This document shows, piece after piece, positions 1 to 64,000 of a stretch of 64,000 nt of DNA. Numbering within the stretch: position 1 is the first letter of the stretch; each line of letters begins with the position of its first letter. The notes under the pieces were generated by a model. That model ran no database searches. It was not told the DNA's origin and saw only the letters and a list, made by a program, of their open reading frames with translations. Source of the DNA: Octopus sinensis (Eukaryota); the NCBI RefSeq assembly GCF_006345805.1, contig NC_042998.1, forward strand, positions 199,082,001-199,146,000. Reading direction: 5' to 3'. The position numbers and the translations under genes were made by a program.

Positions 1-363
1 TCTGTTCTATCACTTTAGATTGAGTCACAATGGTCTATCTCTTACACTGTAGTATACTTGGTCTACACTTAATAATGTGATATACTAGACCTTCACATGA
101 GACCGCGTTGTATGGTGGTTTATTTCTTCACGATGTCTTAAATGTGCTGTCACATTATTCTCTGGTATACTATAATGTGATGGTCGATCAAATTTCACTA
201 TTGTATATTGTGGTATACCACTTTACACAATGGGATACTAGGCTTTCATAGTAGATTCTGCTACTCTTGTCTATCACTTTACACTACGGTATAGTTGTCT
301 ACCACCTGAGATAACTATGTATTATTCTGGTCTTTCACTTTAGTCAGTTGTATACTAGTTTAA

Positions 364-552
364 GAGAATTCACAAAAAACAAACAAACGACGAAGACAGG
401 TGGCGTACAAAACAAACAGATGTATTAGTATAACGCTCAGGAATAGAAAAAGTCTTTTACGTTTCGAGCCTACGCTCTTCTACAGAAAGGGACACAGAAA
501 AAACAAGGTGAGAAACAAGGAGAGAAAATAGGGAGAGAAAAAAAGGAGAATT
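364..552 (-). mobile_element. Short element carrying a minimal hammerhead-like motif (Penelope pLTR / retrozyme-like)
   Basis: Interrupts the minisatellite; flanked by gagaatt (364-370, 546-552); minus strand contains CTTT-CTGTAGA-A-GAGC(GTAG)GCTC-GAAA-CGT-A-AAAG. Confidence 0.55.
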
Positions 553-2202
553 TAGCTCTATATTCTAAGGTATACTGATCTACTACTTTAGACTGTGGCA
601 TACGTATCTAGTGTACTTGGGTTTTTTTCACGTTAGACTCTATACATGCCTAACATTTTATAATGTAGTGCAATTGTGAATCAATTTTGCCTGTGGTATA
701 TTTGTTTATCACTTTAGAATGTGATTTACTGGTATATTACATTTTAGTTTTGTAAACTGGTTTATAATTTAAACTATGCTTTCAGTATACAGTATATTGG
801 TTTAACACTGTATTGTGATATTGTCTGTCACATTATACGGCTACGTTATACTGTGGTGTACAGTACTATCTCTTTAGACCAGTGAACACAGAATAGCTAC
901 ATAATACTATAGTATACAATTTAACAATGCAATGCTTCTCTTTCTCTCTCTCTTTCTCACTCTCTCTCTCTCTCTTTCTTACTCACTCTCTCTCCTTCTA
1001 TACTGTGGTATACTCGTCTATTCCATCAACCCCTTTTTTACAATAATATATTTATCTGTACCCTGTATAACGTGGTATACTGGTCTGTCCTTTTAAGCAG
1101 TGGGATATTGGTCTATCACTTTACACAGCATTATACCTTAGACTGTGGTAATAGACTGAGTCTATTAGTTTATACTTTACTATACTGGTCTACCACTTTC
1201 GACATTGATATACTGTGTAATTGATATACTAGAATATCACCTTATAATGTGTTATACGCGTTTACAAATCTATTACTTTAGTCTATGAAATACTGGTCTA
1301 TCATTTTAGACTATTGTATACTTGTCTGGCACATTAAACTGAAGGATTCTAAACTACCACTTAGAATATACTCGTTTAACATTCTACTGGGATATATTGG
1401 TCTATAATATAAAAATGGTCTATTACTTTAGCCTGTGGTATCCTGAGATATCATTTTAGGCTGTGATAAACTGTGTTATCACTTCAAACTATGATATACT
1501 AGTCTATCACATTAATCTCGAGTCTCCTAGGCTCTCGCTTTAGTTCGTATTTTTTTTTATTTACAACATTATACTGTGATATTTTGATATACCACTTTAG
1601 ACTTTGGTATACTGGGCTATGGTATACTTGTATATGAATTTACTCTATAGCATACTGGGATACCATGAGTTTTAAACTGCTTTATACTAGTTTAAACTAC
1701 TTTATACTGGTTTAAACTGCTTTATACTGGTTGTACTCCCCTTAACTTATTGTATACTGTTCTCTCACTTCAGATTGTGGTGCACTTGTCTATCACCTTA
1801 GAATATAGTACACTAGTCTATCTCTCTATACTCTCGTAAATAGAGCATCACTTTGGACTGTGCTATACTGGTATATCACCTTAGACTGTTACTCTATATT
1901 GTTGTATATATTTACTTTATACTTTGGCACAATGGATTTTCACTTCAGAGTAGCATACTGTTCTTTTACTATGCAATAGTAAACTGATTTATCACTTTCG
2001 ACTGTTGTATATTCGTTTTCACCTTTATACAGTGATCTTCTGCTATATCACAATATCCTCTGGTATATTGGTATACATTGTGGCATGCTGCGTTACCTTT
2101 TTTGTTTACGATGCGGCACCTGTTTATCATTTGGGACACTTGTATACAGAGCTATTATTTCAGACTGTTATATTCTGGTCTATCATTTTGAACTGAGGTA
2201 TA

Positions 2203-2424
2203 CTGGCAGAAACCTTAGCACGCTGGGTGAAATGCGTAGCCGTATTTCGTCTGCCGTTACGTTCTGAGTTCAAATTCCGCCCAGGTCGACTTTGCTTTTC
2301 ATCCTTTCAGGGTCGATTAAATAAGTACCAGTTACGCACTGGGATCGATATAATCGACTTAATCCGTTTGTCTGTGCTTGTTTGTCCTCTCTGTGTTTAG
2401 CCCCTTATGGGTAGTAAAGAAATA
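2203..2424 (+). mobile_element. SINE family A (tRNA-derived), monomer
   Basis: Box A-like TGGCAGAAA, box B GAGTTCAAATTCC, 3' tail ...GGGTAGTAAAGAAATA; TSD aggtatactgg (2196-2206, 2424-2434). Confidence 0.9.
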
Positions 2425-3571
2425 GGTATACTGGGATATCCCTTTACACTGGTTTATTGGTTTAAATTATGGTCTATCACATTAAACCATGCTATCTTGG
2501 TCTCATTTTTTGCTCAGACATACTTGACTATCGTGTTATATTGTGGTATGCTGGGTTATCCACGTAGACTGCTGTATATTCTATTCATATTTTATTCTCT
2601 AATATGCTCGTCTATCCCTTTATACTTTGGTATATTTTCTATCACTTTAGACTATGTTATATAATTTTATGATCTTAGACTGTGATACACTGGTCAATCA
2701 CAATATACTCTCCCTTTGCTGATCTCTCCCTTTATCCTGTGTTACATTTGTATATTAATACTGAGTTATACAGGTCAATCACTTCAGACTTGTGTATACT
2801 GTCTGTCACTTTAGGTTTGTTATACTGGCATATAATAATTTTAGATTTTGATAAACCTTAAATTGTTGTATACAGGTTTGCCACACTTAGCATATTTTTC
2901 CAGTACTGTTGGTTCGCAGGTGTGTCGCGATACTTTCAAGCAAGACATAAATTACTCCTTTGTATCACATTTTGCTCAGTTTTCGATATAGATTAGAAAA
3001 GCTTGGCAGACACTGCCTTAGGACGTCGTATACCAGTCTAGTACTTTAAACTGTATTGTAAGAGGATATCGCTTTAAGCTATGGTATATTTTCTTGTCCT
3101 GAGAAATTGAGAAACACATTTACTGCATCCTGGGGTGGGGCTTCAGCTCGGGAGTTCAGGAGTGTATGACGTTACTCCTTTATCATCACTACACCCAGAT
3201 CAGTTCTAGCTTGGAGTGGTAGGACCTGTCTAGGATCCAAGTCATCAGCCAAATGTAGAAGATGGTCTTGTGGTCAAAGCACACAGGACTCAGAAGAGGG
3301 CTACCTCTAAACATGTGCCTGACATGGTAGACATACTCTAATGCCAAGTGAAGCTCGGGAATTCAGAAAACTAGTAAACTAACAGAAAGCAACGGGAAAC
3401 ATTGCTGCATCTTTACCAAGAAAGATCATGACAGACATTGATTTGGAGATCCATGAAACATGCAAAACATATAGAGAAAACATAGAGAGAAATATACTAA
3501 ATTACCATCATGGTCTTTCACTTTAGATAGTATTATATTAGTCTACCGTTTTAGTGTGGTATATTGTTCTG

Positions 3572-3749
3572 AATGGTCAGTGGCAAGGGAGGAAGAGGCC
3601 GACCAAGAACCCGCTGGCTTGACACCATCAAGAGTGATACCGGAATGGACATAGCCAATCTGAAAGAAGCGGCCCAGGATAGAACTGACTGGAGGACACT
3701 GAGCCATCGAGTAACCGAGAGTCGACTTCGACTGAGCGGATAGATTGAG
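3572..3749 (+). mobile_element. RTE-clade (BovB-like) LINE, 3' terminal fragment
   Basis: Encodes GRGRPRTRWLDTIKSDTGMDIANLKEAAQDRTDWRTL..RVTESRLRLSG*; TSD attgttctg (3563-3571, 3750-3758). Confidence 0.85.
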
Positions 3750-3762
3750 ATTGTTCTGTAGT

Positions 3763-4089
3763 GAAGGCGCGTGGCTTAGTGGTTAGGGGTATTCGGCTCT
3801 CGATCGTAAGGTCGTGAGTTCAATTCCCGGCGACTCACTGTGTCCTTGAGCAAAACACTTTATTTCACGTTGCTCCAGTCCACTCAGCTGACAAAAATGA
3901 GTATTACCTGTATTTCAAAAAGCCAGCCTGGTCACACCCTGTGTCACGCTGAATCTCCCTAAGAACTACGTTAAGGGCACACGTGTCTGTGGAGAGCTCA
4001 GCTACATGCACCTTAATTTCACGAGCAGGCTGTTCTGTTCATCGGATCAACTGGAACCCTCGTCGTCGTAACCGACGGAGTGCCAGTTA
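3763..4089 (+). mobile_element. SINE, head family D with tail type D
   Basis: tRNA-like head (TGGCTTAGTGG ... GAGTTCAATTCCC), central tgtgtccttgagcaaaacactt...ccagtccactcagctg domain; TSD ttctgtagt (3754-3762, 4090-4098). Confidence 0.85.
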
Positions 4090-4221
4090 TTCTGTAGTTT
4101 TACTGATCTATCATTTTAGAATGTAGTATGGAGTCCTACCACGTTAGATTAAGGTATATTAGTCTATCACCTTGATTCTGGTATGATAGTCTATTTCTTT
4201 AGTATAATAGAATATCACTAA

Positions 4222-4436
4222 CCCTTTCGTTACTGTATTTATTTTGATATGCTCTGTGTTTCTTTCAATTATTTTAAATATAACAAAGAATTTAGTAAAA
4301 CAACTTAGTTATCATTCAGCTAGTGTTAGGAATATAAATTGCGACTAAGGTTTGGTGGTATATTTTGATGCAAAACTTATGAAAACAAGACATTTGTACT
4401 ACAGAGCCGGTTTTGGCCGGGTTGGTAACGAAAGGA
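4222..4436. mobile_element. piggyBac-type MITE (degenerate)
   Basis: TIR ccctttcgttac / gtaacgaaagg; left flank ctaa resembles a TTAA target. Confidence 0.55.
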
Positions 4437-4926
4437 CAGTTATCAATCACTTTTTCTTTTTCTTTTTTTTTTTTGTACACTGGGAATCAAATATGAAAAT
4501 GTCACTGGAGCAATTTGCAAGGAAAGGTAAAGAAAGAAGGTGGAAGAATGTTTGAAGTTTAAAATTTCGTAAAAATATATGAAAAATTATTTGAAAAACT
4601 CTGAATATTTTTGCCAGCTAAATTTCGATTGCTTGTCCCATCTACTGGCAGTTGGAATGTCTTGTAAATCCCTGTCGTATTAGTCGTACGTGTATGGGTA
4701 CAATCATTGAAAATATAAGGCAAACGAAAGCAGTAGCTAAAACAAGTGCGTAAATTACAAAACATGATGCCATAAATATATAACAGCAAATACAATCAAA
4801 TTGATCAGACATAAAACCGAGTATAAATACTATGGAGTATAGACCTCGTAAACATTCTATTAATAAAAGCGTTATGTGCAGCACCTGTCCTATACCATTG
4901 CATAATCGCAAGAAATGTTTGATCCA

Positions 4927-4930
<4 letters not shown>

Positions 4931-4984
<54 letters not shown>

Positions 4985-5146
4985 TTATATATATATATGT
5001 GTGTGTATGTATATATATGTGTGTGTGTGTGAGTGTATATATATTTACGGAGATGTATTTGCATAGCAAGTGACCTGATTTGAGATCGTGTGCTGGAACG
5101 AAAACAATTGCAGCGTGGAAGGTGTTTATAAGCCATTTAAGAAACT

Positions 5147-5187
<41 letters not shown>

Positions 5188-5352
5188 ATTTTATATATGT
5201 ATATGTATATATATATATACTTATATGTATATATACATATGTATACATGTATATGCACATATATATATATATAAATACGCACACACGCAAGCACACACAT
5301 ATATATATATGCACATACACAGTCTCAGATACGCGCACACACCACAGACACG

Positions 5353-5393
<41 letters not shown>

Positions 5394-5450
5394 GTATGTA
5401 TGCATGTATGTTGTGTGTGTATATGTATATGTATTATGTTTAAGTCCTTT
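4931..5450. repeat. Compound (TA)n/(CA)n/(TG)n microsatellite with an embedded ~110-bp repeat (5043-5150)
   Basis: Direct reading; the embedded segment matches 40651-40755. Confidence 0.9.
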
Positions 5451-5924
5451 TAGTGTAACTGGTTTCACCTTACGTGCTATTCATCTTTTGCCTCATTATA
5501 TGTCGTGTGTAATAAAGCTACCCGAATAACATGCTTAAATGCAAAATTAATAAGATAAACGTGAAAGGAAACAAGGCGTATAAAATAATTCAGCCTTAGA
5601 TACATTGTCTAAAGGGTGGAAGGGAACATTACTGCTGAAACACTTTTGATCATGGTCCGCTAGGTCAAGGGTAACTTTGGGATTAAACAACGATAAATAT
5701 TTAACTATCAACGAACAAGAATACATTTGAGAAAATAAAACATTCAGCCACGTTAAATTTTAAATCGATAACCCGTTATAGGACAGTCAAATGATTACTA
5801 TTTTAGTGTTGTAGCAAGCAAAGGGGTATTTATTTGTTGTTTTGAGCCAAAAGTTTTGAAATATTTTGGTAATTTATTTGCTTTATTTGTCAAGTTAGAA
5901 CAGTCTAGCATTCGAAGAAGAGAT

Positions 5925-6110
5925 CATCGTGTTGCATCGTCTGAAGCCAGCTTTCTGCCAGTTCTTTCATTCCATACTGATACCAGTTCTTTTCCTTTGA
6001 GGTGAGGAACTCCTTCACTGAAGTTTCCACCTCCTCTTGGTTGATGAAACGTCACGAGCCATGGAGGTGAGCCATGGGTCGGAACTAGTAATAATCCGAG
6101 GGAGATATTT
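5925..6110 (-). mobile_element. mariner transposase 3' fragment
   Basis: Reverse complement aligns to 6455-6650 (EEVETSVKEFLTSKEKNWYQCGMKELAESWLQTMQH). Confidence 0.75.
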
Positions 6111-6139
6111 TTCTGCAATTCTACCGTGCATAAGCAATG

Positions 6140-6660
6140 TTTAATCAAGGAACCCCTTGCCAAACATGCGGGTTTCGAATACAAAGTGAAGCTCTGCATT
6201 TGGTGAAATTATGGGAGAATAATTCACTATGAGGTCGTCCCGGGCGGTCGAACCATCGATGCCAATTTGCCCTCTGGACAGCTAGAGCTGATATGTGCCA
6301 CTGTGCAGCAAATATGCTCGGCATTGGTTAACAGAAAGTGAGCTCTTCTGCAGAAAGACAATGCAAGATCTCATATAACTCGAACGACCCGGAATAAACA
6401 CCATGAATTTGTGGGAATTGAACTGATACCACATGTAGCAGTAAATCCGAATCTTGCTCCCTCGGATTATTACGCGTTCCGATCCATGGCTCACTTCCTA
6501 CGCTCGCCACGCTTCATTAATCAAAAGGAGTCGGAAGCTTCAGTGAAGGAATTCCTCGCCTCGAAGACCCAGAACTGGTGTCGACGTGGAACCAAAGAAC
6601 TGGTAGAAAAGTGGCTTCAAACGGTGCAACGCGACAGCCGCCTCTACTTTCACTGCTAGG
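6140..6660 (+). pseudogene. mariner (DD34D-type) transposase C-terminal relic
   Basis: Motifs LLQKDNARSH and ELIPHVAVNPNLAPSDYYAFRSM (cf. HDNARPH, LPHPPYSPDLAPSDY). Confidence 0.85.
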
Positions 6661-9227
6661 TTGCTTTTGTTGTAACTTAACGAATATGTTACCAAAATGT
6701 AACTTAGCAAATATGTTAGCAAAATGTTGCGAAACTTTTGACTTAAACAATAGAACTTTCAATAAACGGAAGTGTATTTATTTGAAAGCATACATAGCCT
6801 TGGTTTGAATTGGAAATTCCGAGAATACTTGAATTGTCCAGCAGCGTAGATAGGGTTAAACGCATTGCGATGTAATTTATCTCTGTGTCAAAGTTAAGTT
6901 ATGCAAATGAGCTCTTGGAACTAATGGCTGCAGTAAATACTTCCGTCACTACAAGTTGAATTTTTGTATATAAATTATTTCTGCCCTTACACCAACTCGA
7001 TAAATTTGATTGTGAGAATGACACCAATGGCATGAGATTGTCTGTTTGTGATGCATCACACAATCGGTCGATGTTCTTCAAGGTAAATCAGTTATAATAG
7101 TTGGATTAAATGTATGTTTATGCGGAATTACAGAAGCAACATTTTGTTGAATGCTTCAGAGATTAAAATGTTTGGCGGCGGGAGCAGACTTTCTACAGGT
7201 TATTAATCCTAGATGCCATTAATTGGGATTTCCTGCTATTCATGTTTCTCCAGCCGGTTCTTTCAACTTAGCTTTTATACGAGTATTTTATCCGATGATA
7301 TATCAGTAAAAATCCTAATCCTTGATTATTTATCAATTTCGGCCATTGGCATTAAACACAATATTATCTCTCTTTTTTTTTTTACGAAATTGGTTTCGCC
7401 ATGTTCCGCCATTAACAAATCTAGAGCAAAGTATTAAAAGCTTTCCAGCTCGCATGACATTCAATAATCTAAATTTATATGAATTTAGATAGAGATAGAA
7501 GCCACAAAGATTACAATATTCTTCAAAATTGTATGATTTGGTAAATATATTTTTCGATTTTGTAAAGATGTAAATACGACTTACCACCAGTTCTATTACT
7601 TGAGCTTAGCAAAATCTAAAATAGACGAGCTGAAATGTTTTAGGTTGAAAACTTGCAGGTCAAATATATAATGTATTTGGATTCCAAGCTGGCTTGATAC
7701 TAAAAAATATATATATAACTTTAATCAGCTTAAGTTTTGTTAATATTATCAGAAGCTTTTAAGGGACATACTGCGTGCTAATATAATGGCAACGATCTTG
7801 ATGTTCAGATAATGTTTCTGAAGTCATTCAAAAGGCGTTGTTAGTTGTTAGCTGAATTTTATAATAAAAAAGGCAGAACAAGAGAAAGTTTTTTCACTTT
7901 TCATGCGTTTACCCTTGTAAAACAGAAAGAGAAAAGTTATCTGGAGTAAGACAAATGTTATACTGAAGATGAAAAAAAATTATTAAAACATAGAAATATA
8001 CAAAATTGAAGTCCAATTTGACCGTTTCGAAAAGCGCTTGACTGGTAACCGGAGGGTCTACAGCGCATGCCCTGTTATCGAACTGTTCTGCATGCATTGC
8101 CAATATTGTTAACTTACAAATTGCTCTGCTCTCAAGCTTTAATCGGAGTTATAGGATTTATCTATCTTGATATGAATGTTCCTATTAAACGTCAGTGGTC
8201 GCACGTAAATTCAATGACCATTTTGTATTTCTGTTTCTAGTTTTAGTACCTTCGCCAACTCTAGGAGCTAATGAATATTTCTGGTTATTCAACGTAATAC
8301 AGTGTGCTCCGTTAGCATTTGGCTGGAGGTTCAACGGCCGTTTGTTCAATAAACTGCCGGTTACTATAAAGTTTGTCGTCTTTATTAAAGTCAATGTCCT
8401 CACTTGCAACTGATCACCCTACTTAGAAAGTGAAGAACAATATGGCCGTCTTCAATTACATATCCAAGTGCGGAAGCTGTCAACTGCGACTTCCTGGTGC
8501 ATCTTGTTGTTGCATTTTTCAATGACTTCCCACCTGGTTAATAATTAATTGCTACAAAATTGTTAATTTTTACCTGGCATACATTTCTACTTCGTAGACA
8601 TATTTGAATATTCCATGATTTCTTAATAAATGCAGCTCTGAAAATGAGATTATGGCTTTTAAGAACGAGTGATGAAATCATTTGTTCTTGCTATTGACGT
8701 ATGTGGTTTGTTTCTTGATACTCTCAATACATTTATATCCAAATGAAATTCCATACCATAATGGTTCGTAGCTTGTAGCTTAAAAACAGTTAACGCCTCT
8801 CACTTGCAATGTCTTCTTCATATACTGGACATAAAAAAAAAGCAGTGTCTTAATCATTGGTGGTTAACTGCAGTGAAAAGAAGGACAAGTGAGGGGGGAT
8901 CTACAGGCATTATAGTTACATTATAGTTGTTGAGGATAATGATGATGATTTTGTTGCAATAGCTTCTACTGTTGATGTTGCTGTTGTTGTTAAAGCTTCC
9001 GTTGCTGTTGTCACTGCCAGCCTGTGTTCAGCCTGGATCTAAAAGATATTTGGAACAAAAGGAGATACAGTTACGACCAAAAGAGAAAAGAGAATCCAGA
9101 CATTTTGTCTTAGCTAGAAAAAAAAAAAACCAGTAATACAGTATTTAAGCAATATACTTATATCTGTGATTGAAACACACCGGATAAAGAGGTTGTGTAC
9201 AGAGGCGAGTACTGAGGATATTTACTG

Positions 9228-9372
9228 CTTCTTCACTCCTGCGCCAGAGCGTCAGCTGCGGGGTCACTCCGAAAAGCTCTATCTGCGACGATTTCATCTC
9301 AGTCGAAGGAGAGGGGCTTTCTCCGTCCGGGTTGCGGATCCGTGGAATAAGCTGCCAGACGAGATAGTGTAG
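9228..9372 (+). mobile_element. CR1-clade LINE fragment
   Basis: FFTPAPERQLRGHSEKLYLRRFHLSRRRGAFSVRVADPWNKLPDEIV, nearly identical to 9715-9856. Confidence 0.8.
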
Positions 9373-9559
9373 ATGAAACGACCTTGGCCTTCTTTGGAGC
9401 AGATGAGGTGGGGTTTCGACTGCATGGATTGTATCTTTGTCCCTGGCTCAAAGCGATGAACGCAATACTCATTCTGACTTAAGAAAAGTTCAAGGAAACA
9501 AAGAAAGAAACGGAACACGACTACTTTTCGAGCAGTTATACACATACAGGGATTAAATC

Positions 9560-10001
9560 TAACTAGTGTTGTACTTTGGTCTCAAGCATTTGTCTTATGA
9601 AGAAAGGCTGAAGACGCTCGACCTTTATTCTCTCGAAAAACGACGACGCCGTGGTGATCTCATTCTCGCTCACAACATCATAAGCGGAAAGTGTAACCTC
9701 TCGAAAGAGCTGTTCTTCACTCCTGCTCCTGAGCGTCGGCTGAGGGGTCATTCCGAAAAGCTCTATCTGCGACGATTTTATCTCAATCGAAGGAGAGGGG
9801 CTTTCTCCGTCCGGGTTGCGGATCCGTGGAATAAGCTGCCGGACGAGATAGTGTAGATGCCGACGACTGCTCGGTTCAAGGTCTCTCTTGACCGGAAATG
9901 GCCTGAACTCTTTGCATGAACACCCCTGTACATAACTCCCTGTCCCCCTACATGGCCTTGCTCTTTGCTTTTTGAGCCAAATTAACTTAACTTAACTTAA
10001 C
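9560..10001 (+). mobile_element. CR1-clade LINE 3' end with (TTAAC)n tail
   Basis: LKHLSYEERLKTLDLYSLEKRRRRGDLI...RGH...RVADPWNKLP is the CR1 ORF2 C-terminus; tail gagccaaattaacttaacttaac. Confidence 0.85.
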
Positions 10002-10159
10002 TGCTGCCTACTCAGATAAAAAGGATGGAGCCAGTTTCAATCTTTTATGTATATTACGTATTATCTAACGCATTATATACACAATGAAATATGTGTATAC
10101 ATAAATGTATATCCGTGTGTATGTGTGTATGTGCACATGTGTGCGTGTATGTGTATATA

Positions 10160-10568
10160 AGCGCAGGCGTGGTTATGTGGTAAGTAGCTTGCTTCCCAAC
10201 TACATGGTTCCAGTTTCAGTCCCACTGCGTGGTACCTTGGGCGAGTGTGTCTTCTACTATAGCCCCGGACCGACCAAAGCCTTGTGATTAGATTTGGTAG
10301 ACAGGAACTGAAAGAAGCCCATCGTATATATGTATATATGTATCCATGTGTGTGTGTGTGTTTGTGTGTTTGTGTCTGTGTCTTCCCACCACCGCTGGAT
10401 CACCGGTGTTTATGTCCCCGTAACTTAGCCGTTTGGCAAAAGAAGACCGATAAGTACCAAGTTTAAAAAACAAATAAGTAACATGGCCGATACATTCAAT
10501 TTCAAGGCGGTGCCCCAGCATGGCCGCAGTCAATTGACTGAATGACTGGAACAAGTAAAAGGGTAAGA
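10160..10568 (+). mobile_element. SINE family B (tRNA head, CORE-like domain, internal microsatellite)
   Basis: Head gcgcaggcgtggttatgtggtaag, ccttgggc(a/g)agtgt domain, tail gactg.aacaagtaaaag. Confidence 0.85.
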
Positions 10569-10615
10569 ATGATACATGTATTTATGTATATATACTATAT
10601 TACATTATATTATGT

Positions 10616-10917
10616 GGAGGCGCAATGGCCCAGTGGTTAGGGCAGCGGACTCGCGGTCGTAGGATCGCGGTTTCGATACCCAAACCGAGCGTTGTGAGTA
10701 TTTATTGAGCGAAAGCACCTAAAGCTCCACAAGGCTCTGGCAGGAGCGGGGCGATCCCTGCTTTACTCTTTCGCCACAACTTTCTCTCGCTCTTTCTTCT
10801 GTTGGCCTGCTCGCTTAGCCAGCGGGGTGGCGTCATTTGAAGGCTAAAACAGTGCGAAGCGCATTGTGACCAGCGATGTGTAGCAACGGTGATAGCCTGG
10901 TCGGTCACTGTGATATT
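10616..10917 (+). mobile_element. SINE, head family C with tail type E
   Basis: Head tggaggcgcaatggcccagtggttagggcagcggactcgcggtcg; the tail recurs reverse-complemented at 31466-31583. Confidence 0.85.
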
Positions 10918-11140
10918 ATAGTATAGTATACTATACTATGCTATACTATAATATAATATAATATCACTGTGACCACCGTTGCTACACATCGCTGGTATAG
11001 TATAGTATACTATACTATATCATATTTCTACATATATGTATGTGCAGACAGGTAGACATGTATGTATTTTGATATACAGATATATGTGTGTGTGTATATA
11101 CGCATAGGCACATATACTTGCATGCGTGTGTGTGTGTGTG

Positions 11141-11205
<65 letters not shown>

Positions 11206-11210
11206 GGATG

Positions 11211-11288
<78 letters not shown>

Positions 11289-11313
11289 AACATAGATAGA
11301 TAGACAGACAGAC

Positions 11314-11355
<42 letters not shown>

Positions 11356-11370
11356 TTAGATAGATAGATA
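11141..11370. repeat. (GATA)n microsatellite on the 3' flank of the Tx1 element
   Basis: Direct reading. Confidence 0.97.
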
Positions 11371-11673
11371 ACTTTCTTTTATTAGCCACACAGGGCTGAA
11401 TACAGAGGGGACAAATACAAATGCAGAGCTTTTCTTTTCGAGGGTGGAAAAAAATAAAAAATGTAAGATTGCGATCAAAAGGGATCGAGAGGAGGAAAAA
11501 AAAGGAAAAAAAAGGAAAATCGTGTATCACAGAAATAATGGTGTAAACATTGATATAACAAGATTGGGTTCATCCGTGGGAAGAAAAGCCTACAGAAAAG
11601 ACCACGGGAACCCCAGTCAGGGAGGAAAAAAAACATGAGGTCAAAAATGCTCTCTTTCTTTCTTTTTTACGAT

Positions 11674-13533
11674 CTACAGGATCATGCTCAAAATGGTTTC
11701 GTTACTAGCACGCACCATCTTTGCAACATTCACCCATCTTTTTTTTAATCTTTCGCGAGACAAAACTTCCCTCTCCATTCTCACCTTCCTTTTCAAGTGG
11801 TACTTGAAAAAGTTGATGAGCGATTGGCCAGAGAGGTAAGTGTTTGTCTCTAATCCTTTCGCTCGAGTCCACCACACACATTCTTTCACCATGGCCACCA
11901 GTACGATGAAAACTGCCTTGCCTTCCCGGTTGAGGGAAGGGGGCGGAGCAATTCTCACGATAGACTCGGCCGATAGGCGGATTCGTCCCACACGTGACAG
12001 CAGCCGTTCGGCATAAGCCCACAGGTCGGAAATGGTTGGACATTGCACGAGTGCGTGCAGAACGGTTTCGTCGCTCTGACCGCATCTCGGGCAAGTCGGT
12101 CCAGTGTGTCTGGAACCGTGTCTGTAGAGCTTATCCCGAACAGGTAATGCTTCTCGATAGCACTGCCAGGCCAGGGATCTTTGGTGATTGTTCATAGGTC
12201 CCGGCCCGAAAGTTGTCCTGAACAGGCGGGTCAGGTGTTCCTCGTCGACGCCCAGACTCTGCCCGAGTTCGTCGTCGCACCTCCCCTCCACTAATCCTCT
12301 ATAGAATGCCTTTGTTGTGATGGAGTCGCACAAGTTCGATCCCGGACGGCAGAGTTGCTTGAGAGCAACGCGACACTCGCGGTGCCATTCGCCTAGCCTC
12401 GGTCTCTGCTTGATCCATGACTGTAGTTCGTCCAAGGAGACGAGCTGCGGGAAAGCGCGCCGCACAAAAGGCGACCACCCCTGTTCACCGTTGTCTATGA
12501 AGCGCCGGAGATGTCGCAGTCTCAGCGCATGTCTGCGCATCATCAACCACGGCATGCCCAGCCCTCCATTTAGCGGGTGTTGGCAGCAAATGGATCGTCT
12601 AACCATCGGAACGTTTCCCTTCCACAAGAAGCGGAAGAGTATGCGTTCCAGTTTGGTGATGGTAGGGTCGGGACAAGGCACGACGGTCAGACGATACTCG
12701 ATGACGGATACGATGTACGCGTTCGCCACCTCCGCCCGACCTTTTAGGGATAGCTTTCTCTCAGTCCATTTCTGGGTGAGAGTAGCCACCCTAGTCGTTA
12801 TCTCGCCCCAGTTCTTCTCCATTTGGAGGTCCGGACCGAACCAGACCCCGAGCAATTTAACCGGTCCGTCCGTCCAGCGTCCCACGATGGAGACGCTGTT
12901 GGACGGCATGGGCTTGCTTCTCCAGGTGCCGAGCCGCAAGCCCACTGACTTTTCCCGGTTAATTTTTGCTCCCGTTACCGCTTCGTATTCTTTCAGTGTC
13001 TCGCCGACCAGCTCGATGTGCTCGTAGCTCGACACTATGACGGTGACGTCATCCGCGTATGCAGACACGCTCCTCCCGCATCCCAGCTCTCGTGGGATGC
13101 CCCTCAGCGTCGCCAGTTTCCGCAGTAGTGGCTCAAGAGTCAGTACATACAGCAGCGATGAGAGGGGGCATCCCTGACGAACCGAACGCATGATGTTAAA
13201 AGGTCTGGATAGATGACCATTTACGCGAACTACTGAGCGGATGCCGCTGTATAAGGCAGCGATCCAACCGCGGAAAACTGGACCGAAACCAGCCGCTTTG
13301 AGGACAGCCTCCAAGTAGTGATGGTCTACCCTATCGAAGGCTTTTGATTGATCCAAATTGATCAGCGCCCCCCCCATGCCAGGATTTTTAACTACCCTGT
13401 CTATGATGTAGCGCATCAGATGGAGGTTGTCATGAATACTTCTACCCGGCACGGCGCATGTTTGCGCCTTGTCGATTAGTTTCTTGATGACAAGCGCCAA
13501 CCTCTCGGCTAACACCTTGGCCAAAATTTTCAA
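11674..13533 (-). CDS. Tx1 ORF2, uninterrupted reverse transcriptase and C-terminal zinc-finger portion
   Basis: LINLDQSKAFDRVDH, SVRQGCPLSSLLY, AYADDVT, CPRCGQSDETVLHALVQC. Confidence 0.93.
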   Translation of the reverse strand: MKILAKVLAERLALVIKKLIDKAQTCAVPGRSIHDNLHLMRYIIDRVVKNPGMGGALINLDQSKAFDRVDHHYLEAVLKAAGFGPVFRGWIAALYSGIRSVVRVNGHLSRPFNIMRSVRQGCPLSSLLYVLTLEPLLRKLATLRGIPRELGCGRSVSAYADDVTVIVSSYEHIELVGETLKEYEAVTGAKINREKSVGLRLGTWRSKPMPSNSVSIVGRWTDGPVKLLGVWFGPDLQMEKNWGEITTRVATLTQKWTERKLSLKGRAEVANAYIVSVIEYRLTVVPCPDPTITKLERILFRFLWKGNVPMVRRSICCQHPLNGGLGMPWLMMRRHALRLRHLRRFIDNGEQGWSPFVRRAFPQLVSLDELQSWIKQRPRLGEWHRECRVALKQLCRPGSNLCDSITTKAFYRGLVEGRCDDELGQSLGVDEEHLTRLFRTTFGPGPMNNHQRSLAWQCYREALPVRDKLYRHGSRHTGPTCPRCGQSDETVLHALVQCPTISDLWAYAERLLSRVGRIRLSAESIVRIAPPPSLNREGKAVFIVLVAMVKECVWWTRAKGLETNTYLSGQSLINFFKYHLKRKVRMEREVLSRERLKKRWVNVAKMVRASNETILSMIL

Positions 13534-15108
13534 ATCTGCGTTGAGCAGAGTGATGGGCCTGAAATTATCTATGACGTCCCCTTGTTTGGGTCTTTCTTGA
13601 TCAGTGCCACTGCTCCTCGCTTTACAAAAGCAGGAATACTCCCGTTCTGCTGCCAGTTGCAGTAGACAGCTGCCAAGACGCCTCCAAACAAGTCTGGCAT
13701 ATGAAAATAAAATTCGTAGGGCAGACCATCCAAGCCTGGTGACTTGTCTCTCGCGCAGCCTACCATCGCATCCTGTACATCCGCAGCTGTGATAGGCTTT
13801 TCACAAGACTCCACCTCCCTTGCTGAGAGTCGTGGCAAGGCATGCAGGTAGGCACTAAAGTCCACTCTGCTTTCTGACTCACACTTGTCCCAAACAGTTG
13901 GGTGAAGTGTTGTTGAAAAACCCCACACATCCTTTTAGGCTCGAGCAATTCGCGCCCCTGTTCATCTATAAGAGACTTGATGGTGGCTCTGTTGCCTCGT
14001 TGCGTCTCCACCACTCGGGCCTCTTGGGCGGCTCCAACTCCTTCGTTCCTCAGAGCACGCATCCTAGCTCTGACAACGCATCCCTCGTGTTTGGCGTTGA
14101 GGTGTTGGTCGAGGGCCAATCTCGCCGCCAGTACGTTGGACGCGATGCCAGTTCTAAGTGCCTCTTCTAAAACCTTAACTAATTCTCCCTCTATTCTATT
14201 TCGGTCTAATGCTAAGGCTCTACTGTATCTGACTGATTCTGCTTTAATCGCTTTTTTTAGGGCATACCACCATCTGTTGTTGATGATGGTACCCGTCAAA
14301 GCTCTCTTAACTAATGTGCTGATCCGGTCCCTGTAAACCTGTCGTGCTGTAAAAGACGCGTTCAGTTTCCAGTAACCAGGACCCTGCCTATGTGTCTTAT
14401 CTAAGTCAAGTGTACAAGTCACAAACTTGTGATCTGTGTAACTGACTATATGAAATTGTGGACAACCTACACTATTTTTATCTATTGTCCTACAGAATAC
14501 TCTGTAAGTATGATCTGGACGACCCGATGCGGTTACTCCATGTCCACATTGGCACATTCGGGTGGTCCAGTCGGTACCTGTCAGACAGTTGGAAACGTCT
14601 GAGCAGGTCTTTGAGGCATTTGCATCCCCTTCTATTGCTATCTCTGCCCACGTAGTCTAGATGCGTGTCCAGGGTGGCATTCCAATCCCCCACTAAAAGT
14701 AAAGGACGAGACGTTCCCATGAAAGACTCTAGACGTCGAAAGAAATCTGGTCGGCCTGTTAAGGACGGAGCATAAACTGCTATAGTCGAAAAAAGCACAC
14801 TCATTGCTGCCATCGACATCCAAAACGACCAGCCTACCCTCCGGGTCTAGGAAATTTGCTCTTACTTTGAGATCCAGACTCTTCCGGATAAGCACCGCGG
14901 TGCCACCTCCGCCCATTCTCGGTAGACACGGAGAAAAATAAATGTTGAAATGTGTACCGAAAATGTGCTGGAGTGCCCGCAAGCTGTGGAGTCTGGTCTC
15001 ACTGATGGCTATGATATTCAGATTTAGTGACTTGATGTCATTTAACAGGTAGCCTTGTTTCCAAGGCGACCCCAAGCCACGTACATTTATACTACCTATT
15101 CTGAGCAT
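11674..15108 (-). pseudogene. Tx1 ORF2 (APE endonuclease + RT), split by ~4 small frameshifts in this assembly
   Basis: Start MLRIGSINVRGL at 15108; APE motifs IAISET, GDWNA, TDHKFV in successive frames (14638-15108, 14490-14819, 13760-14557, 13569-13928) lead into the RT frame. Confidence 0.88.
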
Positions 15109-15149
15109 GTTCCGATAAAAGTGCAAAAAAGGAAAAGGAGAGAGAAAAG

Positions 15150-17297
15150 GTTACTTGTTTTTCGAAAGTTCTTTGTCTTTCACCTCACGGTCTTCTTCTA
15201 TGAGGCTTTTATACAGTTTTTTCGATGAGTACTTTTGAAATCTCCCTACTGCATCAGGGTAAAGAGATTTCAGGGTGTGCTGTATGTGTTCTGTGTCACG
15301 TGTATTATTTTAATGTGTTGTGGTGGTGTTGTATGTGGTGGTTACTTGTTTTTATGTCGTTTTCAGTAATGTTAGTGTTTGACCTAATGTGTTCCATTAG
15401 GTCGTGGTTGTTTGTGTTTATGGCTGTCAACATTTTTGGGGGGTTTGATGATGGTGTGTTTGTGTTGATGTGTGTGTTTTCTGTGGATTTTTGTTTCGGG
15501 AGTGGTGTATCTTCCCGCTTTGTTTGTTATTTTTTCTTTTCTTTTTTTTTCCCCTTTTTCTTCTCCCCCCTGTGGCTATTTGCCAATCTTCCGTGTCTTC
15601 TTCGTCTAATGACAGATCAGACGAATCGGAGTCTGGAAGAGGGAAAGTATTGGGGTCTATTGTCGACTGTGTTGGTTTTGTTGTTGGTGTTGGTTGGTGA
15701 GCGTTGGTTGTGGTGTATGCGGTTTTGGATGTGGGGTTTGGGTATTTTGTGTTTGAGTGATTGTGGGTATTGTTGTGTGTTTTTAGGGTCTCAATTTTGT
15801 GGGGATTTGGAGTTGTAATTGTTTCTTCATTTTTGCTGGGTGTGTTTTTGGCAGATGTCCTTGGTTTGGGAGTTGGTATATTCTTGGTTGTTGTTGTTGG
15901 TGATGCTGCTTCTGTTCTTGGTGCTGCAGTTGGTTGTGTGGTTGTTGTTTGGTGAGGTTTGTTCCTGCAAAAAGTGGTGTGGGTAGTAAACCTTGTTTAT
16001 TTGTTTGTGTTCCGGCTGCTGTTGTTGTTGCTGTTGTTTTCTTGCGGCAGATTTGCAGTCTTTTTTGAGGTGTTGCTCACTGCCGCATATGTAGCAACGT
16101 GGTCTTCTGCCATCGACGACCACATATAACTTGTGGTCGTCTGATACACATATCTGGGTGGGTATTTTTTTTATATCCTCATGATGTATATGTAGAAGAA
16201 ATTCTATTTTTTGTCCCACCCAGTTTTTATGCTCTGTGACTGTGGTTTCCAAAATAGTATAATTCGCCATTTTTACGCATAAGGCCTTTACAAGCCATAG
16301 ACTATTGGCTATTTTGGGGACATTGTTTAGAGTGATCTTAGTCACTTTCTGTCCCCGATAGCTTGGTGTAAGTTGGAGTTCATCTGAGTGAAGAGTTAGC
16401 GTTGAGAAATGTCTAGCTAACTCTTCGGTGTAGAAAACAACTTGTATGTGGGCAAATTTGTTCCACCAGGTTACATATTCTTTGTGATCCCAGATGGGTT
16501 TCAAGCACTTCTCTATTTTGCTTGTGTTGGCCTTCTCTGGGATTTTTGTTTTTTTGTTAACTATTTTATAAATGATTGTTCGTCTTTTTTCATTTTCCAA
16601 AATATCTTCTGGTATGTTTATTTTTACTATACCTTCTGATTCTGTTATTTTGATGTTCGTGTCCTGTATTTGTTGAGCCGTAAAGTATATTGTTGTTTTT
16701 TTTTCTTTAATCGCCTCAGCGAAATTTGTTGTTGTTTTGTTATTGTTGTTGCTTGTGGTGATGTTGTTGTTGGCTGCAGTTTGTAAAATTGGTGTGTTTG
16801 GTTCGATCGTGCTAGTAGGAAGGGGTGGAAAATTGCCTGCGTACTTTAGTCCTGCACTAGGGCAAAATTCGACATTTCGTTTGCTTGTCGTCGTTATTTT
16901 TTCACTTGTTGGTGATGGAGTGAGCAGTGGTTGAAGGGAATTGTTGTTGTCGTCGTTGTTGTTGTTGTTATTGTCGTTCTTGGTGACGGCGGTGGTGTTG
17001 GTAGTATTAGTAGCATTGACGGCACGGTCTTTGGTGGCGGTGATGGTGATTGTGTTATTGGTGGCGATATTTAGTAGGGATAGCAGTTTTAGTAGCAGAT
17101 TCTGCCATGGTGTTGGTGGTGGTGGTGGACTCACTGATGGTGTTGACGGTGCTTGGCCTTGCGACCTTTGTTTTGTATTTGTTGCTGTTGGTGGTGGTGG
17201 AGTTGTCAGGTTCGGCGTATGCTAACAGAGCATCCTGTTTTTCTGTTTCTGCGTCACGCTTCACTTGCAACTCAGCCTCGTGGTGGCCAGTGGCCAT
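15150..17297 (-). pseudogene. Tx1 ORF1 (gag-like nucleic-acid-binding protein), frameshifted
   Basis: Start MATGHHEA at 17297; main frame 15827-17134 carries CYICGSEQHLKKDC (CX2CX4HX4C, 16055-16096); C-terminus ...EVKDKELSKNK* ends ~40 nt before the ORF2 ATG. Confidence 0.8.
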
Positions 17298-17515
17298 TTT
17301 GGAAATAAAATGGCTAAATGAAACCACGAAGGCTATGAGAATTTTTTCTTTTAAATTTTGCCCACAAGGGGCAAAATTTTGTGTCGATATTTATCAAAGG
17401 TTTACAGTGGATGTTGTTGCACAACTTTTAAGCACAAAATGTTTGTCAATATACACTTTTAAATGGTCAAAATAAATGATTACCTTCGGAGCTGAAACGA
17501 CATCACATCCGTCAG

Positions 17516-17850
<335 letters not shown>

Positions 17851-18205
17851 CTGGTAATCAGCTGAAACTAAAGACAAACGGGAAGAAAATATGGAAGGGG
17901 ATTGACCGAAAGAAAAGTATGAATAAAACGCATATTGTCGAATTAACCTGGCAGGGACAAAACAAATTATGAAATTTGATACTGTTACAGCAAAAATCAA
18001 AGGATTAATGAAATGATGTCCTTCTCAGTAGACTATAGCATTTAAAAGAACTTTATTAGTGTATATTACTGGTATCAAATTTCAAGTCACAAAGTAAAGC
18101 AATGTTAAAAATTCTCCCTACAGAATCGAATGTAGGTTTTTATATTAATTATAAGCAAAGGGTAGAAACAAGCCGCAAGTGACACTATTAATAATAATAA
18201 TATTC

Positions 18206-18408
18206 ATTTCTTTATTCTCCACAGGGGGCTAAACATAGAGGGGGCAAACAAAGGGATTAAGTCGATAAGATCGACCCCAGTGCGTAATCGACTCTGAAAG
18301 GATGAAAGGCAAAGTCGACGTCGGTGGAATTTGAACTCACAACGTAACGGCAGACGAAATACCTATTCCTCACTACCCACAAGGGGCTAAGCATAGAGAG
18401 GACGAACA
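18206..18408 (-). mobile_element. SINE-A, partial tandem units
   Basis: Contains the junction cggcagacgaaatacctatt. Confidence 0.8.
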
Positions 18409-18460
18409 TGTGATTAGGGGGCAAGCTTCTTACCACGCAGCCACTCCTGCGCCTATTATA

Positions 18461-18503
<43 letters not shown>

Positions 18504-18513
18504 TATATATATA

Positions 18514-18579
<66 letters not shown>

Positions 18580-18598
18580 ACATATTTATGTGTGAGTG

Positions 18599-18630
<32 letters not shown>

Positions 18631-18646
18631 CGTCCAAATAATAATA

Positions 18647-18856
18647 ATCCTTTCTACTATAGGCACAAAACCAGTAATTTCGGGTGTTAAGTCGGTTAAA
18701 TCGACCCCAGCACTCAAATGGTACATTATTTATCGACTCCGAAAGGATGAAAGGCAGAGTCGACCTCGGCGGAATTTGAACTCAAAGCTTAAAGACGGAC
18801 GAAATGTCGCTAAGCATTTTGCCCGGTGTGCTAACGATTCTGCCAGTTTGCCACAT
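18647..18856 (-). mobile_element. SINE-A head with an alternative tail (...gtgcctatagtagaaaggatt(att)n)
   Basis: A-type head and body, different 3' 40 nt. Confidence 0.75.
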
Positions 18857-18870
18857 TAATAATAATAGCC

Positions 18871-18921
<51 letters not shown>

Positions 18922-19406
18922 TATCGTTAATACAAGAATAAATCCAAGCAAATATATATAGATATATGTAGGATTTGTAAATTGATACTAGACAAGCTAA
19001 TATCTGTTTTTAATGAGTATGTTGATATACACCTATGGGATAATTCAGGGGAAGAAGTTAACTGGTTCGTAAATGTAAGACAAAAGTTAATTATCTTTCG
19101 TACAATATGGTATTCTATATTCCCTATTTTATTAAATAAGGCCTTCATTTTTGCTATTAAAAAATCGTAAAAATTAATAATGATGAAATTAATATTATAA
19201 TTGTAGATAGGACTCGAATTTCTTTCCAGAGGGAACTAGAAAATAAGTTCAACATAAAGATGGTTTCATTGGACTCGACCCAAGTAAGCGAATTGATGAG
19301 TTTATTCCTACCGAACAAAACTCCGTATCTGAATGACGCTCTCTTAACAGCTTATAGTTAAACTCCTTCCCGCTTAGAAAGAGTTAGCTAATTGTTCAAA
19401 GCCTCC

Positions 19407-19523
19407 CTTGACCTCAAGTGGCCTGAACTCTTTACATGAACACCACCCTGTACTTAACTCCATGTCCCCCTACATGACCTTGAGCCAAATTAACTAACTA
19501 ACTAACATAATTTTGAGCCAAAT

Positions 19524-19553
<30 letters not shown>
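19407..19553 (+). mobile_element. CR1 3' UTR/tail fragment
   Basis: tggcctgaactcttt.catgaacacc...gagccaaattaactaact matches 9899-10001. Confidence 0.75.
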
Positions 19554-19555
<2 letters not shown>

Positions 19556-20169
19556 CATTTTCTTGGAAGTTTTAATTTATTCATCAAGCTCCAAAAAATG
19601 GAATAAAATTAGTAAATTTCCTGGGTTTAATATTAAGATTATACTCTAATACATACAGCCCATGCGATAAACCAAATTAAATTATACATTATATACAAAC
19701 ATTATTAAGTCATAGAAATTCAGCTATGAATAGTGTAGTTTCCATAGGAATCTTAAATTTTTTTGATGGTGAAAAATATTAGAAATAATGCTAAACATAA
19801 TAAAATTCATAAACGTAGTGGCTGCAAAGACACGCTTTCAAATTAAGGAAATACTGAACTTAAACTAACATTGAAAAATACCAGTACAGGGTATCCTAAG
19901 AATAAAATGGATGGGATGGATAACATGATGACCAACTCAAAAACTCTTTATCGAACAACTTTTAATATCTCAATTAACCCAACGGTAATGGATAGTAGTT
20001 TTTTCATTAAGAATCATAGCACTTATAATAATGCTAAAATAGAAGATAATAAGTATACTCAGAGTTCTTCAATCACTAGAGTAGTTTATTCTACAGAAGT
20101 GATATTAGTATTAAGAAATACAACTCTGAAAAAATGTATAACTTACAATAGAAGAAAAATGTAGGGAGA

Positions 20170-21060
20170 GTGAAATATTCTGGTATAAAACTCCATTTGC
20201 CAATATCATACGAACCTCTGTCCCCCGAAAATCTTTTTGCATTTACTGGAAAGAAATTTCCCTCCTAGCCATAGTTATGAAATATTTAATAGAAAAAATA
20301 TTAACCTCTCATATTCAATTACTCCTAATTTTGTAGCCATTATAACCCCTAAAACAGGGTAAAATTGGAAGTTATGAAGGTGGGATATAATTACACGACG
20401 AAGAAGATAATAACTCGTAGTGCAAAAACTAAATCTGCAATTTTAGTAAATATTACTGCAAAGAATGATTATATGACCGGGGCTTCTAAGGAATGTGAAT
20501 GTAGTAGTTATGTTAATATAAAGACCTTAACCCCTTTTAACTCTAGTGCTAGTTCAAATTAAAAATTAGATGAACAAATTGATTCTTTGATAACACCGCA
20601 TGAAAGTTCGTACATATAATAATTTAGATAGAGCTCCTGATATGGGAAGCAACTGTAATTGTAAGCCTAAGAAAGAATGTCCCTTAGATGGTAAGCATAT
20701 ACATGAGAACTTAATTTACAAGTTTGTCATAAGAATTAATTATATTCGTTTTTGCATTGGAGCTACATCTAACTAGGCCGAGAAAAAGAATTTCTATTCA
20801 TAAGCATTCCCGTATTAATAAATTAAAATTTTCTACATCACTGGCAGAATATATTTCTCCTTTAAAATTTAAGAATATAAGGTATCGTATTAATTGATCT
20901 ATTTTAGCTTCAGCCAAACTCTATCAAAGCGACAAACCTGGATACTCTGTCTGCATGAGGCCCTGAATATGTATTAACTAATAGTGTGAATTTTACTAAA
21001 CAAACACAATGAATTAATCGTTAATTGTACGCCTAAATTAAAATTAACATTCCATCATAA
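20170..21060 (+). pseudogene. Penelope-like element (Neptune-type) linker and GIY-YIG endonuclease relic
   Basis: Manual translation gives FWYKTPF..., KIFLHLLERNFPPSHSYEIFNRKNINLSYSITPN, CNCKPKKECPLDG, CIGATS, TSLAEYI, LCLHE, LLNKHNELIVNC. Confidence 0.65.
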
Positions 21061-21269
21061 TCTTAGGGCAATTGTTAATTACCGTATAAGATAGCGATGC
21101 ATCTTCCTCACCGCCACCATCATCATTTCTGTCTGTTTTTTTTCCAAATTTTCTCAACCACTTTGAATTTGTCTTTTGTTTTAGCCTCTATCTCTATCAG
21201 CTGCTGAAATCTTAAGTGAGATTCATATTCTACTAATTCGATCCTATATATATGTGTGTGTGTGTATGC

Positions 21270-21357
<88 letters not shown>

Positions 21358-21373
21358 GCATACATACATACAC

Positions 21374-21405
<32 letters not shown>

Positions 21406-21589
21406 TTGTGTGTATGTATGTATGTATGTATGTATGTATGTATGTATGTATGTATGTATGTATGTATGTATGTATGTATTACAGTTCTCAGTCTTGAATT
21501 TTGTAACATACTTCTTTGTGTGAAAAACCTTTGACTCTGACAGTTGCCCTTTCATTCTGCCTTAACTCGCATATAAACTCCATGTTTTA

Positions 21590-22045
21590 ACAAGGCGGAT
21601 ATTTTGCTTGTGACAGATAAGAAAAAGTATGTGCAGCCATAGAAGTCAGCTGTCCTGCTGATGTGAATATCTCTTTGAAAATCAAGGAGGAAGAAAATAA
21701 CTATAAACATCTGATTCGAAGCTTCCAGCTTCTATAGCTTCTACGTCCAGAATATAAACTCACATTTATACCAATAATAAATGGTGCGCTTGGTTTTATG
21801 TGTAAATGCCTAAATGTGAATCTCGCTAAGCTCAGGTTTTCAGAAAAAGAAACCAACCAAACTCACACATTACAAATACAATTTGTAAATGGAAAAGTAA
21901 AAACGTGCAAGACTTTTCTCAAGTTTAAAATGTGGCATTGTTTTACTTATCTCGGATTCCAAAGATTCTTAGAAACCGCAAATATACGTTATTTGTTCCC
22001 TCGGTACAGAGATCATTTAACATTTGATCTCTGTAACATATAATA
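21590..22045 (+). pseudogene. RLE-type (R4/Dong/R2-like) LINE C-terminal endonuclease relic
   Basis: NKADI..., EVSCPADVNISLKIKEEENNYKHL, FIPIINGALG; ends in taataat. Confidence 0.55.
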
Positions 22046-22454
22046 ATGTGTTAGACTGATGGTCTGTTATGGTTAAGCATTCAACTGGACATGCAATGCC
22101 GTGGTTACAAACGACCACAACGGTGAAACTTCATGAGACGACTTAAAATGGACAACATGCGACAATATCTAACCGGCTAAACTTGATGTTAGCTTTATTT
22201 TTTTATACTATTAAACAGCTTATTTGTAGCACTACTATAATTCTATTGGAATAGATTTATTGTTTACTTGTTGTATGAGCTAATAAACTCTAATTTATAT
22301 CTTCTGACTAAAGCTAGTTTCGTTTACTAACTAATCATATGTTATATAGAATTTACATAAGTTGAGGTATTCTGCAAGAATACTATATTTATATTATGTT
22401 GTGTGTAGTTACACTTGTTTTCCTTTTGCTTTCGTTGTATTATCTAAATAATAA

Positions 22455-23616
22455 GACTGGTCAACAAAATAAAACTTTTATTTTCTGGCATAAAATCTTA
22501 GAGCTGTTTTAGACCAATTTTGGGGTGCTGATTCCAAAACTGACCCCAGATTTGCTTTATCGCATCAAATTTCTGTGCCATCGGTATATACCTTTATTTA
22601 CCTGGATCATACCAAAAGTTAACTTTACACCACTATTTGCGGAAATTTGGGCTGGATTTGAATATGTTCAAGGTGAGTTTTGCTTTAAAACCATTCCTCT
22701 TCTTTTCAGGTGTGAACTGAGCCACTGTGATCTAGTTATCGATGCATCAAGAAGAAGGACCAGCTGTAATGACCCCGATATCTTCTGTTACATCTGTGAA
22801 AACCTCACTCTACAGGCTCAAAGGCACAACATTAATAACTTTATCAAAAAGGTGTATCTTACTTACTTTAAAGTAGCACTTGGAGACCAGAACAAAACCT
22901 GGGCTCCCTGCAAAGTTTTCAAAACCTATGTTGAAACTTGGTGTGATGAAGAAATTCATCAAAGCTCTTGATCACAGTGGAGACGCTTCGGGTATCAATG
23001 TGCAAATTTTCCGAGTCTCAGTAATGAGAAGAAGGTAGGAATATTGGATGGACCTCAGTTAAGAACATTCCTCAAGAATCCACATTTTGCTGCAACAATG
23101 AGTGCGGTGGAGGCTAGAACTTGGAATGCCTTCCCTGATGTGGTGTGGAATTTCATTGGAAACAGGAAAGCTGACAACTATCAAGAGATTGTGGAGAAGC
23201 TGCTTTTGAGCTTGCAAGCGCTTGGATGTAGATTGAGCATTAAATTGCACTTCTTACACAATCACTTGGGTGAATTTCCAGAGAACTTGGGTGATGTTAG
23301 CGAAGAACAAGATGAACGCTTTCATCAAGATGTGAAAGTAATGGAGGAACGCTACCAAGGCCAATCAGAATGAAGGACTACAATGAACAGCGATTTTGTA
23401 TTCATATTTTATTATCGCCAAGCTTGACTCTTACATGGTAATGTGAATTTATTCCCTCAATTTTGTGTTTTGATTTATTAGATTTCAAAAAATCTTGCAA
23501 AACTCAAAAATGTGATCTGATAGACAAAATCTGATGTCAGATTTGGATTCAGCACCCCAAAATTAGCTAAAAACCATTCATAAACCCTTGTGCCTGGAAA
23601 CATGTGTTGACCAGTA
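22455..23616 (+). mobile_element. Chapaev3-type (CMC) DNA transposon, internally deleted
   Basis: TIR actggtcaaca / tgttgaccagt plus subterminal IR (ttttggggtgctga / tcagcaccccaaaa); N-terminal NDPDIFCYIC..LGDQNKTWAP and C-terminal GPQLR..FIGNRKADNY..HLGEFPENLGDVSEEQDERFHQD..MEERYQG. Superfamily assignment is from recalled motifs. Confidence 0.7.
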
Positions 23617-23619
23617 TAT

Positions 23620-23844
23620 ATTTCTTTACTACCCACAAGGGGCTAAACACAGAGGGGACAAACAAGGACAGACACACGGATTAAGTCGATTACATCGACC
23701 CAGTGCGTAACTGGTACTTATCGTCCCCGAAAGGATGAAAGGCAAAGTCGACCTCAGCGGAATTTGAACTCAGAACGTAACGGCAGACGAAATACGGCTA
23801 CGCATTTCGCCCGGCGTGCTAACGTTTCTGCCAGCTCGCCACCT
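23620..23844 (-). mobile_element. SINE-A monomer
   Basis: Full head to tail. Confidence 0.9.
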
Positions 23845-24686
23845 TATGTTTATAATTTACTGAACTGAACAATTTACTGAACTGTCAACCTCACTTCTTT
23901 TTCTGGTTTTTATTATCAGGTACATATAAATTAATCGAATGTTTGGAGGGGAATGTGTACCCATTTGACGTATTTTGAAAGGTGATTCTAGTTTTTTGAA
24001 GCTTACCTTTTATAAGTCCGTTAAAAATTTTTCAGGATTTTGTTTCCTTGGGAAGGAAACAATTGTTTATTTTTGGACGGAATTTGTTCTCTATACATGT
24101 ACCTCTTCCATTTGTTGTAAAAATATATCAAATAGCTTCAAATGGATGACTGCTTTAAATGAACCGAAAATACAAACTGGGAAACGGAAAAAAACATTTT
24201 ATTATGTATTCATTGAAAAAACATTACTATACCACCCGAAAAATGTATACGAAGTGACTGATACAAAAAAAGCGAAAGTGTAATAATAAGAATAACATGG
24301 TAAGTATGCTTTGTTGACAAAGGCTGACGTGTTTACAAACAACAAATTCGACTTCCAGACAAATAGATCACCTCACAGATCGAGACCATCACATGCACAC
24401 ACACGCACGTGCACACACACACATGTATAATATGTGTGCGTGTATACATACACAATCCTGCAAATCACATGCACACACATCAGACATCCGAATAATCTGA
24501 TCTTTTGAAGAAAACAGGAAATTGTGAGTGTGTTTGTGTGTATGACAGTGTGAGTGTGTTTGTGAGTGTTTGTGTGTGTGTGTGTGTGTGTGTGGATGCA
24601 TGCATATGCATGCATCCTGGCAACCTTGAATGTGCAGCAAAATAACTTATAAACAGATATGCGTACACATGCACGCTTCACAAGCA

Positions 24687-24720
<34 letters not shown>

Positions 24721-24775
24721 TGTGTGTGTATGCATGCGAGTGTACATACACACACACATATATAGATATAGATAT

Positions 24776-24834
<59 letters not shown>

Positions 24835-25451
24835 CACATATATATATTTCCACAGATAAATATATCGTTTTATTTTTGTAAATACAACAGATGTGTGTGT
24901 GTGTGTGTGTGTGTCTGTGTCTGTGTGTATGTGTGTGTGTGTGTATATCTGTGTGTGAGTGTGTGTGTGAACCACATACAGCTTCCGAGAAATGTCAACC
25001 AATCCACTATAGTATTTCACGTTACGATGCAAACCAGTGCTGTCGTAATTTTCCAGAAATACTCACTTTCGGCAAACAAATTACAAAAAAAAGGAAACAA
25101 AGTGAAGCAGATGACGAAATACTAAGACATCAGACGATGTTGTCATTCTTGACATTATTCTCGTCGTTGTTGACCACATCATTGCCGTCGTTGTGGTTGA
25201 CGCCGTTGTTATATTTAGTTTATTGCGTGTATTTTTATAATGGTAGTGGAACTTCATTTCCGTTGTTGTTCTTGTTGTTGCGGTTGTTGTTAGTGATTTT
25301 GGCGACGGTTATTGATGTTGTTGTTTGGAAGATTTGTAAGGTCCTCGAAAAAAAAACCTGCTTTGCAGTATTTGTTCTGAGTTTTAAATCATTCCAGGTT
25401 CGATTAAATAAAGCATTAATCAGGTGCTGGATTAGATACTAGATTATTAGA

Positions 25452-26607
25452 AGGTGGCGAGCTGGCAGAAACGTTAGCACGCCGGGCGAAATGCTTTGCG
25501 GCATTTCGTCTGCCGTTACGTTCTGAGTTCAAATTCCGCCGAGGTCGACTTTGCCTTTCATCCTTTCGGGGTCGATAGAATAAGTACCAGTTACGCACTG
25601 GGGTCGATATAATCGGCTTAATCCGTCTGTCTGTCCTTGTTTGTCTCCTCTGTGTTTAGCCCCTTGTGGGTAGTAAAGAAATAGGTATTTCGTCTGCCGT
25701 TACGTTCTGAGTTCAAATTCCGCCGAGGTCGACTTTGCCTTTCATCCTTTCGGGGTCGATTAAATAAGTACCAGTTACGCACTGGGGTCGATATAATCGG
25801 CTTAATCCGTCTGTCTGTCCTTGTTTGTCTCCTCTGTGTTTAGCCCCTTGTGGGTAGTAAAGAAATAGGTATTTCGTCTGCCGTTACGTTCTGAGTTCAA
25901 ATTCCGCCGAGGTCGACTTTGCCTTTCATCCTTTCGGGGTCGATTAAATAAGTACCAGTTACGCACTGGGGTCGATATAATCGGCTTAATCCGTCTGTCT
26001 GTCTTGTTTGTCTCCTCTGTGTTTAGCCCCTTGTGGTAGTAAAGAATAGGTATTTCGTCTGCCGTTACGTTCTGAGTTCAAATTCCGCGAGGTCGACTTT
26101 GCCTTTCATCATCCTTTCGGGGTCGATAAATTAAGTACCAGTTACGCACTGGGGTCGATATAATCGCTTAATCCGTCTGTCTGTCCTTGTTTGTCCTCTC
26201 TGTGTTTAGCCCCTTGTGGTAGTAAAGAAATAGGTATTTCGTCTGCTGTTACGTTCTGAGTTCAAATTCCGCCGAGGTCGACTTTGCCTTTCATCCTTTC
26301 GGGGTCGATAAATAAGTACCAGTTACGCACTGGGGTCGATATAATCGGCTTAATCCGTCTGTCTGTCCTTGTTTGTCTCCTCTGTGTTTAGCCCCTTGTG
26401 GGTAGTAAAGAAATAGGTATTTCGTCTGCCGTTACGTTCTGAGTTCAAATTCCGCCGAGGTCGACTTTGCCTTTCATCCTTTCGGGGTCGATTAAATAAG
26501 TACCAGTTACGCACTGGGTTCGATATAACCGACATAATCCGTTTGTCTGTCTGTCCTTGTTTGTCCTCTCTGTGTTTAGCCCCTTGCGGGTACTAAAGAA
26601 ATAGGTG
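25452..26607 (+). mobile_element. SINE-A array: one head plus six ~184-bp body units
   Basis: Units joined at aaagaaatag|gtatttcgtctg; flanked by 18-bp aggtgctggattagatac (25422-25439, 26603-26620). Confidence 0.92.
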
Positions 26608-26739
26608 CTGGATTAGATACAGTCCTCTGTTAATTTCTTCAAACATTTGAAACTTGGGCGTCCACCTTTACGTTCTGAATTCTGGCCATGTTCCAAAATT
26701 TGAAATCATTATTATTATCATTGTTATTATTATTATTGA

Positions 26740-27290
26740 GTGAGAGAGCAGTGCATACCATCAAAGTGACACTGGGGTAAAATATACGAAGCCCAGCATA
26801 CCCATCATGACTACCCGTCTGATAAAGGTACACCAGGCACATGCATCACAACCATATGTGCGCGACATGGTGATCTCATATCAAGATAAACAGCACATGA
26901 CCTTGCAGGTGGGGCCCAGTTAGAATTTTCTTCAGGTCGAGTAGCCCATCCTGCTCAAAAGGTCCCTGAATAAGGGTTGCTTTAGGATGTTGAACGAAAC
27001 ACCCATGTTTCCAGAGGTGAATTATTCAAACTCCAAAGAATCCCTCTCAACACATGGCTATGATGCTCCCCCACTACTTCTGCTCGTGATCAGAGATCAC
27101 GTATTGTCAGCACTAAGGGACATGCTCAACTGGTTATGGTCAAACAACTGACAAGCAAATCTGTGGTATTGAGCAGAATATTTGCTGTAGCCCATCTTTT
27201 ATACCAAGACCAAAACAATGTACATGATGACACTTCCAATCAGTTAAGATCAGAAGCCATGAGAGCCACTGCCTGGTACTGCATCAGGGC

Positions 27291-27292
<2 letters not shown>
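26740..27292. mobile_element. ~550-bp unclassified element bounded on both sides by (TTA)n
   Basis: Complex non-coding block between two (TTA)n tracts, directly after the tail of the RLE LINE fragment; only one copy in the window. Confidence 0.45.
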
Positions 27293-27293
<1 letters not shown>

Positions 27294-27339
<46 letters not shown>

Positions 27340-27723
27340 TGGTCTTATTTTTATCAGGTGCTTTCACTGCACTACCGAGCGCAGCTCTGGGCACCTTGGG
27401 TATATGCTGTATTGAATGTGTTTTACGTAGGATGTGTGCGGTACCTAGTAGTGCTATTTTCTGTTTGTTATATATACTTCTAAGTCCTGGTTTTTTGTTA
27501 TGTATTTGTTTGAATGTTTGTTTTTTTACCATACCTAATGTACCTACTATAATAGGAATTGTTTCTGTTTTTAGGCTCCACACAAATGTTACCTCTATTT
27601 CCAGATCTTTGTATTTTGAAAGTGTTCCCATTTCTTTTAGATAAATTTATCCTCTGTTGGTATTGATACGTCGATTGGTTTTCTTGATAATCTCTGACAA
27701 CTATATCCGGCCTATTGGCCTTA

Positions 27724-27761
<38 letters not shown>

Positions 27762-28139
27762 CACCTCTCCAATCTCTCTCTCCTCCTCTCTCTCTCTCTC
27801 TCTCTCTCTGTATTGACATGGTTGCTTTCTCATTGATGTGACCTTTTCTGGGTGTGCCAATACCATCTTTTTTCTGATGTTATTCCACAGTGCTGACATA
27901 GCTCCCAGAGTATACAGGTCCCAACTTTGTAGTGTCTGTGAATATATTCCTTCTTAGCCAGGACTGGGCAGCCAGAAATAATATGATTTATTGTTTCTTG
28001 TCCATCTCCACATATTCTGCAGTTACTTGTATTTGTTTTCATTACGTGTTTTGGGTGGTTTCTGGTGGGTGTGCTTTGATCTTGTGCTGCAATTAAAAAT
28101 CCTTCAGTCCCTGTTTAGAGTCCTGAGCTTCTCAGCCAT
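27294..28139 (-). mobile_element. R4/Dong-type RLE LINE, 5'-truncated, with (TAA)n tail
   Basis: WLRSSGL..TEGFLIAAQDQ, CRICGDGQETINHIISGCPVLA (CCHC), ANRPDIVV, KYKDLEIE, IPIIVGTLG, LGTAHILRK; tail (TAA)n. Confidence 0.85.
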
Positions 28140-28318
28140 TGTTGATGTTGGTGTGTTTACGTCCCCTTAACTTAGCGGTTCGACAAAAGAGACCGATAGA
28201 ATAAGTACTAGACTTACATAGAATAAGTCCTGGGTCGATTTGTTCGACTAAAAGGCGGTGCTCCAGCATGGCTGCAGTGAAATGACTGAAACAAATAAAA
28301 AGATAAAAGAATATAAAT
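28140..28318 (+). mobile_element. SINE-B 3' half
   Basis: gtgtttacgtcccc..ttagcggttcg...gactgaaacaaataaaa. Confidence 0.8.
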
Positions 28319-28363
28319 ATACAAACGTGCATACATCATACATACATACATATATATATATAG

Positions 28364-28404
<41 letters not shown>

Positions 28405-28471
28405 TATATATAATTATATATATATATATAATATATTATGCAGAATATATAATATATATATTATATATAAT

Positions 28472-28505
<34 letters not shown>

Positions 28506-28621
28506 ATATATATGCATATATATATATGCAATATATATATATGCATATAATATATAATATATATATATATATAATATATATAATATATATATTATATAAT
28601 ATCTATATATATATATACATA

Positions 28622-28679
<58 letters not shown>

Positions 28680-28779
28680 AATCAATCTGAATTCATAATA
28701 CAAAAAAAAAGAAAATAATAAAAGAAAATAACAAATTTACCTTTTTTATGAAGGTAAATCTATCACACGTTGAAGGAAA

Positions 28780-29160
28780 TTACGTTAGAGCTTTTGGGTA
28801 AATAACATTCTTTGGATTCTGGTTTGGAGTATGGACAAATAAGTCTTGCAAACTACCAGCCCTGGAGCAACCAGCATAAAGCTGACCATGAGAAAAGCAA
28901 ACCTTAATTAAGTGCAAGCCAGTAGATTTCAAAGTCTGACCTTCAGCTTTATTAATAGACATTGCGAAGCAAAGTTGCACTGGGAATTGTGTTCGTTTGA
29001 ACTCAAATAGCATGTCTGTTGGTTTGATTGGAATTCTTAGAATGAAAACCTCTTCCCCAGGGGCACATCTAGCGGTGATAATAGCTTCTATCACATTAGG
29101 TGATAATGTCTTCACAATCAACTTTGTATCATTGCATAATTTAGGAGGATCTAAGAAGTG
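28780..29160 (-). pseudogene. Helitron PIF1-like helicase C-terminal relic
   Basis: LCNDTKL, GEEVFILRIP, FKRTQFPVQLCFAMSINKAEGQTL, FSHGQLYAGCSR, KNVIYPKAL. Confidence 0.88.
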
Positions 29161-29250
29161 GCACTCTCTCTCTCTCTCTCCCTCTCTCACAAAAAAGGTG
29201 TCTGCATATTTATGTATGTGGGTATTTATGACAACACACCACTTCACTCG

Positions 29251-29281
<31 letters not shown>

Positions 29282-29313
29282 GTCCATTTCATCTGATGTT
29301 TGATACTGTTTTT

Positions 29314-29365
<52 letters not shown>

Positions 29366-29499
29366 ACGTACGTTCAGCGTCCAACAACCGCTATTTATTT
29401 AAATGAAAATATTCCCATAACTCATTTTCCCATTTAATCCCCATTTTAATTTTCAAAAAAAGTTTCCGAAGATTTAGATGATCAGTATTCTACAGTGAA

Positions 29500-29895
29500 G
29501 CAAAGACGAGTACCGGCTGCCAGAGTCAATGTTGACTTCTGCAACTCTGTTAATTCTATTAAGTATGTTTGCAAATATATAAACAAAGGTTTAGATGCTG
29601 CAACATACACTCCTATGCTGAATGGCAATCAGCAGATAAATAAAAATGACGAATTCGCGCAATATGACAGAGGAAAATACATCAGTACCAATGTGGCTTT
29701 TTGGTGCATCTTTGGTTTTTGCATTCATGAGAGGCACCCAACCATCATTCCTCTGAGTGTCCATCTAGGGAATGGCCACAGGGTTGTCTTTACAAAACAA
29801 ACAGCCTTGCAACAAGCACTTTCTCCAAAAGAAACTACCCTTATTGCCTTTTTTAAGTTGTGTCAAGATGATGATGCAAGTAAACTCCTTTATCC
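29500..29895 (+). pseudogene. Helitron Rep-Hel internal fragment (downstream of the Rep motifs)
   Basis: NVDFCNSVNSIKYVCKYINKG.D, KYIST..AFW.IFGF.IHERHP..LSVHL, TTLIAFFKLC. Confidence 0.85.
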
Positions 29896-29896
29896 A

Positions 29897-30300
29897 TAAC
29901 TAGCAGTATCGCCCGGCGTTGCTCGGGTTTGTAAGGGAAATAATTATATAGGCATTTTTAGAGAGTTATAGCCAAAAAATAGCAAAAAAAATGCATTAAA
30001 AATGGAAAAAAAATTATGGTAAATTTATTTTTTAATCGTTGACTCATCGTAGACATTTTTAGAGAGTTACTTCCCTTATATAATAGCGAAAAATGCATTA
30101 AAATGAAAAAAAATGATGGTAAATTTTTTTTTAAATCGTAGACTCATCGTAGACGCGCGCTAATACCCAGAAGGGCTCGATATGAATCACGACTATAAGA
30201 TACCTGGTTTTGGTTAAACTGCACCGCAAAATGTGGGAGTAGTTAGGAATCTAAATCGTAGGAGACAGACACACAACTTCACTTTTATATATAAAGATTA
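29897..30300 (+). mobile_element. Non-autonomous Helentron-associated (HINE/DINE-1-like) element
   Basis: 5' actagc..cccggcgttgctcggg hairpin, internal ~100-bp tandem duplication, 3' cagacacac...ttttatatataaagat. Confidence 0.6.
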
Positions 30301-30706
30301 CCCAGGTATTACACCTAGAGAAACAATAAATGGCACAAGAAGAACCGTGGGGATGACGCTCTTGCAAGAGTTTACAGTATATAGGCGTAGGAGTGGCTGT
30401 GTGATAAGTAGCTTGCTTACGAAATGGACGTGTATGTGTGAGAGAGAGAGAAAGAGAGAGCGAGTGAAGGTGTGTGTTGTCATAAATACGCACATACATA
30501 AATATGCATACACATTTTTAGTATGTATGTGTACGTGTGTGTGTGTGAGAGAGAGAGAGAGAGTGAGTGCCACATAGACATCACTCTCTCTTTCACACAC
30601 ACACATACATACGCGCTCGCGCATGCACGTACACACGCAGACTTACAAAAAAGATGTATGCATATGTATTTATGTATGAACGTATACATGACAACACACC
30701 CCTTCA

Positions 30707-30738
<32 letters not shown>

Positions 30739-31427
30739 AACACACACACATATATAAATGTATACAAACGTACATACAAAAACACACGTGTGCGTATGTG
30801 ACTGATTACACAGAACTGAACACGGCGCGCAAAAAGTAAATAAGTCAAAGCTTTTTAGGGAAATTAACAAAGTGTGCGAGGTCAAGCGAAATGTGTGAAC
30901 TTAGTAAATATTTCTTTCAGTAATTTATCGTAGATGTTTGCAAATTAGCGAATTAAAACTTGAAATGAAAGCATTAAAATACAGAGAGAGAGTTTTCGCA
31001 AATGAAAACGGAAAATTTTGCCGTTGTTAACTCAATACCGGAAGTTGACATTGAGAAACCTTTTTAAAGAAGTGAATCATATATATATAAAGCAATATTA
31101 TTTATTTAAATAAAAAAAATATACACTGAAGGGCCTATTATGTATACGAGGTCAAATTATTCATGCATTCCAAGTATGGATGCAATCTCCTTGCAGCCGT
31201 TTTCGCGTGAAAAGCAAACACACACACTCACACAGTTCTATTTTATATAATATATATATACATACATTCATACATGCATGCATATACATGAATTAAAATA
31301 TACAGATCCACACATTCATTGAGTAGAGGTCCTTGCTTTTACATATACATATGTAATACACAGATGCATACGTACATACATACATATTACATATACATAT
31401 ATATATATATATACGTAGGTACATATA

Positions 31428-31465
<38 letters not shown>

Positions 31466-31466
<1 letters not shown>

Positions 31467-31583
31467 CGTGGTTACCGTGACCGACCAGGTCATCAGATGT
31501 TGCTACACATCGCTGGTCAGAATGCGCTTCGCATTGTTTTAACCTTCAAATGACGCCACCCTGCTGGCTAAGTAAGCAGGCCA
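31466..31583 (-). mobile_element. 5'-truncated SINE, tail type E
   Basis: Reverse complement of 10800-10915. Confidence 0.8.
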
Positions 31584-32067
31584 ATATATATATATATACT
31601 TATATATGACTATCTAGCTAACGTTGTTTAATTGCCAACGAAAGAACCTTGAGTAGAAGTATGTTTCTTGGTAGATGTCTTCTGGCTTGATTTTGATGAA
31701 GGACGTATATATGTACATAAAACATACATAAACCAAATATACACAAACTGACTTAGTATGTAAACAGAAACCAACATTAAAAAGCCGTTAGAAAGAACAT
31801 TAATTTTTAAAAGAGGACAAAAAAAAACCTTTCTCTCTTTTTAAAACGAAATGCATAAATAAAAACATTTCTCATCACGTTTGACTACACCAATGGACAA
31901 GACTAGTGCCGCCTGAAGGATCGTTTATAAATCAGTGGCATCACATGTTACGGCCACGTGATCCAAATGACAGTTTACCCACTACCACAAACAGGAAATC
32001 TACGCATTTATTTTTATGTCATATTTTAAAACATTAGTTTGTTCTTCTTTTTTTTTTTTTGATATTT

Positions 32068-32476
32068 GCTCTTTTACTTGTTTCAGTCATTTGACTGCGG
32101 CCATGCTGGAGCACCGCTTTTAGTCGAGCAAATCGACCCCGGGACTTATTCTTTTTGTAAGCCCAGTACTTATTCTATCGGTCTCTTTTGCCGAACCGCT
32201 AAGTGACGGGGACGTAAACACACCAGCATCGGTTGTCAAGCAATGCTAGGGGGACAAACACAGACACACAAACATATACACACACACACACTTATATATA
32301 TATACATATATACGACAGGCTTCTTTCAGTTTCCGTCTACCAAATCCACTCACAAGGCATTGGTCGGCCCGGGGCTATAGCAGAAGACACTTGCCCAAGA
32401 TGCCACGCAGTGGGACTGAACCCGCAACCATGTGGTTGGTTAGCAAGCTACTTACCACACAGCCACTCCTGCGCCT
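32068..32476 (-). mobile_element. SINE-B, full length
   Basis: Head cactcctgcgcct and tail ctcttttacttgtttcagtc on the plus strand. Confidence 0.9.
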
Positions 32477-32870
32477 ATACATTTATTTATATATTCAAAC
32501 AGATTTAAGATCTCAGACAAACATGCGCGAGCGCCGGCCATAACTTCGTTTTTTCTTGGGGATATGTCCATATATAAATGTGCGTGGGGGGGGGAGAATC
32601 GATGTAATCCGATAATTATGTTAGTCCAAACTATTGATTGGATATCGATAAACAGTTGCAAACAAGATCGTCGAAATTGACATTAATTACAAGGCTGAAA
32701 GACGCATTGACCAAAGATTGCAGAAGTACAAATCTTTCTGCCATTGCTAATTCAAAACATCCATATTTTTAAATCTAATAAATATATATATATGATTCCA
32801 AGGTATTAATTTAAAACTGAGGCTAGGTGAACAACACGGGTTGTGCGGTTGTAGTCTAAACGGCCGACAA

Positions 32871-33176
32871 TGGAGGCACATGGCCTAGTGGTTAGAGCAG
32901 CGGACTCGCGGTCGAGGGATCGCGGGTTCGAATCTCAGACCGGGCGATGTGTGCGTTTATGAGCGAAACACCTAAACTCCACGCGAAGGTAATGGCGAAC
33001 TTCTGCTGATTCTTTCGCCACAACTTTCTCTCACTCTTTCCTCCTGCATCTTGCAGCTCACCTGCGACGGACCGGCGTCCCGTCCAGGTGGGCTGCAAGA
33101 TGCAGGAGGAACCTAATACGCCAAGGAAACCTGGAAACCGACCCTTATGCATGGCTCAAGAAGGAACAAACAACAA
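32871..33176 (+). mobile_element. SINE, head C with tail type F
   Basis: C head, then ctgcgacggaccggcgtcccgtccagg...gaaggaacaaacaac; imperfect TSD aaa(c/t)gg(c/g)cgaca. Confidence 0.8.
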
Positions 33177-33438
33177 AAATGGGCGACAGAGGTTAAGTAC
33201 CCTGCCTTTGGTGGTGGCGAGGGGCAGCCATCAAATCTAGTTTTACTCCCATGTAAAACTACTATCGCTAATGTGTTACACTGCTGAACGACCACCGAGT
33301 AACTCGCGACTGTACCCCAATCTGTCATGTGATATGTTAAATGCAATGCGATATCCCTTGATACACTATACGGAAGCTTACAACCATACTGGCGCCAGCT
33401 CCTTTCCAGCATTCTGTCCGAGCATGTAGGCCTAAGAC

Positions 33439-33788
33439 CGTGATTTTTGTTGTGACCTCCTTCGGTCAGACACTGACCATGGGCTTACACCTAGAGAGTT
33501 ACCCTCTGAGGCACAAGTCTGGGCAAGGTTGTTTTATGGAAGACCAGCAGTCGCCCATGCATACCGGCCTCCTCTCTCCACGTCACCCGTGTTATCCAAG
33601 GGAAAGGCAAAGGCCGATATAGCTTGACACCTGTGATGTCGCTACTCATTTCTACAGCTGAGTGATCTGGAGCAACGTGAAATAAAGCGTCTTGCTCAAG
33701 AACACACACGCAGCCCGGTCCGGGATTCGAGCTCACAACCTCACGATCGTAAGCTCGACGCTCTAACCCCTGAGCCACGCGCCTTCAC
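33439..33788 (-). mobile_element. SINE, head D with tail type H
   Basis: D head and central domain as at 3763, unrelated 3' half; TSD aggccta(a/t)gac (33428-33438, 33789-33799). Confidence 0.8.
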
Positions 33789-34088
33789 AGGCCTATGACT
33801 ACAGAACAAGAATTATGTCACTTCCACAGCATTACTACCACTTGACCTGAGGTGAGCAATAGCGATCTAACATCTACACGTATCTAGAAGCCATCTTAAA
33901 TTTGTTTCAAAGCCCGTTACTCTTCTCTAGGCATCTGATGTGATGGGTTCGTCCAACATCCCACGAACCCTTAAGTCATATGGAGCTGAGTCAAACCGTT
34001 ATTTAAAAATACATGTAACTGTACCAGATGTGTTGAGTGCCATTTTTTTTTCATTTATCCACTCTTTGGTGTATGTCTATTTATATAT

Positions 34089-34842
34089 GTGTGGTTGTGT
34101 GGTAAGAAACTTGCTTCCCAACCATATGATTCCGGGTTCAGTCCCACTGCATGGCCCCTTGGGTAAGTGTCTTCTATTATAGCTTCAGGTAGATCAAAGC
34201 CTTGTGAGTGGATTTGGTTGACGGAAACTGAAAGAAGCCCGTCATATATATATAATCAGAAAATGGAGAAAACTTTTGATTAACAATCAAACAAATTAAA
34301 CCACATTGGCTGGTTATTTTTTAATACAAAACATGACATAACATTTCTTACGGCCGTTTCCGCTTCCAGTGTTAGTCGGTGTTTGCGAAAGAAATTCCGA
34401 AAATAATATTCATCTTCATAGCGCATTCGATTTAGTACATGGAGCTTTGTCAGAGTGAACACAAATGCGTAAAATAAAAGAAGTGAGAATATGATGTGGG
34501 AATGGGAAAGAACAGGGCCTCGAGAAGAGGCCAGAAGGCTCAAAATATTAAAATCATACCATCTTGCAGCGTAGAGCTTGAAGTCGATAAGCAAAAGAAT
34601 CTTACCTCTGGTATGTGTGTGTGTGTGTGTTTGTGCCTGTGTCTCTCTATCATCACTCGACAGCCAGTGTTGGTGTGTTTACGTCCCGTGACGTAGCGGT
34701 TCGGCAAAAGAAACCGATACAATTAGTACTAGGCTTACAAAGAATAAGTCCTGGTGTCGATTCCTTCGATTAAACCCTTTAAGATGGTGCTCCAGCATGG
34801 TCGCAGTCAAATGACTGAAACAAGTAAAAGAATAAAGGAATA
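34089..34842 (+). mobile_element. SINE-B interrupted by a ~360-bp insertion (34255-34612) in its internal microsatellite
   Basis: 5' half 34089-34255, 3' half 34612-34842. Confidence 0.75.
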
Positions 34843-34899
34843 CGCATATATATATATGTATACATATATATATATGTATATACATATATATATATATAT

Positions 34900-34954
<55 letters not shown>

Positions 34955-34986
34955 ATATATATATACATATATATATATGTATATAC

Positions 34987-35065
<79 letters not shown>

Positions 35066-35264
35066 ATATATATATATATATACCCCTCAAGTCATACTTT
35101 ATCAAATTAAATAAAGAGTGTAGGTACCATCCCTAATATACAAAGAGTTGGAATGATCACATCTGGAGCACTTCTTGCCATAGGTCTGCTTGCTAAGATC
35201 TGACCTGTGGCTAAACAATAATAATGTTTCGCACACGTTTTAGATTTCATATCTCATTATCACT

Positions 35265-35298
<34 letters not shown>

Positions 35299-36210
35299 AC
35301 CTCTTTCTCTCTCTTTCTCTTTTTCTCTTCACCACATCTAAGTCACTTCTTACTGTCCTCTAATCTTTCAATCCTTTTTTCACCCTCTCTAACTTACTAT
35401 ATATCTCTGCCACGCATAGTCTCTCTCCCTCTCTCTCCGCTTTCATAATCTCTCCGTTTGTTCCTCTCGCTTTCTGTCACCCCCCACTCTCTCTCTCCCT
35501 CTCTCACTCTATCTCTCTCTACCTCTTTCTCTTTTATCATTTCCCTCCTCCCTATTTTCTTTATCATGCACATGCAGACGCATACACGCACAAACATTTG
35601 TATATATGTATGTGTGTGTGTGTGTGTATGTGTGTGTGTGTCTGTCTGTCTGTCTGTGTCTGTGTATGTGTGTGTGTGTGTGTTTGTGTGTGTTATCTTT
35701 CTTTCTCTCTCTCTCTCTCTCTCTCGCGTGCGCGCTCTCTCCCTGTGTCTCTCTGTCTCTCTGGCCATTATCTCCTAATGAAGCACCGAATCGAGTCAAT
35801 TAATTTTCACACAGCGGGCAGGTGTAGGGCCGGGAGGTACAGTAGGTGCAGATGGGTCGACAGTAGAAGCAGCAACCGGACTTGAAGTGCAAACGCAAGG
35901 TGCTGCAGGAAATGCAACATGAGAAGACATTTTGATATTTACAAAAGCTGCGGAGATGTTATGTCAGAAAGTTAACGCAGCTTGTCTAATTCAAGGATAG
36001 AAACGGACTCAGCCAAGCGGACATTTGCTGCTGTAACTAACTCGTGGCTATTCTTAACTACTGGCGATCACATTTTTAAACATGCTCGACACGGGGTATC
36101 TTCTGCTCGATCGAACGATCTCTTAGAAATAGCAAACACATCTCCCTCACGTTACTCCCTGATTATGTTTATTTTTAACTTTTTAAGGCAGGATACACAT
36201 TGGATGTGTA

Positions 36211-36680
36211 TTTCGTTTATGGATTTGGTTTGCGAGATTCTTTATATGAGTTCGTGTGTTGAAGCATATTCTGTTGTGTCTGGGGAGAGTCATTCTCTTT
36301 TAGTGCCTTATTATTTAACACACTCACCGGTAAAAATTTCCACTTATTTCTTTTTATTTTCTAAAATTTTTTCGTTGCGTCTTGCAACCTTTGAAAAGGT
36401 TGCAAGTGTGTTAAATAATAAGGCACTATTTCGGTTTGGGATTTGGTTTGCAAGATTCCTTATATGAGTCCGTGTGTTGAAGCATATTCTGTTGTGTCTG
36501 GGGAGAGTCATTCTCTTTTAGTGCCTTATTATTTAACACACTCACCGGTAAAAATTTCCACTTATTTCTTTTTAATTTTCTAAAATTTTTTCGTTGCGTC
36601 TTGAAACCTTTGAAAAGGTTGCAAGTGTGTTAAATAATAAGGCACTAAAAGAGAATGACTCTCCCCAGACACAACAGAAT
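36211..36680. repeat. 218-bp tandem duplication of a foldback/MITE-like palindrome
   Basis: Units 36211-36428 and 36429-36646; palindrome 36486-36680 with ~57-bp arms. Confidence 0.85.
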
Positions 36681-36779
36681 TGGATGTGTAGTCATAGATG
36701 TATCTTCAAAGACTTCTGGTACGCTTTTATAATTATTAGTTTGCTATGATCGGGATTCAACTACGTCTAAACATTAGCA

Positions 36780-37221
36780 ATAGTATGTTAATTTCAAATG
36801 TTGGCTCAAGGCCAGCAACTTCGGAAGAGGCGGGGTAAGTCGATTACATCGGCCCCAGTACTCATCTGGTATTTATTTTATCGACCCCGAAAGGATGAAA
36901 AGTAAAGCCGATTTCGGCGGAATTTGAACTCAGAACATGAAGACGAGCGAAATGCCGCTGAGCATTACGCCCTGCATGCTAACGTTTCTTATTTCTTTAT
37001 TGCCCACAAGGAGCTAAACATAGAGGGGAACAAACAAGGACAGACAAAGGGATTAAGTCGATTACATCGACCCCAGTGCGTTTCTGGTACTTAATTTATC
37101 GACCCCGAAAGGATGAAAAACAAAGTTGACCTCGGCGGAATTTGAACTCAGAGCGTAACGGCAGACGAAATACGGCTATGCATTTCGCCTGGCGTGCTAA
37201 CGGTTCTGCCAGCTCGCCGCC
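36780..37221 (-). mobile_element. Two adjacent SINE-A copies (older alternative-tail copy 36780-36990; monomer 36991-37221)
   Basis: Both have A head/body; tails differ. Confidence 0.8.
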
Positions 37222-37231
37222 TACTCGGGTC

Positions 37232-37487
37232 GTCGCTAGGATATCGTTAAAGCCGAACCAAACTGTAAAATTTTAAGACAAGGTCAATCTAAATTGATCA
37301 GAGCTCTGCCAAAAAAAGTCGCTTAAGGTAAACGTTGCCTGGGATCGATCTGTCAGGAATGATGCAGGTCTATGCAGTATGAATGATTCTATAGGCGGCA
37401 AACAACTTTTTGTATTTTTTTAATAGTTTTTAACATCTTTTTCAAAAATCTTTAACCTTGAAATAAAGAAACATATATCCTAGCGAC
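37232..37487. mobile_element. Possible MITE
   Basis: 13-bp perfect IR gtcgctaggatat / atatcctagcgac. Confidence 0.4.
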
Positions 37488-37892
37488 TCGACTACGATGC
37501 GATCTCCACACGTCGTTTTACTTGTCAGGTGAAATTTTAACACCAATTTGTTAGCAACCAATCAGTAACCAGTAATGTGTATATTGCCTGACATTCCCAA
37601 CTGGCAGCTTATTCATTCTCCACGTTTTCAGCAACTCTTAGAACTCACTACATTGGTGACACCGGCGTAATAAAAGTATATAGCGGTTCTAATGCATCTG
37701 GGATATTTATTGGTTATTTATATCATCTGTGATGAATTAAATAACAATGTTGTTTGATGCCTCAATCACGTGTTGTCATTAATGATTGACCTAATCGTTT
37801 CTGTGAAAATTTGCATGATAATAAACTATTATTTATTACACAATATTCCTGGTGTCTAAATTAATGAACTCTTTGCTGGTATGAACGTCAGA

Positions 37893-38470
37893 TGCTTGGC
37901 GGTATTTCGTCTGCTGTTACGTTCAAATTCTTCCGAGGTCGACTTTGCTTTTCATCCTTTCGGGGTCGATAAATTAAGTACCAGTTACGCACTGGGGTCG
38001 ATGTAATCGACTTAATACCTATGTCTGTCCTTGTTTGTCCCTTCTATGTTTAGCCCCTTGTGGGTAGTAAAGAAATAGGTATGAACGTCAGATGCTTTGC
38101 GGTATTTCGTCTGCCGTTACGTTCTGAGTTCAAATTCCGCCGAAGTAGACTTTGTCGTTCATCCTTTCGGGGTCGATAAATTAAGTACCAGTTACGCACT
38201 GGGGGTTCGATGTAATCAACTTAATCCGTTTGTCTGTCCTTATTTGTCTCCTCTGTGTTTAGCCCCTTGTGGGTAGTAAAGAAATAGGTATTTCGTCTGC
38301 CGTTACGTTCTGAGTTCAAATTCCGCCGAGGTCGACTTTGCCTTTCATCCTTTCGGGGTCGATTAAATAAGTACCAGTTACATACTGGGGTCGATGCAAT
38401 CGACTTAATCCGTTTGTCTGTCCTTGTTTGTCCCCTCTGTGTTTAGCTCCTTGTGGGTAATAAAGAAATA
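37893..38470 (+). mobile_element. SINE-A cluster of three head-less units
   Basis: Triple direct repeat ggtatgaacgtcaga at 37878, 38078 and 38471. Confidence 0.88.
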
Positions 38471-38653
38471 GGTATGAACGTCAGAAAGTATTTATAGAAC
38501 TGGATTGCTGATAAATCGGTGACATTTAGGTTGAAGACATAACATTTCAACCATCATGTAAGGTTTTGGAACAAGATCGCATTGTAGTCTAGTCGCTACA
38601 ATAGTTATGACAAAATAAAGCTGAACCATGTGTTATACCGTAGCAATCTGAAA

Positions 38654-39351
38654 TAGTGATTCTCAAATATGACCCTTGGGGGTCCATATTAGATTTTGTT
38701 GTTCAGTTTTATGAGCAAAAAAAAATGTGGTTATAATTCTACAATACACAAGATATTTTAATTAATTTTTAATGCAATTACTAATAATATTTAATTATAA
38801 AAATTTAATAACACTTTTTAAAAACATTGAATGGCTACGAGAGTCCATCTGAGTAAAATAGGAATCAAAGGGGATCTTTTTGGTTTGAACGGCAGATTTT
38901 TTTAATAATTTCCACGTAACTAAACACTTTTAAACTTCGTATATTGGTAGAATGTGTTTATAAAACATCTTTTTCTCTTGGCTTTATTGAGAAAATTCTA
39001 TAGTTTGTAAGATATTCGTTGTTTTTTTTCTTCAATTTCTGCAATTTCAACCAATCAATGACGTCTATTGAGATGAAAACATTCTCTGCCGTATGAATAT
39101 GTCCCTCGTTTAAGAAACAGATTGGGTTTATTTACATTTCTGAAGAAAAAAAGATACCCTTCCCCCCACTCCTAAACCTAACCCTAACCCTAACTAACCC
39201 TAACCCTAAAATAGATTGAAATGCAATAGATCGATACTAGGGTCATAATTATGGGTGACAATTTCATATGACACCGCTAGAAAAAACTGTCGTTCAAACC
39301 GAAAAGATCCATCAAAGGGGTACGTAGTGAAAAATTGGTTGAGAATCACTG
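38654..39351. mobile_element. hAT (Charlie-type) non-autonomous element with a nested insertion
   Basis: TIR tagtgattctcaa / ttgagaatcactg; 8-bp flanks atctgaaa / gtctaaag resemble the NTCTAGAN target. Confidence 0.6.
38878..39305. mobile_element. TIR element containing telomere-like (CCCTAA)n
   Basis: IR tttggtttgaacggcag / ctgtcgttcaaaccgaaa; ccctaa repeats at ~39171-39208. Confidence 0.6.
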
Positions 39352-39770
39352 GTCTAAAGCTTTCGACAAGGTCGCTCACCCCTACGTGGCTGCTACCGTA
39401 AGTGCTGGTCTCCAGCTATTTACGTCCTGAACTCAAATCCTACTGAGATCAACTCTACTTTTCATTCTTTCGAGGCCAATAACATAAAGTATCAGTTAAA
39501 CAGAAGGATCGATTTAGTAAACTAACCCGTTTCCCTCCCTGCTACTGGTATTGCGCCCTAAATTACAAACAGTTAAAGGTAGTGAGCTGGCAGAATCGTT
39601 AAAACGTCGGTTTGCGATAGTTGTTCTGATATTTTATGTTCTAAGTTCAAATGCTTCTGAGATCAACTTTGCTCTTGATACCACCCGATCCAATGAAATC
39701 AAGTACGAAAAAAAGTACGGGTAAATAATAAAAATATAATGCCAAACAAGTACTATACATGTACAGGGGA

Positions 39771-40004
39771 TAAGGCGGCGAGCTGGCAGAAACGTTAGCG
39801 CGCCGGGCGAAATGCGTAGCCGTATTTCGTCTGCCGTTACGTTCTGAGTTCAAATTCTGCCGAGGTCGACTTTGCCTTTCATCCTTTCGGGATCGATAAA
39901 TTAAGTACCAGTTTCGCACTGAGGTCGATGTAATCGACTTAATCCCTTTGTCTGTCCTTGTTTGTCCTCTCTGTGTTTAGCCCCTTGTGGGTAATAAAGA
40001 AATA
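39771..40004 (+). mobile_element. SINE-A monomer flanked by a ~150-bp duplication
   Basis: Flanks 39611-39769 and 40016-40157. Confidence 0.88.
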
Positions 40005-40350
40005 GGTATAAATACTTTGCGATAGTTGTTCTGATATTTTATGTTCTAAGTTCAACTTTGCTCTTGATACCACCCGATCCAATGAAATCAAGTACGAAAA
40101 AAGTACGGGTAAATAATAATAATATAATGCCACACAAGTACTATACGTGTACAGGGGTCGATGCTCCCGACTCGTTCCTCTCCTCAAAACTGTAGGGTTT
40201 TTGTATCTGGTCGCTTTGTGTTGTTGCGTACTTTAACGACACAGTCATACGCCGCACTACGTAGCTTGGCTACGTGCAAGAGTTCCATTTGTTTTCCGTT
40301 ACACAGACAATGGCCTATGTAATTGTCAAGTCCTGCTATGATCTATATGT

Positions 40351-40571
40351 TACTCTTTACTCTTTTACTCTTTTACTTGTTTCAGTCATTTGACTGCGGC
40401 CATGCTGGAGCACCGCCTTTCAGTCGAGCAAATCGACCCCGGGACTTATTCTTTGTAAGTCCGTCACTTATTCTATCGGACTTTTTGCCGAACCGCTAAG
40501 TGACGGGGACGTAACACACCAGCATCGGTTGTCAAGCAATGCTAGGGGGACAAACAGACACACAAACACAC

Positions 40572-40653
<82 letters not shown>

Positions 40654-40842
40654 CGGAGATGTATTCGCATAGCAAGTAATTTGATCTGAGATCGTGTGCT
40701 GAAACGAAAACAATTGCAGCGTGGAAGGTGTTTATAAGCCATTTAAGAAACACACAAAAGCCGTTCGATTCACTCCAACATTTAAGTTTAATTTGTCAAA
40801 ATATTTTCGTCGCTAAAATCCGCGACCTGTTCACTGACAAAG

Positions 40843-40877
<35 letters not shown>

Positions 40878-41053
40878 TATATATATATACGACAGGCTTC
40901 TTTCAGTTTCCGTCTACCAAATCCACTCACAAGGCATTGGTCGGCCCGGGGCTATAGCAGAAGACACTTGCCCAATATGCCACGCAGTGGGACTGAACCC
41001 GGAACCATGTGGTTGGTTAGCAAGCTACTTACCACACAGCCACTCCTGCGCCT
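40351..41053 (-). mobile_element. SINE-B with a nested element (40651-40843) in its internal (TA)n
   Basis: 3' half 40351-40580, 5' half 40888-41053. Confidence 0.88.
40792..40841 (-). ncRNA. Putative minimal type-I hammerhead ribozyme, G3:C8 variant
   Basis: TTTGTCA-GTGAACA-G-GTCGC(GGATTTTA)GCGAC-GAAA-ATAT-T-T-TGACAAA. Confidence 0.6.
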
Positions 41054-41307
41054 ATGTTGTATAAGTAAGTAATGTAAGTTGTAGAGAGTGAAGACAAATA
41101 GGTATTTGTCTGTAAGGTTTTAATTATTCCCAAGGTGCTGATCATTATTACAAGAATTAGTTCTGCTTTTATTCCCCACGTTCTTCTAAACTCCATTTCC
41201 ATTTTATTCAGATAATTACTCGTACACTAACTATAGTCTTCTGCGACTATTTCATTAGGAGTTCTTGCTGAACGTGTCCATCTCTTGTGAATCAACAGTT
41301 AAGCAAT

Positions 41308-41402
41308 CACCATCATCATCATCATCATCATCACCACCACCCCCATCCTCCTTCTCTTCCTCCTTCTCTCCCTCCTCATCATCATCGTCATCATCGTCGT
41401 CG

Positions 41403-41436
<34 letters not shown>
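41308..41436. repeat. (CAT)n/(CAC)n microsatellite
   Basis: Direct reading. Confidence 0.95.
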
Positions 41437-41457
41437 AGCTACTTCATCATCACTACC

Positions 41458-41688
41458 TATTTCTTTACTACCCACAAGGGGCTGAACACAGAGAGGACAA
41501 ACAAGGACAGACAAACGGATTAAGTCGATTACATCGACCCCAGTGCGTAACTGGTACTTAATTTATCGATCCCGAAAGGATGAAAGGCAAAGTCGACCTC
41601 GGCGGAATTTGAACTCAGAACCTAGCGGCAGACGAAATACTGCTAAGCATTTCGCCCGGCGTGCTAACGTTTCTGCCAGCTCACCGCC
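41458..41688 (-). mobile_element. SINE-A monomer
   Basis: TSD cttcatcatcactacc (41442-41457, 41688-41703). Confidence 0.9.
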
Positions 41689-41703
41689 TTCATCATCACT
41701 ACC

Positions 41704-42143
41704 GCTATTACTACTACTACCATTACTATCACTACCATTCTACCATCACCACCACAACTACTGCCATCACGGGTACTACTACCACCACCACAACTACCAC
41801 CACTACAACCGCCACCACAACTATCACACCACTATTTCTACTACTACTATTACTACTACTACTATTATTACTACTACTACTATTACTACTACTACAACCA
41901 CTGCAACTACCACCATTAAAACTGCTATCACCCTTACTACCACCTCCACTACTATCACCATTACTATTAATACAACTGCCACTGCAACAAACACCGCCAT
42001 TACTACTACTACTACCACCACTACTACTACTACTACCACTACTACTGCTACTACAAATAATTCTACTACTACTACTACTACTGCTACTACAACTTCTACT
42101 ACTACTACTACTTCTAATACTACTACTACTGCTACTACTACTT

Positions 42144-42185
<42 letters not shown>

Positions 42186-42226
42186 ATACTACTACTACTC
42201 TACTACTACTACTACTACTACTACTA
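41704..42226. repeat. (CTA)n/(CCA)n microsatellite array
   Basis: Direct reading. Confidence 0.95.
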
Positions 42227-42662
42227 TCGTTCCAGCTCGCCCAGAGTCGCCTGAATTAATTCCTCAACCCGAGGGAAGGATAAACAACAACAACAGGTTC
42301 GAAGTACTTCAACAAAAGAACAGCAAAAGAGGCGAAAGTGCGGAAGGCGAGGTCGGAGGAAAGAAACACTATAAGAATCGTGAAAGGAGCAGAGAGAGAA
42401 AAGAAACAGTGTTTTGGACGACAGAGACAATGGCCCTGGAGGAATTCACAAAACATGCTGTTTTTAATAAAAAATAAATAAAAAATTTCATTTCTTTATT
42501 ATTTCAGTCGCAATATTTTTTACACGTGACTTCAAATATTTTCTTCATGGCTGAACAATTTATTTATAGAACACGGTCAGTAAAACTTAGAAGGTTAAAA
42601 TAGCATCAGAAAAGCTAATTGCGATATTCAGTATTTCAATGTACATGTGATAGAAATTCGTT

Positions 42663-43012
42663 GAGGCGCAATGGCCCAGTGGTTAGGGCAGCGGACTCGC
42701 GGTCGTAGATCGCGGTTTCGATTCCCAGACCGGGCGTTGTGAGTGTTTATTGAGCGAAAGCACCTAAAGCTCCACGAGGCTCCGGTAGGGGGGTGGGTGG
42801 AGATCCCTGCTGTACTCTTTCAGCACAACTTTCTCTTACTTCCTGTTCTGTTGTACCTGTATTTCAAAGGGCCGGCTGTGTCACGCTGAATATCCCCGAG
42901 AACTACGGTAAGGGTACACGTGTCTGTGGAGTGCTCAGCCACTTACACATTAATTTCACGAGCAGGCTGTTCCGTTGATTCGAATCAACCGGAACCGACG
43001 GAGTGCTTCCAC
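42663..43012 (+). mobile_element. Chimeric SINE, head C with tail type D
   Basis: 30-bp TSD atttcaatgtacatgtgatagaaattcgtt (42633-42662, 43013-43042). Confidence 0.9.
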
Positions 43013-43310
43013 ATTTCAATGTACATGTGATAGAAATTCGTTTATTGTTTTTTAAGGAATAATAATCTGCCGTCTGTGAGTGGGTACGAATCACAAGCGC
43101 AAAATGCTGAAAGGTGACGAAAAGATTATGATTTTTTTTTTTTGAAAGGAAATATTATAGACTGTTACTTCGCGTATACGGAACATTGAATCGCCGAAAG
43201 TGTTAGAGAAGAAACAGTGAACCGTGAAACACTCGTTGTTTGTCAAAAAGAAAATGAAGAATTGATGTGGTTTGGTTATTTAACGCAACACTATGGCAAC
43301 CTACTTGTCG

Positions 43311-43573
43311 TGAAATGCTTAGCGGTATTTCGTCTGTTTTTAGGTTCTGAATTCAAATTCCGCCAAGGTCGACTTCGCCTTTCATCCTTTCGGGGTCGAT
43401 AAATTAAGTACCAGTTACGCACTGGGGTCGATATAATCGACTTAATACCTATGTCTGTCCTTGTTTGTCCCCTCTATGTTTAGCTCCTTGTGGGTAATAA
43501 AGAAATAGGTATTTCGTCTGTTTTTAGGTTCTGAATTCAAATTCCGCCGAGGTCGACTTCGCCTTTCATCCTT
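43311..43573 (+). mobile_element. SINE-A, 1.3 units
   Basis: 66-bp internal duplication with shared private variants. Confidence 0.85.
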
Positions 43574-43574
43574 C

Positions 43575-43750
43575 TGTCTCTTTCCAGAAGTATGGCAAGG
43601 AGCGATATCTGGCTGCCACACATATGGCCATCCAGCAGTAACCCTCTCCATTCAGGAATTGACCACAGTCTACAGCAGCTTCATATAGCCATCCGAATTG
43701 AGCTTAAGGTCCCGTTCAAAGACGTGGAGATGGATTCTAGCGTGCGGACG
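43575..43750 (-). pseudogene. Tc1/mariner-superfamily transposase relic (DD37D/maT-like)
   Basis: HVFERDLKLNSDGYMKLL*TVV..MERVTAGWPYVWQPDIAPCHTSG (cf. YVWQQDSAPCHTS). Confidence 0.7.
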
Positions 43751-44204
43751 CAGTCAGAACTCTTGCTGTATCTCTTCCTGTTGGCCCCGGCTTCGTGTTC
43801 TCCGTTGCAGCAACCCATGTCACGTCTTACAGCCTTTACAATGTTTACAGAGCATTGAGCAGTAGTCATGATATCGGCATTTTGATACACGGCGCAAATC
43901 GTCATGATATAAGTAACCATTTACTGATATTCAGAAGACTTCTAATGCTCCTTGTCAGCTAACCTTTTCTCAACTACAGTTTTCATTTTTCTGCTCTCCA
44001 ACGACGTTGACTGTTCACCAATGCATCAAGCTATTTCTGCACACAAAAAAAAGGAGACAAAACGTCCTCAACTTTAGATCGAATACCTTGTAAAAAGATG
44101 ACGATCCATTGATAACAATTGTTTCTAGTTCAATAGGAACGCCTGAAAATTAGAGAAAAATGGATAGTCGATACCTTCTACTCTAGCACTTGACTGGTAC
44201 TTTA

Positions 44205-45140
44205 TTTAATCTCCCGCAAATGAAAGACAAAGTTGACCCCTCAGTGATTTGAACTCAGAATGTAAGAAAGCCGGGAAAATTTTCGGAAGGTATTTGTTCG
44301 TCTTTCTTACGATTCTGATAATGTAGCGCCCTTAATAGTATCTAATTCAGGCACAAAGCCATGAATTTTTAAGGGAAGGGTATAAGTCATTGAAGGGTAT
44401 AAGTCAATGCCATCGGCTCCATTTCTTAACTGATACTTTATCTTATCGACCATGAAATGGTGAAAGGTAAAATTAACACCATCGGAGTTTCAATTCAGAA
44501 CACAGAGAACCGACACTCTAGCAAGTCTGCCAATTCACTGATAATAATCCTTTCTACTATAGGCAACAAGGCCTGAAATTCGTGGGGCGCAGGGGCTAGT
44601 GGTAGTCGATTACCTTGCCCCCCCCCCCAGTGCCCAGCTAGCACCTATTTTATCGCCCCCCGAAAGGATGAAAGCAAGGTCGAACTTTGAGCTCAGAACA
44701 TAAAAGACAGATGAAATGGTTATTAAGCATTTTGTCCAGGGTACAAAGTTAACCCCAGTAGAATTTGGATTCAGAACATAGAGAACCGACACTGCCAGCT
44801 CGCTGCCTTAAATCCACTGATAATTAATCCTTTCAATTATAGGCGAGGAGAGGAGACTGGTCGATTACTTCAACCACAGAACGCTTTACGAATAGGTATC
44901 ACTATAATCCGTAGATAAGGCAGCGAACTGGCAGAACCGTTAACGCGCTGGGCAAAATGCTTAGAAGCATTTCGTCCGTCTTTACGTTCAGAGTTCAAAT
45001 TCCGCCGGGGTCGATTTTGCCTTTCATCCTTTCAGGGTCGATAAAATAAGTACCAGTTGAGCAGTGGGGCCGATGTAATTGACTTATCACCGCTTCTCAA
45101 CTTGATGGTTTTGAGCCATAATTTGAAACCAATAATTATA
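44205..45140. mobile_element. Cluster of older SINE-A-related copies with (TAA)n-type tails
   Basis: Degenerate gaatttgaactcagaa motifs at ~44265, 44490, 44690 and 44765 (minus); a full copy at 44915-45140 (plus). Confidence 0.65.
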
Positions 45141-45150
45141 ACGATTATTA

Positions 45151-45566
45151 TAGGCGCAGGAATGGCTGTGTGGTAAGTAGCTTGCTAACCAACCACATGG
45201 TTTCGGGTTCAGTCCCACTGCGTGGCATCTTCGGCAAGTGTCTTCTGCTATAGCCCCGGGCCGACCAATGCCCTGTGAGTGGATTTGGTAGACGGAAACT
45301 GAAAGAAGCCTGTCGTATATATGTATATATATATATATGTATGTGTCTGTATATGTTTGTGTCTGTGTTTGTCCCCCTAGCATTGCTTGACAACTGATGC
45401 TGGTGTGTTTACGTCCCCGTCACTTAGCGGTTCGGCAAAAGAGACCGATAGAATAAGTACTAGGCTTACAAAAGAATAAGTCCCGGGGTCGAGTTGCTCG
45501 ACTAAAGGCGGTGCTCCAGCATGGCCGCAGTCAAATGACTGAAACAAGTAAAAGAGTAAATGAGTA
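45151..45566 (+). mobile_element. SINE-B, full length
   Basis: Head to (AAGAGTA)n tail. Confidence 0.9.
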
Positions 45567-46045
45567 TACATTCTCTTCCCTTACACCAAGTCCTGCCGAT
45601 GATAAGAAATAACCAGAGGGTTAATTAAGAAAACGTGACCTGACCTAGGTGACACGTGACAAGAGCATCACTTGGAATTTTCATGTTGGAAGGATTCCTA
45701 CAACAGCAATATCTTTTAGAAATGTTCAGTGTCAACTGACTATATAAATACAGACTGAACAGTTGACGGATGTGGGATACCAGAGTCGAACTGGAAGAAA
45801 CGCGGAAACATCAAATATCATCCGGGTTTGTCCAACGATTATTGAAAAGTGGACAGATGAACGGAAGGTACTTATGTATGAGTCCATGTATGTATCTGTA
45901 TACGTGTGTATACACACACACGCACACATGTGTGCATTTATGGTTTTGTGTCTGTGCGTGCAGGTGTGAATCTGCATGCCTATGTATTTATAAACATTCG
46001 CCTACATGCCGGAAGTTATACATGAATACATCATTGTGTATATAT

Positions 46046-46082
<37 letters not shown>

Positions 46083-46230
46083 TATGTGAAATAGAAGCTG
46101 AATAATCTTGTAGTAGATTATCAAAAGTTTAACCGATACCTTAGTAGCAAAAATCACAGCAGTAAACAGCACGGTGGAGGTACACCATATGGTGTTGCAA
46201 CCGTGCGTTGGTGCGGATATTGAAATTAAA

Positions 46231-46383
46231 ACATTATTGGTGAATTGAAGAAATGGAGCTGAACGCAGATTGAACAGAAATCGTTTTATTTCATTCTTCG
46301 TTTATTTCATTCTTCGTGTAGAATGAAATAAAACGATTCTGTTCAATCTGCGTTCAGCTCCATTCTTCAATTCACCAATAATG

Positions 46384-46384
<1 letters not shown>
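46231..46384. repeat. Near-perfect inverted repeat (~65-bp arms)
   Basis: acattattggtgaattgaagaaatggagctgaacgcag... / ...ctgcgttcagctccattcttcaattcaccaataatgt. Confidence 0.9.
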
Positions 46385-46449
<65 letters not shown>

Positions 46450-46792
46450 GATATATAATATATATATATATATATATACATATGTACATAGACATAATTA
46501 TATACATAATTATTATTTGAGGGAATAAAATTCAAAACTTACAAGGAAAAATAAATTAAATTTAGAAATACTAAATCAATATCTCACAATATAATATATA
46601 TATATAAAAAATTAGAAAAAAAAAAACAACCTTTTACCAATTCAAAATGAACAATTAAATTACAACCATCTAGAAAATTACATATATAGAATATACATAC
46701 ATACATATCTACATATATATGTGATCTCTTGAGCACCACCAGCTCAAATATTTTCTCCTCTGTCTTCCTCCTTGGGATCTTTCCTTTTCCTT

Positions 46793-46826
46793 GTTTCCGA
46801 CGAAGAGCTCCGCTCGAACGTTAAAC
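46793..46826 (+). ncRNA. Degenerate minimal hammerhead-like motif
   Basis: GTTT-CCGACGA-A-GAGC(TCC)GCTC-GAA-CGT-T-AAAC. Confidence 0.4.
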
Positions 46827-47242
46827 CCTCCTCCCCTTCTTTCCTGAGCGTCAATAATACTTTAATTGTTCCACGTCCTGCGTTTGCTGTTTTTTTTTCT
46901 CTTTTTTTCTGTGTTTTCTTGTTTGGATTAACTATTATAATATTATATATATATATATATTATATAATATATATATATATATACATATGCACATATACGT
47001 ATATACATACACGTATGTATCTGTACATATCTATATGTCAGAACGCGTATAGATGAATTAGTTTCTATATTACTATAGGCGCACGTGTAATTGTGAATCT
47101 AAATATATAACAGCCTACACATCAGTATATATATGTAAATGTATATACATGCATACACACACATATATAGAGAGAGAGACCATGAGGGGTTTAGTTCAGA
47201 TCTAAACGAATATGGTCTTCCGTTACGTTACAATAACATAGA

Positions 47243-47617
47243 GGAGACGAATAAGGACAAAGAGATTAAGTCGAATATATCGACTCCAGTGCGTAACTGG
47301 TACTTAATATATCGACCCCGAAAGGATGAAAGGCAAAGTCTACCTCGGCGGAATTTGAACTCAGAATGTAACGGCAGACGAAATACCTATTTCTTTACTA
47401 CCCACAAAGGGCTAAACACAGAGAGGACAAACAAAGACAGACACACTGATTAAGTCGATTATATCGACTCCAGTGCGTAACTGGTACTTATTTAATCGAC
47501 CCCGAAAAGATGAAAGGCAAAGTCGACCTCGGTGGAATTTGAACTCAGAACGTAGCGGCAGACGAAATATCGCTAAGCATTTTGCCCGGCATGCTAACGA
47601 TTCTGCCAGCTCACCGC
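47243..47617 (-). mobile_element. SINE-A dimer
   Basis: Junction cggcagacgaaatacctatttctttactaccc. Confidence 0.85.
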
Positions 47618-47989
47618 ACTATTAGCAAAATATATATTAGAGAAAAAAGACAACAGAAACCAAGGCCGGGCGAGTATCTCAAGTCATTTATAATAATTCG
47701 ATTAAGGTAAGGCGAATTTGAAGTCTTACAGCTATTTCTGTGATATCTCAAGTATTATGAAAGTTCTAGACGGGGAAATCCACAGTTTATAAGGAATAAA
47801 GTAGAAGAATAAAGAGTAAAAGTAGATAGAAAAACACAGTCAGGAGAATAAAGTTCACAGTTCATCTTCTTCCAGAGGGTATGGAGGTTGGACCGTACTT
47901 CCGTGAAGGTAAAGGCCCTTAGGTATAATTCCAAGTAAATCCATAAAGTATTTTGGATGATCCGTTCACGCTGAAATTAATGGACGCAT

Positions 47990-48011
47990 TAAGAAGCCCG
48001 TCGTATATGTA

Positions 48012-48049
<38 letters not shown>

Positions 48050-48450
48050 CTCAGTCGAAGTCGAATCTCGGTTACTCGTTGGATCAGTGTCCTCCAGTCA
48101 GTTCTATCCTGGGCCGCTTCTTTCAGATTGGCTATGTCCATTCCGGTATCACTCTTGATGGTGTCAAGCCAGCGGGTTCTTGGTCGGCCTCTTCCTCTCT
48201 TGCCACTGACCATTCCGAGCATGATGTCCTTCTCTAGGGATTTTCTCCTCATAATATGAACAAAATATGTCAATCTATGCTTGATGATCCTAGCTTCTAG
48301 CGACAGTTTTGGCTTGATCTGGTTAAGAACTTCTCCATTGGTGAACCTCGCTGTCCATGGAATCCGTAAAAGTCTTTATCCAACACCAAAGCTCGAATGC
48401 AATAATTCTCTTCTGGTCAGCTTTCTTATATATATTTCTGTGTATATATA

Positions 48451-48481
<31 letters not shown>

Positions 48482-48508
48482 CATATATATATGTGTGTGT
48501 GTGTGTGG

Positions 48509-48539
<31 letters not shown>

Positions 48540-48637
48540 GTATGTAATGTTTGTGTGTCTGTGTTTGTCCCCCAACATCGCTTGACAACCGATGCTAGTG
48601 TGTTTACGTCCCGTAACTTAGCAGTTTCGGCAAAAAG
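47990..48637 (+). mobile_element. SINE-B (5'-truncated) with a nested RTE; runs into the N gap
   Basis: gaagcccgtcgtatat ... gtgtttgtcccccaacatcgcttgac. Confidence 0.75.
48045..48425 (-). mobile_element. RTE-clade LINE 3' fragment
   Basis: IAFELWCW, YFVHIMRRKSLEKDIMLGMVSGKRGRGRPRTRWLD; near-identical to 3572-3749. Confidence 0.9.
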
Positions 48638-48737
48638 NNNNNNNNNNNNNNNNNNNNNNNNNNNNNNNNNNNNNNNNNNNNNNNNNNNNNNNNNNNNNNN
48701 NNNNNNNNNNNNNNNNNNNNNNNNNNNNNNNNNNNNN
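48638..48737. other. Assembly gap (100 N)
   Basis: Run of N. Confidence 1.
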
Positions 48738-48799
48738 ATCTGTCCCAGCATATTTCATTCGCCTCTCCAACCTTGCCGTGGTGCGAGGCGAGAAACAGC

Positions 48800-49290
48800 A
48801 ACCTTCCAAGGGAAATCGCCATCGGAAAATGTTAAAATCCGAGTAGGTAAGATTTTCCTTAGCTTAGCAGACAAGAACCTCCCCGTACAAATGGGTTCAC
48901 CAGAATATTTAATAAGCACACCTGAAAATTTTTTCCTTTAGCTGTGCACCCAATGTAATAAAGGATTTCAGTAGGTGGACCATACCTAAGACAGAAGAAG
49001 AATGCCCTCGTAGGAGTAACATAACATGCCTAGTGAACAGCCACTGTAAACTGTAACATCCTGGAGAGGCATAACGTTGAAAGAAAGCGCCAACGAGTAC
49101 CGCACAAATTGGAAGTTTCTAAACAAATGTAAAGCGTACTTCAATAGTAGCAGAAAGTGCTGATTATGCATGGCTGAGAAGAGAGCGATTTTAAAGAGCA
49201 TCCAGCACCCAGACATTTACCTGAACGGAAGAAGCCAAATTTTTATCCCTTGCCCACATGAAAGGAAGTACATTCTATCATACCTGCATG
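48800..49290 (+). pseudogene. Penelope-like (Neptune-type) C-terminal relic
   Basis: SENVKIRVGKIFLSLADKNLP; YFNSSRKC*LCMAEKRAIL...YLNGRSQIFIPCPHERKYIL. Confidence 0.65.
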
Positions 49291-50128
49291 CCCCATCATG
49301 ACTATAAGCACCAGTCCCCTAACTTTGGCCCTGCTCTATTGTCTGGGAGTCCGGCAAAGAGCTTGACCAGAACATACACAAATGCATCCGCAAACACACA
49401 CGCCCTAGCACGGTAGACACCTTCCAATATATTCTCCCCCACATGTACCCCTACATACACCGCATGCATACATAAATGCCCCAAGAATTTAACCAAAACA
49501 TAAAGGAAAGAAAATATACTACCCCTCAATTTGCAACAAAACCACCCCCAGAGACGACGCTTTTGATACCAAAGAACATAAGTCTTAACTTAATCCCCTG
49601 CTCGATTCGGTTCATCATCCTTTCTACAGCAAACACAAACCGGATGTGTCTATTCACCTCCAACAGTAGAGAACAGCCGCCATATTTCATTCCATAACAA
49701 CTACCTCTGAAGAGAGTAGAGTTACATAATCGGACTGTTACCTGGCACTCCATTGAACCCCTAATGCGAAACCTACCGGTAAGATCGCCTGTAATGGATA
49801 TATAATACTGTACACATCAATTAATACATATATATTGTATACTTTATGTCGTAATAATTAATAACATATTTTTTTAATATTCTATTAATATTTATTTAAT
49901 ATAATAAACACTTCTATAGGAATTAATCTTATTTTATAATACTTGAAGAATTATTATATTCAACTACATATACAACCACTGAGGATCTCACTGGGTAATT
50001 AAAAGATAAAAATTACAGAAAAGACAATGAAATATCTTTAGTCATTATAATAAACTCTGATATAAGAATTAACCTTATTATATAATAATTGAAAAGTTGT
50101 TATAATTAATAATAATAATATATATATA

Positions 50129-50395
50129 TTTCTTTATTGCCCACAATGGCTAAACATAGAGGGGACAAACAAGGACAGACAAAGGTATTAAGTCGATTAC
50201 ATCGACCCCAGTGCGAAACTGGTACTTTATTTATCGACCCCGAAAGGATGAAAGGGCGCAGGAGTGGCTGTGTGGTAAGAAACTTGCTTTCCAACCTCAT
50301 GATTCCGGGTTCAGTCACACTGCGTGGCACCTTGGACAATTGTCTTCTTCTATAAGCCTCGGGCCGACCAAAGCCTAGTGAGTGGTTTTGGTAGG
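50129..50395. mobile_element. SINE-A 3' half (minus) fused to a SINE-B 5' half (plus)
   Basis: Junction gaaaggatgaaag|ggcgcaggagtgg at ~50255. Confidence 0.8.
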
Positions 50396-50667
50396 CTGAA
50401 ATTGATGAGTATTTAGCTGAATATCTATCCCTCATTGAGTAATTATTACATCAGAGGAAACATATGTAGCCTGGATTTTACCTTGTCCACTCTCTCAATT
50501 TGGATTTTTATTCGCATTCATAACAACTGAAGTTGCTAACCGTGAGCTATAAAAACTTATTTTCAGCTTATCGAGCTTAGATACGGGAAAAGACTACAAC
50601 GTTCACCGTTGTTTCTTTATACCTACCACGGACTGCTCGAAGCCTACATACTTCTTACATCCCTTGG

Positions 50668-51078
50668 ATGAGCTGGCAGAAACGTTAGCAGGCCGGGCGA
50701 AATGCATAGCTGTATTTCGTCAGTCGTTACGTTCTAAGTTCTAATTCCACCGAGGTCGACTTTGCCTTTCATCCTTTCGGGGTCGATGAATTAAGTGCCA
50801 GTTACGCACTGGGGTCGATATAATCGACTTAACCCCTTTGTCTGTCCTTGTTTGCCCCCTCTGTGTGTAGCCCCTTGTGGGTAGTAAAGAAATAGGTATT
50901 TCGTCTGTCGTTACGTTCTGAGTTCAAATTCCGCCGAGGTCGACTTTGCCTTTCATCCTTTCGGGGTCGATTAAATAAGTACCAGTTGCACACTGGGGTC
51001 GATACAATCGACTTAATCTCTTTGTCTGTCCTTGTTTGTCCGCTCTGTGTTTAGCCCCTTGTGGGCAATAAAGAAATA
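50668..51078 (+). mobile_element. SINE-A dimer
   Basis: Junction aaagaaataggtatttcg at ~50895. Confidence 0.9.
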
Positions 51079-51134
51079 TATAATTACATATCGATATAAA
51101 TATACATGTATACACACACACACACGCACATATA

Positions 51135-51533
51135 TACTCTTTTACTCTTTTACTTGTTTCAGTCATTTGACTGCGGCCATGCTGTAGCACCGCCTTTAGT
51201 CGAGCAAATCGACCCCGGGACTTATTCTTTGTAAGCTCAGTACTTATTCTATCGGTCTCTTTTTGCCGAACCGCTAAGTGACGGGGACGTAAACACACCA
51301 GCATCGGTTGTCAAGCAATGCTAGGGGGACAAACACACACACATACACATATATACATATATATACATATATACGACAGGCTTCTTTCAGTTTCCGTCTA
51401 CCAAATCCACTCACAAGGCATTGGTCGGCCCGGGGCTATAGCAGAAGACACTTGCCCAAGGTGCCACGCAGTGGGACTGAACCCGGAACCATGTGGTTGG
51501 TTAGCAAGCTACTTACCACACAGCCACTCCTGC
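51135..51533 (-). mobile_element. SINE-B, full length
   Basis: As other B copies. Confidence 0.9.
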
Positions 51534-51570
51534 TGTATATATATATATACGCACATGCACATTACTCTCT

Positions 51571-51608
<38 letters not shown>

Positions 51609-52100
51609 GAGAAAGAGAGAGAGCGAGAGAGAGCGGGAGAGAGTGAGAGAAAGAGAGGAGAAAGTTTTAGTAGAGTAGGAGAGTGGGCGTTGAGTGGGAG
51701 AGAGTCTTAGAAGTAATTTGGAGGACTTTAGCCACAAACGAATCCAAAAAGCGTCTTCCGCATCGTATAAATAGCAACAGTGGATACATACACAATACTT
51801 ATATCTAAGTTATCTTCCAATTGGTTTGTTCAGCGATAATCTATTATTTTCTCCGGATTATTGACCTTATGCTTAGAGTGCACGTTTACAATGCTTATAT
51901 CTAGAATATGTTTCAATGTCTTTGATCTTCAAATGTCATTGTATGGAATAAGTGGAATAAGTAGTGCGTTATTAACCTTACTTTATAAAAATAAGTTCCT
52001 GATAGGAGACTGCCATTTTCGGTCTTTGTGTGTAGCGAAAAGTATTAACGAAACCGATCAGAAAAACAGTAAAATTCTTAAATACGGCAAATATATTCCC

Positions 52101-52521
52101 TCTCTTTTACTCTCTTTACTTGTTTCAGTCATTTGACTGCGGCCATGCTGGAGCACCGCCTTTAGTCGAGCAAATCGAACCCCGGGACTTATTCTTTTTG
52201 TAAGCCCAGTACTTATTCTATCGGTCTCTTTTTGCCGAACCGCTAAGTGACGGTGACATAAACACACCAGCATCGGTTGTCAAGCAATGCTAGGGGGACA
52301 AAACACAGACACACAAACACACACACATACAAATTATATATATATACATATATACGACAGGCTTCTTTCAGTTTCCGTCTACCAAATCCACTCACAAGGC
52401 ATTGGTCGGCCCGAGGCTATAGTAGAAGACACTTGCCCAAAGTGTCACGCAGTGGGACTGAACCCGGAACCCGGAACCATGTGGTTAGTTAGCAAGCTAC
52501 TTACCACACAGCCACTCCTGC
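52101..52521 (-). mobile_element. SINE-B, full length
   Basis: As other B copies. Confidence 0.9.
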
Positions 52522-52849
52522 TCTAACAATTATATTTTTGGTGACTAAGGTGGAAGAGAAGAGGCCATGGTCATTTCAAGGCCCTGGAGACTGGTGTGAG
52601 GAATGAAGGAAGTTAGTCTCGAAATGGAAACCTGGCCCACATGTATGCAACAAAAAAAAAGGGAGAAAAAGAAAACAATTCCCAAGGGTATGATGGTAGT
52701 GGTAAACCGGGTGAGAGATAAAAATCCACTACTCACGAACAGGGAGAACGGAACCATCGGACTTGGACATAATTTCGCCCAAAAGGTGTTGGTCAGTTAG
52801 AGACTATGGTAAAAACACACTTGTCTAAGGAGTAGCGCAGTGGCACCGT

Positions 52850-53547
52850 CGTTCGGTCGTTCGTTCGTTCGTTCCTTCTTTCCTTCTTCTCTTGCTTCCT
52901 GCCTTCTTTCCTTCCTTCCTTATTCCTTCCTTCCTTCCTTCCTTCTTTCCTGCCTGCCATCCTTCATTGCTTCTTTCCTTCTTCCTTCCTTCCTTCCTTC
53001 CTTCCTTCCTTCCTTCCTTCCTTTCCTTCTTTCTTTCTTCCTTCCTTCCTGCCTTCCTTCCATCTCTCCCTCCTTCCTCCCCCTTCATTGCTTCCTTCCT
53101 TCTCTCCCTCATTCCTTCCTTCATTTCTTCCTTCCTCCCTTCCTTCCTTCTTTCCCGCCTTCCTTATTCCTTCCTTCCTTCCTACCTTCCTTGCTTGCTT
53201 CCTTCCTTGCATGCTTGCTTGCTTCCTTCCTTCCTTCCTTCTTTTCTTCCTTCCTTCCTTCCTTCCTTCCTTCCATCCTTCTCTCCCACCTTCCTCCCCC
53301 TTCCTTGCTTCCTTCATCCCTTCTTTCCTTCCTTCCCTCCTTCCTTCCTTCCTTCTTTCCCTCCTTCCTTCCTTCCTTCCTTCCTTCCTTCCTTACTTCT
53401 TTCTTTCCTTCCTTCCCTCCTTCCTTCCTTCCTTTCTTCCTTCCTTTCTTCCTTCCTTCCTTCCTTCCTTCCTTCCTTCCTTCCTTCCTTCCTCCCTCCT
53501 TCTTCCCCCTTCCTTGCTTCCTTTCTTCATCCCTTCTTTCCTTCCTT
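52850..53547. repeat. (CCTT)n pyrimidine/purine tract
   Basis: Direct reading. Confidence 0.95.
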
Positions 53548-53596
53548 TAATACCAATTCTGCGGATCTGTACAAATCTGTCTATTGAAAATAGTGC

Positions 53597-53642
<46 letters not shown>

Positions 53643-54179
53643 TCTTCACTTAAAGCATATCGAAATTCAAACAATACAACCATTTATTCACCATGTGTCT
53701 CGATGTTCTTCTTTGACTCTTCAGCATTCCGATTACTCTGCCGAGCGTAATGCTTACTGATTCACATTGTTCTGAATAAGTCATGTGTATCGCCTTGTAG
53801 TTTTTAAGATTTTGATGATGTGATTGTACAGTTTTAGAGTGACATTGCAAGGTGGGTGTAAGAGGTCTGATCTGGTCAGTTTGAACACAAAACAGATAGA
53901 ATGTTTAGGCCTGACGTAGCAGCTCTGAAAGCAAACGCGTTAACCCGAGATCATCTCTGATCGAACATCGGTTTCATTAATGGCCTTCCAAACCTTTCCC
54001 GTCTTTTCGTTTCGCGTATTTTGTATTTTGAAATACATTATCCAACATAGCTCTTTTGATATTTGTTATCAGCTACACTCTAAAGTTTGATTTAACTGTT
54101 ATTTCTAGCATGTTGAACAACCGTATAGAGGTTTCTTCGTGTCTTGTGGTTGATGTTGGTATTATTGTCGCTACCACCA

Positions 54180-54410
54180 GGCGGCGAGCTGGCAGAAACG
54201 TTAGCACGCCGGGCGAAATGCTTAGCATTATTTCGTCTGCCGCTACGTTCTGAGTTCAAATTCCGCCGAGGTCGACTTTGCCTTTCATCATTTCGGGGTC
54301 GATAAATTAAGTACCAGTTACGCACTGAGGTTGATATAATCGAGTTAATCTCTTTGTTTGTCCTTGTTTGTCCCCTCTATGTTTAGCCCCTTGTGGGTAG
54401 TAAAGAAATA
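54180..54410 (+). mobile_element. SINE-A monomer
   Basis: 24-bp TSD ggtattattgt(c/t)gctaccaccagg (54158-54181, 54411-54434). Confidence 0.92.
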
Positions 54411-54476
54411 GGTATTATTGTTGCTACCACCAGGTCAGCCTTAATTGAACAAACTTTTCTTTGTACAAAGATCAAA

Positions 54477-54892
54477 GGCACAGGAGTGGCAAGTAGTGTG
54501 GTAAGTAGCTTGCTTACCAACCACATGGTTCCGGGTTCAGTCCCACTGCGTGGCACCTTGGGCAAGTGTCTTCTACTATAGCCTCGGGCCGACCAAAGCC
54601 TTGTGAGTGGATTTGGTAGACGGAAACTGAAAGAAGCCCGTCGTATATATGTATATATATATATATATGTGTATGTGTGTATATGTTTGTGTGTCTGTGT
54701 TTGTCCCCCCAACATCGCTTGACAACCGATGCTGGTGTGTTTACATCTCCGTAACTTAGCGGTTCGCCAAAAGAGTCCGATAGAATAAGTACTAGGCTTA
54801 CAAAGAATAAGTCCTGGGGTCGATTTTCTCGACTAAAGGTGGTGCTCCAGCATCGCTGCAGTCAAATGACTGAAAAAGTAAAAGAGAAAGAG
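54477..54892 (+). mobile_element. SINE-B, full length
   Basis: As other B copies. Confidence 0.9.
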
Positions 54893-55120
54893 ATGTTATG
54901 TATGTCGTACCCAAGTATTGTGTATCTAGGATATCCAGCCTTACCTTCTCTCTCTTAAGACAGCGAGAAAAATGTTTTGAAAGCGATTTCACTTCCTTGC
55001 AGGTCGTTTTACAATGTAGAAATGGTTTCATTCAACCTTGGTGCTTTTTCTGGTGCTATTGTTCAAACTGCTGTTCTAATTATTGTTTCTGTAATTGCTG
55101 CTGTTTTTGCTGTAGATGTT

Positions 55121-55506
55121 TGTTTGTTTGTTTGTTTTTTGAGCGAAGCGGTCTTCGTCCCAGAGCTCGCAAGATCGCGCCTCAGGATTGTCTGTAGAAG
55201 TCTGAAACGTGGTCCTTTGCTATTCGTAAGACCCGCAGAGATGAGAAAGCAGGTCAACCCCCAACTCCGAGAGCATCGACGGATGGATGAATGCGCATCC
55301 GGGCTCAGCGGTTGCGTAGGAAGTCGGGGACAAGAAACAGGAAGAAAGAGTGAGGAAGAAAGAGTACAACAGGGGTCGCCACCACCCCCTGCCGGAGCCT
55401 CGTGGAGCTTTAGGTGTTTTCGCTCAATAAACACACACAACGCCCGGTCTGGGAATCGAAACCGCGAGTCCGCTGCCCTAACTACTGGGCCATTGCACCT
55501 CCACTC
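55121..55506 (-). mobile_element. SINE, head C with tail type G ending in (AAAC)n
   Basis: TSD tgctgtagatgtt (55108-55120, 55507-55519). Confidence 0.88.
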
Positions 55507-55634
55507 TGCTGTAGATGTTGCTACTATTGTTGCTGTTACTGTTGTGGCTGCAATTGCGGTCTTTACTGTTGTTCTTGATGTCGTTGTCATTGCTATTGTT
55601 GTTACTACTACTGCTGCTGCTGCTACTACTGCAG

Positions 55635-55860
55635 TTATTACCTCCGCCAAGGAAGGAGGTTATGTTTTCATCGGCGTTGGTTTGTCTGTCTGTCCCTCTG
55701 TCTGTCCCTCTGTGTGCAAAATAACTCAAAAAGTTGTGAACGGTATTTGATGAAACTTGCTGGAAAGGTTGGTAATGACACAAGGAACACAGGATGAACT
55801 TTTGGTAGTGATCTGGAAAGTTTTATGGATTCTTAAAGGATTTTTCATTTGTTATATTTA
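55635..55860 (+). mobile_element. HINE/DINE-1-like non-autonomous Helentron element, 5' part
   Basis: ttattacctccgccaagg..ggaggttatgttttc, (GTCT)n core, gatgaaacttg; 3' end not located. Confidence 0.6.
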
Positions 55861-56526
55861 CTTTACATGAAGTATTACAATGTCATGTTTTTTAAAGTCT
55901 TTCTCTGATTATCTCCCTTGAAAACACCTTCATGGTTTTCACGTAACCTACGGTGGCGTTGCTGTTTCCAAAGTTTTATTTTCGTCTCTCTATTAGTAAT
56001 TTTACTCGCGTATCATCTTACTAGAAACTGGTGGATAAAGAGATCAAACCACGGCAGCGAAACAGTTCAGAAATTAAATGACACTAACCTATTCAAGGGT
56101 TGCTAAAAGCAACAGCAGAGGAGGAGGCGGTGGTAGCAACATCTGATGCTGGACCCTTGAGGGATGATTGATAATATACTGACCACAGAGGGATGTATAG
56201 TAGGTAGGTAGGTTTAGTTTGGTAAGTAGACAGATACCTCTTTTAGAAGTAGCTTATATTGAAAACTGTTCATACTGACCTGAGTAGTAGTTGAAAACAA
56301 CTGACAGTGGACTACATACACTCAGCTCCAGTTGTGTGTAAGGATAATCTTTTCTACTATAGACACAAGGCCTGAAATTAATCATTTTCTGAAACACTTT
56401 CACTTGCAGACACGATCACTGATACACCAGCACTTGTAGATGGAGCAGTAGATTTCTTTTTGAAAACAAGTTGATAGTTATTTGCTTAAAAGAAGCTTTG
56501 TTTTACTCTCTATAAGTTTCTCAGTC

Positions 56527-56900
56527 ACAGCGGAGTGGCTGTGTGGTAAGTAGGTTGCTTACCAGCCACATGGTTCCGGGTTCAGTCTACTATAGCCTCG
56601 GGCTGACCAATTCCTTGTGAGTGGATTTGGTAGACGGAAACTGAAAGAAGCCCGTCGTATATATGTATATATATATAAATGTGTGTGTATGTCTGTGTGT
56701 CTGTTTGTCCCCCCAACATCACTTGACAATCGATGCTGGTGTGTTTACGTCCCCGTAATGTAGCGGTTCGGCAAAAGAGACCGATAGAATAAGTACTAGG
56801 CTTACAAAGAATAAGTCCTGGGGGTCGATTTCCTCGACTAAAGGCGGTGCTCCAGCATGGCCGCAGTGAAATTACTGAAACAAGTAAAAGAGTAAGAGTA
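56527..56900 (+). mobile_element. SINE-B with a small internal deletion
   Basis: As other B copies. Confidence 0.88.
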
Positions 56901-59900
56901 TCTAAAACTATCCTTTTGTATTCATGTTTAACCGTGAATCTGATTAACAAACTTTCACAAAATAAATCAGTGCAACCATTTCCCCATTACCTTGATGTGT
57001 CCTTTTCATGTTCCCGGTCCATTGTAATGCAATGGTTTCTGAACATGTTGAACCTTCACTACCGAATGCATTGCATACATTTTCCCATTGCTGTGCTGTC
57101 TCCTTTATCTTTTTCTTTGCTACTACAACAGTCTCCGGACATGTCCATATGATGCCATCCCATCTTAAAACCATTTGTTTCACTCGGTGTCTCTCCTTTC
57201 ATCGGTCATACTGGGCCTCAAATCTAGCGGCCACCTACATGTTCTGGTCCTTTTTATTATTAAGCTTTTCCCCGCAGATTTGAGCCCAGTGCCTAATTTT
57301 AAAGGAACAATTCTACCTGGCCTCATTGATATTGGGGGCCCTACTATGAAAGATATGGAGCACTCAATACATGGAGAGCACCACCTTCTAGCAAGCTTGT
57401 ATGAAGAAGCTCTCTTTCAATATAGAAACTTGTTAAACATTAAAGGGTTCCTTTTTTGATAAATAACCATAGATTTCTCCACGTTAACGACACCAATTTA
57501 TCCAATTAAAAAAACCGTCACTATCTAGTCCCAAAAGCAGCTTCGGTTTCCTTAGGAATTGTAGCTGCTTTTGGGACAATGTCAGAGAAAAGGAAAATTG
57601 CAAAACACCCCTGAAAATGTATGTATATATGTGTCTGTGAGTGTGTGTGTGTCTGTGTATGTATTTCTGTGTGTGCGTTTGTGTGCGTGCAAGAGAGAGA
57701 GAGAGGAACTGAGAGCGAGAGGGATAGAGAGAGAGAGAGAGAGGGACAGAGAGAGAGAGAGAGAGGGACTGAGAGAGGGAGACAGTGAGAGAGAAAGAGA
57801 GAGAGGGATATATATATATATATATAGAGAGAGTATCAGTGTATTTAAAGCTAGAGATAAGGAGATTGATAGAAAGAAGTCATTGTCTTGTTCAAATTCC
57901 TTCTTTCAACGCATGAGTGAACAATGACCTTGGATCCACCACTTCCGATTTGAAGCATTTCCTCCCCCCCCCCTCACACATGCACACATATATTTGTCAC
58001 TTCTAAACATCATCATTTCAGTGAGGCATTGAAAACTTTGGTGTTATTTTACGAAAGAACTAGTAAATAAGGAATATGTTCCAAAATTTAAATTTTGAAT
58101 TAAATTCTAAATGATAAACTCTCATCTCTCAATAGCTAAATGCATTTTTGTGGGGGCTGGGGAGTGGCTTTAGAATTATTGCATATGTTTTCAAACGTTT
58201 TCCATTAAGTCAAACGCTTTTCTCTTTCTTTCTTCTTTCTTTCTTATTTTCAACACTTTTCATCCTTTTGTCAAACACTTGAAATTAATACAAGGGAATG
58301 AAGCAAAATTTGTAACAGGGACAAAATGAGTAATTACCGATTTCTCATTATTTTCTCACTACTTGTTTGAAGTAATTACATTAGAAGTATGGCATCGGCA
58401 TTTTGTACTGGTGCACATTTTTGAGAGTAAAAATTGGTCGCCAGAGTTATTGTTGAAGCCGAGAGTGTAACATAGGGAACAGATACATTTTTCAATGAAT
58501 TTTGATGGGGATGAGTTTTTTTTGTAAATCTAATTCTAGAGAATTGAAGAGGGAAATCTACTTGTCTTACTCATTCTCCAATCTAAACTTGTCTCTCAAA
58601 GAGAACAGGATAATTTTCCCTAAGTTTTGACCCAATTGTAATTGTGGTTGTTAATAAAATAACTTGATAATTTTTGGTGTTTAACAATCAATATTCTTTT
58701 CGTTGTTGGTTGTACATCTCCCACATTAATGTCCAAATTGATAATTTTCAATTTTCAAACAATGATGTCTAGATTGGGGCAAAATGAGTAATGATTAATT
58801 TAAAAAAAATTTCTTCTCTTTAACTGCATGTTGCATAAATATATCAGAAGAGAGCCACTCCAGAAGATCATGAAGAAGCTATAGAGAATATTTTATGTTA
58901 AGCTGTTTTGATTTGGTCGAGTTTTGTTAATTTCATATCTTGTACCATTTCTCCATCCTCCTCTTCTTGACCTTGATAATTATAATTTTTACTGAATTTC
59001 TGATCTTTTTGATGTTTAAAAGCGGATGTTGATGTGCATGAGTTTTTCTTTCAAATCTAATTCTGGAGAATTGAAGAGGCAAATTTACTTTTTCTTGTCT
59101 TCTTCATTCCAAAATCTAAATTTGTCTCTCAAAGAGAACAGAATAATTTTCTGAAATAGAGTTTTGAATATGTTATAGTGTTTTTGATGCATTTACGAAA
59201 GGCCATTCGCTTAGCTGATGTAGTTTTTTTTTTAAAGTAGTGAACATTTGTAAAAATACATTTTTTTCTCGAAGTCAAAAACGCTGTAAATATTACTCAT
59301 TGCAGCACCCCTGCTGGAAACTGGTAAAGTAGACGTTCGGAATAACCGTTCCATATATGTTAGAATTTTTGTTAGAATATTTTCATTGTTTTCATACATT
59401 ACAAAACAATGAAAAAAAAACTTTCTAAAACAAGAATTTTAAAAATCCATCTCTTTTAAATGTTTCTCTCTCCATCACCATCCATAACACACTCATCTTG
59501 TTTTTGGAAGAGCAGCAACCACTAAAATGATACTTTTTTTTCTTTTCTCATAATTTTCTGTTATATTATCATATTCCACATTCTGAAACAATGGTAACTT
59601 GCATAAAAAAAATCTTACCCCTCCGCCTCTTCCTTACTTTGAAAGTCAAACACCACAAGTGGATGTGTGAGAAAAAAATTAGAATTTTGAAAAGTGTATT
59701 TATAAAGCGATATTTCCAGTCGTTTATTGAAACTTTCTCTAACTCGTCAAATTCAATTACATGGGTTTTTAGATTTCAATTTGCTAATTTTCCAAGATTC
59801 TAATTCTTGTGCACGAGGGGTTCACTGAATTTAAAGTGCCCCACTCCCTCCATGGTTTAAATCCGGTCCTGTTTGAGACCCTCATGAACCTGTGAGTCAT

Positions 59901-60828
59901 TCTTGTTTAAAGCTGTTCGCCATTACATTCCGTCTATCTGTTTACTAAACTTTGTTTGTAACAATATAATAACGAGGGAAAGAAATCAAAGATAACACTA
60001 GCACAATTTCTATCAGGAATAGCAAGAAATCGATATGTACATTATCCAAAACGTTCAGAATTTGTTCGATATCGATAGGGTTTCTTTACATGGTTGGTCG
60101 ACTTAGCAACCAAATATCACCCAGACTACACGCTACTATTTTCAAAGATGAGGTACATATTTCATAATGTCTACAAAGAAGGACAAGAATTTGTTCGATA
60201 TCGAGAGGGATTCTTTACGTGGTTGATGAGCTTGCTAGAAATAACAACCAAATATCCTCCAGATTACACGCTATTATCTTCAAAAGGAGGATATACATTT
60301 CATAATGCCCTCAAAGAAAGACTAAAGGTTCATGTTGGAATGCCTTTGCTCTTAAGTATGCTCAACCAGAGATATCCGGGGCACAACAGCAATGACTGAT
60401 CTGTGCCAACCCCTTCATCATACAATATTTCGATATAACAAGAATGTTGTAGGATGAAAATTAGAGTATTAATGAAGCGATATCGTAATGCTATCCCGAT
60501 TTCACGTCGAAATATTTTAATTTCCTTTATACTAATAATACAAATAGGAAAGGCTTGAATAATACAAACTGTTCCTTGTGTGCCCCTTCAAAAGAAATCG
60601 ATGCAGAATAATATAACGAGAACATTAACTTTCAAAAGAATTTATTAAATATCGGTACAAAGATCACAAAATGCAAAATATAAACATATGTGTTTGTGAC
60701 TGTGTATGTTTGTGACTGTGTATGCTTATGTTATATATATATATATTATATAATATTAAGAATCAGTTGAATTAGGTACTTAATTTGAGGCACCAAGCCA
60801 GTTCGGTATAGTCCGCGCAGCTCGAAGT

Positions 60829-61242
60829 TACTCTTTTACTCTTTTACTTGTTTCAGTCATTTGACTGTAGCCATGCTGGAGCACTGCCTTTAGTCGAGCA
60901 AATCGACCCCAGGGCTTATTCTTTCTAAGCCTAGTACTTATTCTATCGATCTTTTTTGCTGAACCGCTAAGTTACGAGGACGTAAACACACCAGCATCGG
61001 TTGTCAGGCGATGTTGGCGGGTACAAACACAGACACACAAACATACACACACACATACATATATATTATACATATATACGATAGGCTTATTTCAGTTTCC
61101 GTCTACTAAATCCACTCACAACGCTTTGGTTGGCCCGAGACTATAGTAGAAGACACTTGGCCAAGGTGCCACGCAGTGGGACTGAACCCCGAATCATGTG
61201 GTTTGTAAGCAAGCTACTTACCACACAGCCACTCCTACGCCT
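60829..61242 (-). mobile_element. SINE-B, full length
   Basis: As other B copies. Confidence 0.88.
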
Positions 61243-61465
61243 ACGTTAGGTGAACAAAACGCAAATAAGTAACAAGGATGGACAGGTATCAATGCATTAT
61301 GGTCGTTTCAAGCGGCTCCATTTAATCGATCAATGAAAACATTACATCAATTTGAAAGAAACCTCTCTCCTCAGATGTAGATGACTATACAGATTTCCAA
61401 TATAAAGGACAAACCATTTTTAGTAAATTTATATCAGTACTAGACACCAAAATAATCATATTGTA

Positions 61466-61633
61466 TATATACAAGAAAGTAATATTTCGAACGCAGTATC
61501 GCCGTTAAAACACGGGAGTGATTCCCATAACTGTTTGCCGATTACTTTTACCGCCTCGTAAAGGTACAAATACTCAATTTTTCTGCTGTTTTAACGGAGA
61601 TACTGCGTTCGAAATACCACTTTCTTGTCTATA
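61466..61633. mobile_element. MITE with ~46-bp TIRs and TA-type ends
   Basis: tatatacaagaaagtaatatttcgaacgcagtatcgccgttaaaaca versus the reverse complement of 61587-61633 (4 mismatches). Confidence 0.7.
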
Positions 61634-61715
61634 TCATACGATACACATACGACAATTCTAAAAAACTAATGTATGTTCTTTTATTATATACATGTGGTTG
61701 TTATGTGTATGTATA

Positions 61716-63590
61716 TATTCTTGTATTTCGGGACGGTCATTTTTTTTCGCCAAATAAACACACGCACTATATATTTGTTCTTCCCTCATTTATTACTGTT
61801 CTTATTCTAACTCATGTCCATTGTCCGAGAATCTTTCGTTACACATCTGTGACCTCTTCGGCGACACTTTTCGCCTTCGCGTATGCTCTTGCTTCACTTA
61901 TTTCATTCTGTTCTTCTATGATGTATATCCTTATGTGCATATGCGTTTGCGTCTGTGTTTGTGTGTGAGTGTGTGTGTGTATGTATATGTGTGCGTAATT
62001 GTTCTTAGTAGCAGTATGACTTTTCTCTTAGTTCCTTCCTCTTCCCCTGTTGTTGCTGCTGCTGTCCTAGGACTCGAAAATTTGGTACAGTTCCTGTATC
62101 TCTCTGTGTTTGTGCGTGTGTGTATGGGTTCGCTTCTTATGTTGTTTGTATCTATGTCCTTCATATAAATGTATTTATTTTCTATTTATCTATTTATTTC
62201 TATTTCTTATATGGATCACAGATATGTACATATATGTCTATTGTGTGTGTATTACTCTCTTTGTGTTTTATTTATTATTATTTCACCCTCCCTCTTCTAC
62301 TCCCTTTTGTCTTTAGTCATGTGGTGTTATTGCTCCATTCGTGTTTTCTATTCACGCTCGGTCTTTCTACTGCTATGTGTGTAGCCTCTGTGATCTGTCT
62401 AAGTGTCGTGTCACTTCTACGCGTCGATAATACTTTAATCTCTATGCTATTAATCGACCCTCCATGATCTGCTTGAGCATGTTGGTAGAGCACTGACAAG
62501 CCTTTCTTTTCTTGGAGCTCTCGCCAATATTCACTTATACGCTCCCCTGTGCTGCGTGCAGTCTCTCCAATGTAAGTGGTTGTCATGTTTCAGCACTGTC
62601 CCTCAGTACATCGTAAGCTATACATTATATATTCCTAACCTTACAGTTAACCCGTGGGTTCATACTACATACAACACAATTGTTCTCCGATCAGGGATTT
62701 TATAGGGGCACCAGGCCTTTCTACTACCTTAATCCGTAGATTAGTCTTAATGTTTTCCTAAAAATGTATACTAGTTTGACAATCTGATATTTTTTGTTGT
62801 CATACCAAGAGTTGGTCTTATCTATCTTATTTCTGGTCCCTTCTGTGCTGTCCCACGATTCACTCCTGTACAGCGGGCAGATCCGTTTAGCATCACTCTC
62901 CATGATGGCTTTGTACTTAGTCCTGGCTCCTTTGTATACTCTAATCCTGTCCCTTTGATTGTAGCCAGAGAACTGCATGCAGTGAATGAAGTGTTATGTC
63001 TTTCCAATTCCATAGGGTCGCACATGCCAGACACATTCTTCATCACTCTCACCAAGTCAGTTATAAGAATGTTGAACTTGGCGTTGTCCGCAATAGCTGT
63101 GTTCTTGTGAACAAGGTATTTAAAGGCCGTGGGTTTGGCATAATGAGAGTGAAGGATCTGGACCTTACCTTTCTTCGTTTCTAGCCAGAGTACTGAGTCT
63201 AAAACGGGTAATCTATAGTCTGGGTGCTTATTGGGGTAGTCTATCGTTATTTGAATACGCAGGTAGATGGAGTTAGGTATTTGCTGGATGCTCTCCGCAA
63301 TGTTAGCTTCTAGATCATAAACATTGTCTTGTAGGGTTGCTTTGACTACTATGTTGATATCATCCACATAGTAGGAGTTCATGGTTAGATTTATGGAATT
63401 CACTGCTAATTTCTCTTTGAGTCTCCTATCCGACCATACCATAAAGTGTCGCTGAAGAGGTCACAGATGTGTAACGAAAGATTTCCGGACAATGGACATG
63501 AGTTAGAATAAGAACAGTAATAAACGAGTGAAGAACAAATATATAGTTCATTTGGCAAGGAAAAAATGACTGTCCCGAAATACAACAATA
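61716..63590 (-). mobile_element. Penelope-like element, 5'-truncated, with an inverted terminal repeat (pLTR)
   Basis: RT C-terminus YYVDDI...RLPVLD..HYAKP; GIY-YIG TYIGETARS..ER..E..H..LRQITEA..VNRKHEW (62317-62586); ~150-bp IR 61716-61870 / 63443-63590. Confidence 0.85.
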
Positions 63591-63642
63591 TTTGTTTCAG
63601 CACACGAATTCACATCAGGAGTCTTGCATCATAAATTAATAA

Positions 63643-63696
<54 letters not shown>

Positions 63697-63845
63697 TTAC
63701 CTTCGACCATATAATACAATAAATGAATTAATTGCATTGCAATTCTAAGCATTTATGTATTAGCTTTCTGGGTACTTTACTGGCAGTATATTGAATAAAT
63801 GATATCCCATATGGGTTACACTCATAACCCCTATCTCACTTTGTA

Positions 63846-63883
<38 letters not shown>

Positions 63884-63904
63884 TAGATATATATAGTTGC
63901 TGTC

Positions 63905-64000
63905 TAGTCAGAAGCTTGCTTTCCAACCACATGGTTCCGAGTTCAGTCTCAATGCGTGCCACTTTGGGCGTCTTCTACTATGGCCTCGGGCCAACTAAAG
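63905..64000 (+). mobile_element. SINE-B 5' part, cut by the window edge
   Basis: gcttgctttccaaccacatggttccgagttcagtc. Confidence 0.75.

What the first reader, a model, noticed from the sequence alone, without database searches (positions are those of the whole stretch)
11371..11420. Tx1 LINE 3' end matches the 3' tail of SINE-A (candidate SINE-LINE partner pair)
LINE plus-strand tttcttttattagccacacagggctgaatacagaggggacaaa aligns with SINE-A tttctttattgcccacaaggggctaaacacagaggggacaaa (compare 50129, 36991, 23621), about 36 of 43 positions by eye. Both form a terminal stem-loop in sense orientation: LINE AGCC-CTGTGT-GGCT and SINE GCCC-CTTGT-GGGC/GGGT, followed by AATAAA(A)GAAA. Established: shared 3' tails identify the LINE whose RT mobilises a SINE, but this is typical of CR1/L2/RTE partners and is rare for L1/Tx1-clade elements. 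Inference: one of the most abundant SINEs here is driven by this Tx1 family or a close sibling.
Basis: partly seen in the sequence, partly recalled or inferred. Interest (0 to 1): 0.8.

Follow-up and report, generated by a model that had tools for sequence, protein, structure and literature searches.

The report
SINE and LINE share one 3' hairpin
In this octopus-like DNA, an abundant short repeat (SINE-A) ends in the same small hairpin-plus-AATAAAGAAA tail as a 6-kb L1/Tx1-type LINE, and relatives of that LINE elsewhere carry the tail too, so the SINE most likely borrows this LINE lineage's copying machinery.

Summary
The last 43 nt of the minus-strand LINE (window 11373-11415) match SINE-A tails at 81-84% identity (36/43). 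This is the only part of the 6.1-kb LINE that matches anything else in the window. Local alignment scores 27, against 10 +/- 1.3 for shuffles.

The tail belongs to the LINE and is not a stray SINE piece. Five 3' ends from relatives end in the same hairpin plus AATAAA(A)GAAAT: L003, L014, L015, and two in Argonauta hians (ORF2 64-75% identical).

L015 matches a SINE-A tail at 32/35. Two of the three differences are one compensatory stem pair (G-C to C-G). In Argonauta, local SINE tails match the local LINE tail at 41/43, so the tails co-vary by lineage. A second SINE family in the window has a different tail.

Best reading: a stringent-type SINE/LINE partner pair, driven by this LINE lineage, probably a sibling family rather than this broken copy.

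The L1 group is supported: APE+RT+zf-RVT, closest solved structure human L1 ORF2p. "Tx1" itself could not be tested and is only circumstantially supported by (TATC)n on both flanks and an ORF1 CCHC knuckle. Mobilisation is inferred, not shown.

This is a new member of a known kind, in a LINE group where shared tails are rare.

The parts
11373..11415 (-). Shared 3' tail of the LINE, homologous to the SINE-A tail: TTTGTCCCCTCTGTATTCAGCCCTGTGTGGCTAATAAAAGAAA
   Evidence: blastn 81-84% over 43 nt; the only LINE segment matching elsewhere in the window. 36/42 to the SINE-A consensus. Score 27 against shuffles 10 +/- 1.3.
11384..11397 (-). Terminal stem-loop of the LINE, AGCC-CTGTGT-GGCT. Predicted to extend into a lower stem, TCT/AGA and TATT/AATA.
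   Evidence: Sequence. MFE fold -7.4 kcal/mol with the extended stem, z -1.4. A homologous stem is kept in 18 LINE and SINE tails.
11371..11673 (-). LINE 3' UTR, about 300 nt from the ORF2 stop to the tail
   Evidence: ORF2 stop at 11674-11676. Alignment with the 3' UTRs of relatives shows shared blocks.
11371..17515 (-). Whole LINE, about 6.1 kb and degenerate: ORF1 and ORF2 are split into several frames
   Evidence: ORF list. Bounded by microsatellites.
11674..13533 (-). ORF2 C-terminal piece: reverse transcriptase plus zinc-binding zf-RVT domain (619 aa)
   Evidence: Pfam RVT_1 1.9e-26 and zf-RVT 4.2e-8. Closest solved structures are human L1 ORF2p at 1e-26, against R2 at 1e-12. Relatives are 64-75% identical.
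14638..15126 (-). ORF2 N-terminal piece: apurinic-type endonuclease (APE)
   Evidence: Pfam Exo_endo_phos 2.1e-6.
15827..17134 (-). ORF1 with one CCHC zinc knuckle (CYICGSEQHLKKDC). No match to the L1 ORF1 (Transposase_22) family.
   Evidence: Pfam zf-CCHC E 0.0014, below the curated cut-off. The same motif is in L014 ORF1.
11141..11370 (.). (TATC)n microsatellite directly after the LINE 3' end
   Evidence: TRF period 4, 57.5 copies.
17516..17849 (.). (TATC)n microsatellite directly before the LINE 5' end, with the same unit and orientation as the 3' one
   Evidence: TRF period 4, 84 copies. Sequence.
23619..23845 (-). SINE-A, full-length copy whose tail matches the consensus exactly
   Evidence: blastn 93%. 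Tail.
25443..26606 (+). SINE-A: one full copy followed by five 184-bp head-less units in tandem, each ending in the tail
36990..37225 (-). SINE-A copy with the GGGCAATAAAGAAATA tail variant
50127..50255 (-).
50670..51078 (+). SINE-A copy plus one tandem unit. The tail at 51033-51077 is the copy closest to the L015 LINE tail (32/35).
54179..54416 (+). SINE-A copy with a clear 21-bp target-site duplication, GGTATTATTGTYGCTACCACC
2203..2429 (+). SINE-A copy, 5'-truncated, with target-site duplication GGTATA
37892..38475 (+). SINE-A tandem array of three units, with target-site duplication GGTATGAACGTCAG
39772..40009 (+). SINE-A copy
41454..41691 (-). SINE-A copy with target-site duplication GGTAGTGATGAT
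43312..43573 (+). SINE-A, 5'-truncated copy plus a partial tandem unit
47235..47615 (-). SINE-A copy plus a partial tandem unit
18206..18455 (-). Composite: 35 nt of SINE-B head, then a tail module, then a SINE-A unit with tail

Best explanation
SINE-A and an L1-group LINE lineage, probably its Tx1 branch, form a stringent-type SINE/LINE partner pair. The LINE at 11371-17515 is a dead member of that lineage.

**The shared module.** It is the last ~35-45 nt of both RNAs. It consists of a T/C-rich lead-in (TCTGTGTTT), a 4-bp GC stem with a CTTGT loop, and the trailer AATAAA(A)GAAAT.

**Proposed mechanism (inferred).**
- The LINE ORF2 protein (endonuclease plus reverse transcriptase) binds this 3' hairpin on its own RNA.
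- It nicks the target and starts target-primed reverse transcription at the RNA 3' end.
- SINE-A RNA carries a copy of the hairpin, so the same protein picks it up in trans.

**Which family drives it.** Most likely an intact sibling, either L015-like or one carrying the SINE-type GCCC/GGGY stem, rather than the frameshifted window copy.

**Shown:** the shared terminal sequence; that it is native to the LINE lineage; stem conservation with one compensatory change; lineage-specific co-variation of SINE and LINE tails; target-site duplications on SINE-A.

**Inferred:** protein-hairpin recognition and actual trans-mobilisation.
For: 1. Only the terminal 43 nt of the LINE match anything else in the window, and what they match is SINE-A tails, end to end.
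2. The tail is native to the LINE. Relatives with 64-75% identical ORF2 carry it at the end of alignable 3' UTRs:
   - L003: GGCC-CTTGT-GGCCAATAAAAGAAATC(ATT)n
   - L014: GGCC-CTAGT-GGCCAATAAATGAAATC(ATT)n
   - L015: GGCC-CTTGT-GGCCAATAAAGAAAC
   - Argonauta L002a and L002b
3. L015 matches the SINE-A copy at 51033-51077 at 32/35. Two of the three differences are the two sides of stem pair 2.
4. The Argonauta locus holds five SINE-like tails matching the Argonauta LINE tail at up to 41/43. Two of those SINEs are body homologues of SINE-A.
5. Stem counts on 18 tails: 94% of cells paired; pair 2 is GC:10 and CG:6; 0 of 500 shuffles reach this; slid controls give 10-49% paired. RNAalifold predicts the same stem independently.
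6. SINE-A behaves as a retroposon. It has about 30 units covering ~8% of the window and 14-21-bp target-site duplications.
7. The other abundant SINE (SINE-B) has a different tail, so the tail is not a generic genomic motif.
8. The general model of shared tails and stringent recognition is established: PMC3747384, and PMC4176376 for L2.
Against: - The window LINE's own stem (AGCC/GGCT, 6-nt loop) differs from the SINE-A stem (GCCC/GGGY, 5-nt loop). Overall identity is only ~85%, so this exact copy or family is probably not the source.
- The stem has only 4 bp. All six C-G cells are SINE-A copies, so they count as one evolutionary event.
- Folding energies of the tails are not clearly better than shuffles (z -0.8 to -1.6, and +0.2 for L003).
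- No other LINE families of this genome (RTE, CR1, Dong-R4) could be compared.
- The sources of L003, L007, L014 and L015 are metagenome contigs of unknown host.
- There are no functional data.
Confidence: 0.75

Rival explanations
1. Locus artefact. The 43 nt at 11373-11415 would be a SINE-A remnant that happens to abut the LINE, or was picked up by this one copy, and would not be part of the LINE family.
For: Only one copy of the LINE is in the window. SINE-A is dense here, covering ~8% of the window.
Against: Five other 3' ends of related LINEs, from at least three sources including Argonauta hians, end in the homologous hairpin and trailer at the end of alignable 3' UTRs. No SINE-A body sequence precedes the tail in the window LINE.
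Confidence: 0.03
2. SINE-A is really driven by a LINE of a different clade (RTE, CR1, Dong-R4 and others are abundant in octopus), one that carries a closer copy of the tail. The similarity to this L1-type lineage would then be secondary, for example through tail exchange between LINEs.
For: The window LINE is only ~85% identical to the SINE-A tail. Other octopus LINE families could not be examined: no other LINE ORF is in the window, and both metagenome scans failed.
Against: Sibling L015 reaches 32/35, and two of the three differences are compensatory. SINE and LINE tails co-vary between octopus and Argonauta within this lineage. A structurally similar GGCC-TTGT-GCC/GACC motif also appears near the 3' ends of more distant (46% identical) relatives L006 and L012.
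Confidence: 0.1
3. The shared tail is a historical relic. SINE-A took the tail from this lineage long ago but is now mobilised without hairpin recognition, by a relaxed-type enzyme, or is no longer mobile and spreads by tandem or segmental duplication.
For: Many SINE-A units are in tandem arrays rather than dispersed. Thermodynamic support for the hairpin is weak.
Against: Dispersed copies have individual target-site duplications. The tail is among the best-conserved parts of SINE-A copies, and the stem is kept by a compensatory change. The array junctions sit exactly at the tail end, which points to reverse-transcriptase activity rather than unequal crossing-over alone.
Confidence: 0.1
4. The LINE is not a Tx1-clade element but another L1-group lineage, for example an L1-like lineage with a type I ORF1. 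The pair would then be an L1-tail pair, not a Tx1 one.
For: No Tx1 reference could be compared. Pfam and PDB only place it in the L1 group. Database names were uninformative.
Against: - Octopus repeat annotations list L1-Tx1 as the L1-group LINE class: 13 recently active families in O. vulgaris (PMC13282606), also PMC8967140.
- The copy sits inside a (TATC)n microsatellite, and three relatives are followed by (ATT)n. Microsatellite targeting is a Tx1-clade habit (PMC4494074).
- ORF1 has a CCHC knuckle and no L1 ORF1 domain.
Confidence: 0.25

Closest known systems
Stringent-type SINE/LINE pairs with a common 3' tail (Ohshima/Okada model), e.g. eel UnaSINE1/UnaL2 and zebrafish ZfL2 stem-loop recognition
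   Same: The extreme 3' ends of the SINE and LINE are homologous. The shared part contains a short conserved stem-loop. The rest of the SINE is unrelated to the LINE. The literature shows the LINE protein binding the stem-loop in the L2 cases (PMC4176376, PMC3747384).
   Different: Those tested systems are L2-clade. Here the LINE is L1-group. The stem is only 4 bp, and no binding or mobilisation has been tested.
L1-clade pairs: maize ZmSINE2/ZmSINE3 with LINE1-1_ZM, and Chlamydomonas SINEX-3_CR with L1-1_CR
   Same: An L1-group LINE with a conserved 3' hairpin shared with SINEs, with compensatory changes in the stem (PMC3472496, PMC3747384).
   Different: Those are plants and algae and end in poly(A). 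This one is an animal (cephalopod) lineage whose copies end in (ATT)n or (TATC)n, not poly(A).
Crocodilian SINEU mobilised by Tx1-Mar (Kojima 2015, PMC4494074)
   Same: A SINE assigned to a Tx1-clade partner. Tx1 elements there target specific sequences, including microsatellites. 5' ends are extended by added RNA pieces.
   Different: That pairing rests on shared target preference and shared snRNA-derived 5' heads, and SINEU has poly(A) tails. Here the link is a shared structured 3' tail, and SINE-A does not share the LINE's microsatellite context.
Microsatellite-specific Tx1-clade LINEs: Kibi (TC)n, Koshi (TTC)n, crocodilian (TTCC)n/(TTTC)n families
   Same: The window LINE is flanked on both sides by the same microsatellite. 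Relatives are followed by long (ATT)n.
   Different: The repeat units are different, (TATC)n and (ATT)n. Specificity rests on one two-sided case plus three 3' flanks, so it is not established.

Membership tests
Stringent-type SINE/LINE partner pair (shared 3' tail) | SINE and LINE share sequence at their extreme 3' ends and not elsewhere | tested here: met
   Only LINE positions 6101-6143 of 6145 match SINE-A, at the SINE's last 43 nt. Score 27 against shuffles 10 +/- 1.3.
Stringent-type SINE/LINE partner pair (shared 3' tail) | The tail is a constant feature of the LINE family, not of one locus | tested here: met
   L003, L014, L015, L002a and L002b all end in the homologous hairpin plus trailer.
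Stringent-type SINE/LINE partner pair (shared 3' tail) | Conserved terminal stem-loop supported by compensatory changes | tested here: met
   94% of cells paired; pair 2 GC:10 and CG:6; pair 1 GU/GC/AU; 0 of 500 shuffles; slid controls below 50%. RNAalifold gives the same stem. Caveat: 4 bp and one independent double change.
Stringent-type SINE/LINE partner pair (shared 3' tail) | SINE and LINE tails evolve together within a host lineage | tested here: met
   Argonauta SINE tails match the Argonauta LINE tail at 41/43. Octopus SINE-A matches octopus-type LINE tails at 30-32/35 and 36/42.
Stringent-type SINE/LINE partner pair (shared 3' tail) | The LINE protein mobilises the SINE in trans through the tail | not testable with these tools
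   Needs a retrotransposition assay or RNA-binding assay.
Tx1 clade of non-LTR retrotransposons | RT domain groups with Tx1 references in a phylogeny | not testable with these tools
   No Tx1 reference sequence could be obtained. Cluster names were uninformative. Only L1-group affinity is shown: human L1 ORF2p 1e-26 against R2 1e-12.
Tx1 clade of non-LTR retrotransposons | ORF2 with an N-terminal APE endonuclease and an RT | tested here: met
   Exo_endo_phos, RVT_1 and zf-RVT. The intact relative L014 has the same three domains.
Tx1 clade of non-LTR retrotransposons | Sequence-specific insertion (genes, transposons or microsatellites) | tested here: inconclusive
   The window copy lies between two (TATC)n blocks. 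L003, L014 and L015 are followed by (ATT)n. There are too few two-sided cases.
tRNA-derived SINE | Short, non-coding, high-copy, dispersed, with target-site duplications | tested here: met
   A ~240-bp unit, about 30 units in 64 kb. Target-site duplications of 14-21 bp on at least 5 copies.
tRNA-derived SINE | tRNA-like head with Pol III A and B boxes | tested here: inconclusive
   A B-box-like GAGTTCAAATTCC is present. ARAGORN and Rfam find no tRNA in the window or in a SINE-A copy.

The most novel reading that the evidence does not exclude
An L1/Tx1-group LINE lineage shared by octopuses and argonauts uses structure-specific (stringent) recognition of a tiny 3' hairpin. It would then be the engine behind at least one of the very large octopod SINE expansions, with several unrelated SINE bodies in Argonauta riding the same tail. 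Its reverse transcriptase would also prime and re-prime on short terminal homology. That would explain three things at once: the target sites beginning GGTAT or TAT, the head-less 184-bp SINE-A tandem arrays that start at an internal GGTAT, and the SINE-type hairpin found in the LINE's 5' leader.
Probability: 0.35. Interest if true: 0.65.

Novelty: new member of a known kind. Interest (0 to 1): 0.5.

Why it matters
SINEs are the largest repeat class in Octopus genomes, about 12% of O. vulgaris, and nearly all recently active SINE families there are still "unclassified" (PMC13282606). Naming the LINE lineage that supplies the machinery for an abundant octopod SINE would give that expansion a mechanism and a testable partner.

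It would also add an animal example to the very short list of L1-group LINEs that recognise a specific 3' structure rather than a poly(A) tail: 3 of 58 known pairs, all plant or algal (PMC3472496). That bears on whether stringent recognition is ancestral in the L1 group.

Tried and rejected
1. **More LINE copies from metagenome contigs.** The protein-pattern scan found no relative. The DNA-pattern scan GGCCCTTGTGGCYAATAAA gave 4 chance hits, three in GC-rich contigs (56-64% GC, L008/L010/L011) and one at 41% GC (L009), none resembling the LINE or SINE tail context. That collection appears to hold no octopod DNA, although P0001-P0007 all contain the scanned peptides.
2. **Testing "Tx1" through database names.** The representative search gave 36,769 hits without names. 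Two cluster look-ups returned only "hypothetical protein", "exonuclease III" and mislabelled MAG entries. The supplement of the Tx1-Mar paper is not held. Tx1 versus L1 is left open.
3. **tRNA origin of the SINE-A head.** ARAGORN and Rfam found nothing.
4. **Other LINEs in the window as rival partners.** Eight further ORFs of at least 150 aa have no Pfam match.
5. **Homology of the 5' UTRs of the window and Argonauta LINEs.** Local alignment is not above shuffles, 12 against 9.9 +/- 1.4, with 52 of 500 shuffles as good. So I cannot say whether the 5' hairpin is an original LINE feature.
6. **Thermodynamic support for the hairpin.** z-scores are weak. I rely on conservation and covariation instead.
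7. **Incomplete or unclear 3' ends.** L001 and L005 stop before the 3' end. L007 has a variant end, CTTGTGGCCAATCAACACAC. In L013 the 3' end could not be located.

Full report
**1. What is at the coordinates**

The window looks like octopod DNA. The closest named protein relative is from Argonauta hians.

On the minus strand, 11371-17515 is a ~6.1-kb non-LTR retrotransposon. Its parts are:
- ORF1 at 15827-17134, with one CCHC knuckle.
- An APE endonuclease piece at 14638-15126.
- A 619-aa RT plus zf-RVT piece at 11674-13533 (Pfam).
- A ~300-nt 3' UTR.

ORF2 and ORF1 are each split over several frames, so this copy is dead. Among solved structures the RT is closest to human L1 ORF2p (1e-26) and far from R2 (1e-12).

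The element ends ...TTTGTCCCCTCTGTATTCAGCCCTGTGTGGCTAATAAAAGAAAGT. It is flanked on both sides by the same microsatellite in the same orientation: (TATC)n at 11141-11370 and at 17516-17849.

**2.

blastn of the whole LINE against the window finds nothing except its last 43 nt (window 11373-11415).

A local alignment of the SINE tail to the LINE scores 27. For 200 shuffled LINEs the mean is 10.0, sd 1.3, maximum 16. The hit is at the extreme 3' end of both elements.

SINE-A is a ~240-bp unit: GGCGGCGAGCTGGCAGAAACG...GAGTTCAAATTCCGCCGAGGTCGAC...TTTGTCCCCTCTGTGTTTAGCCCCTTGTGGGTAGTAAAGAAATA. About 30 units cover ~8% of the window. At least five copies have 14-21-bp target-site duplications, so it behaves as a retroposon.

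A tRNA origin of its head could not be confirmed. There is a B-box-like motif only, and ARAGORN and Rfam are negative.

**3. The tail belongs to the LINE lineage**

I fetched DNA around the closest ORF2 relatives, which are 64-75% identical. Their 3' UTRs align with one another and with the window's. They end as follows:

| Source | 3' end |
|---|---|
| L003 | ...GGGCC-CTTGT-GGCCAATAAAAGAAATC(ATT)n |
| L014 (intact 1111-aa ORF2) | ...AGGCC-CTAGT-GGCCAATAAATGAAATC(ATT)n |
| L015 | CCTCTATGTTTAGGCC-CTTGT-GGCCAATAAAGAAACGATTATTAC |
| Argonauta L002a | CAGCC-AGGT-GGCTAAGAAAGAAAT |
| Argonauta L002b (adjacent 5'-truncated copy) | CGGCC-CTTGT-GGCTAATAAAGAAATCTAT |

The hairpin plus AATAAA(A)GAAAT is therefore the normal 3' end of this lineage, in at least two octopod lineages. 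The "SINE remnant at this locus" reading is rejected.

**4. SINE and LINE tails track each other**

- L015 matches the SINE-A copy at 51033-51077 at 32/35. Two of the three differences are the two sides of one stem pair, G-C in the LINE and C-G in SINE-A.
- The window LINE shares the longer lead-in TTTGTCCCCTCTGT with SINE-A, at 36/42.
- The 12-kb Argonauta locus contains five SINE-like tails, GGCC-CTTGT-GGCY AAYAGAGAAATCTAT.
- These match the Argonauta LINE tail L002b at up to 41/43.
- Two of the five sit on bodies ~70% identical to octopus SINE-A. The other three sit on different bodies.
- By contrast, the window's other abundant SINE (SINE-B, 9 copies) ends ...GACTGAAACAAGTAAAAGAGTAAA and lacks the module.

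This lineage-by-lineage agreement is the strongest argument that the LINE lineage and the SINEs use the same tail for the same purpose.

**5. The stem-loop**

On 18 distinct LINE and SINE tails, the 4-bp stem is paired in 94% of cells:

| Pair | Counts |
|---|---|
| 1 | G-U 8, G-C 7, A-U 1 |
| 2 | G-C 10, C-G 6 |
| 3 | C-G 15, U-G 2 |
| 4 | C-G 18 (invariant) |

No shuffle out of 500 reaches the observed pairing or covariation. Sliding the partner by 1-3 columns gives 10-49% paired. RNAalifold predicts the same stem on its own.

Single-sequence folds add a lower stem, TCT/AGA and TGTT/AATA, in five of six tails.

Limits:
- The stem is short.
- All C-G cells are SINE-A copies, so they represent one event.
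- The window LINE keeps four pairs only in a shifted register with a 6-nt loop.
- Folding z-scores are weak, from -0.8 to -1.6, and +0.2 for L003.

**6. Mechanism**

The best-supported reading is the established stringent model (PMC3747384, and shown biochemically for L2 in PMC4176376). The LINE's ORF2 protein binds the terminal hairpin of its RNA and begins target-primed reverse transcription there. SINE-A RNA presents the same hairpin and is copied in trans.

Shown here: shared terminal module, native to the LINE, stem conservation and covariation, co-variation across hosts, and target-site duplications.

Inferred: binding and mobilisation. The active driver is more likely an intact sibling than the window copy.

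**7. Is it Tx1?**

Supported: L1-group architecture and affinity.

Circumstantial evidence for Tx1:
- Insertion inside a microsatellite, and (ATT)n after three relatives. This is a habit of Tx1-clade families such as Kibi and Koshi (PMC4494074).
- An ORF1 CCHC knuckle without the L1 ORF1 domain.
- Octopus repeat annotations report L1-Tx1 as the L1-group class (PMC13282606, PMC8967140).

I could not obtain a Tx1 reference or informative names. The clade label therefore stays untested.

**8. Comparison with what is known, and novelty**

Shared SINE/LINE tails are a well-known kind. For the L1 group they are rare: 3 of 58 pairs, all in maize or Chlamydomonas (PMC3472496).

The one published Tx1-SINE link I found is SINEU with Tx1-Mar. 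It rests on shared targets and shared 5' heads with poly(A) tails, not on a shared structured tail (PMC4494074).

I found no paper among those searched that names a LINE partner for octopus SINEs. Repbase and Dfam could not be consulted.

I rate it a new member of a known kind, of moderate interest.

**9. What remains open**

- Whether a LINE of another clade matches better genome-wide.
- The Tx1 label.
- The ages of the two partners.
- Any functional test.

Noticed in passing
window 25443-26606, 37892-38475, 50670-51078, 47235-47615, 43312-43573: SINE-A forms head-to-tail arrays of a 184-bp head-less unit. The 5'-most unit always extends further 5' toward the head (complete or nearly so in three arrays, from SINE position ~46-49 in 43312 and 37892). 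Every following unit starts at SINE position 58 (GGTATTTCG), directly after the previous tail ...AAAGAAATA. This fits one of two events: the reverse transcriptase jumping from an internal GGUAU to the 3' end of another SINE RNA, or nested insertion into the internal GGTAT site resolved by homology.
   Followed up: partly
window 54179-54416, 2203-2429, 37892-38475, 41454-41691, 25443-26606: SINE-A target-site duplications begin with GGTAT, GGTAG or GGTGC in five copies. Three other copies are followed by TATA. The LINE tail is followed by TATC repeats, and Argonauta tails by TAT. This suggests a shared TAT-containing target or priming microhomology.
   Followed up: partly
window 17353-17379 (minus strand, in the LINE 5' leader): A perfect 11-bp hairpin, AAATTTTGCCC-CTTGT-GGGCAAAATTT, followed by AAAAGAAAAAA. 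Fold is -13.3 kcal/mol, z -3.6, with 0 of 200 shuffles as good. Its top, GCCCCTTGTGGGCAA, is identical to the SINE-A tail variant. It could be an original 5' UTR feature, or a tail-bearing RNA piece added by template switching. The Argonauta 5' UTR has a weaker GCCC-TCTTT-GGGA at a similar distance from the ORF1 ATG, but the UTRs are not significantly alike.
   Followed up: partly
window 11141-11370 and 17516-17849: The LINE sits between two long (TATC)n blocks of the same phase and orientation. It either inserted into a microsatellite or carries such repeats as its tail. Relatives L003, L014 and L015 are instead followed by (ATT)n.
   Followed up: partly
L012 1-10169 (ENA ERZ26052130 ctg11195c): A 46%-identical relative occurs as a head-to-tail tandem array of whole LINEs with a period of about 7.5 kb. 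Near its unit end there is a GGCC-TTGT-GCC motif reminiscent of the hairpin. L006 has GGGCCTTGTGACC similarly placed.
   Followed up: no
window 32451, 41028, 45153, 50255, 51512, 52500, 61217 (SINE-B heads): A second abundant SINE, with head GGCGCAGGAGTGGCTGTGTGGTAAG, an internal (TA/TG)n stretch, and tail ...GACTGAAACAAGTAAAAGAGTAAA. It shares a central block with SINE-A (GATAGAATAAGTAC...GGGGTCGAT...TCGACT) but has a different tail, so it presumably has a different LINE partner.
   Followed up: partly
window 18362-18455 (minus strand): A chimera: 35 nt of SINE-B head is joined to a SINE-A-type tail module, which runs straight into a SINE-A 184-bp unit. This is another head/tail recombination or template-switch product.
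   Followed up: no
L002 7300-7415 (Argonauta hians): Between the LINE end and the adjacent 5'-truncated LINE 3' UTR copy lies a segment with a B-box-like GGTTCAATCTGAATC. The downstream piece might be a SINE built from a small-RNA head plus the entire LINE 3' UTR. ARAGORN finds no tRNA there.
   Followed up: partly
one search hit P0005; one search hit P0136: Close relatives of this animal LINE protein are deposited as proteins of bacterial MAGs (Herbaspirillum sp., Sedimenticola sp.). This is most likely host-DNA contamination of those bins.
   Followed up: no
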